From: Pocillopora damicornis
Lineage: Eukaryota
NCBI RefSeq assembly: GCF_003704095.1
Contig: NW_020845865.1
Coordinates: forward strand, 124,001-188,000
DNA length: 64,000 bases
Reading direction: 5' to 3'
Every line of letters starts with the position of its first letter. Position 1 is the stretch's first letter. The notes under the pieces were generated by a model. It saw nothing but the letters and a program-made list of their open reading frames with translations. It was not told where the DNA came from and made no database searches. The position numbers and the translations under genes were made by a program. Below are positions 1 through 64,000 of this stretch, piece after piece.

Positions 1-1713
1 AATCTTGTAGTACTAACATTAAGCAGTTTTCTTCGATATGATTGTTGTAATGCGTAGCTCCAAAATGACCCTTTTGAGGCAAATGCTATTTGTAATCGCT
101 CCTCTTTCTATTGTTTTTTTTTTTTAACAGGAAACTGTTCATGTGCTTCTCAGAGAATGTGAGGTTAAGGCAGACCAGAAATCACTCTCACAGTAATTAT
201 CTGCTTTGAATATCGATTGAATTTCATTCTTTTTTTGTTTGTTTTTTTGCTCGTTTCCTAAATGTGAATCTTTTTTTCCTTTTTCCAAGCCTTCCTTCCA
301 GTAGCAAAATAGGACAAGAAATTAAAAGCACGTTTATAAGTGGATTCCATCGATTAAAAGATGCACAGCGACCAAAAATGGCGGACATTTTTAAGAAGAA
401 AGACTCATGACAAGCGCGGTGTCTCCCAGTTTACTACAATAACCTTCGTCAGCGGGACTCCTGTATCCATGGACTCTTTGCTTTAAGCTTTGGAGAAATT
501 ATCAGAAGTGACATTGAAGAATGGGAAGGATTTTAGAGAATTGTTCGAGTCAAAATGGTTGAATACCAAGGCCGAAGATGCATGGTATACTTTACCAATT
601 GGTGAGGCTCAAATTTGAAAGAGATTACAACAGAATTAAACTATTAAAGTTAAAAATTAAAGTTATCGACATTTCAGATAAGTATGACATAACCAAGCGA
701 TATCCGGCTTTGCATTAGAAACGGTTATGATTAGTTCCAGCTTAGGAGGACAGTGCAGTGCACTCGTCATAGTTTCTCCAGCGCGACTGTGAATAAATCT
801 CGCGGCAATTAAAGAGCGGTTTGTTAGTTCTAAGATGCGCGTGTCTTTATAAAGACGAACAAACGTGCACTAGACTTGGTATGGGTTTTCTATTTTTTCA
901 AGTGTAGGATCTTTGAATGGTCAACGTTTGTGTAAGACTCTCAGAGGCTACGTAACGATCGTAATTATTTACCGCATTTCCCTTAATAAGAACTTGACTG
1001 AATCTGCCTCAGCAAAAGGTGGGGAACTTCTAGTGATAATCCCCTTAGTGATGTTCTACAATTTTCAAACCTTACTTTTGATACAACGAAGTCTTCATTT
1101 AAGGCTTAAAGCGTTTTTCGGCCCTTGCAGATGAAGAACCACACTACAAACTGTATGTAGTGGTTTTTTTTGCCTGGGCGCTAAAAAGGAAAAAAACAAT
1201 AGCTTCCATTTGGAGCGAGAGCTTCGCATTTGGGAAACTACTCTCCTCAGAACTGATAATTATCGTGAAAAAATATTTAGTAAATTTTCGCAGCAGTTGG
1301 AAGCTATTGTTAATTTATTGTGTCAGGTTAAGCTAAAGAACATTTGAACATTTCATGCTAGCAAGTTGCAGTTCGTGGTATTTCAAGTTGATGGAAATCT
1401 CTAAATTAATATCATAACCGTGTTTGTGATTATTGTTGTGATTACTGTTTTGATCATTACCGTCGTCATTGGAAACATAACCTTTACGATATTGTTCTTG
1501 TGCTTTAGTCTTGAGCTCTGGAGTCAGTTGTCAGCGTTACATTTATTCGTACGGTTTCAATGCAAGTCCAAACAGAACGATGAAATAATTTTGAGATTTA
1601 TCACTTAGGAAGAAAATATTAATTCTAGGCTCGATATGAACTTTACATCTTTGGACAAATTAGAGGATTGTGAACATCAAAATTTGTGACGGGGTGAGAA
1701 CTGTTCATAGCTT

Positions 1714-1745
1714 TCTAAAAGCGTTGTTATAACAACGCTTTTAGA
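1714..1745. repeat. Perfect 32-bp palindrome
   Basis: tctaaaagcgttgttataacaacgcttttaga equals its own reverse complement. Confidence 0.95.
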
Positions 1746-2122
1746 GGACTCGTATTGTACAGATTGTCCATTTGAATGGGTTTCTTGCCTGATATACCAA
1801 TAATAGTAATAATTGTTAAGGATCTTTTATAAAAAAAAATTCGGCAGAAGCACATCTGATCACATTTTAAATTTTTGTTAAATTGCCATTCTTTCTCAAT
1901 TACTTTCGTTCGTAAAAATAGTTACTAAATAAAATGACTCTGAAAGTATATTTTTTAGACCTTCGCGCAAAAATACTAAAATACTTTAGTGTAAATAGAA
2001 TTAAAAGATACCATGCAAAGACGGTAAATAAACTGAAGCCTTTTCCAGCAGGAGGTCTTTTAGTGGAGTCCTTATGTGCTACAGCATTGTCAAATGGTTG
2101 GGAAACAAATATTATCATATTA

Positions 2123-2312
2123 ATTATCACATCATAATCATCAAAAATGTAAGTTAGAGTTGAGAAGTCTGGTATAGATATAATTCGGCATCTATCAAAC
2201 GTATCTTAAAACATATGTATATATGTATAATAAGATACGTTAGATGGATGCAATTTATACCCCAGACTGCTCAACTCTAACTTACATTTCTTGATGATTA
2301 TGATGTGATAAT
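2123..2312. repeat. ~190-bp fold-back inverted repeat
   Basis: attatcacatcataatcatcaa-aaatgtaagttagagttgag...aacgtatctta pairs with taagatacgtt...ctcaactctaacttacatttcttgatgattatgatgtgataat around an AT-rich centre. Confidence 0.93.
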
Positions 2313-2684
2313 GATGATGATGATGATGCTGATTTTAGCATCTACTTCAAGAGATCCATTTGCTATAATTTATGTCATTTTAGACCTTCGTTCAAGAATA
2401 GCTAGGTCCGTTTGTCAATAGATCTCAAAGCAATTCTGAAATGTCTTGAGGGCAACCCTCAAGATAAAACCAAACAAATCTAATCCAATCCATGTTGTCC
2501 ACACAATTCAGTTTACATCAAAGCGATTGCTATTTATGTCGAATTTGCTAGTTGACCAAGGTGTACTCAAAGCTACTTTTACTAATGTCATTGAATGCTT
2601 CGTTGTTCAAAACTTCTGTTTTGACATATAAAGTTTTATTGTACATCTGTGTCTATTTTAGCTCTCCTTCATTACAAGCACGTG

Positions 2685-3833
2685 TCAAAGTTGTTCATCT
2701 TTCACTTCGTGATCTCTCCTCGAATCGGTTTTAGGTTTGCTTAAGGTAATTGGAATGTATTTGCCTTCGTCCATTTGAGACACGAAAACATTACAGGCCT
2801 CTGTTTTACCAATGCTGGTTATTGTGTTTCTTCTGTAGCGACCAACTTCAGTGCTGTTGCTATCCTTTCTTTGCAGTGTAGAAAACTTCCTAGACAGTCT
2901 TGCCAAAATCTCCAAAAAAGCTCTTCTGAAATGCCGACTTCTCCAGCAATAAATCACAGGATTAGCAAAGGACGATGTAAACGTCAAAATTTTTACGAAA
3001 GCATTTAAAATACTCTGTTTACTTCTGAATGAATCTGAAAAACATTGCGGACAGGTCTTTAACAGGAAGTAATAAAGGCATGAGGGGAACCAAGTGGCCA
3101 CAAAGACTCCAATAACAATTAAAATTGTGGTGCTTGCTTTACGTTCGTTCGTTTGTCGCGGTCTCCGGGTTTCAGTATCTCCCAGGCTCTTTCTGTCACT
3201 CAATATCTTCTTTATGTGCGACCTGGCAGTGAGATACAAATAGCTATAGCAAGTTGTTATGATTACGAATGGCAATATAACGTTGGTTACAATGACCATA
3301 ATGCTCCACCAGCGTGTAGGTTCGTAATTACACTCCTTATTAGGAGAATCTGACTCCCATGGAACAAACGGTAGCAGTGATATTACTATCGCGTCAAACC
3401 AAGTGAGTAACAAGCCCGTGATAACTCGTTCGTGTGTGACAACGGTTGCATATCTCAGCGGCCACTTTACGGCGAGCAGGCGTTCAACGCTGATGACTGA
3501 AAGGCTCAGGATAGAGGCATATCCGGTGAGAAAATACGAAAACCGGAATACGTCGCATATGATGATATCGACAGACTCTGCCATGGAAAACTTTTTGAGG
3601 ATGTAACTGGGCATGGCAAGTATTCCTACTAAGAAGTCAGCAATCGCTAAACTGAACACAGACAGATATGTGACGCTGTGAAGTGCAGGCTTAATGAGGA
3701 TCGCTGTAAATACCAAGCTGTTTCCGAGCACAGTGCCAAGCGATAAAAACGAAAGAGTTACAACCACGGGTGTAACAGGCAATCTTTCATTGATATGCAT
3801 ATGGACCCCTGTAGACATACTGCTGTTATTCAT
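2685..3833 (-). CDS. Rhodopsin-like class A GPCR (orphan, aminergic-like scaffold), intronless CDS, 382 aa
   Basis: Seven hydrophobic segments with class A motifs: GN (TM1), LAIAD (TM2), C3.25 and ERL (TM3), W4.50, LPF (TM5), TWFP (TM6), NPVIY (TM7), helix-8 FRRAF. Minus-strand AATAAA at 2635-2640. Confidence 0.95.
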   Translation of the reverse strand: MNNSSMSTGVHMHINERLPVTPVVVTLSFLSLGTVLGNSLVFTAILIKPALHSVTYLSVFSLAIADFLVGILAMPSYILKKFSMAESVDIIICDVFRFSYFLTGYASILSLSVISVERLLAVKWPLRYATVVTHERVITGLLLTWFDAIVISLLPFVPWESDSPNKECNYEPTRWWSIMVIVTNVILPFVIITTCYSYLYLTARSHIKKILSDRKSLGDTETRRPRQTNERKASTTILIVIGVFVATWFPSCLYYFLLKTCPQCFSDSFRSKQSILNAFVKILTFTSSFANPVIYCWRSRHFRRAFLEILARLSRKFSTLQRKDSNSTEVGRYRRNTITSIGKTEACNVFVSQMDEGKYIPITLSKPKTDSRRDHEVKDEQL

Positions 3834-4594
3834 CTTGAGGTTATCTGCTGTGGTAGTAGATATATATCATTATATGAGATGATGTTTTCATCCATTTTAA
3901 CAGCTGTTTCGAAAGACTCTTTGATGTTTCAATTTTAAATGTAAATTCCTATTATATCTACCCTGAAGGCAATTATCTTTCAAATGGAACCCTTGAAAAA
4001 TGTTGACGAATATTTTACGCGCAAAATCTGAACTAAAATCCTCTAAGGAAATATAAAATCACAATTTGTTCATGCTACCAATATTTTCATGCTGTCAGCT
4101 TATGGATTGTGAAAAAAAATTCACGCGTTTACATAGTCAACCGATTCATGTAAATCTACTGCAAATGGTTGTTAGGGTCAAGCATGAAAGGCAACATGAA
4201 AATGAAAATGTGGTACAAATATTAAGTCCTATGGTTAAATGAGCTCAACAGACATCGATCATATTTCCTTTATATCACTATTTCGCTTTGGACTTAAAAA
4301 AAAAACACCCTGTGATATTCCAGTATCTCGCGAAAGGGAAATATAAATAAAATTCAAGCAGGTTTCTTCTCTAGTGTTAAGAAATAATCCAATAGCACCT
4401 GTAGATCTCCTTCTAGCTCTAAAAATTATATCTTGCCGATAAATTTCTTTCCTAAATACATTTCTACCTCTATGCTGGTCTTTTTGAGTATCGCCGTTCC
4501 GTTTCAACATCGATCCTAACAGTTGAGTGGTTTTTGAAAACAGAACATGTTTTAGGAAATAAAAATTTTCCATGAACAATTTTAAATCTAGATA

Positions 4595-4790
4595 GAGAGT
4601 CTTAAAGCTAGGTGATGCCTTTACGGTTAAAATTTTGGTCATTTTATGGCTTACAGTTAATTTCTTTCCGTTGCGGTTAAAAGTTATAAAAATTACGGTT
4701 AAGGTTTCTTACGACGAACGATTAACCTTAGTCATGTTGTACGTCCAACTCAGTGTTAAATTTTTAACTGTTAACCCCATTGAGAACCTC
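4595..4790 (-). mobile_element. MITE with short TIRs and internal ttaaccgt repeats; same family as 35170-35390
   Basis: Ends gagagtcttaa ... ttaaccccattgagaacctc, the reverse of the start gagggtctcgatggggttaac of the second copy. Confidence 0.65.
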
Positions 4791-5739
4791 TAGACACAGA
4801 AATAAACTCAAATGGAGAATTTGAAATTCGCAAAAACATATTGCACTTACCGCCCTGTAGTAGTGTCGTGCAAATAAAAATTCTTTAAAAATAATTACTA
4901 GGAGAATTTTCACGTTATCTACGCTGTATCAAGTGCATTTATGCATACCAGTTTGGCCTCCCTTGAAGATCTTTAAAGGGGGGTGTTTCACAATCTTGAC
5001 AATAACTAGCCTTTCTTACCTGCGAAAGCAACACAGGAGTTTCATTTTCCGAAAATATCTTTGCTGAGAGATTAATTGACACTTGTTTCATTAAAAAATC
5101 GATTAAGAAAATCGCGTTAAGAATTTGTCACGGGATTAACTAGTTTAGAGCAAAAGAGGGAATAACACTTGAACAGAAAATTTAAAGTGGACAAATAAGC
5201 CGTGATAATGAAAAGAAGCCTTCATTTTCCTTTTGTTAGCTTGTTCACGATACAAATTTGAGGTTATCGACATATGTTTTAATTTTACTTCGTGAAAGAC
5301 TTTTCTCTCAATAAGAGTGGTGCAGAAAATTCTCGTGTTCAAACGCAGAAAGGCGCTTTTGAGTTAAATATTGCATCTCCGTTCAAAGCAGTGATTTGGA
5401 AAATGTTCATGTGCCAGGTTGACTGAGGAAAGAATATTTTATGACGGTGGAATGTATGGAAAAACCATACAATGACTGAAGGAAAACGTCATAACTAGTT
5501 TAAGAAAGAACCATTTCTCACTCCCGATTTTCTTTTTCGTATTGCTGTGCACTTTCAAATTCTATTAATTCTAAAATTGACACCATAAATGATTGGTTCT
5601 TGTTGCGTTTAAATTGCTGCCAAGACACGATTTTTAATTTTCCTGAATCACTCCAGTTATGGTTTCTAAAATTCCGTTCCTCTTTGCGATCAAATGGCGG
5701 ATGATTTTTTTATGGCTACTGCCTCCTATGGAGGCGAGA

Positions 5740-6052
5740 CCATAACGTTGTCTTATTGAGGGAGTGAGGGTAACAGTAGAAGACGAACGACCTCTTCGTT
5801 CACAACGAAGTCTGTCTCGTAGTGACAAACAATAAGTAGCACCGAAAAACAGAATGATCACCTAGTATTCCGTAAAACATTCGAAGCAATTCGAAGAAAT
5901 CGTCACTAAGCGTTGAACGACCGAAGATGTTCCCAAATAAGCCAAAGGCAAAAGCGAGGAATAACGGGTAAGACTCGGCAGACTTCGTTGTGGACGAAGA
6001 GGTCGTTCGTATTCTATTGTACCCTCAGTCACGCATTAGGACAACGTTATGG
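5740..6052. repeat. Inverted repeat with ~75-bp arms (5740-5814 / 5979-6052) and a 164-bp spacer
   Basis: ccataacgttgtc...acgaacgacctcttcgttcacaacgaagtctg versus cagacttcgttgtggacgaagaggtcgttcgt...gacaacgttatgg. Confidence 0.88.
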
Positions 6053-6069
6053 CTTTGCGGCAGAAGACG

Positions 6070-6449
6070 ACAAACATCTCACAATCATTTCAGAATGGCG
6101 CGTGAGAAAAGAAAGCTTTTCCTTGCAGAAATGTCTTAAAAGTGGTGATCAGCGCATCATGAAAATATAGAGGAAAAACTTTTCCTTGAAAGAGAGAGCA
6201 TTTTGGCGTTTGAATCAGCGAATTATTTCCAGTAGATCCAAAGATACAATTTTTTCAGTTCTAACCGTGACACCACAATAGATGATAAACATCTCAAAAT
6301 AATTTCATAATGGCGTCTCATGCAAGTAATTGAAAAAAAGACTTCTCCTTTGCAGAAATGTCTAAATAGGTTTGATCTGCATATCGAGGAAACTTTAAAG
6401 ACAAATTTCATTGATTCGAAAAGAGATCATTTTACCATTTCAATCGGCG
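6070..6449 (+). repeat. Diverged direct repeat, period ~214 bp
   Basis: aaacatctca.aat.atttca.aatggcg...ttgcagaaatgtct...catttt...aatc.gcga occurs twice. Confidence 0.75.
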
Positions 6450-9400
6450 AGAAATGCTCAAAAGACCTGCTATATCTGCGAAGGGAGCAATGCGTTGAGT
6501 TTAACAGGGTGACGCCATTCGATGGAATGATTGAATAGCGGAATGGTGGAATGGCGAAATATTCACAACGAGGAATGCTTTGTTACATGAAAAAATTCTA
6601 GCTTTATGATTTCAAAAAGATATTTGGGTTTTGGTTCAGAAATTAGTAATGGCCAACTGATATGCCCTTGAGCAGCTGTCGACAGTTGTTTGGACAGAAG
6701 TGTTTCTTTGAAGCGTTCGTAGTTGACTTCACACTGTGTATTTTTTTTTTCGTATAATTAACACTTGAGTATTCTAAAGTCAGACCTGGAAATTACCGCG
6801 ATTCGGAATTTGTCATTTGTACATATTGCCACTAATAGATATCTCCATTTTTATATATTTTGTAAAATTTACATTTATTTTTGAAAACAGTCTTACAGAT
6901 GGACGGATAAGATTACATTCTGGTCACTTTAGGGCAATCACATCGTTCTTAAGCTCGTATTTTCATCTAGGAAAAGCATAATAGATCAGAAGACACTTTA
7001 GACAATATGCCTCCAAACAACAACAAATTGCTTCTTTTAGCATCGTACTTGACTTTTTCGGAGTGAGGATATATTTTGTAGCTTCTTCTCCTCAGGGCAA
7101 ATAATACTAAAAATACGTTTATGCATGCAACTCGGAAAATATGAAAGACAAAAGAAGTGAATAAATGAATTAACCACTGCTTTATTCTGCGTTTCATTTG
7201 TTTGGGCCAGCGTGAATTCACACTTGAATTTTGCGATTCGTGAAGGTGATTCCATGACGTTCTTGATGTGAATCGTAATATTTTGTGGAGAAGGTTTTTT
7301 TTTTTTTTCATAAGAACTAATCAGATTGTTGTTTTATATATTGATTCAAGTTTTCTATTATTGCATATCTTTCCAGGTACAGATTAAATTCTTAGTAGGT
7401 TTGTAACTCATTGAATTGTAATGGAAATTTTTCCTTTTCCCCAAAAGAAAGGTATTCAGCGACAGTGCAACGCAAAGATTCTTGATAGAAAATTTGAAAT
7501 GTTCCTCATTACATACCTGCTGAACGAAAAAGATAGGTTTGGCTCTAAGATTAAGGTAGAATGCAAATTTTGTTCCACTTAGAAATCCATAAACTAAGTG
7601 CAACTTTGCACTTTCCAAATGGTTTTAATTTCAAAGTGCAAAAGTCGCATTACCCAAAAAGGAAAAATTACTTACGAGAATCCGGAATACGGCACTTTTA
7701 GTTCTATGTGCAATACATCAAATGGCGCACAAAGATAGCCCGCTTTTTGTTAATTCACATGGGCATATAATTTTACTTGTGAATTTTTATTTTGTAAGGT
7801 TTAGAACAAATTAAAAACATCAACCTTTCTTATGGCGATGAAGCACTGCATAGAAATCAACGTCAATGAAAATTGTGTTTGCAAAGCTTTACTTGTTTTT
7901 GATTGAAAAGAAAAGTTATCAAACGAACCGAGGAGAAACTTCTCCGTCTGCCTTACTTGAGGAAGTGAATTTCAAATAACTTTTAATATCGTAAATAGCT
8001 ATCATAAGCCTGGTTCGGTAAGATTAAAGACAGCTTTCTGAAAGCCATTCAAATTACGCTCGTCATCCTGTACTAAATGTTAGTAGTGTAACTAATGTAG
8101 TTGATTCTTTTGAATATTAGTGACATCAATTTAAAATAAAATCATGAGCGGGAGAAGTATAAATAAATATTTTTTCAGTTTCCCTAAGTTGACGTCGGTG
8201 AAATGACAGTTAAAACAAACGAGAAAAAAAAAAAAAGGAAATCAGAAAGTCGTAACAAAGCAAAACATAGAAGGCGGTCATTAAAAAATTTGTATTTCTG
8301 TCGAGTCGATGAAAAGCGCTAATAATAATTGAGAAAATGTAATAACGATATAATTTTTCGTGGAATAATGAAAAGGGACTCTGCGCCAGTTGAAAAAATA
8401 ATGATGAGAAGAGATAAAGCCTAAAAAAAGGACGTAAAATTAAAACTGCTAATGATCTATGTCTGTGTTTTGTTGATTTAAACTCTACCAAGTGTTTCTT
8501 TCTCAGGTCATCGATAAATGTATTGAAATGAATAAATGAAAATGAGAATCAACTACGTCGGGATTGTTTTCTACCATTTTGGAAAAAAAGCAAGTTGATT
8601 AAAATTTCTCCTCAAGAAAATAATCAAATCTCTTCTTATTTCTGTCCCTGTTTTAGTAGAGAACAAGAGCATGTAAAAGGTTTTGTTATACTTGACTTGG
8701 TCCATGAAGTCTCACTGATGTAAAAATAGTAATTTCATCACTGCTATGGGCGAAAATAAATTACATAAAAAGCTTGGATAAAAAACACCGAATTTCTGTC
8801 TTCGATCAAACAATTTGGTCTTATTTATGCAACAAGAAGGCACAGTTAAGAGAAAAGCGTGCGTAATGATGGTTTGTTTTTGCTGTTATCATTAACGAAG
8901 TTTTATCCTTTGTATACTTTCACAGCGTGGTCGTTTACATTTCGTACGACTTAAAGATCATGAGGATAGGCAAATGGAACGAAGCTGCAGACACATTTCT
9001 CACAAACATGAAAAGTTACTCTTGTTTAGTTATCACTTACCTTAAATAAGCAATGCATAAAAGTTTAATCTTAGAGCTTCGTCCTCGATTCGATCGACCG
9101 CTCGTGGAAGGAGTGAGATATGTGTTTTAAAGCCGCTATTAGCCGAAAAGATGGTAATGGAAATTAGTGATATTTTCCTTATAGTTGATTAAAAATGGAA
9201 TATGCCGTCATTGCACTTTTAGAAACGTGTGAACGGTGGATGTGATTACAACTCACAAGCCATTCAGTGCCTTTAGAGAAATACTCTGGGATCGACCATA
9301 AAACCTGCTGTTCTAATTAACAACGAGATCAGAGGATTGCATTGGCTTTTGTAAATGCGATCATCCACTCGCTTATCCTGATTATTTTTCCTTTTACACC

Positions 9401-10631
9401 TAATGACAGATCTTGCCCCGGAGATGTGTGTCAAGAAGAGATGACAGCTGTATTTAAGCAGGCAAATACTGACGCCTGTGCAAATTTAACATTTGAACAA
9501 AGTAGGACAACCTTTCCTGCTCAAAGGTGTAATTTTAAATTTCTTCCAAATCTACGTTTATAATACAAGACACGAATGTTTCCTCCTTTATCAAAATTTC
9601 AAAAGTACGGATTTGTTTTGTTTGTCAGTTGTTAATTCATGCACTGCACTCTGTTTAATGAACCTCTTTGTGACTGGCCGCCCGAATTTGCTTAATTGCT
9701 TTATATAAAAGCGCAGCTGCCATTTTCAAATCGTAACTGCACCTCGATCCCGAACGGTCATATAGGTTATGTAGATTAACGTGCTATCATCGAAGTGCTT
9801 GCTGCATTACGACTATAGGGAGCGAAAATATTGTGTTCTCGTGTATCACATTTATTGATCCTCATTTTCTCTGATTAATTATTGAGATGAAATACAGCGT
9901 AATTCCCCTTTCTCACCCGGTCAAACACGAAAATAGCTGGCTATGTCGGAGGAAAGTTAGAGCAGCTATGGAGGACAAAGTGGTTACGCGCTTCCAATGA
10001 AAATTATTCAAGGTTATTGAAAGGTGATTGACAAGGAATATTTATCTACACGGGTACGGGTCTTTTTTCCGCTGAGAAGTCTCTAATCTGCAGCCTCCTT
10101 ATTAGGGGCAGACAGATCCTCATTCTCTCTATGACATCATAATTAGCAAAGGCTCTCACAGGTCCCAAATTCTTCGTCCTCGGCATGCAGTTTAAGTCCC
10201 CAAGTCACAAAGGTCCTTGTTCTATCTTTGAGGTCGGAATTTGAGGCGGAACGGTACAAATTTCGAGGTTTCCGTCATTTTGATATTCAATTCGTAAAGT
10301 ACAATACAAAACTCAAACTAATGAACAACAGCTGATGATCATTTCTTTTATTACAGCTCTAGGGCAACAATTATAAGCATATAGATCACTCTTTCTTGTT
10401 CATTTCAACTCTCCACTCACGTCATTTGTGTCCTGAAAAGAGGAGAGGTAAATTTTATGAGCATGTCTCAGATAACAATGAAATTCTGTGATGTTAGAAA
10501 TCCTAAAGGTTCTGCACAGACAGAGTAACAAGACTAGCTTTCTTAATAGCATCAGGTTTCTCTTATCGCTTGGTTTTTGGGTGATGGACACACATATAGA
10601 CAAAGATGAGAAAGAAAGAAATACTTTTTAT

Positions 10632-10901
10632 TAGAGCAGCTTTCACTGAGTACAGAAAGTGATTGAAGGTTGCTTTGGTGTTGTTTAACTTAGCTCTATG
10701 ATTGGTCCAGAAAACTCCCGCCACTTTCTCCCTGAACCAATCAGATCCAAAATTAAAACTGTTTGCAACTTGGTCACGCACGTTTTCTCGCGCTTCATGC
10801 TCTTTGCCTGTTTGTTCTTAAGTGATTTTTTTTCTTTGTTTTGATTGGTCGTTGTGATTACTCAGATATTGCTGTTTCGACAGTAAATTGAAAAGGACTT
10901 T
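10632..10901. mobile_element. Degenerate MITE-like interspersed repeat containing several CCAAT boxes
   Basis: Weak terminal inverted similarity (tagagcagctttca.../...tgaaaaggactttg) and repeated tgattgg/ccaatca. Family resemblance is from memory. Confidence 0.4.
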
Positions 10902-11173
10902 GACCACTTAGTTCGGTCGTATTGAGATAATCGGGAGCTGACACCATTCCGTTTTGAATGAGCGACATCTTTTTCATTACCCCACGAATAATCTTTTTCA
11001 TTAAATTTTCAACGCAGAATATTGAAATTCTAGTGTTCTGACTGATTCACTCAACTTCGGTCATCTGCTCATATTCCGAGTCACTTTATTTGGATACGCA
11101 TTAAGCCAGCTGTTGCGGAGCTGGAAAAAGGCTCCAAATATCCAAACGCTTAGGATTAAATGAAATTTAATGA

Positions 11174-11290
11174 AACAATTATTTAACTCACGCTCGTTGG
11201 ATACGAGATTGATCATCGCCAACTTCGCGTTACACGCCTTGTTGGTTATTTACCATGTCATATCCAACCCTCGCTCGTGGAATAATTGTT
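11174..11290. repeat. Imperfect hairpin element
   Basis: aacaattatt...gttggata...ccaac / gttgg...tatccaac...aataattgtt around a GC-rich loop. Confidence 0.75.
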
Positions 11291-12107
11291 AAAAGTCTGC
11301 TCTAACTCGCATAATTCAAAATGGGTCTGTGAGCATCAAGGGAGCCAATCAGAGCGGGCGTTATATGGGCCACAAGCCCAGACCACGTAATAAAAGATCA
11401 AATTCTCTCGGGGATTTAGGCTGTTTAGCCACATCAAAGAATAACTTAAAAAAACAGCAAAAGTATATCAATGAAGATGATAAAATAGGTATTAACTCCA
11501 TCGTGCACCCTATAGAATACCACGAAACCAAGCATAACAATGGGGTTATTATTTACTCGAGTTCTAACCCACAACCGCGGTTTTACGCGGTTTTTACGTA
11601 TAGTACCTAACTGATATTTACGCGGTTTTACCCTCCTTAAAAGGGTTGATATAATTTTAAAATGGTCAATCCACTATTAGTTTTCGGCCCTGTTGAAACT
11701 GCTCTCAATTGTTCAAGTAAAAGGTTTGGCTATATTTAAGGTGGCTCAGAACGAGGTTTTGTTAGTCATCAGCTAAACTTTGTTCAAATAAGCAACCCTA
11801 TTGTTTCTGAGAAAAGAGTTATCCTTAGGCGTACCTATTCTCCTAGCAGAGTCCACAAAAGGCGGAGCACTTTCCTTTGAAGTCATCGAAGTTGCTGAAA
11901 GTGGAAAAAAGTTGTCCATTTGTGCAGTATTGTTTACCAAATGTGCTGCAATAGGTGGGGTTTTCATCTGTGCACCCTGCTGGTTCACGTAGAATACCTG
12001 CAATCTCCTCTATAATGAAACAAAAAGTGATGTTTCAATAACATATAGGGCGATGATTTTTAATCATAAAAGTTCATATTCATTTCTTCTTTTTCTTTTT
12101 CTTTTTG

Positions 12108-12235
12108 AAAATTACCCAAATCGTTGTAGGGTGATGAATTGTTTTAAAAATTCATCATTCTACAAAGATTTTGGGTAATTTTAAAAATTCATCACCCTTC
12201 ATAAAGTTACAGTACTTTAAAGTACTGTAACTTTA
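12108..12235. repeat. Palindrome cluster: ~75-bp imperfect hairpin plus a perfect 34-bp palindrome (12202-12235)
   Basis: aaaattacccaaa...tgatgaatt / aattcatca...tttgggtaatttt; taaagttacagtactttaaagtactgtaacttta. Confidence 0.92.
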
Positions 12236-15233
12236 GAAATTATATACCTATTATACCACGTCAAGATAACATTAGCCACAGGATATTTTCTTCCCAAACC
12301 AAAAGCATTAATGTCCTCGATTACCAAGGTGGATCCCAAATTGGTCGTTTTCCAAGCTGATGTGACAAGATTTAAGCTTCGTGGATTTTTTTAAATACCA
12401 TACTTGAAGTCTTTTTTATTCCAATTTTGAAGGGAATCGAAAAAAACCAATGTGAATCGGTTATAGGTTTACCATCATGGAGAAGAGAGGATCAGCCAAA
12501 CGTTGAAAAACTTGATTGAGCTAAAACATTTTCTGTCAACATCGCGTTTGTAGCACACAACATAGAGTGACTAAGTAAAGGCGATGTTTGATCCGGCAAA
12601 CATTGAGCAAAGTGAGCCTACGAGCGCATCGCCGCTGAATTAATTTTTCCTGTTTCACTTTTGCTCATTTGCAAAAGATGCGAAACGATCAAACATTTGC
12701 TCTTGAAGGGGGCTTAGTTAGAGAGAAGAGGTTGTGGATGCTGAAGAGATCTTTTTCAGAGGGAATACAGAAATTTAAAAATAATTTAATTAAAAAAGGG
12801 TAAACGATGACAAGAACTTGCTGCGTGCCGTTTGCCGTGAGTGCTATACTGAATAACTGAATTGGCTTGGATTCTCGAAAAGGTTACAGAAGCACTAGAG
12901 GGGTGAGAGCGACACGCACACACCCGCACAGAAAGACCAAAAAATAATTCTTACGGCAAACTGTACTGTACAGTTACCTTTCTCCTTGATTGAGGCAGAC
13001 TCGGCCATCAGCTGTAAACAGGTAAACAAAAAAAATAGGAGAAATATCTTCATGATTCAATGTTAGCAATATTCTTTCACGACTGACTTGTGGTTCGACG
13101 AAGCTCACTTCTATTCTGCTTTTGTAAAAAAGCGTCCTCATTTTATACCTCCTTATTCATGAGAGGCAGCAGGTAGAATCATATTTCCCTAAAATTTAAT
13201 TATTTTTACGAGTGATAAATTTGATAGTGATCTACTCATCATTTCTTTATCTGGTCTCATCTGAGCTGTCAATCAAGCAAACGGTAGGCACTCCCCATTT
13301 TAAGTTCTTTGAGGCATAACATGCCGAAAGTTGCAGAGTAGCTTAAATGTTCTGTATTCGAGAAGAAAAAAGATTCACTAATAAATCTATTAATAAGTGT
13401 ATTTTATTTGTCGGCTGGGATGTTTGTTTGTATTTTGAAAACAATGACCCCGGGCTCAAAGACACTTCCCCGTGCTTGCGGCCCCGGGCACCTACCAGCT
13501 GGTAAATAACATAGATTATTTCTTAAGGGAATAAATGTGGCTGAGATATTTTGTGTAATTGTCCTTCTGTTTCAATTTATATTACAATGAGAATCTCCAT
13601 TTGTGATATAATCTTTATGATTCTTATGATGATTTTGAATATAAGACATCACACAAAATTTTTACCACCTTTGCGAGCTGAGGACAAACAAATTTTGATT
13701 TATGTTTCTGACTTCCTATAAAATTGAGATTTCAGCGCCAACGAGGGAAATAATTTTTCCCACTTGGGTCTGAAACAGGACTTAAAATAATGCCTTAGTA
13801 TGCATGTTTTTCACCCCCGCATGTTTTTCTGTTTAATTCGGGGCCATTTGCGTGCGTGATAATGCCAATATGGAGAAATGATTCGACACAGCGTGCCTGG
13901 AATTTTCACCCACACATAAAATGGCCGAGGTGACCAACTTTCCGCCATTTTGTCTCCAGCACAGCATGAAGGTGATCACTCAGGATTAGTCACGGCGTGC
14001 TTTGTAGTTTTTATTTTTTATTTTTTATTTTTTATGTCAAATTTACTGCCATCGTGTCGCCAGATTTCTTTGATCACGACGTGCTTCATGGTTTTAGATC
14101 TAAAATCTCGTTTATAATCCATACGCCTCGTAAATGGAAGGCGAGAGAGGGGTGTAGGGGAGGGAAGAGAATGGGGGTGGGGGTGGGGGAGCGGAGGGGG
14201 AATACAATTTCCATGACCGTATTTTAGACCAATAAATACCATATTTCATACCAGTTTTCTAACCTTACCTCTTGAAGTGAGGCTCAATTGAGTAAAAAGG
14301 CCAATAAGATTACCGGACAACCATTACTATAGCCAGACAAAATTGATTTACTAAAGGAGAACTGAATTGTACAATTATCCTTCTCCGTGATAGAGGTACA
14401 CTTGGCTTCCAACAGTAAACAGTTGAATAATAACAATGAAGGAACTGTCTCTTCATGGCAAAATGCTGGTAGTTTTATTTCACACTTGGGTTAAGACGAA
14501 GCTCACTTCTTTTCTTTCATTGTGAAAAAGCTTTCTTATTTTATACCTTTTCATCCTTTTGATATATCTCAATTATTCCTCATGAAGAATCATCGTGGAC
14601 TCTAGGAATATCTTATTTTAGAATGGGTTTGATTTTCCACACATGACATTTGCACACACGTACTTTTGTTCGCATTTACAGCGGAAGGACAGAAATTATT
14701 TCTTTCATGGAGTATGTAAATACATTTTCTGAGTGCTATTTTACAATTTTGATCACTCGCGCAGCAACCAAAAGTACATCTCAAATTCATTTTGTGATTG
14801 ACGGGCAGGTCAGCCTATCAAATTATTTATACATTTCAGAATACGTTTTTGCGATTGGAGCTTTAATGACAGGGATAAACGAACAAGTACTATCAACAAA
14901 AGGGACTGATCAGTTAAAAATTTTCGTGCTCATTACATACAGTGATTTATGATGCTCATCCTTGGACATCAGAGGGTTCGTATTCACGCGGTGAGAATGG
15001 TCAGCAAATGTTTTCTCTAGCTCTGGAAATGGTTTACGCCGAGTAGATTGTCGACCTTCGCGCGATTTCGTAAACCAATATTTAAAAAATTATCTTCAAA
15101 AAAACTTTGCAAAAATTATTATTTTACAAAGGCTATGTGGAATAAGAAGGGGGGGGGGAGGGGTAAGGATACAGACACCTGTACCCGCACTTGCTTGCTA
15201 CGCCTGTGACCGATCGGAAATCAATTCAAAGTT

Positions 15234-15673
15234 TTACACGTAAAACATGAAAACATCTGCACAAGATTCACCCCTGTTATCAGCCTCAGATATGTCATTA
15301 TGGTCTTCCAAATACCACAATCTCAATTCCAAATCCGTCGAGACAATTTGGGGCGTTGTAAAATTGGGGAACACCAACTCCGGTGAACTGGCTGTGTTGC
15401 CTGCCATGGTGTAAAATTGAGGACCCGTAAAGTTTTCGGGAAGCTTGACTTGATTCTGGTCGTCAGTGATAAGGATTCCAAGTTTATTGTTTCTGGCGTG
15501 TCCCCATTTCGCTCCAGGAGAATTTCTTGAGTTATATAAAAGGCCAGAGACGTGAACAAGTTTAATAGCGGCAACGTATCCTACAAACTGAGGTGACACA
15601 CGCCCAAAGGCATCTCCTTTAGCACCAATACAGACTGGTCCCCGGACGTTCAGTTTAACCCATCCTGTACCGC
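15234..15673 (-). CDS. Same gene, exon 3: uncharacterised C-terminal domain (WVKLNVRGPVCIGAKGD...ELRLWYLED...ESCADVFMFYV*)
   Basis: Acceptor ttctttttcag|GC completes a phase-1 Gly codon and reads open to the stop at 15234. Total CDS 924 nt = 307 aa. Confidence 0.88.
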
Positions 15674-15875
15674 CTGAAAAAGAATAAGTTAAGAACTCCG
15701 TAAAGATAGGGTAAAAACCATATGTTTACGTATTGAACCAGATCCCGAAAAAGCTTAATCGGTTCACAGTTGTGTTTGTTTATTTCCTCGTTTGCTTGCT
15801 TTTGAGTTTTTTCTCTCGTTTCTTTTGAAAATCAAATGTTGAAGAAAATACATATTTGGCAAAATGCTCCCTTAC

Positions 15876-15993
15876 CAATTTCACAGAATTGTCCTTCAAG
15901 GCCAGGGGCACATTCACAGGTAAAATTGCTGCTTGTGCTGTGTTGATGACATGTCCCCCTGCGCAAACAAGGTTGACTGAAGCATGGCGCAGG
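15876..15993 (-). CDS. Same gene, exon 2: EGF-like domain (not shown in this frame in the ORF track)
   Basis: Acceptor ccttttaag|, translation PAPCFSQPCLRRGTCHQHSTSSNFTCECAPGLEGQFCEI (6 Cys, CxC..G..G..CE), donor G|gtaagg; 118 nt, phase 0 to 1. Confidence 0.92.
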
Positions 15994-16479
15994 CTTAAAA
16001 GGAATGTTTTAAAGGCGATGAAAAGGCGCCACAAAAAGTAGGGAAATTCCAAAATGCAGCTTAGATACAAAGAGCTGACATAATTTGAAAAAGAGTAAGA
16101 ACCAAACACAGAGGTACAGTACAAAAATAAAAACAAAAACAAAAAAAGGAACTGTAAAAAAAAATTATAGAGGAATTATTACAGAGGCAAACAAGAGAGG
16201 ATGACACTTGAAAATCTGAAATACGCTTACCGAGATATTATGATTAATCCTTTGAAAAGTGTTTTTTTAATTCTATTTACCTTGGTGGGATCAAAACGAA
16301 ACTGTCTTTACAAATGAAAAGTTTGCCGGACTGAGAAATGACGGAGAGAAAATGAATAATTTTGTTTTATCTGAAAACAAAATGTGAAAAAAGACAGAGT
16401 TTTGGATCTCGATCGAAATGACGCTGTTCAAGAAGAAAGCTTGCATTAAACAATCCTTTCAAAGAATAAAAATACTTAC

Positions 16480-16845
16480 CACTGTCGTGAAGTGGTTGAA
16501 ATAGTTGCTTGGTCCAAAGTGCTCAGACTTTCCTTCCTTATTAGTGGACAGCAGCTGGCAGAGTCGACGGTTCTCAGAGTTAGAATGGATGGCCACATTG
16601 ATAGAGAAGCAGTGAGGGGTGATTAGGCAAAGATCCTGGCAATCTTCAGGTGTCTCGGTGGAGTGTGATTCCATGGCGGAAACATTTAGAAGGCTATGCA
16701 AATACACAACGAAATTTGAAAAGACTATTTGTTCACCGCTCACAGATTTGAACATTTCAACATTAGAATCTTGGCCATGGAGCACTGAAGAAATACCAGA
16801 GGCAACCCAAATAAAGCCAACAAACTTCAAAGAAACGAGAGTCAT
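16480..16845 (-). CDS. Secreted PAN/Apple-EGF-unnamed-domain protein, exon 1 (signal peptide + PAN/Apple domain)
   Basis: Hydrophobic N-terminus MTLVSLKFVGFIWVASGISSVLHG; PAN pattern CQDLC...CFSIN...CQLL; donor GTG|gtaagt after 122 codons (phase 0). Confidence 0.88.
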
Positions 16846-18450
16846 TTTGATCGCAACTTTGAAATCTCAACTTGATAATAACTTTATATTGGTATCCGCT
16901 GTTGGTTTTGTAATTTGTTAAACTATGCATAATTAGAGTGATATGTGTAAAATATAATAGATTTCTCAATTCGAAATTAGTTCCTCGCGACGTTAATCGT
17001 CATACTTCAAAAGCAACGTTCTTAAAAATGTTTGTATTTGTGAAAATAAGCTGGATGCAATTTTCTCTCAAGATAGCCTCGCCCTTCTGCTCCCTTACGA
17101 TTTTATACACCAAATATTTTGTTTACCCACTTGAGCTGAAATTAAATGCATAAAAGGAATAATTCAGCGATAATTACGAAGTGATAAATGATTTCTAGTG
17201 TCGATTTAAATTGCAGGAATATTGTAATTGACCCAGGATATATTGTTGGATTTTGAATTGAGGCGCAACCCTACTGATTAAATGTGTCGTTGTTTTTCTC
17301 AAGGGTAACAATTGTGCAGTTATATGTTGTTTAGTTGTAAAATAACTATTGTAGAGTTGTATCATTAAGCTCTAGGTAAAATAATTGGTAAAACTGCACT
17401 GCATTTTATCGTTAATAGTAAAAACATGAGTGAGGGCTTCGAATAAAAAAAATGCTTTTCACAGAAATATTTTAAAGCCTAACTTGACATGATTATCTAC
17501 AGGACTTGTGTACCCATTAATCACTTCACTTTACATCCAAGTGTAAAATGTCAGATATTTACATAAGGCAATAAAAGTGATTACACAGTGATTAAGGCGT
17601 AACTTGAGCTATTATCTATTCTAGTAAACTCTTCTCAATTATTAGAAAACATTCTACCCTGAGAGTTAAAATTGAGTGAGGTCGTATTAGCTAAGATGAT
17701 AATCATGATAAGTGTATACTAAAACAGTGAATAGCGTTGGAAGGTGTGTTCTGATTGGCTACTCTAACTCCGAATATCCTCTGCTATTCACTTCCGAGGA
17801 ACTCGATTGTGATGTGCACTATTTTTGTGTCGTATTATCTTCGGTTTAGTATACACTAAAACAATGGTTCACCTCAGTGTCGGTGGCTAACCGACTTAAG
17901 TGCGGTATTTCCTTCCGACATTTGTCTTCGCAAACTCATTTAACCACCAGATCGGTCCTTCACTTGTTTTAAATTTGGTGGATTTTCCTTCATGCTGGCC
18001 TCGATATACTGCTGTTTTGTAAGGAAGTCGGCCAAGAACTTGAATTTTAAGGAGGATGATTCCACAGGGCAAGTCTGGAATTACATTCGTTCCCCTCGTC
18101 AACGTTTGTCCAGCTTTAATGTACTAATTAAATTCTTTTTAAGGATCCTATTTCTTTTTCATCTTTTTGGTACAGAGGATATTACGTGGCTGCCGGCGTG
18201 GAAAAGAATTTTATCATAGATACTAGTGGCTTTGGTAAGGATTAAGTCAATAACTGAGAATTTTTTGATATTGAAAATTATGTCCATTGTTTGTTTTTGT
18301 AGCGTTTCAACGCATTTTTTCATTTAAGCCTTAGCACCAACGCACTGTTCGGTTGTTATTCAGGGATTGTCCATCCTTTTATTTTCATTCATTCACAAGG
18401 TGGTCCTTTCTTGTCAGTAAAGGGCTATTGTGTTTATATGATGAAAAAAA

Positions 18451-18588
18451 TAATACACGGTTGCTTGTAGATATGAAATTTCTCTTCTCGTGTTCAACTC
18501 AACATCTCACTCGTTCGCTGCGCTCTCTCGTGAGCTATCGAGTAAAACACTCGAAGAGAAATTCCATATCCACGCGCACCATCTATTA
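18451..18588. repeat. Imperfect hairpin element just 3' of GPCR no. 2
   Basis: gatatgaaatttctcttc.cgtgtt / aacactcgaagagaaattccatatc, with central cgttcgctgcgct. Confidence 0.8.
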
Positions 18589-18779
18589 CATTCTCTATCT
18601 ATCTTCAAGTATTAACAACTCCTCTAACTTCTCATCAGTGATCTATTACTAAACAGAGGCACAGTAACATGGCATCTGTTTGTTAATGAGTAGCTTCTAA
18701 AGTTTTTGGCTTGATACAAATGTTAGGGGCAACCGCAGACCGTGATCAACAGGTAAAACTTTTTTTTAAGTAAAACGTT

Positions 18780-19895
18780 TTACACACTACTTGATTTACT
18801 GTTTACTAGTAATTCTAGAGTTTCTTTGTTAATAACAACTTCTTCTGCCGTAGAACGTCGAGGCCTTGTCTGATCATTACTGTTCCGTCGTGAAATGCGA
18901 ATGTTAAAATAACTGGAAAATGAATTAGAAAAGCTGCGCTTCTTTCGGCGGCAAATTTTCAGAAATACGCTTCTAAACTCGCGACTTCTCCAGCAATAAA
19001 TTATGGGATTCAAAAAGGACGAAGTGAAAGTCAGAACCTTCACTAAAGCATTGACAAGACTCTGTTTGGCTTTGAATGCTTCAGAGAAGCATTGCGGACA
19101 GGTTTTCTGCAGGAAATAATAGAAACAGGATGGAAACCAGCACACCACAAAGACGCCAATCACAATCATGATGGTAATGTTAGCTCGGCGTTCTTTGTGA
19201 TTCTTGGCGGAATTTTTACTGTTGTGGGATAGCTGCCTACTGTTCTTTGACATTTTTTTGACATGGGATTGGGCTGTTAGATACATGAGACTGTAGCAAA
19301 TCACAATGACAAGAAATGGAGTAATTACATTGGATATGATGACCATAATGCTCCACCAGCGAGTCGGACTGTAGCTGCATTCCCTATACGGATTGTTTGG
19401 TTCCCATGGGAAGAAAGGAAGCGACGAAACCAGAAGGGCGTCCACCCATGCAAAGACCAGTGCCAGCACTACTCGACGACGTGAGACAATAGTTACGTGG
19501 TTCAGCGGATTTCTCACTGCGATAAGGCGCTCCACGCTGATGACTGATAAACTTAGAATGGAAGCGTAACCCGTCAGGAAATACGAAGAACGAAAAATAT
19601 CGCATACAATTGTCTGCGTTGGTTCATCCCATGTAAACTTTTTCAAGATGTAACTTGGCATGGCAACCAGGCCTGCTAAAGAGTCCGCGATCGCCAGGCT
19701 GAAAATTGACAAGTAGGTCACATGACGCAAGGCAGGATGATTGTAGATGGCAAAGCATATCACGCAGTTCCCGAGGACAGTGCTAAATGACAGAAACGCT
19801 AAAATTACGACCAGCGGTGTTCTTGGCACCTCAGTATAGCCATTTTCTTGTATGAGGTTAATAGGCGGTATGACTGTGCTGTTTGACATCTGCAT
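18780..19895 (-). CDS. Rhodopsin-like class A GPCR, paralog of 2685-3833, intronless CDS, 371 aa
   Basis: GN, LAIAD, ERL, CWFP and NPIIY motifs. Shares blocks with the first GPCR (AMPSYILKKF, SYFLTGYASILSLSVISVERL, PTRWWSIMVI, KTCPQCFS); 42/62 identical over TM1-TM2. Confidence 0.95.
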   Translation of the reverse strand: MQMSNSTVIPPINLIQENGYTEVPRTPLVVILAFLSFSTVLGNCVICFAIYNHPALRHVTYLSIFSLAIADSLAGLVAMPSYILKKFTWDEPTQTIVCDIFRSSYFLTGYASILSLSVISVERLIAVRNPLNHVTIVSRRRVVLALVFAWVDALLVSSLPFFPWEPNNPYRECSYSPTRWWSIMVIISNVITPFLVIVICYSLMYLTAQSHVKKMSKNSRQLSHNSKNSAKNHKERRANITIMIVIGVFVVCWFPSCFYYFLQKTCPQCFSEAFKAKQSLVNALVKVLTFTSSFLNPIIYCWRSREFRSVFLKICRRKKRSFSNSFSSYFNIRISRRNSNDQTRPRRSTAEEVVINKETLELLVNSKSSSV

Positions 19896-20324
19896 GCTGC
19901 TGACGAAATGAAAAGAGGGATTTAAAGAGGTTCATGAACTCATTAGAACCGTTCAAGATGCACCAATGCACTCGATTAATGTAAGAGAATAATATTCCTC
20001 AATTGATACTTAAAACTGATATAGATTCAGGAAATTGGATTTGAGTCAAAGAAGCCGAAATCTTAACCTCTACTTAGTTAAGGTGTAAAATGAATCTAGA
20101 CTAATTTCAATGTTAGTTCTCACCTCGGTAACAAATCCCTTTAACTTTGGAATTTACCTAGCTCAAGTCGAGGACTGAAAAGTGGAGTGGAGGACTAAAA
20201 GTACATATATGCGTCACTCCGTGGGCAGTAATATTTGCGATATCATAGTTTAAATTTAAATTTCAGCTCGTGTAACTTGCTTTTGGTTCAAAATTTACGA
20301 AGGTCCTTTGTAATGTTTCAAATT

Positions 20325-20583
20325 ATAAAATAATTCAAATAGTACGCGCGCTCTGATTGGCCATAAAACCATTTTACATGAGCGTATGCAAACACGGTTT
20401 TCGTTCCTCTTTCATTAGTTATTTTATAAAAGAAATGTAAAATGATTTCCGTGTTTACACGATAAGCTGGAAACCACTCCGCTTCGCGTCGTGGTTTCCT
20501 ACGCTTATCTCGTGTTCTCCCAACCTCCCGCGTGTTTACATCAGGCTATGTAAACACGGAAACCATTTTACATTTCTTCATTA
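20325..20583. mobile_element. CCAAT-box plus subterminal inverted-repeat hairpin element
   Basis: 30-bp arms 20430-20459 / 20549-20578 (29/30 match), central ccactccgcttcgcgtcgtgg, upstream tctgattggc. Confidence 0.7.
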
Positions 20584-23500
20584 TAATTCGGGTAGCTTGG
20601 ATGGATTGCACGCGATAAAAAAATATGAGATTGAATCTAGAGTCTTAAAAATGCAGTTCTCGAAAAGAAAGATAGATTCGTGTCATAAAATTGAAAATCC
20701 AGTAATCCATCTGTCGATGCTGACGTCGATACTTTGCTTCGAAAGAACGTGTGTAAAAATGTTCGATTGCATGCGTAAATTTTCGTCGTAAAATTATAGA
20801 GGAATGTTATAATCCGTTTTAGTTGTAAGGTGTCGTTGCGTGAAAGGTGTTGATCTCGGGTAACTGGAGTAGCCTTTGAGTGTTCAGTGATTTGTAGAAC
20901 AGCAGATATTTAAAGTTGTTTCCGGACAAATTGATTTAGATGCAATGTTTTCTGAAGGTCACAAAATGAAAAGCAAACAAGTTTTAAATTTGCTTAGTTC
21001 AGGCAGTCCTCATTGCGACTTCATCGAACATTTTTCAGTAAAGAAAATTTCTTAAGGATGATCTTAGTGAATTCGTGGACAATCACTTTCACAAAGGCCT
21101 CTAACTGACTTCAACTGCATAGCACCTAAGCCTGATTGATTCTATAAACGATTTCGTTGCTACACTATACCTTAATTTTCCGTGAATCTCCAAATACTCT
21201 TCCCCTGATCAGTGATTCAACTCAGTAAGAAGCTCTATGGCTTAACACACCACTGAATTGTCTAACTTGGGAAATTAACTGACACCAATATGATATTTCC
21301 TGCTAAGTCGTGTCAAGAATATCGGACGCAGGCTTTTGATCAACAAAGGAAACTTTGATCCACAAACATGATAGCAGAACTTGACCTTTTGTTCTAAAAA
21401 TGTAATAACCTGCAAACACTCTCGATGTGAGTATCAATTTCAAACTGACTTAAATGCCTTTGGCTATAAAGCGTGTTCCGACAGCGATTGTTTAGCCGTC
21501 CCAGCGATGATTTGCGGTGCCCACGCTCCATTTTCCTTGGCAAATTATGCGCAAATTCTTGTTTGGTGGAACCAAAAATCTATAAGCCGACGTACGAAGA
21601 TGTTGACCTGAATCTTTTAAACAAACAAACAAACAAAAAAGCACTTGCTTTTTCTTCTCGAGAAGCGATAACTTAACTCGAGTGTAAAGTTGTATGACGA
21701 AATTTCGTGTCGGTTTTCTTGCCATAGGGATGGCACTCTTCACTCATCAGATTTAGAGCTGAGTTGTGAACGTGACATCTAAAACTGCTTGTATAATGAT
21801 TTGTAGGTGCTATATGGCTTTTATGGTAACCCTGAGTTCAGGTAGGAACGTATGTATACCGTCATCGGACGTAAGTAGTTGGAACTAGCATCTTTGGGAG
21901 ACCACACACGCTCTTCTATCGCCGCTCACCCCTCTTCCAATATATTCAACTGCCAGTTTGTACACGGTATTTCGGAGATCACTTTAGGAGGGTTAGGGAA
22001 GTAGCAAATGTCTGAAAGCTTGATGAAAGACCAATAGCATTTGTTTGATTCAATATCAATCAAATTTATAATGCGTAGCTCTTTTAAGCGATCATGACCG
22101 ATCATGACTTGACTTTAAGGTTTTATATCCTTTCCTTCTTAGTGATAAAGTTATAAATTTGATCTGCAACAGTTTAGAACTCTCAAACAGAAAGATGAAA
22201 ATTATCATCTAGATGACAATTTCTTGATAGATCACTAAATGTTCATGAAAAGCTAACAAAGAACTGTGTTATGAGAGTATAATCATCAGTTTGGAAGATT
22301 GTGATCATTAGTTAGGAAGATTGCGCTCAATATTTCAAGCAAAATTGTTGAACACTTGAAGTTCCTTATCTAATTTTATGAGACAATTTTATGTCCTTTT
22401 GACTTGACTCACAACAGCTGATAACAGTCGCATAAACAGTGAAATGCAAACAGGAAAATAGCTTGATTTGTCATACACAGCGAGTTATAAGTCAGATATG
22501 GAACTATATGGAACTATATGACTCCAAGTGTTCCGGTAGAAATGCTTTACCGCCGAGTTGCCTAATTATGCCATTGAAGCTCATAAGTTATCAGCGCTCT
22601 GTTGGTCGACTTAGTTAGTAAAAGGTTCCGCTGGTCTTACATTTGAAATTAAATTTTCACCCGTCGTTTGGAATAGAAATCCATCAGTTTAATATTTTTC
22701 AAAACTTTCTACGGTCTGTACTTTACTGCATTCGGTCTACATGCAACTATATAATCGATCAATACGTCTGGAATGCTATCAAACTGACATCAGATATTAT
22801 GCAAGTATTTGACAACAGTTTCAATTCTGAGACTCATGATTGCTAGTCTACCATATCAACAACGAAAAAAAAAACTACGACGATTTTGGGCGGTAAACAA
22901 CTGCGATAAAGTAGATTTTTTATACAGAGACGCACAGAAAGCAGAAACTGGATATATTTGTCTATCGATCATTTCCCATGCGCGCTGAAGAGGAATTAAA
23001 CGAAGTTAGTTTGATAAATTCGTATAACAGCAAAGATTGCTCAACTCTTACCAAGGCAGTTACTCTGTAGTGGTATTAGACGAACAGATTTGGACACAAA
23101 CTACTCACAGTTTTCCACTCCAGATGTTCGACATCTTCTCTCCTTGATGTTTTTAGACATATTTTATATTAGATCGACATTTGTCAACCTCACCTAGATT
23201 TTTCTAGTAGAGAAGTATTGAAGTGCGTGGGATGTTAAGCGAATTACACACTTGAAAGTACTTAACCAACAAATGGTTAGAAGAGGCCACTAGCCTCTTA
23301 TTATCGAATGAAATATTAAAGTACTTGAAAGCACGTCAATTATTTTCATGCAAAGCATCACATATTAACAATGTATTGTTATGTAAATCGCCGATGCACA
23401 GCAATTTATTTGTTACCAAATTGTGCCTTTAAATAAAGCGTCTGCATTGTTTAAAGGGTTTATTTCTTCAGACAAAACATATCATTAACTTTGCTCTTTT

Positions 23501-24757
23501 GTGATACACATTGAAAATACTTCAGTCTTTCTGAAAACGACGATATAGTTACATTGTTCGATAAGTGCTGTGTGTCAGCCATTTTATTACTTCATCTGAA
23601 GAAGGTGAGAGGTTTCGTATGGTGGTTTCCTTCGAAGAGAATCACCCAAGGGTACTTACTGTCAGAGAATGTTCAAGAAAGATGTGGAGACAACGAGCCG
23701 TTTTTTTGGATGAGATCATTTAATAAACGCGATATATTTGGTTTTCAGGTCTATAAAAAGACTGAAAAGCTATTGGTGTTTGTCTGGTGTTTCCTGTTTA
23801 TTGTAAATACCTTGAGTATGTAATTTAACTTTTAATTTTTAGAAATTTAAGCCAATGCCAAGCAAAAATAATTGTTAGAATTAGTTAATTTCTAATTTTC
23901 TTCTTTATCTTTCAGAAACAGTCCTAAAACATCGACACGTACATGTTTCTTGAATGTCTCAGATTATCAACTATTCAGTTCTGAGATAGGATTCATGCAG
24001 AAGATGATCATAAACTTTACGGAATCTTATTATGAAGACTTCACTCAATATTAAATTAATTCATCGACGCAGTCAAAAACGATTTTAAAAAACATGAATA
24101 TAAGATGCTATGCTTTGTCACTCTATAAAGAGTCCAACCTTTAAATCGACCACCACAATTAAGTAATTAGACGAGAAGCTTTAAGCAGAAACACAGAGAC
24201 CAAGTTCAATGGAGAGAGGCAGCTTAACATTTTTTTAAAGAAAACGCTTCTTTACAAATACAACCCTGCAACGCAAACAAACGATTGGATTTTTAAACGG
24301 AATGTAAATGTAGCGAGATTCGAAAATTGTACTAAGAAATAAAATTTCCCCAACGCATATCATTTTTCAAAACGTATATTCAAAGTTACCTTAAGTGGTA
24401 TTTTCCACGAGGTAAAAACCCCAAATATCTACATGAGCTGTTTTCATTTTACATTTGCCTTTTTTGTGACAGGATATCACGCTGTACTGACCTTTCGTTG
24501 AATTAAAATTCTGCTTACATTCTTCTGCTCTCACCCTGATCTACTGATTTAGCCAGATGCATGCAGACCCCCTGCGTAAATTTGTGATATCACTCCTCAC
24601 AGCTGTGACGCCCTGTTTATGACCATATTCGCGCTAACTGATTACTCACCACTGACAAAAAATAACTTTCTATTTTAATATTAATCACGTATGACCTTGA
24701 CCACATTTGAGACGGCGGATGATACATGACCAATTTATCATTGCAGGTTAACTGCAA

Positions 24758-24966
24758 TTAACCCTTTAACTCCCATGAGTGACCAAGACAGAATTTCTTC
24801 TTACAATATCAATACAATATCAAACAGATAAGTGACGAGAATAAAGAAAACTATCATTTTGGGGATAATTAATTGATCCAATACTAAATCTCTGAAGTAA
24901 CATTATCAGAATAGTATGGTTGACAGTGAGGAGAATTACAAATTTGATCTGGGATTTAAAATGTAA
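24758..24966 (+). mobile_element. TTAA-CCC-type (piggyBac-like) MITE
   Basis: Starts ttaaccctttaactccc; homologous to the reverse copy at 32331-32534 (gtgaccaagacagaatttct, caatatcaa.cagataagtgacgaga). Confidence 0.7.
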
Positions 24967-27900
24967 ACACATTTTCGAGGTAGATATTAAGTTTCGCGAA
25001 CTTTAAGTGTCTCAAAGAACGGATTGGGCGCTACCACCGCAGCAACGGAGCCTAATGTAAGCTACTTGTTCCTCTAGAGGGCAAGGCAGCTGTTTTCAGC
25101 GGTTTTCTTTATTCCCCGTGCAGTGAAGGAATCTTATCGTCAAAAATGAATATTCGAGATAAATCATATATGACGTGTTGATAATAACATATCAGCCCAG
25201 CTTGGCTATTAGATACTGATCTCAATTTCTCGACAGTTCTTAATAACGTAGAATTTAATTGACTCAATTTACCCGTACTGAATTATTCATCGAGGATGCA
25301 GAACAAGCTTCTTTACTTGCAGACCACAATCCGTCTCTTCTCTCGACTCGAAGGCTTGAATCACTTCACCAAAAGAGACAACTAAAATCTAAAATAGCTT
25401 AAAGAAAACGTTGCTCTCCGGCGATTACATATAGACTTGGAAATATTATCGCGTGTGTTAACAACCAATTCCCGTTTCTGATGAAGGATATTCGATTCCA
25501 GCTAACACGTATTTTGGCTAGAAAAACTCATATATCTACTCATGAAAAATAAATAATCTGCAATGAATATATAAACAATCAACTGTAAATGAAAGCTCCA
25601 AGTCCATATAGTCACAAAATAATATTCTTTGCTATTATCTGTGTTCAAGAGATCGTCAAGCTTTATGATTAATTATCCGCTATGAATTGGAGAGATCATC
25701 CTATCCTATGATTCTAAAAACTGACATTTTTTTTTCCTCTCAGAGCAATTTTTGATAGCCAAGCCATCAATTGAAATAATAATGATAGTCTTATTTTTGT
25801 CATGAAGGCAGACAGGGGATCGATTTAGAAAATTATTATTGTTCCTAACTCCTCGTTTCTAAAGACATCTGTTTCACTAAATAAAAGATACGCTAATGAA
25901 TATAGACAAATGTGTGAAAATTCTATGGTTATTTTCTGAAATTTTGGATCCGTTTCATGCTGAATTAGAGTTTCAAAATGGTGTATAATAATTATTTTTT
26001 TTGCGCTACGCGTTGCATGACATGAACAAAATTTTTAAAAATGTGACTGTCGTGGTCTTTTTTCCAAGACCATCATATCATCTTATATGTAATACTTTGA
26101 AGCATGAATAAATCATTGTGATACTTACCCGGCCAGATCCAAGCGCTTGGTAAGGATTAAAACATGTATTTGAAAGACGTGACTTTCTCGGTGGGGAATC
26201 CAGGAGATTTGTGATGCAGAAAAACTCGCATAAGAAATGTCTCAGAATCTTCTTGCCCAATAATAATTGCAACAGACCAACTAATGCAATTAACTGTCTG
26301 GCGTAGGTAATATCTCGATTACTAGAACCAAATAAAGACTAGAACTGACAAACAACGTTGTATAATGTTGTTAATGCCAGACAAACTCGAATTTGGTACT
26401 CCCCAGCACAATAAATCGACCACCTGCTAAAACTGCATCGCTTAAAGTCCTCAATTTCGAATCTTTTATCAATAGCGTGTCGGTAGAATAGAAAATTTCA
26501 GATAAGATGTCAATACATGGGTACTGTTGAGACTGGTTTTGGTAATCACTGTGCAGCTCACTCATATCATAATTTATGTCTTAAGTGTTCTTCATTTGTA
26601 TTTGCATTGATATCAGCGTCATTCTGCAATTTCCCTATCAACGAGGAAATTAGCCAAATATCAAAACAGTTTTTCTACAATTTCCTGCGAGGACCATCTA
26701 TAACTCATCTTTTATGCAAGCTTTCTTTATGAAATGTTAGTTATCAAACGAATGCCATTTTGAAGCTTATTGCATGTTATTTTCAGACTATATGTCATCA
26801 TTTTGCGGTGACTGCATGATCGTTTCCAAGCTCGTGGTCTCATGCGGTCACATTAACGTTCTAAACGAAGAATCACATTTTCACCCCATTCGCGATTTGG
26901 CAAACGATCCGTCCTCTAATAAAACCGAAGCAGATATCTTACCATTCATTTTGCATGTAAAAACTGTAGAAAATCAAACTTCCACCCTTATTAGATTTTA
27001 TGGAACAGTTTGGTCAACCATATGACGAAGAAAGAGAAGATTTCACATAGAATCATGATCATTGAACGCAAAATGATATTTGGAAGCTACAACCGACTGA
27101 TCCGGCTTTCACTTTTGCTTGGATTAAAATCGTATCGCTAACTGAAGAAAATAGTACAACTTCTTCAATGGTTATGTAAAGCGTTTTAGAAATATGTTCT
27201 GGTCATAAATTTAAATGGATTTTACCTGCTGCAAGAAAACTTGAAAGAAGAAATCTTTTATCACGCAGTTGCTGCCAATTGTTGCCGAAGAACGCTGCTG
27301 AGGAGCTGACTGACAAGTTGGAATGTAACTCTAAATTATATGTGTTCAGCTGTTTTTCACGCTATAAATAAAGAATTATGTAAATTCATCTTTCATGTAG
27401 TTATTTTCATTATTACGGCGCCTGTAAAATATTTGTTGATTCCGATAAAGTATTATTATTTTTATCATCATAGTAGATTATCGTGTATTGAACACTCTTC
27501 ATAAATGAGGTTCAAACTGCAGCTTTCAATTCACTCATTCGTTGCCATGGCACGGAGGAAGTCAGTTACATTTGATTGTAATGGGTTTCTCGATCTCAGT
27601 GATCTTCGTCTGATCCACCGCTTTCAATCATTTTATTTATATCAAGAGGAAACTATGGAACTCTTGTAAATATATGTTACCTTGATTACAATTTAAATTA
27701 GAATAACAAGTAGTTCTTTTTCCCTTCTTGAACTCCAAAGAAGCGAGAGAAAGCTCCTCGGTAAGTTATACCATGCGAAAGTCACATTATCTATTTAATA
27801 TTACTTCAACGAAATTTTTAAATTAATACATGAACTTACTTTGCAATGTTGTCAATGGTAGCTGCTCGTATTAACAACCTCAGTGCATTTTCATTACAAA

Positions 27901-28509
27901 ATTGGAAACCTGGTGAACACCGGATTACGACGAACTCTATTAAAAAAAAAAAACATTCGTGTCGTTTCTCTGGCATAAGATAAATCAAACATAAAACATT
28001 TCATTTCTTTTTCATGATCCAACCAGAATTTGGGTATAGCTTTCAAATCGGTAATATTCTTGTCGGTGAAATATATGTTATATTCATCCGAAGAGTTTAT
28101 ATAAACCAAAGAAGATGCCTGAGGTTAGGGAGAGTAGTTTTGCAACTGATTAAAATGGAAACGTTAAAAAAATAGTTTTCTTTCCTCCTGTTCGTCAACG
28201 AATAAGAGCACTCCTGCTGATGTTTTAGCGACAAATATAAAAATCTGCCCACTTTGTATGTAGTTCTTAGAACCTTCATCTGTTTATTCTTTAATTGTCA
28301 TTGCTTACACCGAAAAAAAATGGAAGGATAAATTTTTCCTGCATTTTACTTAAACTGACATCGACTGGAATTTTGAGCAAAGAACCAATTAAATTTATAC
28401 CAGAAAGACAACTATGCCAGAGTGGTAACTTAGGTTTGCTTGTCTTCGTCTCTGATATACAAATGAAAAAAGAAAGGACGAGTGCCATGCAAAACGTGTA
28501 AAACTGAAC

Positions 28510-28868
28510 AGCGCCCTTGTAGTTTTTAAGTTTTTGGATTCAACATGAAAACACGAATGTTCTTTTTGAAGTTGCGTAATCAGTGCTTATGAAAAGTTAG
28601 CGTTCAGCGCGGCTCGTTTTTTGCACTTTTTGCAAGTATTCTCGCTACCTAACCACCTGCTATCCAAGCTAGTTCACTCTCTCGCTCAAATTAGCGCCCT
28701 TGTAGTTTGTATGTGATGTACTCAAGATAGAAAACACGAATTTTCACTGAGGTCTTTTTGAAGTTACGTAATACTTATGAAGATATTTCTGTCAACCCTA
28801 CTCTCTTGCGCGCTCATTACTTACATTCTCGCCAGCTACGCACCAACTTCGTAAACCAGTTCACTCTA
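28510..28868 (+). repeat. Diverged tandem duplication, period 183 bp
   Basis: agcgcccttgtagttt...gaaaacacgaat...tctttttgaagtt.cgtaat...attctcgc...agttcactct occurs twice. Confidence 0.85.
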
Positions 28869-31800
28869 TATTACCCTAGCGAAAGGAAAGTACTAGTTCG
28901 GAGATAGTTTCGACTCCCATTCTGGGTCTGTTTCCGTAATGACGTTGCGCGTAAAACAATTATAAATATCTAAACATTCAGCCACACCCTAATAAACCCG
29001 AGCACATGATAGATATATATGTGAAGATTTAAAAAGGGACAAGAGTAAGATATTCGGCTTCGGATGGAAAATTTTCTTCCTCGAAAAGATTCATTTTGAA
29101 CATTTTCAACTATATCCGTACTCTTTATAACAATCCGTACAGAAAAAAAGATTACACTTGGCTTTTTGTCTCAGTTGACGCGTCAATATTCTTACTTGCA
29201 TGGTATTATCACAGTATTTTGATTTCCATTTTTGATTTATGAGAAGTTAAAAAATTTATATAAAAGATCCTTCTTTTTACGTTGAAAGCAAGACATTCTG
29301 TATGTGATATTTGAGTTTTTTCAACCTTTCCTTGTCGATTTCCTTAATATGCAGGAATATGAATGTTAGTTACCTTTAATTTGGAGGAAATTTGAGCAGA
29401 TGAATCCAAAAACCTTTTAATTTTCTTAATTTTCATTTTGCTGGAAACTTCAATGCAATAATTTCACCATAAAATTAAAAGTGTTGTAATACAACCCTTT
29501 TTAGGTAAATCAATTATTCAAAACCTAAAAAATGCAAAATTTATCTCACCAAAAGCGGAGAGAAGCGTTTGATAAAAATTCCTGCTTCAATACTTAAAAT
29601 AAGTTATTTTTTACTTCACAAATCTGTTTAATTACTCACATGTTTTTGGACTTTTCGGTGGTGCGGAGCTTGATCCAAAGGAAAATGTTACCTTTAGCTA
29701 TCCACGCTATGCGATATTATTAATTCAAGTCAACTTTTACATTAAGTTTACTCATGATGGTATACGTAGTTTCCGTCAATCTCGGTAAACTTCCCAGGCA
29801 AGTGAAGTTGATACTAGCCCTGAGGCCTTCTTTTATCATGTCCGAAAAAGCTTTAATGCATTTTTGCGACAATATTCAGAGTATAAGACGCCTGCGTTTT
29901 AGTTTCCATTTGAGCCCATGTTCAGGATGTTTACTCATGGCTCAATAAAATCTTTAATTATGTAAGAATTGTTTTCTAAACAATAATATGCTTCGAGGTG
30001 TTGAACTCATTTACGCTTTTCCGATCTGGTAGACAACAGTTTGGTAGGGAAAAAATTAACACAGCAGGCCGCGCACAAATTATATTCACCACAGACGTGA
30101 ATAGAAAGTTAGTTAATACAAGTTAATAAAACGCATATTTTCCAGGATAGATTAATTTTTTTCTTCAGACATTTAGCAACACCTATCAAGTTCGTTTTCA
30201 GCTCTATTTTTCACAAATCAATATTTTAAAAATTTTTTTGAACTGCATCATCTCAGTGTTAAAAGGTTTCGAATGATGAAGTCCGCAGGAAATGTAATTA
30301 GGTACCAAGTAGTTATTGTCAAACCAGTTTCGCGAAACTCTTATAATTTGCGTTTATTTCTCTGTTTTCTCGTTTGCCAATGTTATTTTGAATTAAATGG
30401 ATTACATTAGCACACCTCAGCAGGGACTAATTTTCTTTATTCACCTGTAATCGTTTTTTATAGGGAGGGACTATTTTCAAGCGCATGGGGAAATCTTTCA
30501 ACGTGTGCGCTGAGATAAGATGCGAGGAGGGATTTAACAGCCGCCTGGACTAAGCAATAATAATGAATTTATTAAGCCGCTAAGGTTTCATCAAACGAAA
30601 CAGCAGTTGATGTTACTTATTTTAAACAAATATCAGTTTTGATCTGAGTATAGATACAGTATGTAAACGCGTTTCTCATCTTTTTTTCTTTTGTCGAACA
30701 TGCCTTTTTCAGCCACATTTTTTATCCAGCTAATTTTCTCTAATAACTGATCGATATAAGACATCATATTCATCTTGTACGGGGTTAATATTTCTAATTC
30801 ATTGTCTATTTGCCTTGTTTTTATGCACATATTTTGTAGCTGCAACATCGAGATGAATTAAAGTGAAAAACATACCTCATATTGGAAACAAATATTTTGA
30901 AGGATTTCGCTAATAGCGGACTTTCAATGGACTTTCCTTCCGCGTTAAAGACAGTCTCTTCTCAGCTCTTTGTCAATAACCAAACAGGTGCCTCTGTCGT
31001 TTGATGTTTGAAGCTTACCGAAGCACGCTTAAACCTCGTAAAATTCACTTATGAAATTTGTAAACAACAAAGGAAGTCGATCTTAATTGACAAGAGGCGT
31101 GTGAAAGTCGTGTAGTTGTCAACGTTTATCATGCAGATCCAAGGCTCCATTAAGTTCAAGGCAAATAAGACAAATTTTGTTTGTTTTAGGAGGACTTTCA
31201 CCACATCCAACATGTAAAAGATTATTGCTTTGCATTTCTTGCTTACCGTATCAGTTTTTATAATCCCTTTTTATCTGTATATATGACAAAAGAATTGATA
31301 AATTTACTAATTTTCTCCTTGGTCTCTGGTTAGGTTTTACACCCTACTCGAACACGGAAATTTTGTAAGATTTCATATCATAAATTCTATAGCTTCTTTT
31401 ATGCTTTCTCTTCGACAGGTGAATTAGGCTTCGCACGTATATTAAGCGGAAAAAATTTGAAAAAAAGTGATTCAGAAAATTTCAGTTCGTGTTGTCTTCC
31501 TGCTTTCTAGAAAGATCCGACCGTTTTAAGCAACGGTGTTATTGAAAATTATATGTCAAATTATTAAATCTCTTTTAACAACATTAAGCCCCTGTTCTCG
31601 GCCAATATTCACTTCAGCTGTTTAGTTCGCAAAGATATTGAACTGAAATGGGTAAGCAATTTTCGTCGAGGACAGCGCATTTGTTTAGTGAAGGCAGTTT
31701 CGGCTTTTACAGAAAAAAAAAAAAGATATCTGGAAACTTCATGTTTAATTTCAAGCAATTAATTTTGTTTTTCTTCTGTTGTCTTTTTTTTTTCTTTTCT

Positions 31801-32330
31801 ATTGCGTTCTGTTTTTTGTCTTGTTTGGTTTTTACCTAACTTAATTGCAGATTAGCAATGTAGGGCTATCGAACAGAAAATGGAGTGAAAACAATAATAT
31901 GCAGAACGTTAACAGCTTCTAACCAGTTTGAAAAGATAAGGATCAGAATGTTAAAGAAATACAGCATGCAGTTTTTAAAAACGGGAAACCCATCTGTGAT
32001 GCACGCTAACAGCACTGTTAATACGTTAAAATAAATTACCAACACTTCTAATTGATTTTTCTCGGGCTGATTTTAGCACGAGAATAATGTTTTCGGATAG
32101 ATATTGATGTGTTTTTCATTATAATCGCAAACCACGAAGCTGAACCCAATACAACGAAACATTATGGAAAGTTATTGACATCCGCTTTTTAGTTAATTAT
32201 ATTTGCTTCAAATCAGCAAACGAACCGATTTACCGACAGGTAAATGTGCTATAAATGCATGTTATGTTTGGTAAGTTGAAATTCAAGTCACGTTGTGGTA
32301 TATCGATTAACAACAACAAGTGACTGTACC

Positions 32331-32534
32331 TTAAACCTTTCATACTCGTTAGTAGTTATCTTTACTGCTAGCCATACAATTCTTCTGATATTAGTTAGGA
32401 GAATTTGAAAAAGGATCGACTAATAACCCTCTAATTTCTATTTTTCTTTAATCTCGTCACTTGTCTGCTTGATATTGTATTTACATTGTGGGGAGAAATT
32501 CTGTCTTGGTCACTAATGGGAGTTAAAGGGTTAG
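32331..32534 (-). mobile_element. piggyBac-like MITE, second copy
   Basis: Ends agaaattctgtcttggtcactaatgggagttaaagggtta, the reverse complement of the start of the 24758 copy. Confidence 0.7.
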
Positions 32535-33524
32535 TTAAATTTTTCTTAACCGCGTTGATTAACACGCAGCGTTCAGAAACTTTCTTCATTTGACAAATAA
32601 GCTCGAAATTCTCGTATCATCATATCACCATCCAACTCTCTCGTTAGCGGACACCCCCTCAGAATTGGGAAAAGTGTACGTAAGTAGAATTGTCCGCCCA
32701 CGAGAATTACTATGCTTCCTCGCGTTCTGAACGGATGATTTGCTTTCCCGTCCTTTCTTAATTGCATTTCGCCGTTTCGAGCCAATTCAGTCAATACACA
32801 GACTGTCAAGGTTTGACGTGATTGGTTAATTATTTGTGAAATCACGCGCGCCGCGCGGGAATACAAAAAGAATACGAAGGTGGGAGAGGAAGAGAAAAAT
32901 TGTTACTTGAAATTTAAAAACGAAAAGACTTTGTACGGTCGAAGTGAAATAGTAACGGCACGATAGTAGCAAAGGAGAGGAAAAAAGAGGGAGACTTGGT
33001 TGAGTTGCGTAAAAGAGGGTGGGTCGGGTTGTGACCCGACCCAAGCCTCCCGCTTTTTTCTCTCCGCCATTAGAGCTGCGCCGTTAACTATTTCACTCCG
33101 TTCTACTAACTCAATATATGAAATACTTAGATCTACGAAGACTTGAAGTGACACATTTCAAGAGCAACGAATGTAATCAACACCTGCATGCGAACTCAAC
33201 TCAAGGAAAATCTCACCTCAGTCTCAGATATGGAAGTAAGCCAAGTTACCTAGTTAATGATTCTTTTTCCGGCTGACGTGTTTCTAATATTTGATCGTTT
33301 CTATATCAAATAATTAGAGTCGGTGTGAATAAGGACCATGTTAGTATGGTTCTACCTGCGAACCGCTATATGAGACCCACAGTTTTGTGTGCCATTGTGT
33401 CCCTGGATATTACGGAGTATTCTGTAACCAAAAAGGTTGGTGGGTGTCCAATGTGATGGTGGAATGCTTATCAATATAGCGATATGTTTTCTTCTTGTTA
33501 ATTACTTTGTTGTTTATATTTATG

Positions 33525-33660
33525 AACGAGGATGTTGTTCAGTAAATGAAAGAGACATACTCAGAGAAAAAGATCTCCGAGTGCCCCCCAATAGGAGTCG
33601 ATCCTACAACCTTCTGATATTAGTACTTCGAACGCACTTCCCCTGATTTACTGGATACTT
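33525..33660 (-). mobile_element. tRNA-derived SINE fragment
   Basis: Reverse complement aligns with 58500-58610 (cgaagtactaat...gtagg.t.gactcc...gcactcg...actgaa.aacatc). Confidence 0.7.
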
Positions 33661-34284
33661 CTAATATTGAAAATGGTGGCGAGACATGCATGGATATACC
33701 TTTTGTAATCAAAACACTTGCGGCCGGCAGGGTCGTGCAAGGCAAAGAATACTTGAAACTGGTTGGAATTATATTGTCAAGAAGCTTTTAAAATAAGAAA
33801 ACGGAATACGGAATAAGAAAAAAGAAACTACAGCACATGCAAAAGTTCTCTCTCTGGTCACCACGAATTTTCTTCGGTGGCGGAGAAGATTAGACTATAA
33901 ATAATCTGCTCAGTCGTATGTCTTAGTATAGTTAAAAGAGGCAAAGTTTTCCGTGCTATAAATTTCATGTGGAACGGAAGCAAGGAATATAAGTTGTGAA
34001 GTCTTCTACTCATTAGGGAATATTAATTATTAACAAGAGAAAAAAGAAAAACAAGAAAAGAACCTGCTGAGTGTCTGTCTCAATCTTTATTTGGCAATTT
34101 AGTCAAGTGTTGATGCAATTACATTAAGAGAATGTACTGAAAAGGTATCTTTTTTTGTTCAAATGTGTACTCTGAATTGTATCTTCCACCTTAGGACTGT
34201 GATTCGTGACATCCTTGTAACCCAGAAATTTTTTGTATTTGCCGTCTCGATTTTTCATTTTCATACTACGGGACATGATTTTCC

Positions 34285-34632
34285 AAGGGATACCAGTCAC
34301 AATTTTTCGGCTGAGGGGGAGGGGGGAGGGTTTAGATGATGTTAGGGAGAACGAACTTCAACGGGTTGGGGATCAGGGGAATTTTTGCGGAAAACCTGTA
34401 GATTAACCCTACCCTACCCTACTGCCTTACGTTTAAGCGTATCCTTTTACTAGTTGTCACTAAAAGAGTATAAAAAAGGGGGAGGGGTGAGTGTAGAAAA
34501 TTAACTTCAAATGAGGAGTACGATTAAAATACACAGAGCTTTAGTGGGGGATCAACTAATGTTTACTGGAACTCACACAATCTCCTCTTAACCCTCCCCC
34601 CACCGGCCTTAGAAAACAAATAATGATCAGTG
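34285..34632 (+). mobile_element. G-rich MITE-like repeat; same family as 63107-63340
   Basis: Shared layout: aattt.tcg..t.ag G-run...ggggatcag...gtc.ctaa.agag.ataaa..agggg...tagaaaat...C-run...aaataa.ga.c. Confidence 0.55.
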
Positions 34633-34718
34633 AAAAGTAATTGCCTAATGAAAAAGTTATTACCTAGAGTAATTTTCCAAATGTAAAGTAATTATTCTCG
34701 ATTCATGTTTTAATTGAT

Positions 34719-35092
34719 TCAAGTGACGTCAGGTATCGTTATGACCGTGCAGTTGAGCTGTATCGTCCCTGAGCTGTGGTTCATGTTCTTTTCCCTCGAG
34801 CCGGCTTCATGCACGGTGGTTATGGTGCGCTCGATATCAGCAGACCGTGATAAAGATGTACAGCGGATGATTGACACAAACGCATGCCTGTAATCTGACC
34901 TACGCACCGTGTAAATGAAGACATTTACGACAGAATTTAAATGAAGCAGCCACACAACTGAAGTAGTCACTATCGGTGAGATGTAGAGCTGAGTGAACGC
35001 CATAAATCCCCGAGTGATTAGAAATGGAATCCATAAAATGAGAAAGACAAAGATAACCACCAACACAGCAACTGTGGCTTTGCCTTCAAGTC
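34719..35092 (-). CDS. Class A GPCR no. 3, coding exon 2 (TM6, TM7, C-tail); spliced protein ~355 aa
   Basis: Acceptor tatcttcttgcag|GA is phase 1 and matches exon 1. Encodes EGKATVAVLVV..LWIPF (TM6), HLNSVVNVFIY (TM7) and helix 8 DYRHAF. Confidence 0.9.
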
Positions 35093-35169
35093 CTGCAAGA
35101 AGATACAAATAATACGCCTATAAGATGTTATCCAGCATAATCTTTGTCTTCTTTGTTCTTTACTTTCTG

Positions 35170-35390
35170 GAGGGTCTCGATGGGGTTAACCGCTAGTCGT
35201 GGAATAGGCAAAAAAATTCAAGGCCGTTAGGCGAAAAAACTGACAATTTTAACCGTTTTTCGTTTAAAAAAATGTTAAGCCACGTAAATGTTTTGCCTGG
35301 GTACGAAACGGAAAGAAATTAACTGTTAGCGGCAATATATCCAAAATTTTAACCTTTATCCTTAAAAGCCATCTCCCTCTTGAGACCCTC
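35170..35390 (+). mobile_element. MITE with TIR gagggtctc / gagaccctc, in the GPCR no. 3 intron
   Basis: Perfect 9-bp TIR; internal ttaaccgt-like repeats; homologous to 4595-4790. Confidence 0.7.
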
Positions 35391-35594
35391 TTTTGACGAC
35401 AAAACTGAAACACTACGCGCGCAACAAACTATCAAACTGACTTCCTTAACATTCAACAGAGTATCATCATCTTTAATCTCACAATAACAGCATCCCGACA
35501 ATTCTGAAATAACAATCTATTAGTTCCTATGCTGGACCAATATCTTGTTCACCTCGAGCATTTTTTACTTTGTTTGTTCGTTTGTTTGCTCTCG

Positions 35595-35800
35595 TTAACG
35601 CTTTATATCAGTATGCATATCCCCCATACTGTTATCTATAGTACATTTCTTGGAGTGCTGATAAGGAGAATCTGTTCAACAATCAAGAGCTTCTTCAGTT
35701 GGTGATCATTTACTTTATTCTCATGACCTTAATGTTTGATCCGGTGGTGATATTGTAAGGAGAAATTAGAAGCTGGTCACACCGAGGGTTCGTAGGGTGA
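35595..35800 (-). mobile_element. Diverged relative of the piggyBac-like MITE, in the GPCR no. 3 intron
   Basis: Shares ccatac...ggagaat...gatattgta.ggagaaatt...tggtcac...agggt with 32331-32534. Confidence 0.55.
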
Positions 35801-36658
35801 AAAAGGAAGTAGTCGTTTGGTATTTACGTTTATTTAAGCGTGCGTTCCTCACTTGTACTCGTGCCTTCCCCCCAATCCTAATCTCCTTTGCGTTTTAAAA
35901 TCCCACAGCACGCTTCATAAAGACAAATCTTTCAGTACATAGGTATATTTTCATGCTCTGCAGTTTTTATCAGTTCATTCAGAATGTTTTTTGCAACCGC
36001 ACAATTAAGAGTGTCTTCCCTCTTTAAGACACTTTCGCATTTTTTTAATAGCACCGTACATTAACTTAGGAAATTGCACGTGGAACACGTGAAAGTAATG
36101 AGATCGCAGAATTTTTAGTCAAGTCTGTGCTTCTTAAGCTTACTTTCCGATAGCAACGCAGGAAAATAACAATATCGGGGTTTTATCAATCGCCGTGTGG
36201 TTGCTCTTTGATGAAGGTTGAGAAGATCAGCGTGCTTTTTACTTTCGGCTTTGACTGCCATCTTATACATCCGCTTCTCTGCTTTTAAGAGTTCTCCTTA
36301 ATTTATATCTTTAGTTTGAACGCTTGTTCGCCACTACAATATTGTATTCGAAAAGTGTCGGTTCTCCTTTTCCCTTGCAGTCTTTCTTCTAACAGATTTC
36401 TTTCAATCTTTCCTCTTACAATTTTATTTCGCTCAATTCGCTAGATAGTTTTTTTTCTTATATTTTCCATTAAAAGCTTGCGCAGGAAATCGGAGCGCGG
36501 CTGGCCAAAAGGGATCCACTCCCGCCGACCCAACGTTGTATACCACGGTGTTGATAAGCACATACGATTTTCTTTTGATTTTACATCGGACGGCGCTAAA
36601 GTCAGTGGTGCAAATTGGCCACCGTTATGAGTTTCTAAAGCTGACATCTCGAGCATTA

Positions 36659-37134
36659 CGTCCCGTTCAAACGGTCATGATGTTTGATGATAGTCGATGA
36701 TCGTTTCAACTTTCTTTTCGCTATCATTGACAATCCTGTTTGCATTCAAACGGTTCATGATAGTTGACGAGATCGCTTATTGTAAACAAATATGACGCGC
36801 GCCAAAGTCAGCAATTTCGGTGACATTTGAAATTTCAGTCAGGAAGTTGCGATTTGAAGATATTGAAGCCTACCAGGGGATGATGAGAGTGAACCAGCAA
36901 GGCATTCTGCAAAATTTTGATGCCCATTTTTTGTCACTTTACCCAGTCTGCCATTTCGGTTTGAGCCCGCGGTTTTGGCAAAACTGCTGACCGAAAAACT
37001 ATCACTAACCATCATCCGCTCGTTCAAACGGCAAAAACTAACATCAACTATTATGTCGAATTTGAACATGAGCTACAAGAACGCACGTCATGGTTAAAGT
37101 TATAATCAACTATGAGGACCTTTTGAACGGGGCT
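36659..37134. mobile_element. PIF/Harbinger-type MITE with TTA target-site duplication
   Basis: TIR cgtcccgttcaaacggtc / gaccttttgaacggggct (15/18); TTA at 36656-36658 and 37135-37137; an uninterrupted homologue of the host sequence is at 50769-50828. Confidence 0.85.
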
Positions 37135-37158
37135 TTAGCCCTAAATTAGAGCGAAAAA

Positions 37159-37270
37159 TTCGTAGTTCATGTTCGTAGATTGTACGTAGTTCTTAGATAA
37201 AAGATTTTAGATTGTTCGTAGTTCGTAGATAAAAATTCGTAGTTAATGTTAGTAGATTGGCCGGTAGTTC
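37159..37270 (+). repeat. Degenerate short tandem repeat (ttcgtagt/ttcgtagat units)
   Basis: About ten imperfect copies are visible. Confidence 0.8.
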
Positions 37271-37411
37271 TCCGGTGGTGACTGCTGACTAATTGAAAAC
37301 AAAACAAAACGGAGAAATAGTGCACAAAATGAGCCCAAAAACATGCCTCAGGAAAATTATTAGTATGAGTTCATTAACGAATACAATAGCAATAATTAGA
37401 TCAATACTTGC

Positions 37412-38105
37412 CTGAGAAAACGCTTTTTTTCCTTTGTGTTCGATCAATTCTAAATCTTTCAGTGTCTATCCTCTTTTTCTGCCGTATTGCTACGATTAGA
37501 ACCCGCAGGCTCATGATAAGCAGTAGGAAAAATGGAAGCACAATGTTTAGTAGCAAAGCCAAAATACTGAGCCATAATGGAGTTCCCGCCCACGCGACTC
37601 CGCAGTCTAAACTTTGAGTAGAAAACTCAATATTAGCCAAAGACGAAACCAGCACAACGAAAATGACTCCTTGAGTCCAACAATACACAATCATAATGGC
37701 GATTGTTCTAGTTGTCACGCGACTTATGTATCTTAAAGGGTCGCTCACCGCAATATGTCTCTCAATCGCTAACATGACAAGTGTTATAGTTGAGCAGATG
37801 TAGAACGGATACGATAATATTCCGCCAATTTTGCAGAGAAATCCATTGTCCACAATAATGTTGAGATCCAAGACGGTAGCCAAGTGAAATGGCATCAGTA
37901 TGGAAGCCGTGAGGAAGTCGCTCACCGCTAGATTTAAGATCAAATAGCTGTTCACTGCTCGCCGAAGACGTTTGAATCGGAGAATTGCGATTATGACAAG
38001 TAAATTTCCACACACTCCAAAAACAATAATTATCCCAAGCGTCGTTGCTAGAATAGATTTTTCTGTCGTTGTCCACCAGTGCATAGGTGCACGTGTTGTT
38101 TCCAT
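37412..38105 (-). CDS. Class A GPCR no. 3, coding exon 1 (TM1-TM5 and part of ICL3)
   Basis: GN, LAVSD, C3.25, ERH, W4.50, LPF. The ORF stops after TM5; CAG|gcaagt donor after 231 codons + 1 nt. Confidence 0.9.
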
Positions 38106-41100
38106 GATAAAACAACACCAGTTTGGCGTCTGAAAGCTGTTCTCGATTCAAGATGGTGAATAGAGTTCTCAGAGACTCATGATAGTTTGACAATTGAAAT
38201 CCGCTTTCACCCACTGTAACAATAAAGTAATAGGTAGGTAAACATAAGGTTATATTTTTATCTCTGATATCTTAAGAATGATATCAATTTTCCATATCGA
38301 CTTTACTGCGTTGACCCCACATATCAGTGACAAATCATTGAATAATTTGAAATTCACAATCTCGCATGTTTATGCTCATGAGAAAATTTTCATCCCCTGC
38401 TATTTAATAAAAGCAGCCGGGAATAAAGTGGGCCTTTATACACACTATCTTTCAAAAAATCATGATAAATGATGAAATCTCTTCATTGACTGGCCGTGAC
38501 TTAATCGACTTTGAATTAACGGAACTGATTCATGTCAACCGAGGGTAGAGTTCTTTAACGAAGCTCAAAAAGGTACTAGATGCCATTGTCTTGTTGATTC
38601 ATGCATTATGTGAATAATACCAATGGTCAAAACATCACGTATAATTTCGGCAGCTAGAGAAATTGTTAAAGAAAAGATTGAAGTTGTTATTATCTTAATT
38701 CGTTTACCACGGCCAAGTAGTTTACATTGTTACCGAGACTATAACCTGATTTAAAACATTGAATGATTTAGGCATTTGACTTTCGATGCTTTCTTCGACA
38801 CACTTTTAGCACTTAATAGAAATGTCAGCTTGGCTGTATTCTCTAGCATCTCACTGAATGTAGTCGGCTTTAGGCGACATTATTCATGCTACTTCCGCTA
38901 GAGAAATAAGTATATAGTTACGAAACTGAAAGCTTCTAATTACTTCATGCCATCGAATTGAATATTCCTAAGATTTAGCAATACCTTTCGCGTGAAAAAG
39001 GAAACACCAAGAAAAATTACAAAATAAAAAACAACACTTATGCTCGTTTACCGTGAAATCCCGAAAATTTTATTAAAGCTTAATTCAGAGGCAATTGATC
39101 CTTGCTGAACGTGTAGATATTCAAGTCTAGTTCTAAGATTTAATCAAAAGAACTTTGGGCTCGTTGAAACAACGTGAATCACTTACCTACCAAAATTTAG
39201 TTTAGCGACATGTTATGATTCCCATGGGAAATCTAGTTGAATTCAACATTTATATCCATAGTTTCGGCCCAAAGATAAAGAATTGTAACTCAAAATCAAT
39301 TTCGCCTAATAAACAAAGTCGAAAGGATTGTTATTGATCCCTAAGGGGCACATGGCGCGTGACATGGGACATGGCTTTTCACTCTTAATCTAAAAATAAA
39401 ACGCATCAAGAAAATGACGAAATAACTTCTAAAGGTGAAACTCTTGAGAATAAGCTAGAATTCCGATCTACTTTTAAGCACTACTTTATTCTGCCTCTTT
39501 CTCTTCTTCTTAGCTAACGATTAACTCTAATTTTTTACGAATTCGTGTGTGGCATGACGTAATTAACACGACGGGGAGACAATGATTCATTTTAATGACA
39601 CTGCGCCTTTGGGCCTTTAATAATGTAATTCAAGTCAAATTCCTGTCTTAGCATGATGTGTGCATTGAAGTGTCGCCTGGTCTGGGGTTTTACACAGACA
39701 TAGCAAATTGTTTATCTCTGACCATCACGTACGACTAAGTTGAGACTGCTATTTTGCAGCTGTTAAAGACATTTGTCTTTATTCACATAGTTTCAATTCA
39801 CATCGTTTTATCAATTTCTCATTGATTTTTGAAACTAAAACACTGGAATCTGAATAACAAAAAAAACGCGGGGAAAATATTTTTTTGGTCGTACTTTCAA
39901 AGTCTTCCAATTGTAAGTAACAGCGAGGATATCAATAAGAAACTAAATCAATTCAGGAATTAATAAAAAAGAATGGAATTACCTAACAGTAAGCGAGATA
40001 AAGGAAGAAGAAAGTAAAGTTGAAGGAGGGAAAATTCCCTGAGATTGACACATTCACCTTTGAAGAGCTTCCAGAATACTCCCTTTGGATATAAAAATAG
40101 CAAGAATAGAAATAACAGCTTTTTGTTCTATATTTATCTCCACTTCCTTCATAATAAAGAAAAGAATATTGCAGACATGCCTGGCTCGAGGGATGTTGCT
40201 TCACCAATTCACAAGTTGACGTTTTCACGTGGCGCCATAGATATCAAAATGTAAAGTTTTATTGTCTATCAAGCATTTGCCGTCAACAGATAGACGATAT
40301 CTCTGAAATAAACTTTTTGGAAAGTGTTTTGGATGATGGGATTTTTGTTCTCCGTGTTGAAAATAGTGCTATTTCAAATTTGTTTTATTGCACATAACTT
40401 TTGGAAACTTGTAGTTTTGCAGTCGGGCCATACACTATTTCCTGTTTTTGAAGACATTAATCAAGGGTAATTTAAGTAAACAATACACCAGCAGGACCAA
40501 AAATTTAACCTGAAGTTTGCTTATTACCTACTTATTATGCCTTAACATAAATTTTGATCCGCCCCACAGAAGAGCGCATGAACAATAATGCTTAACTTTC
40601 TAAATATCCTTATAAAGTTTTTGATGCACCCTGTACTCTGATTTTTGGAAATGTTAAGTGGTCGTTACCATGACGCAGAAGCACATTTCTATCATTTTTA
40701 ATGCGGCGTTGTAAAGTTTCACCACAGATCAGACAAAAAAAAAACAAAAACAGGCTATTCCATTTGCCCCTAATAACGACACGCCGCATCAGGGCCGGAA
40801 AAGGACAAAGAGGTTAAAGCGAAAAATAGTGTAACAGGAAGCGACAGACTACTCTAGAATAAGGGAGATAACCTGACTGTGTTTAATTTATTCCGACCCT
40901 ATTCTTGTCAATCATCCAGCCGCCTTCTGTGTACTTTACAACAGTTTTTGGCTCAATGGAGGCTTTTTCCTTTGTTATATCGAATATAGTTTTTTACAGA
41001 CCAGTTGTTCTTACAAGTAACGGACAAAAAAAACAGTTTTTAATTTCACTTTGCGGTACTGACAACAAAAAATTTAAAAAATCGCAATCCATTCCTACTG

Positions 41101-44100
41101 TCCTTTTTTCCAACATTTGGTACGTAGTCATACACTGCATGAAAAGGCTTTTCATTTCATACTTGCACATCCTTGAGACCTTAAGAGAACCAAGATACTT
41201 TAAAACAGATAATTTTGTTTAAATATCCGATGGAGAACAAAGCCTTAGAATAATCGCTCGATGGCTCAGACGTATACCAAAAGATATAAACAACCTATTT
41301 TTCTTTTCTATTAATTTAAAAATATTCTACTATCATTGGATATCGTGCTAACAAAACTGAAGATTGAAATAAAAAAATACATTGTTTACGCATTTTCAAT
41401 TCGCCGTTGGGGTCATTTTATCTTCTCTGTTATGTCTTTCGAATCCCAATTTCGATCTGCTGAGCCGCAATCGTTTTTCACATTTAAGTTAAATATGAAA
41501 AACGTTGTGTGTCTCATAGTGACATTTTCTTTCTTGTATTAAAACTGCAAGACTATGGTCACATTTATTTGTTGTAAAATTTGTAGATAATTTAGCTTTG
41601 ATCCGATAAGATTACACCGAAAAAATAGTAACGGAAAGTTTTCATTGAAATATCTATCATATGGCCATGGAGAAAGAAAGAAAAAGTTTCATGACTAAAG
41701 ATTCTTGCAGTTTCTAAAATTCGACCGTCTCTCAGTCCCTTACTAACCCACTGAAGTTTAAAACGGACCTTTAAAATCAAGAAATCTGAGTCGCTTTCCT
41801 TTTGGTTGATTTCAGGACTTCCCAAATTGTCTTTTGTTAAATCAAAATGCATATAATTCCGTAATTGGGCGGTTCAAATACTCCCAGCTTGAAGCCTTAA
41901 CAAGAGGAAATGTATCTGGTTCTCTAGAAGATTGATGTTTTGTCTTTCCTTGGATCATTTTACTCGAGAGCAAGTCATAATTTTGCAGACAACTAGCAGC
42001 CACAGTTCAAATTGTTCGCAACATTCTGGTTTAGTGAAAAATGAAATTTGTTGAACATACAGTATCTTACCTTGCTCGAATTCGTTTCAAATATTTTCGC
42101 TTGCGTTTCAGTAGCAAAAAGTGAATGTTGTTGACAGATTTCCGGCCGACTAGCCTGGTGTTGTCTCACTTGAAAACAATCGATCGTGATAGTTGCGAAG
42201 ATTCAATTGCAATACCACCAACAAACTTTTACATTTAAATAAGGTTGTGTCTGATGATTTTCGAATAGAACTATCAAATCTGGTGCCTATATTCTCTCAA
42301 CGGGGTGTATTTTGTAAATTTTTATAATTTCTATATGTATGTCTGTCTGACAAACCCATTCAATCATTTGCAAGACTTGTATACTTAAGCTCACAATTAA
42401 AAGAATGAGAACGTCTTTATGAAAATATCGGTTTGAATAGTAAAATCTCAATTGACAGCTTAAATCAAAGGGTTTCGAAATTTCTCTCCGGCGTTTTAGG
42501 AGATGAAAGTTCATAACGAATCTAGAATATCCGGATGTCCTTCCCTTGACGATGTAGTCAATAAATTTACTGTCGTCTCAGTTTTTAGAAGAGGAAGCTG
42601 TGAGACTTTTACGGGCAAAGAAGCATCTGTAACCAATAAATGCAAATAAACAGCACAACAGTCAACAAACCAGCACTGTGTCGCTGACCTAACATGTATT
42701 TATGAGTGTGTATATTATTCGTTCTTAAATTTTTATCATTGAGTCTTTGACTGAAATGAAGAGCAAAACTACTTTGAAATAATATTACTTCAATCGTGGA
42801 TGTATCACTTTAATGATAAACTATATTACTGCATTATTTTTATGTGGATGCTGCCTTCAATAGAACCCATTATGTAACCATGTTATTGAAAATCAACAAC
42901 TACTCTTATCTTGTTTAGAAAAAATGTTTCCCGCTCTGCCTCTACCGTTTACAACTTATTTCTCAAATCATGCATTAAAGCTAAACAGGCTAATCGAAAC
43001 CTTGGACAAGAAAGAAAAAATCTTGTTTTACATCATACTTAAGCCTTTCGCGATAAACTTATCTGACATTATATGAGGACGTTTATTTGACCTCGGCACC
43101 AATATGTACTTAGCTTAGGCAGGAGAATATTATCACGGTATGATAGACGCAACAGATTCGAATCCTGAGCCAGGATTTTTTGAATTATTTGTTGTTTTAG
43201 GCGAGATTTTTCGCACAATTTGTAAACTGTGAATATTTATAATCTACCTCAATTTTTTCCATGTCAGTGACATGTACTTATATTGATCAGGAGTTTCATG
43301 TTTGGAAAGAAAAAAAACAATTAAATCAGATACACTTACCAACACGGTACTCAGTTCAATAAGTATCATGAACATCACTCAATGTGACCATTAACATCAA
43401 TTCTAAAACAATTGAAGTGTTTCAGTGTTGCTTTAGAGACACATGAAAGGCTGAAATGAAATCGCAATGGCCTGTAGCCTGCACAGCATCTAATACGTTA
43501 CAGATGTTATCAGTTCTTTGTCTTATTTGCTGTCTGTGGGGTAAAGCTCTGTACCTCAAATGAAATCAAAACAAGTTTGACATTGAACGTTTTGATCCGG
43601 AGCCCCAAATGACTTTCCCGCCCACACTCCATCAAGGAAAGAACTGCCTGGAGGATATCCTCCTTTCAAAAGGAGAACTGATCACCAAAAAACAAAATTG
43701 AAAGTTATCCAAGTGTTCAAGAAATATCAATAATGTTTCTCAGTCAATAGAGAATGTCGGAAGCAGCTTTAAGTATTTGAACAGGTCCAAATAGCGATGT
43801 TCATATCACTACATGTGCTCTTTGTATGATATCTTCAAATCCATAACCGTTTCCTCTGCCCAAAATTGCTCTTCATTCAGGGATTAATAAGGGAGAAATC
43901 AAAATTACCATAATGAGCTTTACGGTGTTATTGATTGCAGTTATTATGAAAGTCGCTAGCCAGGTACCGTGATTTCCTTTCGTGAGCGTACTAATTAACT
44001 TCCACCAAAACAAAAAGCTAAATCTTCTTTTTCTTTGGTTCTGTTTTGTTTTCTTAAAGTAATTTTTTTCTTTCTTTCTAAATCTCTTTCCTTTTCTCCA

Positions 44101-44642
44101 TTTTTCTTTAATTTCCACGCCTGGAACCCTAAAAAAAATTAAAATAGGTCTGCCAACAAAATCGCCCAAAGGCACTTCGGTACATTTGATCTTTCAATGA
44201 GCGGAAGCATTGTCAATTTCGCGCTGCATCGATGTTAGGACTCTATTAGTGAGTGCACACATAACTTTCTAACCAACACAAAGCTTGCAGTCCTTTTCAT
44301 GCCTTGTTTCCTAATATCTGGAATAAGGAAATCTTTTGCAATTGAATAAATTTCAGTACATGAGAAAATTTACAACTTGACAGCCGTTCACTGAGGGAAT
44401 CAAATTATATAAATTTCCGACCAAAACATCCAGAGCTCAATTTCTTACCGGAGTCAAATGTAATCGACTGCCGTAATAAGATTCAAATTGGGCAAACTGG
44501 CCCCTCCCATGTTTTTGTTTCCTTCTCAACTAAATTTTAAAGTTGATTGGCTTGTATTAAACGACACCTGTCTTTCAAATACATGTATTAGGAATTGACT
44601 GGCTTCTTTGCGGATAAATCCATTCAAATCTCGTTGCCAGTC

Positions 44643-45235
44643 ACTTTTTCGCTTACTTTATCGCTGTTTTAATTTTGTCTTGCTGTTAATATCATCAGGC
44701 CCCGCTTCTTACTTTAACTAGGCTCGGCGGTGACGTAATCCACGCTTCAAACTAGTCAGCCGTCAAAAAGGTAAATGACACAGTCTGTCTTTTTGTATCA
44801 AGAATCCCGTAAGGAAGGACAGGCTACAGAATTCGCTCTTAAAAACTTGCCTCTCAGTCTCAAATTGATAATTTTTAAAGCAGAACATTAGAGTTTTTAC
44901 AAATTATTAACTTTATGAGGGATGTACATTTAAAATTAGTTTCGTAACTCCTGGATGCGTTTATGAGAATTAAATTAGCAAGTGAAGCCACTCGGGCGTA
45001 AGTCAACGATTATCTCTAGAAATCACTCTTTATGTCGGTATATTAAATATTTTAAAATGTGTCCAAACCAGGATTCTTGATACAAAAAGACAGATTGTGT
45101 CATTTACCTTTCTGACGGCTAACTAGTTTAAAGCGTTGATTATGTCACCGCCAAGCCCAGTTAAAGTAAGAAGCGGGGCCTGATGATATTAACAGCAAGA
45201 CGAAATGAAAACAGCTATAAAGTAACCGACAAAGT
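44643..45235. repeat. Long inverted repeat: 165-bp arms (44643-44807 / 45071-45235), 263-bp spacer
   Basis: Ungapped manual alignment, 152/165 identical (92%). Confidence 0.95.
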
Positions 45236-48200
45236 ATTAGAATGGTCGAATAAGAGCATTCGGGAAATCTAATCGATAAGATGGCGAATCGAGAAGTGAT
45301 CGCTTACCGTTTTCTCTGTGGCGTTCGATGTGACTCTTGGAAGTCTGTTTAAGTGACAGAATTAACCTTTTCACCCTTAGTAGTTTGTTCTAATGCAGCT
45401 CGATAAAATACCTAGCATACTTCAAAAGTAGTTACTTTTTAAAGAATATTTTCTGCTGTGAAAGAAGCCATATAAAAAGTTTTTATAACCTTAGTAACGA
45501 TTCAGCTGGCTACATCTCTGCCAATGAATCAGCCTTCATAAGTGTCACTTCTGTAAGTCACACCTCATACTAGTTTTAATAACTCCACTCGATTAAGACT
45601 TCCTCTCTGACACATATCACCATAGCAATGTCATGAATGCTATTATCGATTTTTCAAATCCCTTGTTCTATCAAATTGTTTGAAGTTGTTCAAGACAAAG
45701 GGTGCGATGATGATAAACCTTCGTTAAAATAATTATTTCATTGATCCATCCATGATGAAAGTTTGTCGAAACATCAAACCAATTTATAGACTTAACACGG
45801 AACTGGTTTTAAAAAAGTTGGTTGCTTATTTTTTGATATAATATAAACAAAGTCATACGGGAATAAACTAAAATCACTCAATTTTGAAATGCAAAGAAAA
45901 TTATATTTTTTACACCGGCATAAAAGCGTAATCGGGTCTTTTCAAAATCTTAAAGTCTATTTGGCCTGATATTGTTTCGCTCGAGAAACTGTCTTTTTAA
46001 TTTGAATAAAAATGGAAAACAACATAAGAGACATGTGCAAGACTGGATGCATACCCAACACGTCAATCAAATAACATATTCAATACCAGCAATTTTAGAT
46101 TGTAATTTCGCATGTGATTACATTTCCAGGAGCTTGAAATTTAGTTCACTTACTACACTACTTTAAGTAGAGTAGTTGAGTAGCGCTCTTTCCTGAGATA
46201 TTCGTATTCATTTCTTTGTTATTATTTTTAAGGAATAACAAATCTGAAATTTTGGTCACCAAGTTGCCTTCTGTTGAGCCATTAACAGTGGGGTTGGTTC
46301 TACCTATTACCAAGTGATTTATTTTGTTTTAGAATTTTAAACTCTGAAAAGCTTAATAATCCAGTCCCTAAAAATTATTTTCAACACCTTGATACCATAA
46401 CATTTTTTATTGCAATCACCGAATTACATTAACTCATTTGCACAACAGAATAATCAACATTTATATAAAAGAGGTGTGATGAGACGACCTCGTTATAGAT
46501 TTTGAATAGTTGCCCTTCTACATTACATTTTGATTTAAGTTCATCCGTGCAGATTATTTTGTATAATTACTCGCGACGATAAACCAAAAAAAATTTTCAA
46601 ACGTGCTTTCTGTCTTCCGTTTCTTCCCAAAGTGTCTAGAATTAAAAAAATCTATGGCAAAACAAGCTATGAAAGTGAAGAATTTTAAGAGCAAACATTT
46701 GGGCGCGGGTGAAATCCTTTCATTTTCCTCGAATGAATTTTCTTACTGTTCCAGTTTTTTTTTTATTTATTTAATGAAAACAATGAAAGAATCAGTTACT
46801 TACCATTGCCGAACTGCCGGTAACTTACGAAATGTTTAGACTAAGCAGACGACAATAAACGAGAAACTAAGCCAGTAGATTGTTAAAATAGGCAACTGTT
46901 TACGTGCCAAATGTTTCTTATACGTTTCTTTAATATTTAAAAATTAATGACTTCACTTGGTAACATTTAAAGCCGAAATTAATTTGAATAACTCTATTTA
47001 TAAATAGAATGAGTTTTTACTGCTAAACATCATACAGCCTGTTTTTCTGTCACCTTACGGGTAATTCATCACTGACAATAATCGAGGAAATTTCATCCGA
47101 AAAAAATCTATATTTACAATTGAGAACTTACATTTGTAAGGAATTCGTCAGTCTCTTCGTGTTTGCCTTTTTCTACAGTTATCACATATTGCTGAAATAA
47201 CACTGCTACATACTGATATCAATCTGAAAAAAGGAAAACGATAGAGTTTCTTTTATCAGTTAAAGGGAAATAGCATGCGCGAGAGCATTTCTGACTACAC
47301 TTTCTCATTTTTCTAAAAGGACAAGTGCAGCAGTTTATCTCAAGACGTTGACAGGCAAAATATTACCTGCTGATGGACATCAATATTTTTTTTGGCAACA
47401 AAGCTTTTAAAAAAATATCAATACTTACCATTTGCAGGCTTAGAAGGATTAATTATCTTCTAATTTGGAATATCAAGCCTTAAAAAGAAAATGCTATAAT
47501 CGTTATTTTTGCCGAGGTTTCTACATAAACATTTTTGCTAACATTAGAAACTATACAGTAAAAGGCTCCTCGCCGTTTTTGCTTCCAGTCTGGAGAAGTA
47601 GAGAGAGATCTAAGATCAAGCGCGATATTGAAAAAAAGCGTTTGTTTATTTAGTTGTTTCTACATATGACGCTTTTTTGACCAATCGTAGAAATCCAATG
47701 TGAATGCTTGTAATATACAGGTCGTGATTTCACACATGACTTTAAAAAACGATCTTCAAGACATAATGATGATGCAGGCAAATTTGGAACTGGTATTAGA
47801 ATAAGAATTTCCTTTTATTGATTAACTGCTCTGATTTGTAATAATTCGAAGAGGACTGTTGCTTGATTACTTGAAACGTCAATGATTTTTCAATAGCCTG
47901 GATTCCTGTGTTTCCCTCTCACGTGTGTCTACTAATCCTTCTGGTGTCGTATTTAACTCCTATAACGACTTCCGCTCGCGTTATGCGGGAAAGAATGTCT
48001 CCTGACGGACAAAAGACAGTCAGGGCCATATTGTAACCTGGATGGTCAAGCCACATGATCATCAGTAGCTCATGGGTTTAAACTTTTTATCGTACAACCT
48101 TAATCAAGCTAGTGATCTGCACAGAGGTATTACAGCGATGAAATCTTAAAATGGAGGTTATTATGATTCAGTTTTGCGAAAACAGGTTAAGTTTAAGGGC

Positions 48201-50793
48201 ATGGAACGTCATGAAGAAAAACTAATTGTCCAATATGATTCAAGTATTGTTTATCACGGCAGTAGTGTTATGCTTTCAACATGGTTTGGCACACAAACAT
48301 TTCAAGCCCATTATTTTGAAAACTAATCTGTTATCAAAGTTGATCAGGGAACTTTGATAATTAAAAGCTATCAAGCTGTTACGAGACAAAATTTCGCCTA
48401 GGCTAATAGAGCGTAAGAAAACCATGATTTATTTCAAAATTTTGGTTATTTTAACAATCACTTGAAACAGGAACTTGGAAAAGTACAGGTGCCAGAGACC
48501 GGAACTCTTAGGCCACAAGAAGCTACGAGAAAACGCAAACCAATCATTCTCAAATGGAACAAATTTGTGTGAAAAAAGGAAGACTAGCAGTCCAGAAGGA
48601 GTTGTGCAGTTCTGCACCTGAGCCAATCTTTAGAGCATTACACCAAATTGATGAGCCACCTTGAGAACACTTGCATTTTTTCAACCAGGAATCAAAAAGA
48701 CGAGGGGTCCAGTACTTCTCAGACATGGAATCCATCTTAACCTATTAAGCAAAATGTCATTATTTCCCGCAGGAATTTCGAATATGAACATCATGAATAC
48801 ACCCAAATAATTTTTCAAATCCTCGAGGACGTTTTCAAAATCACGTGCTGAGAGCTACGCAAATTTATCGGAGGAGAAGTAACTGTCTACAAATGAAAAG
48901 CGTTTATAAGGTTACAGGAAAGACTTGAACACTAACATGGCTGCCATCATATCGTTTTGGTAAACAATATGACTGCTGTGTCGTCATCAGAAAGCGATCT
49001 AGAGATGGCAAATTTAAAATCTACTTAAGGGTGCTTCTCATTTCTAAATTCAACACGAAATCATGGTACTATTTTTATCCTTTGTTTACATTATTACGAC
49101 CCTCCTGATATGAATTGGCTTTTCGTGTGAGGCTGAAAAATGAAAATGATTGAGCTCGGTGCTCATTCATGCATCGGCATTTTTACCTTCTGCAACAGTT
49201 GTCGATGAAAATATTTTAAATGTCCAGATAACCTTGCTATTGGATAGCGTTGAACATTAGATTTCGTGTAAGATGTTGGCCTTCACCTAGAGAATGACAG
49301 TTCAGTATTTTGGTTGCGCCCACTTTTTCCATACTCAAAACTCGTGAAGCTGAAGTGACAGATATTTTTCTTTCATATCTCCAAATGAAGTAGTTACCAA
49401 ATTGTAACAATACAGTTAAAGCGTCAATTAGGTCGTGTGAATCTTACGCTGTTTACACACGCGCGTCAATCTTTAGGGTCAGAGTTATTATGTGAATGTA
49501 TTTTCATATGTGTTTCCCTTGTTTTGTTTTGTTTTTGTTTGCAGTTTGTGAAATTGCCCTAGTTAAAATTTTCCAAGCTTAAAAGTCATTAAAATGAACA
49601 GGAGAAACCTCAGACCGAAATGTAGCATGAATGATTGAGTGTGGAGAAGATTGACAGGATAGCTGAAAAACACTCAGCCCGAATACAAAATGTGACGTAG
49701 ATCCTCGTACATAAGATCTTTTAAAAATAGGATAACATGGGAAATAATTTTCATTGACCTGACTTAACATATTTGTTTTCTGCAAATTTTACACTCATCA
49801 AGTTTTTATTTATAAAACTCTACGACCAGATACAATAGAAATCGTTGCTAGTACACTTTTCTTGATTAGTAACGGAGCCAGTTTGATTTTAGTTTTAGAC
49901 TGGTGCTGAAAAGGTAAATGCCAGCAATAATCGTTTCACTTTGCAACTTTAAGATGAAGCCGGGAGATTTTATGGCACTGAATGATTATATTGCTTCGTC
50001 AAGACTTCTTAATATAACCCTTCAGTAGTTTAAATTTAGCATATCTAAACTCGCCACAGAAGAAATTAGATTAATTAAAAAGTAGCTCTCACAAAACCAT
50101 TTTGGGCTTTTCGTCTGGAACCCTGCTTTGTTTTAATTTGTTCATTGAGTCTTGTTCATAAGGTTTTTCCTATTATATCAGTTATATATGTATTCAGCCA
50201 TAGGAAATGCATAGGGATTTTTGCTATCAACTTTGTCACGCTGTCTCTTCTATTCCTTGACTTATGTTTTATTATACTGAATGCATGAAAATAACTCTCA
50301 CTTTCTATAAATGGTGAAAATGATTCTTAAAATTATCTTGTTGAATTAAAATAACTGATTTTACCAATGCCCTTAGTTTTTTTTTTTTGATTTTGGTACT
50401 CAAGCACATTTCGTTATTGCCTAGTCATTTCAATTTCGCTAGTATTTTTGTGTAGTATTAAAAACAGGATGAAATTATCAATACTGAGTTTGAAAACTTC
50501 GTGGAAACTGTGGTTTGTTTTCTAATTGCTCAGCATGTTGTCTCCATAGTAAGTGTAGAAGCGTGAAGCTATTTCAGATCACCCAATCAAACAATAATAA
50601 ATTCGTGGCTGATAACTCAGGCTCAACAGAGCGGAACGAGATTTTACACTTTTTACGACTATTTTGTTCTCTGAAAGCAATTCAATTTGAGTCCGTGAAT
50701 TATGAGAAAGTAAAAAATGCTTCTTTTTTCTGAAAGATAATTGGATTTAGCAACTGAGTTTATAATGTAAATTTGCCACGGTAGAGTTTCTAA

Positions 50794-50829
50794 AGCTGAT
50801 GTTTCGGGCGTAAGCCCATCGTCAGAGCC
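50794..50829 (-). ncRNA. Minimal type I hammerhead-ribozyme-like motif (Penelope-like element remnant), probably impaired
   Basis: Minus strand GCT-CTGACGA-T-GGGC-TTAC-GCCC-GAAA-C-ATC-AGC: both core boxes, a perfect 4-bp stem II, stem I GCU/AGC and an NUH triplet. Confidence 0.6.
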
Positions 50830-51347
50830 AGTGCTCTTTAATCATTATTTTAACGATACCGAACTATACTTTTAACCGAAAGTGCTTCTAGTGAAGTCGA
50901 TCTCTCCTGCATTATCATGACGCAAGCTAATAAAAACATTCTGAATGTGGTAATATTGTTAGTTAAGCGAAGCTGTATTGATCGTTGTGGTTCCTTCGTT
51001 ATTGTGTCTGTGGCTTTTACAATTATCGATATATAGAACCTTTAGTGCCCTCGTATACTTTTGAATAATGAGAGAATTTGAGCCATATTTGCCCGCAGGA
51101 CGCTAACAAGACTTAGAACACCAGGATATAGTGAAAAATAGAGCAGAGACCTTTTTTAAAGGTTCGAGTCTTCTCTAAGGAAGTTTCTTGAAAAAGACTT
51201 TGGGACCTCCTACACACAGAGAATTGTGATTATTTTTTTAGTTTTCAAGTTCGTCGACTCTGTGCTTTTCCACTGTACTATTCCGATACGCCATCAAACA
51301 AATAACGCAAAGAATTATTTGCCATCTTCAGAACTTAAATCCATTGG

Positions 51348-52427
51348 ATGAAGTTTAGGATGTCAGAAAATTTCAGTAACAATTGCTGCAATGTATCTAC
51401 CGTGGAAGATTTTTCCTTGGTCCCTTCAACCTGGCCTTTGGGAGTGGTAGTTTTAACAAGCATTCTCATGATTGTAGTGAACGTTGTAACTCTGGTTGGT
51501 AACTCTTTTATTATCGTGGCAATGGCGAACATCAATTCACTGAAAAGTATGGCGAACAATCAAGCCGTCATTTCGTTAGCGGTCGCTGATCTTTTGGTGG
51601 GTTTACTAGTTATGCCCTGTGCAATCGACGGTTTGTTATCAGGAAAATGGCGATGTGGAGCATTATGGGGAAAACTAAACGCGTTTGGTAACTTTTCTTT
51701 CTGTATTTCTTCTATTATGCACCTAACATTACTGTCGTTCGACCGATATATTGCAGTTACTCGTCCCTTAGCTTACCGTTCGATATTTACCAAAACAAGA
51801 GCTCAATATGGTTGTCTTTTATTGTGGATATATTCAACTCTATGGGCCCTGCCGCCACTTTTCGGTGTAAGTTCTTACGAATGTTTTATTCCTTACATCG
51901 GAAAATGTCTTGAGAAAGATTGGCTCCAGAGCAAAGTTGCGGTCGTTTTCACCGTTGCAGTCGTTTGTGGAACATACGGGGCTGCCGTTTTAGTCATGTG
52001 CTTTGTTTACCTGAAGATTTTTTTGACAATTTTCAAACAGTCGAAGAAAATTTCCGTGACAATGGAACAGGTGCGAAGTAACTTTGATTTAACAACAAGA
52101 ACACGGGCCTCAACTAGGAAGGGAGCCTTAACAGTGCTTATTGTTATTGGAATCTATATGGTTTGTTGGTCACCTTTTTGTGTTCTTCTGTTTGTGCAAA
52201 TGGCCCGTGGAAAATCCACAGGAGGACCAACAGCAGATCTAATAACAATGTTTATCGGCTTTGCAAACAGCGCTTGTAATCCAATCATATATAGCATTCG
52301 ATATAGAGCGTTTCGCCAAACTGTAAAGCGTATATTTTTAAGGAATTATGACTGTTTACAGTATTTCTTCAGCGGACCTGAGCCAATGAATAACAGCACG
52401 CAGGCAATAACGACCAATAAGATTTAA
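51348..52427 (+). CDS. Class A GPCR no. 4 (aminergic/opsin-like scaffold, orphan), intronless CDS, 359 aa; start may be the second Met at 51360
   Basis: GN, LAVAD, DRY, W4.50 with PPLFG, CWSPF, NPIIY, FRQ. N-glycosylation sequons in the N-terminus. Confidence 0.95.
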   Translation: MKFRMSENFSNNCCNVSTVEDFSLVPSTWPLGVVVLTSILMIVVNVVTLVGNSFIIVAMANINSLKSMANNQAVISLAVADLLVGLLVMPCAIDGLLSGKWRCGALWGKLNAFGNFSFCISSIMHLTLLSFDRYIAVTRPLAYRSIFTKTRAQYGCLLLWIYSTLWALPPLFGVSSYECFIPYIGKCLEKDWLQSKVAVVFTVAVVCGTYGAAVLVMCFVYLKIFLTIFKQSKKISVTMEQVRSNFDLTTRTRASTRKGALTVLIVIGIYMVCWSPFCVLLFVQMARGKSTGGPTADLITMFIGFANSACNPIIYSIRYRAFRQTVKRIFLRNYDCLQYFFSGPEPMNNSTQAITTNKI

Positions 52428-54252
52428 ATCACTGTTCAGTGTAAATATTTTTATAGGAATTAGTCAGTCACTTGGTATTGAGAGTCAGCTGTACGCTTCC
52501 TTTTCAGTAGTATCTTTGATTACTCTTAAGATTATTGTTGCGGATCTGAAGAATTCACTGACTGAGTTAGGGACACGCAATCAATCGCAAGTCTACTTTC
52601 AGCCAAGGTAGATCAAAAAAATGATTTTAAGATGGAGTTTCGTGATTTTCTCGATGACATGTTACGGCATGTCGTGGATGGAAATCCAGTAAAAAGTAAG
52701 CAACCCATCAATAAGACCACCGAAAACTACGGATTAACACAATCATTACACAGGAAAAAGACTGGAATTTAAACAATAATTTAAAATGAATTATCAGTCA
52801 GAGCCCAAATAAGTTTTTTGTATTGATGTAATCAAAGTCTAGAAAGGGGTGGCTGTACATGGGTCGACATGAACGCGTTTACAGGCGTCTGAGAGAGACT
52901 GCAGATGAATTATCAAGAGGAGTAAATTCATTTTGTCATATACAATGGGTAATGAGTTACTTGGAATCGATTTTTCTCGAACATTTACAATCATTATATA
53001 AAAAACCAGACGCGTACCAACCGTACCAATATTGCGTGTGGGTGTTAGTTTTATTGAAAAACGTATTATTAGTTACAAAAGTCTAATATAAACCTGGCAT
53101 ACAGTTGAAAACAACTTAATAAACATTTTTCTATAAAACTGTTTTTATATGACTGTCTATAGTAGTTTTGCATGAATGGGTTCGTCACGTTTTTGTGTTC
53201 ACGGTCTACGCACTCAGAGTGGTTTAAATAATTGGTGAATAATACTTTTTCCTTATCCTAACTATTTAATAGTAAGGCAAGATCCAACGCACGTTTCTTT
53301 CGTGTTTCACGCGTGATCATGGGCACGATGCTGATAACATTCCCATCATACATGGCAATGGCCGTGCACCCTAACCCGTGGCAGTGACGGGCTTTCTGCG
53401 TTTAACACCTGTGGTATTCGCGCACTTTCCGCCACTATATAGCTACCACGTATTTCTTAACTGAAGATATAATAGTAATTCGCTTGCGTTCACATTCTTT
53501 CTTGTCAGTGTTCGGACTTGATTGAATTGCATTCAGTTTTAAAACAGTCACATAAAAACGGCTCTACGAATACTAAATACTGAGTGTGACTCGGCTACAA
53601 CTCCAATAGCGACATGTTTTTACTAATTACATAACAATCGTAAGTTTGATACAAACGCATTTGTTCTTTGATGTTATAGAAATACTATATAAATGTTATC
53701 AAGGTCTTTGTTATGGTTGTGCATGACAATAGAAATGAAAAAAATTACAAATTCATAAAATAAGTAATTTTAACAAAAGCTCACTCGTGACTGAGCTGTA
53801 ATGTGGTTCACATCAACTTAACTTAGAAACACTCGCTAATGTTACAACTACATGCAGACGAATTTTTATCATCTAATTATAAGACATAAAAAGGCTTCAT
53901 TATGGTATCTTTGATGCTAAACACAGTCGAAATTTTTCATTTTTAACAGCCTTGTAGGGCCTCGTGATAATGAATTCATTTTTGTATTTTCTCTTGGTTG
54001 TGTTTGCAGTGGCACAGCTGACGAAAAGGAGAATCGAACTTGTTTTGTTTAGTACAAGAGATGATGTGCAAAGTTTAGAGAACTGATTTCTTTGGCTTCA
54101 CAGTTCAATTTAACAACAGAATTATCTTCATCAATTGGCCACTCTATCAGTCAGTCCGCAATAATGCAAGGTAAACGCCCGGAGCACTGAAGAGAGCATG
54201 GCACATTATGGCTTTTTTCAACATATACGTGATAACTTTTTAAGTGTCTACA

Positions 54253-54561
54253 CTAATACATACAATCCTCCTCCAAGTTTGTCGCTAACTGATCGTTCGC
54301 ATTTGGCTCCGACCAAAAGTTCTCACCCGATGAGCTAGTAATATGCAGCGTCATCTTAGCCATCACGTGAGTGATAACAATAGAGACCAGACTCCCATCG
54401 GCTCTTCCCAGATAAAGAGTGACTTCATACGAAGGATACTCGCAATTCCCGTTTTGGCTTTCTCTGAGATTGGGAAGAAATTTTCCTTGATAATCAAATA
54501 CTTTAGTGCGTTCCTCGCGAATGAGCTTTTTAGCAGCCTTTCTTCCGTTCGAGTAGAAAAC
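54253..54561 (-). CDS. IRF: IRF exon 9: second half of IAD and C-terminal tail; full CDS 1785 nt = 594 aa
   Basis: Acceptor cttcttttag|GTT, reads VFYSNGRKAAKKLIREERTKVFDYQGKFLPNL...YPSYEVTLYLG...LVSIVITHVMAKMTLHITSSSGENFWSEPNANDQLATNLEEDCMY*. This frame is absent from the ORF track. Confidence 0.9.
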   Translation of the reverse strand, partial: VFYSNGRKAAKKLIREERTKVFDYQGKFLPNLRESQNGNCEYPSYEVTLYLGRADGSLVSIVITHVMAKMTLHITSSSGENFWSEPNANDQLATNLEEDCMY

Positions 54562-54947
54562 CTAAAAGAAGAAGAAGAGATATTAGTAAACGCCATGAAC
54601 TGATCAAAAACAGAAGACATTTTTATCACGCTTACTATAAGCACTAATATAATAAAGATCAAAGTGATACTTCAGTGAACCTCAGTCGCGGATATGCTAT
54701 ACAGAATCTAATTAGTATATACAGTGCTTGCACTAAAGGCCAGTGATCCTATAATTCCAAGAAGCAGAATGGAGCCAACATTCTAACAAGGGTCCTCTTT
54801 AGTTGTGATGATAAGATGTATGCTCTCCACAGACTCCTAAGGCCGTGCTAACGCCACGAAATTTGTTTATCGAATCCCCACAATACTCATTCTTTTGCTT
54901 CGGGTATCCACAAGTAAAAACGAACAAAACTGAACAAAACTGCTTAC

Positions 54948-55255
54948 CCTTGCGAGGCATAGACGAGTGACAATTATGTCATTGGACTCGTTGATCTCCA
55001 ATATAATACCGCGTTTAATGAAATCCATCACTTTCATAACTTCCCTGGAGTTGTTGTTCACAGCTGGCGGTAGCTCGATCTGTCTAGCAGTAGGAGGTCC
55101 GAACAGCTGACACAGTAAACCCAACTCGAGCTTTCGGGGTTCTACCATGTGACATCCGTGGGATATCCTGATTAACCGTTCACTTTCTGTCTGCTTCGTG
55201 TCGGTGGATAATACTTCATAGTTACCATAGAATACCCGGATGCGCATGGCGGATT
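54948..55255 (-). CDS. IRF: IRF exon 8: first half of the IRF association domain (IAD, SMAD/FHA-like)
   Basis: Acceptor gtatattcag|AA, reads ESAMRIRVFYGNYEV...LFGP...QIELP...MDFIKRGIILE...IIVTRLCLAR (IAD-type FGP/LP/RG/RLC motifs), donor AGG|gtaagc. Confidence 0.9.
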
Positions 55256-55448
55256 CTGAATATACAAATCGAACAATGATTTGAAATTACCAACAGGCAT
55301 ATACCCTTGTAAATTGCTTATAAATGCATTTTAACTAAACTGAGACAGACCTTTTTCCAGATCGCATTGAGATACCGCGATCATTTTGTGCATATTCTCG
55401 AGTTCCGCTGAGTAATATACTCATCTTGTAGTGAGAGACTTCACTTAC

Positions 55449-55527
55449 CACAGCTGTCTCCTGCTTGTTTTCCAGGCCTTGCGAACCCTGACCCTGGATT
55501 CTCATTTGATTGATGGATGTTTGTGAC
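55449..55527 (-). CDS. IRF: IRF exon 7 (79 nt)
   Basis: Acceptor cattttccag|, reads VTNIHQSNENPGSGFARPGKQAGDSC, donor G|gtaagt; phase 0 to 1, which exon 8 requires. Confidence 0.78.
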
Positions 55528-55633
55528 CTGGAAAATGTGACGTAAGACAGATGTGAACTTTTTTGTACTATAAATAAATATCTGTGATGCTCACTCTCAT
55601 CTTCAAAAATCTTCATTTTGACAATTTACATAC

Positions 55634-55674
55634 CGTTCGGCCCATGCTTTCATCCATTTCCAAACCAGTAGCCT
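55634..55674 (-). CDS. IRF: IRF exon 6 (41-nt microexon)
   Basis: Acceptor tttttttgcag|AG, reads EATGLEMDESMGRT, donor ACG|gtatgt; phase 1 to 0. Confidence 0.7.
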
Positions 55675-56346
55675 CTGCAAAAAAAATTGTGTAGATGATC
55701 AACTTCAATTTTTTGTGCAGTGCAAGTTCACAGTTCTACTTCATCTACACGTCTGGGTGGGCTTATTATTTCTTAAATAATATAACAATAGGAGAAGTTG
55801 AACTCCAGGATAAATGATAAATTATTAATTATCAAATGCATTTCGTTTTAGCAGGCAGACCAACGAAATGGTTCTTAGTCCTCTGTTCCTTTTTCAAATT
55901 AAAATCAGTTGAATTGTTTGGTTTTGGAAAGGAAGTCCGGAAAGCCCAAGTGAAAGATGCTGAGACACTCCACCCACAGTTGGTACCATGGTCGGAAAAG
56001 ACCCCAGTCCACAGCAATATAAAAGGGGGAGCGGGGGAGTGGGGAGAAACTCATCTCATTATCACCACTGCATCATTTACGCGACGCTTTCCAATGTAAC
56101 GGTTAATATGTGTTGGTATTAGCTGTTTCAGGAGCCGAAGCATTTTCTCAAAAGTATCTTATTATTTTTGCGGTAATACCACTGGCGAAGCTTACAAGCA
56201 GGCGCTCCTTATAAGAGCTGCAGTATTCGACTTTTTCCGCTGCGGGAAGATTTGAAACGAGTCGAAGAGAGGTTTGCTAGGGGTCTGGCACTAAAAATGC
56301 CTCATTACCAGAGCTACACTGATACGGGCGAGGAAACGTTTGTGTC

Positions 56347-56403
56347 GAGGCACTGATAACGAGGGCATACTCGTGCTGAGGCACTGGTAACGAGGGCATA
56401 CTC
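56347..56403 (+). repeat. Recent tandem duplication, period 31 bp, in IRF intron 5
   Basis: gaggcactg(a/g)taacgagggcatactc occurs twice, 25/26 identical. Confidence 0.9.
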
Positions 56404-56453
56404 ACAAGCTACTTCAGGCCTTTTACTTGTGGTATTTTTTATAATAATCTTAC

Positions 56454-56511
56454 CTATTAATCCATTATCCATGTTGAAGTGAGTGCTGACAGAAGATGAT
56501 CCATTAGAGGA
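56454..56511 (-). CDS. IRF: IRF exon 5 (58 nt)
   Basis: Acceptor ttttgtttctag|, reads SSNGSSSVSTHFNMDNGLI, donor G|gtaaga; phase 0 to 1. Confidence 0.72.
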
Positions 56512-56728
56512 CTAGAAACAAAAGTGTTAACATCAGGAACGACAGGTAAGATTGAGGAAACAAGTTAGTGCCTCCAATAAATGCAAAATACGTTCACTCT
56601 GTCACTTAGTCTGCTAAAATGAATACAGACCGAAAAAAAGTAGTTACACCAAATGTACCCTTCTAAGAAATCCACAGTTTTAATTCATGTGCCCTTTTAA
56701 AGAGTTCTTCAAAACACACTGTTCATAC

Positions 56729-57073
56729 CTCGTTCGGTGAGAATGCACCTTGACGCCAAAGTTTCATAAGAGCTGGGTTGGTTGCCATGAGATGCTGTAG
56801 AAATGCTTGTCCGCTTTCGCTTAATCCATTGAACATTTGGCCATTGGCTACGAGAGTGGCCTCTAAAATATCCTTCCTGACGTTTGTGAAATCCAAACTC
56901 TCCAATCTAGGAGGGAGTTGCGTAGGTCTGATAAAGTTATCACTTGCAGAATCCCCACCAAAAAGAAGATGGCTGTTGGAATAAGAGAACTGATATGGAT
57001 TTGGTAGATTTCCACATATTGGTTCGTCGGTGAGCATGGGTTCGTAGCCTTGGCTCGGATATGGCGGAATTGT
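56729..57073 (-). CDS. IRF: IRF exon 4 (linker)
   Basis: Acceptor cattttacag|ACA, reads TIPPYPSQGYEPMLTD...FSPNE, donor GAG|gtatga; 345 nt, phase 0-0. Confidence 0.82.
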
Positions 57074-57533
57074 CTGTAAAATGCATTAAATGAGGTCAAA
57101 TATCTGTTGCGTTCTTCACATGCTAAAAAGCATGATAATCGTAAGTTTCGGGGCGGGCGAGGAAAACTGGTTCGAGAGAGAGTAACTTCCCAAAGGAAAA
57201 ATAAATAATCACTGCGTAAGGAAGTTGCTTTTGGGGCTGTTCTCGTATCACCGAACCTTTTTTTTTTTTTTTTCAGAAGTGCAAAGGCAGAAGAGAGAAA
57301 GTAAAAAGCTGTCTAAAACACACGTGAATTATCGTTAAGAGGGTCTTAATACTCAACACTTTGAAAGGTTTAAGCTTGTAATAAACCCTCTTTCAAAAAC
57401 AGTCCAAAAACACGCCGTAACGATGAACGCTGTCACTCTTAATTTAGAGCAGGGAAAGGAGCGGGAGTCTCCCCACTTTTACTCTGTTTAATACCTGAGT
57501 CCTTAGAAAATCAAACCGAACATTAATCCTCAC

Positions 57534-57710
57534 CGGAGTGATACTGTCTAAATCGTCCTCAGGTGAGCTGTCACTGCTATTGTGTGGAGAGTCTTGAAGC
57601 CGGCCACAATTCAGCGGTCCAGACAAAATTGGATAGTTGTTAAAGAACACATTTTCCGCTTTTGCTGACGGAGCTGTACTACGTATCACTGAGTCGCCCT
57701 TTACACGGCA
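57534..57710 (-). CDS. IRF: IRF exon 3 (Ser/Pro/acidic linker)
   Basis: Acceptor tctctctag|TGC, reads CRVKGDSVIRST...DSITP, donor CCG|gtgagg; phase 0-0. In-frame alternative donor at 57495. Confidence 0.78.
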
Positions 57711-57779
57711 CTAGAGAGATCAAACAAATCGAAAAACTTGGTCTTTTTCACCACCTCACGCCCTTAATTAATTAACGAA

Positions 57780-58060
57780 ATGAATTTCATCTTTCGTTTC
57801 TATTTTCGACGACCGAGCTAAAAATTTACCATCGTTCTCACTCTTATTATTCGCACAACAGTTTAATTGCGACATCGCTGATCTTCCCACCATGCAAGAA
57901 ACTCATCACATATGTACCCAATGGAGGCCTAGCGAGTTATCAGTGCTCAGAGGCATGCAGAGCATCAGGCTGCGAAAACCAAATGTCTGAGGTTTTATTC
58001 TTTGTGAGAGACCCAGACTTTTTCTTTTCCCGCCTTAGACAAAATGAATTACATATTTCT
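57780..58060 (+). mobile_element. Degenerate SINE-related repeat in IRF intron 2
   Basis: catctttc...accgagctaaaaatttaccatc and ggcctagcgagt...agagcatc...gaggttttattc resemble parts of the 58465 element. Confidence 0.45.
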
Positions 58061-58093
58061 TAAAAGAAAAAATAAAGCATGTTAAACCTTTAC

Positions 58094-58215
58094 CGGAGAA
58101 ACCACATCCGAACGAGGGACAAAACGATGCACTGTCCTTACCATTGGGCGTTTGCCATTTTGATTTTCCTCCGACCTCAGTGAACCGAAGTTTTGTGGTT
58201 TTTGCGAGCAATCAT
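58094..58215 (-). CDS. IRF: IRF exon 2 (linker)
   Basis: Acceptor gtgttcttcag|AT (phase 1), reads DDCSQKPQNF...VVSP, donor CCG|gtaaag (phase 0). Confidence 0.78.
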
Positions 58216-58464
58216 CTGAAGAACACAAGTAGAAATAATCACTGTTAAAAAAAAAACTCTTGGAGTAAATCATAGCCTTGCATGGGGATACCTAACTGGT
58301 AGATGATAACTGAGCTTGTGTTTTACGTGAAAGAAATGCGTGATCATATCCTTCGACCTTTCCAACTTCCTCCCAAAACACCTTGGACAATCTTCCAACA
58401 AATCCTTTTAGCAGTATGCACATTCTTGGCAGGAGGTTTGTCACCATGGACCTAACTAAACAAA

Positions 58465-58648
58465 CTAGCCTACCACGAGTCTCCTCAAGCGCAGTGGTAG
58501 GGCATCCGAAGTACTAATCGAAAGATCGTAGGTTTGACTCCCACTGGGAGCACTCGAGTTTTTTTTCCCAGCATGCCTGTGCCATTCACTGAATAACATC
58601 ATCTTTCACTTAAATCACCACACTTGCGAGTTATCATCATCATTTATA
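58465..58648 (+). mobile_element. tRNA-derived SINE in IRF intron 1
   Basis: A-box-like agcgcagtggtag (58488), B-box-like ggtttgactcc (58531), stem ctccca/tgggag; second copy at 33525. Confidence 0.72.
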
Positions 58649-60320
58649 TGATTGCGCAAAGAGATTTATGATTCCTATTCAAGATCGATAGTAAGAAAGA
58701 TACTTTAAGCAACATTTTTATTTAATTTATTGATATTTGAGGATCTTGAATATTCAGTTCTCTCGGCAAATTTTTTTCTCAGTAGGTCTTTCTTTGGGGA
58801 GTGAACTCGTGGAGGATTCTAAACTTAATTCACCTAAATTATGCAATACCTTTTTGGCAGAAAAATTAACTACATGCTTTTGAGTTTCTGTGAGGTATGT
58901 CGTCCAACTATCGAACCGCCCGGCCCCTTGCAGACTTCCCTTTTAGATTTCATGAATAGTTGGCACAGAAATGGGTGAGCACAATATTTTGTTTGTTTTC
59001 CTATTCAAATTACACAATAGTGATACCCGATGAAACTGATAACGACCTCACTTAATTACAACTTCCTTCCACCCACGTGGTAGTCTTAGTCTGGCTGGTT
59101 ACCTAAGGAAGTCTTATCGTCTGAAAACAATAAAAAAGTTGAACCCACGATTTTATTTCCGGGGCAATGAAGTCTGAAAATTTAGCAAAGCAAAGTTTAA
59201 ATTAAAAAAGAATCGAACCATTTGTGTGTGTACAGGAAAAAAACGCTACCTAAGATTTTAATTGCATATTAGCTATAAAGGTATAAGTTGCCGATGAATG
59301 TTTTTTTAAGGCCTCTGGCACAGTCATTGTTTGATAGTAATCGCCAGCCAGCTTGACAACATCAGGGAGTGTCCGGGTGCGGTACATGATTTGTCCCTTG
59401 CAGTGAACTTTCGATTTACCCTGAATTACAAAATTAAGATGTAGTTTTTCTATAAAAAGAACAGACAAGAAGAGAACGAGAAAACGGAAAAAAGAAAATC
59501 TCTCTGACTAAATATTTGATCGCAGAGGATTTTGGGCCTAAATTCAGTTAACACTGTGGTTTTCGTTCGAGCCGGATATTTGTCTTCTACTAAGTTATGT
59601 TGACAACGTCATTTTTAACTGATATTTTCATTATCTCTTTGGGAAGGTTCGCTTTAGAATTAATGGCTCGGACGCGATTTTGATGTCTTAACAACGATAT
59701 ATTCCAAATGATCTTATCTATCTCTTTGCCTTCTATACTAATTAGAATGTGATTCCATCTGAATGTTCTTCCAAAGCACTGTGACAAATGGATGGCATGG
59801 AATCAAAGATCTCATTCGAAGCATGAAAAAAAAACTTTAGTACTGTCTTGCGTCAACATGAAGAAACAGTTTCGAAAGCGATAAGTCCGTCCGCCTAAAC
59901 GTTCAAAATAAAATCATCCATGCGTCTTAGAAATTCATAGAAGGTTCGAACTTTGTATATTTTCAAATTCTTTTAGGCAAGTCTGACTTTGCTCCAGTTT
60001 CGTTTCAGTGGTTCAAACGTGGTTCGAAACAATCGATATTTCAGGGCAAAGAGAATACAAAGTCACGGAAACTCAGTACTCAAAATTATGAAAAAGTAAA
60101 ATTTCTCGTTATTACCATGTCGAAAATCGACAACATTAAGCGATAAGCAGACCTTCGATGGCGGCCAAAACGGTGTTTTTCTTGAAGTTTGTCTTTGTTT
60201 ACCGTAGCTAATTAACAAGGCCCCAAACACCAGAATTAACTTGTTTTTAAATTATTGTTTTAAAAAAAATAGGGAAATTTTCTTTAGCTGTTATGATGAT
60301 AACTCGCTCGCAACTAATCC

Positions 60321-60330
60321 GGGAATCCCC
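60321..60330. promoter_or_regulatory. kappaB site GGGAATCCCC (GGGGATTCCC on the gene strand) in IRF intron 1
   Basis: Exact match to GGGRNWYYCC. Confidence 0.5.
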
Positions 60331-61142
60331 AAATTTTATAATTCGTAGGCAATCCTTCCAGCGAAGTTCGTTTATTGCATTTTACACTCCATTTGATGGA
60401 AAAGCAAGTTATTCCTGTACTTATGGCTCGATTTTAACTAAATACCCCATGGCTGATATCAATTTTTTTTCGTTTTCTAGCACTTAAACACCGCGACAAG
60501 ATGACGTAAACTTCCTTAAAGATTGATTGACAATGTATTGTGCACGTTGATAAAAACTGTTTTGTTTGGTAAATCCTTGGTACTTCGATATCAAAATTTC
60601 GGCGAATAAATTTGACTGATAAACCTAACCTAATATTTCTAGTGATCGACACAAAACTACTTCAAAAGTCTACCCTCATTTTTTGTTCTCAATTTTTTCT
60701 TTAATTGTCCATCGTTGTTTCCCATGATTAGAATATAACACTCAGTATAAAAAATTTGAATGTCAGAGTGCCGTTCAGGCAAGATTAATAGCCCTCGTTG
60801 CTCGTAAGAAAAAAAGATCACTGACCAGGCGCTGATTAAACACTAAGCAAGTTTTTTGGCTTCTTGTTGAGTAAAATTAAGGAAAGCGGCTGGTTTCTGT
60901 TTTTTTTACTACAGCTTGGGTACAGGTCACACTAGTTTGCACACAGGCTAAAGAGTTTAAATGTCGGAAGATATCAGTGCTGTATTTGAACGGGCTACAA
61001 TTGTTATTCGCCGGTGTACATAACCTTGATAGTCATGGGTTATTTCTGCACTGACCGCGTGATTCCGAAAAACCTTCGTGAGCAAATATGATTTAGGATT
61101 ACGTTTTTCCTAAACTCGACTCGCGCCGTTCTTTTTCCTTAC

Positions 61143-61488
61143 CTTTATCCTTGAAACGGAAAACTCGGTAAGGTTCCTTTTCGTCCAAACTATGGGGAAC
61201 TTTTACTTCTTCGACGTCCGGCATTTTGTGCAAGGCGCATCGGAACCTTGTTTTCCACGTCGAGGGATCGGCAGATTCACCGGGGCGATATTTACCAGTA
61301 TGCTCGGCCCAAAGCTTAAATAACATGGCATCTTTCTCCACAACAAAATCAGGTTTGCCAGCGTGTTTCCACGAGACTCGAAATTCTTTCTTTTCTTTAT
61401 TACGCCAACACAGTCCCGGCACTTTTCCACTGTTTATTTTATCCTCTAACCAGGGTCTCAGCCGCTGTCGCTCCGTGGACGATGTCAT
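61143..61488 (-). CDS. IRF: Interferon regulatory factor, exon 1: IRF DNA-binding domain
   Basis: Five-tryptophan repeat (RLRPW, GLCW, SWKHA, FKLWA, TWKTRFRCAL); donor AAA G|gtaagg, phase 1. Confidence 0.97.
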
Positions 61489-61607
61489 GTCGCCGCCTTC
61501 AGTATCAGCACCGCTTTTCTTGAATCTACTTGCGAGGGAAATTCAAGTTAAATCAGTTCTGGATTTACAACAGCACTATCTTCGGGAATAGGCAAAGGGA
61601 TGAGTTC

Positions 61608-61617
61608 TTTCGGTTTC
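61608..61617 (-). promoter_or_regulatory. ISRE/IRF-E motif GAAACCGAAA, 120 nt upstream of the IRF ATG
   Basis: + strand tttcggtttc matches GAAANNGAAA. Function is inferred. Confidence 0.55.
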
Positions 61618-62094
61618 TGACATCCATGCGTTAAACGTAAAAGTGTTCGCCAGCCAAACCCAATTAGTAATGTTGCCTTTTTTAACCCTAGAGCTTCTGT
61701 TATTGAAGGGTTTTTCCCGGTAAATTAATTCCATATGCTCTTATTGGTCAACCCACTCAAGCGTGAGACTTCCGTTCCCTCAAATAAACACGTGTTGCGT
61801 CTATGCTAATATCGTACCAGTTCATTTTACCAAAAAAACAAACCCCTCGGGCATGAAGGCGGAAATGGTCTTAGAGAATATATCAGTTAAATTTGTACAG
61901 CTATGATACTAAATAGAGACACAGTAAAGAAAGGCTGAATAGAAACATAAGAAGGAAAACGTACTTTCAAAATTTTGAATTCTGTGTGTCACGCAACACA
62001 TACTTCCTCGATCACCCAATGTGGAAATATGGAAATTGTGTTTCATCAAAACCTGTCTAATTACATAGTGCATACATCTTAAAAATTATAAGTT

Positions 62095-62103
62095 TTCCCG
62101 GAA
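62095..62103. promoter_or_regulatory. GAS (STAT) site TTCCCGGAA upstream of IRF
   Basis: Exact TTCC(C/G)GGAA consensus about 610 nt upstream of the ATG. Confidence 0.5.
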
Positions 62104-63252
62104 AGAAGCAGAATTTTCTTTAAACTCGGAATTAAGGGAGTATTAACCGACCAAAACGTACTAAATAAATGAAAGGAAGTGTTAAACTTGAACAAATATG
62201 CATTGCGGGCAGCAAATTATTATCGATATGGGTCAATGAGAAATGGCGAAATTGGAAGTGGAAACATCCAAAACTAGTCACACAGACCCTGTCAGGCGAG
62301 ACCGCCTAAAGAAAACTTAAAAATATAACTTCACTACATGCAGGTGTACTAGGATTACGTCTTCGCAACAAGATGAACAACAACTAAATTTCTGATGCGG
62401 AGCATTCAACGCAGGAGGAGTAATATCGTCACATCGACAGCGTTATTTTCCGAAATGTAGACCGGGCTCTTTGGGAGCCACGATGCCTCAAGTGTAATTT
62501 ATATATGGCCTTGGGCGGTTGATTAAGGATCATTATCTTAACAGGGGCCGACAAATATTATGTTTACTCTCTTTTCTAGATATAAAATGGTTTATTGGGG
62601 GAATTGAAAAGGAAACATGTGGAGTTGGTGAACCTCTACAGTTCACTGAGCCCTAATAAATAAACTGACAACGCGGAAGTTTTGTTCTCGTTGTTCGTCA
62701 GAAACATCTCTTTCAACAGTTTGGTTAAAGCAGTGTCGCGCCAAACATTTTGTACGCGTTTACGTAGCTATTCCAATATAGGGAATCTTCTAAGACCGTG
62801 CTGTAATTGGATTGGCCACCTCATAACAACTACTTACACTGGTATTGTACTATGAACGATGCTTTCTCCCAAGGTCAACATACTTTATTTGTTTCTCTGA
62901 TACTCGTAAACTCTTGGAAAATTACGTAAAATGAGTTATATCAAAGAGAGGTCTTATGATTGATAAGCGCAAACTTATTTCCAGAGGAAGTCGAAGCTTC
63001 CCGACACATGGACGGAAGAATAATTTCGGCAAAAAATCCGATACATCCTGGCATTGGCTGCGTGAAATCCTCACTATCTCCTGCTCTAATCTTCCGGGTC
63101 TTTCGAGGAAAAAAACAATTTATCGCTTAGGCGGGGTCGGAGAATTTTTTTAGGGGATGATTTAGATTTAAGGGGGAAAATAGGGGGATCAGCCGTCGCT
63201 AACAGAGAATAAAGGAGGGGCACTATAGAAAATAGTGGGGGGAGGGGGGGGA

Positions 63253-63300
63253 NNNNNNNNNNNNNNNNNNNNNNNNNNNNNNNNNNNNNNNNNNNNNNNN
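63253..63300. other. Assembly gap (48 N) between a G-run and a C-run inside a MITE-like repeat
   Basis: The N run is seen directly. Confidence 0.99.
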
Positions 63301-63744
63301 CCCCCCCCCCCCCCAACGAGGCAAAAAATAACGACCTCAAGAACTGAAGCACCTATTGATCGCTGAGAACGCACTATTTATACAACGTAACGAAATAAAA
63401 ATTTTATACGTCAAGAAAAATAAGTAAAAATCAGAGGAGAAGCGACTAAAATCGAATCGAATTAGAGCGCCTTACAAGCTGGGCTGACACAGACGTCTAG
63501 GAGGCGAACTATTGCTATAAAAACCACCACATTTGTTTTTCCTTGTTTTACAATCAGTTTAATAAGTAACTTATTTGTACATGCTTCTTTATAAAAATAT
63601 AATCTCAAATATTAAGCTAATATTACAACGGCGCATGATCGCCGCCCATATTAATCTGCTTTGAGTCCCGTGAGACAGAAATTCTTACGGTGTTTTAGGT
63701 GTACAAGACTGTCTTGGTTTCTAAAATCACTGAGATGCTACTAG

Positions 63745-63984
63745 GGCCATGATTGGTCAAACACCTATCGTTTATTGCTTGTAATCCAAAGAAAATTGAA
63801 ACTTGTCTCGTGTATTTCATAAAAGCAATAGACCGTACTTACTATTGTTTTATTGGCGTAATGTTAGGAGAACACTAAAAAAGTTTGTACACCACGTGCC
63901 CTTGGCGTGTACGAATTACAAACATTTCTCATGTTCTGTCAGCATCCCACGAGGGGATTGAAAGTGCGGTCTATTGCTTAAATA
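63745..63984. mobile_element. CCAAT-box plus inverted-repeat hairpin element, same architecture as 20325-20583
   Basis: atgattggtc; arms aagcaatagaccgtactt (63823) / aagtgcggtctattgctt (63962), 17/18; shares ctc.tgttct..ca.c.tccc.cg.g with the 20325 element. Confidence 0.65.
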
Positions 63985-64000
63985 GCAATAAAACGAACAT

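Follow-up and report, generated by a model that had tools for sequence, protein, structure and literature searches.

NF-kB-type and IRF-type sites conserved on a coral IRF4-type gene: a likely input module for an interferon-free immune response

We describe here an IRF gene of the coral Pocillopora damicornis that likely carries a conserved input module for NF-kB and IRF proteins, which together would raise transcription of this IRF4-type gene in an immune response that proceeds without interferon. An earlier note on the 64,000-nt stretch of DNA analysed here (the window) had proposed that STAT, NF-kB and the IRF itself drive the gene in a self-amplifying antiviral loop. Judged by comparison of orthologous sequences, two of the three proposed legs, the NF-kB-type and the IRF-type, survive, as supported by conservation of the kB sites at 61708 and 60321 and of the ISRE at 61608, and the STAT leg fails by position. 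By the same comparison the regulatory module is real and under selection, and the self-amplifying antiviral loop is treated here as a hypothesis.

The gene, its protein and its orthologs

The host gene is an IRF as the earlier note had it, with both an N-terminal IRF DNA-binding domain (DBD; PF00605, E 1e-37, 128.9 bits) and a C-terminal IAD (PF10401, E 2e-9) found in the protein. The ATG lies at 61488 on the minus strand, and the 578-aa protein (P0001) maps exon by exon to 54256-61488 in nine matching pieces. Exon 1 encodes the five Trp residues of the DBD and its helix 3, WKTRFRCALHK, and Pfam places the IAD in the exons that follow. The gene is expressed and spliced, and because splicing of intron 1 is seen in all of the RNA runs examined (Table 1), both of the motifs discussed below for this interval are truly intronic.

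Table 1. Features of the IRF gene and its upstream region, in window coordinates
Feature	Position	Strand	Remarks
IRF gene, coding span	54253..61488	-	Pfam, and protein mapped exon by exon
Exon 1, coding part	61143..61488	-	Entire DNA-binding domain
Intron 1	58216..61142	-	2927 nt, GT-AG; splice junction in 4/4 RNA runs examined (6 listed)
Three conserved TTCGAA-centred words	60021-60030, 59943-59951, 59870-59877		Near intronic ISRE
Intronic ISRE, 1-nt-spaced	59996..60007	-	Intact in 2/5 loci
Intronic kB, GGGGATTCCC(G)	60320..60330	-	Ranks among the top array sequences for anemone NF-kB
Inverted repeat in 5' leader	61519..61548	-	Conserved; arms 61539-61548 and 61519-61530
ISRE, GAAACCGAAAGA	61605..61617	-	-129 from ATG
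CGCATGG	61624..61630	-	Conserved, directly 5' of ISRE
TATA-like GTTAAA(A/T)	61680..61686	-	Aligned in 8/8 rows; putative role
kB-like GGGAAAAACCC within invariant 14-nt block	61707..61720	-	-230 from ATG
CCAAT box	61743..61747	-	8/9 loci; overlooked in the earlier note
ETS-type site, CGGAAGT	61768..61774	-	9/9 loci; overlooked in the earlier note
E-box, CACGTG	61789..61794	not assigned	Partly conserved, 8-mer in 5/7 loci
GAS, TTCCCGGAA	62095..62103	not assigned	-615 from ATG

A profile built from 12 orthologs has IRF4 structures as its best DBD matches, just 3.5 bits over IRF2, and also matches the IAD structures of IRF5 and IRF4; the tree with IRF proteins contained one vertebrate row. On the sequences of its DBD and IAD we class the protein as IRF4-type, within the IRF4 supergroup. 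Among the residues through which IRFs contact GAAA (R82, C83, N86 and S/K87, according to the available part of PMC7819612), R82 and C83 are retained, position 87 is an IRF4-like Lys, and the base-contacting Asn86 is replaced by His. Human IRF7 likewise deviates at position 86, where it has Arg. A stretch of the protein that we take to be pLxIS-like is not conserved among the orthologs. The closest named relatives are proteins of stony corals, and a cluster with 98%-identical DBDs includes a Stylophora protein. The genome contains four IRF DBD matches as well as NF-kB RHD exons, and searches for STAT with PF02864 and PF02865 gave no scored match, such searches being uninformative for a many-exon gene. 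The Nematostella ortholog is nvIRF5 (LOC5506284), an orthology drawn from DBD sequence by by-eye matching: of the five Nematostella IRFs in the available supplement of PMC8713801, it is the only one with the same helix and WKHAGKP loop. The 'IRF8' that the accessible part of PMC13319465 terms Nematostella-specific is probably nvIRF4 rather than nvIRF5.

Loci for comparison came from one metagenome scan, which yielded 17: nine close orthologs with upstream DNA, two distant IRFs, five other-paralog loci and one fragment without upstream DNA, which was excluded. The nine ortholog loci comprise seven distinct sequences (the duplicates L006 and L009 were dropped in 10-mer counts) in two lineages, and provide only two independent lineage comparisons, L005-L011 being mutually 92-100% identical. 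In a tree that took in four of the nine, L005-L011 cluster with the window, Stylophora and Oculina (96/92) in the robust group, and L012 falls outside that group beside Porites and Acropora, all of them inside a 100/100 coral clade; L012 and L013 represent the lineage outside the robust group. Robust and complex corals separated some hundreds of millions of years ago. Identity to the window at fourfold-degenerate sites of exon 1 is 0.38-0.44 for seven loci and 0.25-0.30 for two, so that unselected DNA is largely randomised, and synonymous sites are near saturation between the window and the nine ortholog loci, which belong to two other coral lineages.

Conserved elements of the promoter and intron 1

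All seven motif strings described in the earlier note occur once each in the window, exactly where they had been placed, with the ISRE, GGGAAAAACCC, GGGGATTCCC and TGAAACGAAACT on the minus (gene) strand, and the GC content, assumed to be ~36%, measures 36.9%. The conservation check that the note had proposed favours both the kB-like site at 61708 and the ISRE at 61608, each present in 9/9 distant coral loci. The kB-like site is retained as GGGAAAAACCC, and the orthologous ISRE reads GAAAGCGAAAGA at -145 to -148, with both GAAA halves fixed and a single change, which lies in the spacer. An alignment-free count points the same way, as only 7 of 841 upstream 10-mers are common to all seven distinct loci and five of these seven make up the kB block.

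Conservation in intron 1 could be checked in five loci, all from the robust clade; the other four, L012 and L013 among them, stop short. The perfect kB that the earlier note had placed at 60321 stands, being retained in all five loci that reach it, 1.2 kb away from the promoter and amid nearly unalignable DNA, whereas its companion ISRE is intact in just two, with the remaining loci retaining the 5' half, TTGAAAC, and changed in the 3' half. Three of 1381 intronic 10-mers are common to all four distinct loci, two of them from the kB site. The TTCGAA core of the nearby conserved words was considered as an immune-promoter word and rejected, there being no enrichment (2/26 versus 6/52 controls).

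The two conserved kB sites differ in their predicted affinity for NF-kB. In the available supplement of PMC5700166, arrays of 10-mers in fixed flanks, probed with anemone rather than coral proteins (two Nematostella NF-kB alleles and Aiptasia NF-kB), give the intronic-site sequence GGGAATCCCC z scores of 13.7/14.6/14.7, with the canonical GGGAATTCCC below it at 12.7/11.4/12.0. The promoter kB scores moderately as GGGAAAAACC (7.3/7.9/5.7) and reaches 5.9/4.0/4.4 as GGAAAAACCC, and the non-conserved 61536 kB, GGGAAATTCA, comes near these values (6.3/5.9/4.5; same supplement). The proposal of the 61536 kB as a control site was not borne out, its position being retained in 0/9 ortholog loci; the conserved inverted repeat overlaps it, and the GGG of this kB is not retained. 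Both arms of the repeat are invariant in 7/7 loci. Examined as a structured RNA, this leader hairpin had 0/11 pairs with both sides changed among eight sequences, and because the arms are nearly invariant the covariation test has little power.

Some of this layout recurs in the two distant IRFs, L014 and L015, whose DBDs are 71% and 63% identical and whose closest named proteins are anemone IRFs (66-69%). L014 has an ETS site followed by GGGGAAAACCC in order, with the proximal ISRE absent, and L015 has CCAAT, GGGGAAACCCC, TTAAAA and the ISRE in order; each layout was seen in 0/20,000 shuffles, under relaxed patterns defined after inspection. Genome-wide, the compound ETS-kB pattern matched at this locus only (one match; reversed control three), so that no family of such promoters is recognised by that pattern.

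Candidate inputs and alternative readings

The reading that we prefer, with a probability of roughly 0.55, is that ETS and NF-Y, at the ETS and CCAAT sites, would maintain basal transcription, to which NF-kB, at both the promoter and the intronic kB site, and an IRF, at the ISRE, would add their input. The main reader of the ISRE would be an IRF1-type paralog, at G000:C580, whose promoter in this genome has a GAS (-189) and a kB (-174) side by side; the result would be a feed-forward cascade in which STAT enters one tier up. The IRF protein may also bind the ISRE of its own gene, which is the least supported step. A broader proposal is a two-tier interferon-free cascade, arranged in corals as it is in vertebrates, in which STAT and NF-kB activate the IRF1-type gene through its adjacent GAS and kB sites, and IRF and NF-kB activate the IRF4/7-type gene through its kB-ISRE promoter with self-feedback, the wiring being older than both interferon and the cnidarian-bilaterian split; we hold this only tentatively.

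Immune induction, on which the earlier note's model depends, is documented for the anemone ortholog: in the available data of PMC8713801 nvIRF5 rises with a log2FC of 6.2 (about 75-fold) under 2'3'-cGAMP, in polyps and embryos. Five induction sheets list it, and it is missing from those for knockdown of NF-kB, STAT or STING (10/10 hits; same source). LOC5517492, the anemone counterpart of the IRF1-type paralog, has a log2FC of 8.5 and is likewise missing from those knockdown sheets (6/6 hits), as far as the available sheets go. In the accessible parts of PMC8713801, 40-60% knockdown of each nvIRF gave no measurable change in either direction, STAT knockdown had no reported effect, and NF-kB was needed for antibacterial genes and not for antiviral ones. 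Of all the evidence, these negative knockdowns, in the parts of the source available, speak most strongly against a simple loop; they are weakened by the partial knockdown, by possible redundancy, and by the chance that the Nematostella nvIRF5 promoter lacks these sites. For the Stylophora ortholog LOC111339715, cGAMP data were not found in four supplementary files of PMC13319465, and the available part of the preprint PMC9980059 yielded no mention of RNA-seq.

The earlier note had taken the clustering of ISRE, GAS and kB as its signal, and this holds in part. The three occur within 2.1 kb in only 2/2000 shuffles of the region itself and 0/60 Ras/Forkhead control loci, but also in 16/200 dinucleotide shuffles of the window, and the motif classes were picked once the sites were already known; by itself the cluster is modest, suggestive evidence and not decisive. 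The exact GAS form TTCCNGGAA occurs once in the window. Genome-wide, TTCYNRGAA occurs 27,764 times (one per 8.4 kb), from which we calculate a chance of about 22% of finding one within 2.1 kb, and the strict ISRE form occurs 3406 times (one per 69 kb). Four DNA runs contain 16 substitutions, none within the seven motifs, a number too small to be informative. Around immune-type genes of this genome, GAS sites are enriched upstream (11/26 versus 5/52 controls, p 0.0013), a count inflated by tandem paralogs, which are not independent; these loci were taken from first-exon matches only (14/27 GBP, 11/11 CARD, 1/5 viperin, 24/30 Ras and 28/30 Forkhead loci). With nine GAS upstream of viperin, for example, GAS sites look stronger at other loci than at this IRF gene. 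The strict ISRE is found at 4/26 versus 0/52 (p 0.010, six patterns tested), and loose ISRE forms are not enriched upstream of the same genes (12/26 versus 18/52; 4/26 versus 4/52).

That the whole is a chance motif cluster in AT-rich DNA is very improbable. The window shuffles favour it, as do the 19 copies of the loose ISRE GAAANNGAAA in the window, where the earlier note had expected 'a few' per 64 kb, and chance would explain the 61536 site and perhaps also the GAS; it is refuted for the kB sites at 61708 and 60321 and for the ISRE at 61608 by their conservation at saturated neutral divergence. The GAS at 62095 is a real string that would be either lineage-specific or fortuitous: its position is retained in 0/9 ortholog loci, as is that of the GAS-like overlap TTACCGGGAA, and on this the STAT leg on the IRF gene gives way. 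The full loop of the earlier note, with STAT, NF-kB and the IRF itself and a GAS that shifts between lineages, is nevertheless given some weight by the 6/9 loci that have a TTCYNRGAA at another position, no more than 700 nt from the ATG (one lineage has it at -400 to -447, the other at -56/-57), which makes turnover possible; the chance of such a site is about 8% per lineage from the genome-wide rate. The GAS enrichment at immune-type genes is on the same side. We consider this loop, with its hypothetical self-binding and positive sign, unlikely, as three of the seven close loci have no GAS in 1 kb and nvIRF5 does not appear in the available STAT knockdown sheet.

The proximal ISRE could instead be a brake, at which NF-kB-driven output would be limited by a repressor, either one of the Blimp-1/PRDM1 type or an IRF (an IRF2-like paralog or the gene's own product), and this too we think improbable. 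IRF2, IRF4 and IRF8 are able to repress at ISREs, and the ortholog form GAAAGCGAAAG is, we assume, akin to the PRDM1 motif; the CC spacer of the window ISRE presumably suits IRF4/8-type sites better than PRDM1. Weakly in favour of a brake, the ISRE lies at or just inside the RNA 5' end, with 3/4 main RNA contigs reaching beyond it (they end at 61592, 61628, 61662 and 61741, and contig ends cannot fix the transcript start). The IRF knockdowns, as given in the accessible part of PMC8713801, bear on both sides, since they did not lower induction and produced no measurable change either way. Somewhat less credible still is a purely basal promoter of ETS, NF-Y, a TATA-like box and leader elements, in which the kB- and ISRE-like words serve other factors or RNA and induction comes from elsewhere. 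The equal conservation of non-immune words (the inverted repeat, CGCATGG and the TTCGAA words) and the negative knockdown data, as available, would agree with it, but a top NF-kB binder far off in intron 1, an ISRE that varies only where an ISRE tolerates variation, and a proximal ISRE in 5/5 loci of a second IRF paralog group argue against it.

Relation to known IRF promoters

The preferred arrangement of NF-kB and IRF inputs most resembles that of vertebrate IRF7, an IAD-bearing IRF gene with an ISRE near its start and NF-kB-type sites; the available part of PMC10449649 describes ISRE/IRFE and RelA input there, with IRF3 and IRF7 binding the ISRE without interferon signalling. The coral gene has the corresponding features, a conserved ISRE near the start (9/9) and conserved kB sites (9/9 and 5/5). 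Its protein is unlike IRF7 in having an IRF4-like DBD, His at Asn86 and a non-conserved pLxIS-like stretch, and the coral module is a predicted one, with no homology of its elements to the vertebrate ones implied. The analogy that the earlier note had drawn to IRF1 does not carry over to this gene. Likeness to the IRF1 promoter lies in the kB sites and the GAS string, but that promoter, which also takes NF-kB input, carries a single GAS and no ISRE (PMC7819612, available part), whereas the coral gene has a conserved ISRE and a GAS whose position is not retained (0/9); the GAS and kB pair of the IRF1-type paralog suits the IRF1 model better than does this IRF4-type gene.

Among cnidarians, STAT, IRF, NF-kB and ETS motifs are reported for Nematostella poly(I:C)-induced genes (PMC8476169, available part), so that enrichment of such motifs in the promoters of anemone antiviral genes is already in print, and Nv TRAF3 has been validated as a kB-site target (PMC10329013, accessible part). 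Those cases are set-level scans or concern another gene, whereas the coral case is conservation at a single gene; gene-level conservation of a coral IRF promoter was not found in the literature covered, which mostly excludes subscription papers. The shrimp IRF-Vago and oyster IRF interferon-like axes are alike in placing invertebrate IRFs on promoters downstream of STING (bioRxiv 2022.12.18.520954, available part), and differ in being bilaterian and in targeting a secreted cytokine gene, not the IRF gene itself.

Genes of the interferon-stimulated type are induced in anemones and corals although no interferon is involved, and the Nematostella IRF and STAT knockdowns in the accessible part of PMC8713801 are uninformative as to which transcription factors are responsible. 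A short promoter with kB and ISRE sites under selection offers an exact target for asking if ISREs are read by cnidarian IRFs and whether the effect is positive or negative, and the likely STAT-responsive IRF can now be told apart from the likely IRF-responsive one.

Promoters of IRF paralogs

The promoter of the IRF1-type paralog (L002) carries, in order, a CCAAT box at -215, a CRE at -198, a STAT-type site (GAS; TTCTCGGAA) at -189, and an NF-kB-type site (kB; GGGGACTCCCC) at -174. This layout, known here from the sequence of one locus, matches that of the vertebrate IRF1 promoter. In published array data (PMC5700166), its kB sequence has z scores of 8.9, 7.0, and 10.9 for anemone NF-kB proteins (two Nematostella alleles and Aiptasia, respectively).

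In a third IRF paralog group, an IRF-type site (ISRE) lies 85-175 nt before the DNA-binding domain both at the Pocillopora locus (L004) and at all five metagenome loci (L016-L020). The usual ISRE is altered in L018 and a near-site downstream is now a full ISRE, a shift that looks like turnover.

The IRF gene in the window and its surroundings

Both arms of the inverted repeat in the leader are invariant among corals and the middle is variable; no covariation of the repeat was found across corals, and it may be either a DNA site or an RNA hairpin. The intronic TTCGAA word is also present near ISREs of other IRF genes, and it is not enriched in upstream regions of immune genes relative to control genes. 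The intron 1 repeat, partially matched by many unrelated RNA contigs, looks by eye to be tRNA-derived and SINE-like. The four GPCR-like ORFs are ordinary, and the assembly gap sits 1.2 kb past the window GAS (62095-62103).

Coordinates of the features described
Feature	Location	Coordinates	Strand	Remark
Inverted repeat	5' leader of IRF gene	window 61519-61548		
Three conserved TTCGAA-centred words	intron 1 of IRF gene	window 59870-60030		
Dispersed repeat	intron 1 of IRF gene	window about 58460-58620		
GPCR-like single-exon ORF		window 2685-3866		
GPCR-like single-exon ORF		window 18780-19931		
GPCR-like single-exon ORF		window 37401-38147		
GPCR-like single-exon ORF		window 51339-52427		confirmed 7tm_1
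Assembly gap, 48 N	inside G/C run	window 63253-63300		
IRF1-type paralog promoter	L002	G000:C580, about 80,185-80,240		
Viperin-like gene upstream region	L132	G000:C3758:10013-11512	minus	

STAT-type sites at other genes

Two CARD-gene paralogs (L061 and L062, G000:C1291) have paired GAS sites with 22 nt spacing, 145-185 nt ahead of the domain, the second of which overlaps a kB site. Upstream of the viperin-like gene, a 1.5-kb stretch holds nine GAS sites within a locally repeated unit in which a CRE-like word precedes two GAS that are ~23 nt apart; the repeat copies are not independent sites. The stretch also contains one kB site. The viperin-like gene is a strong candidate STAT target.
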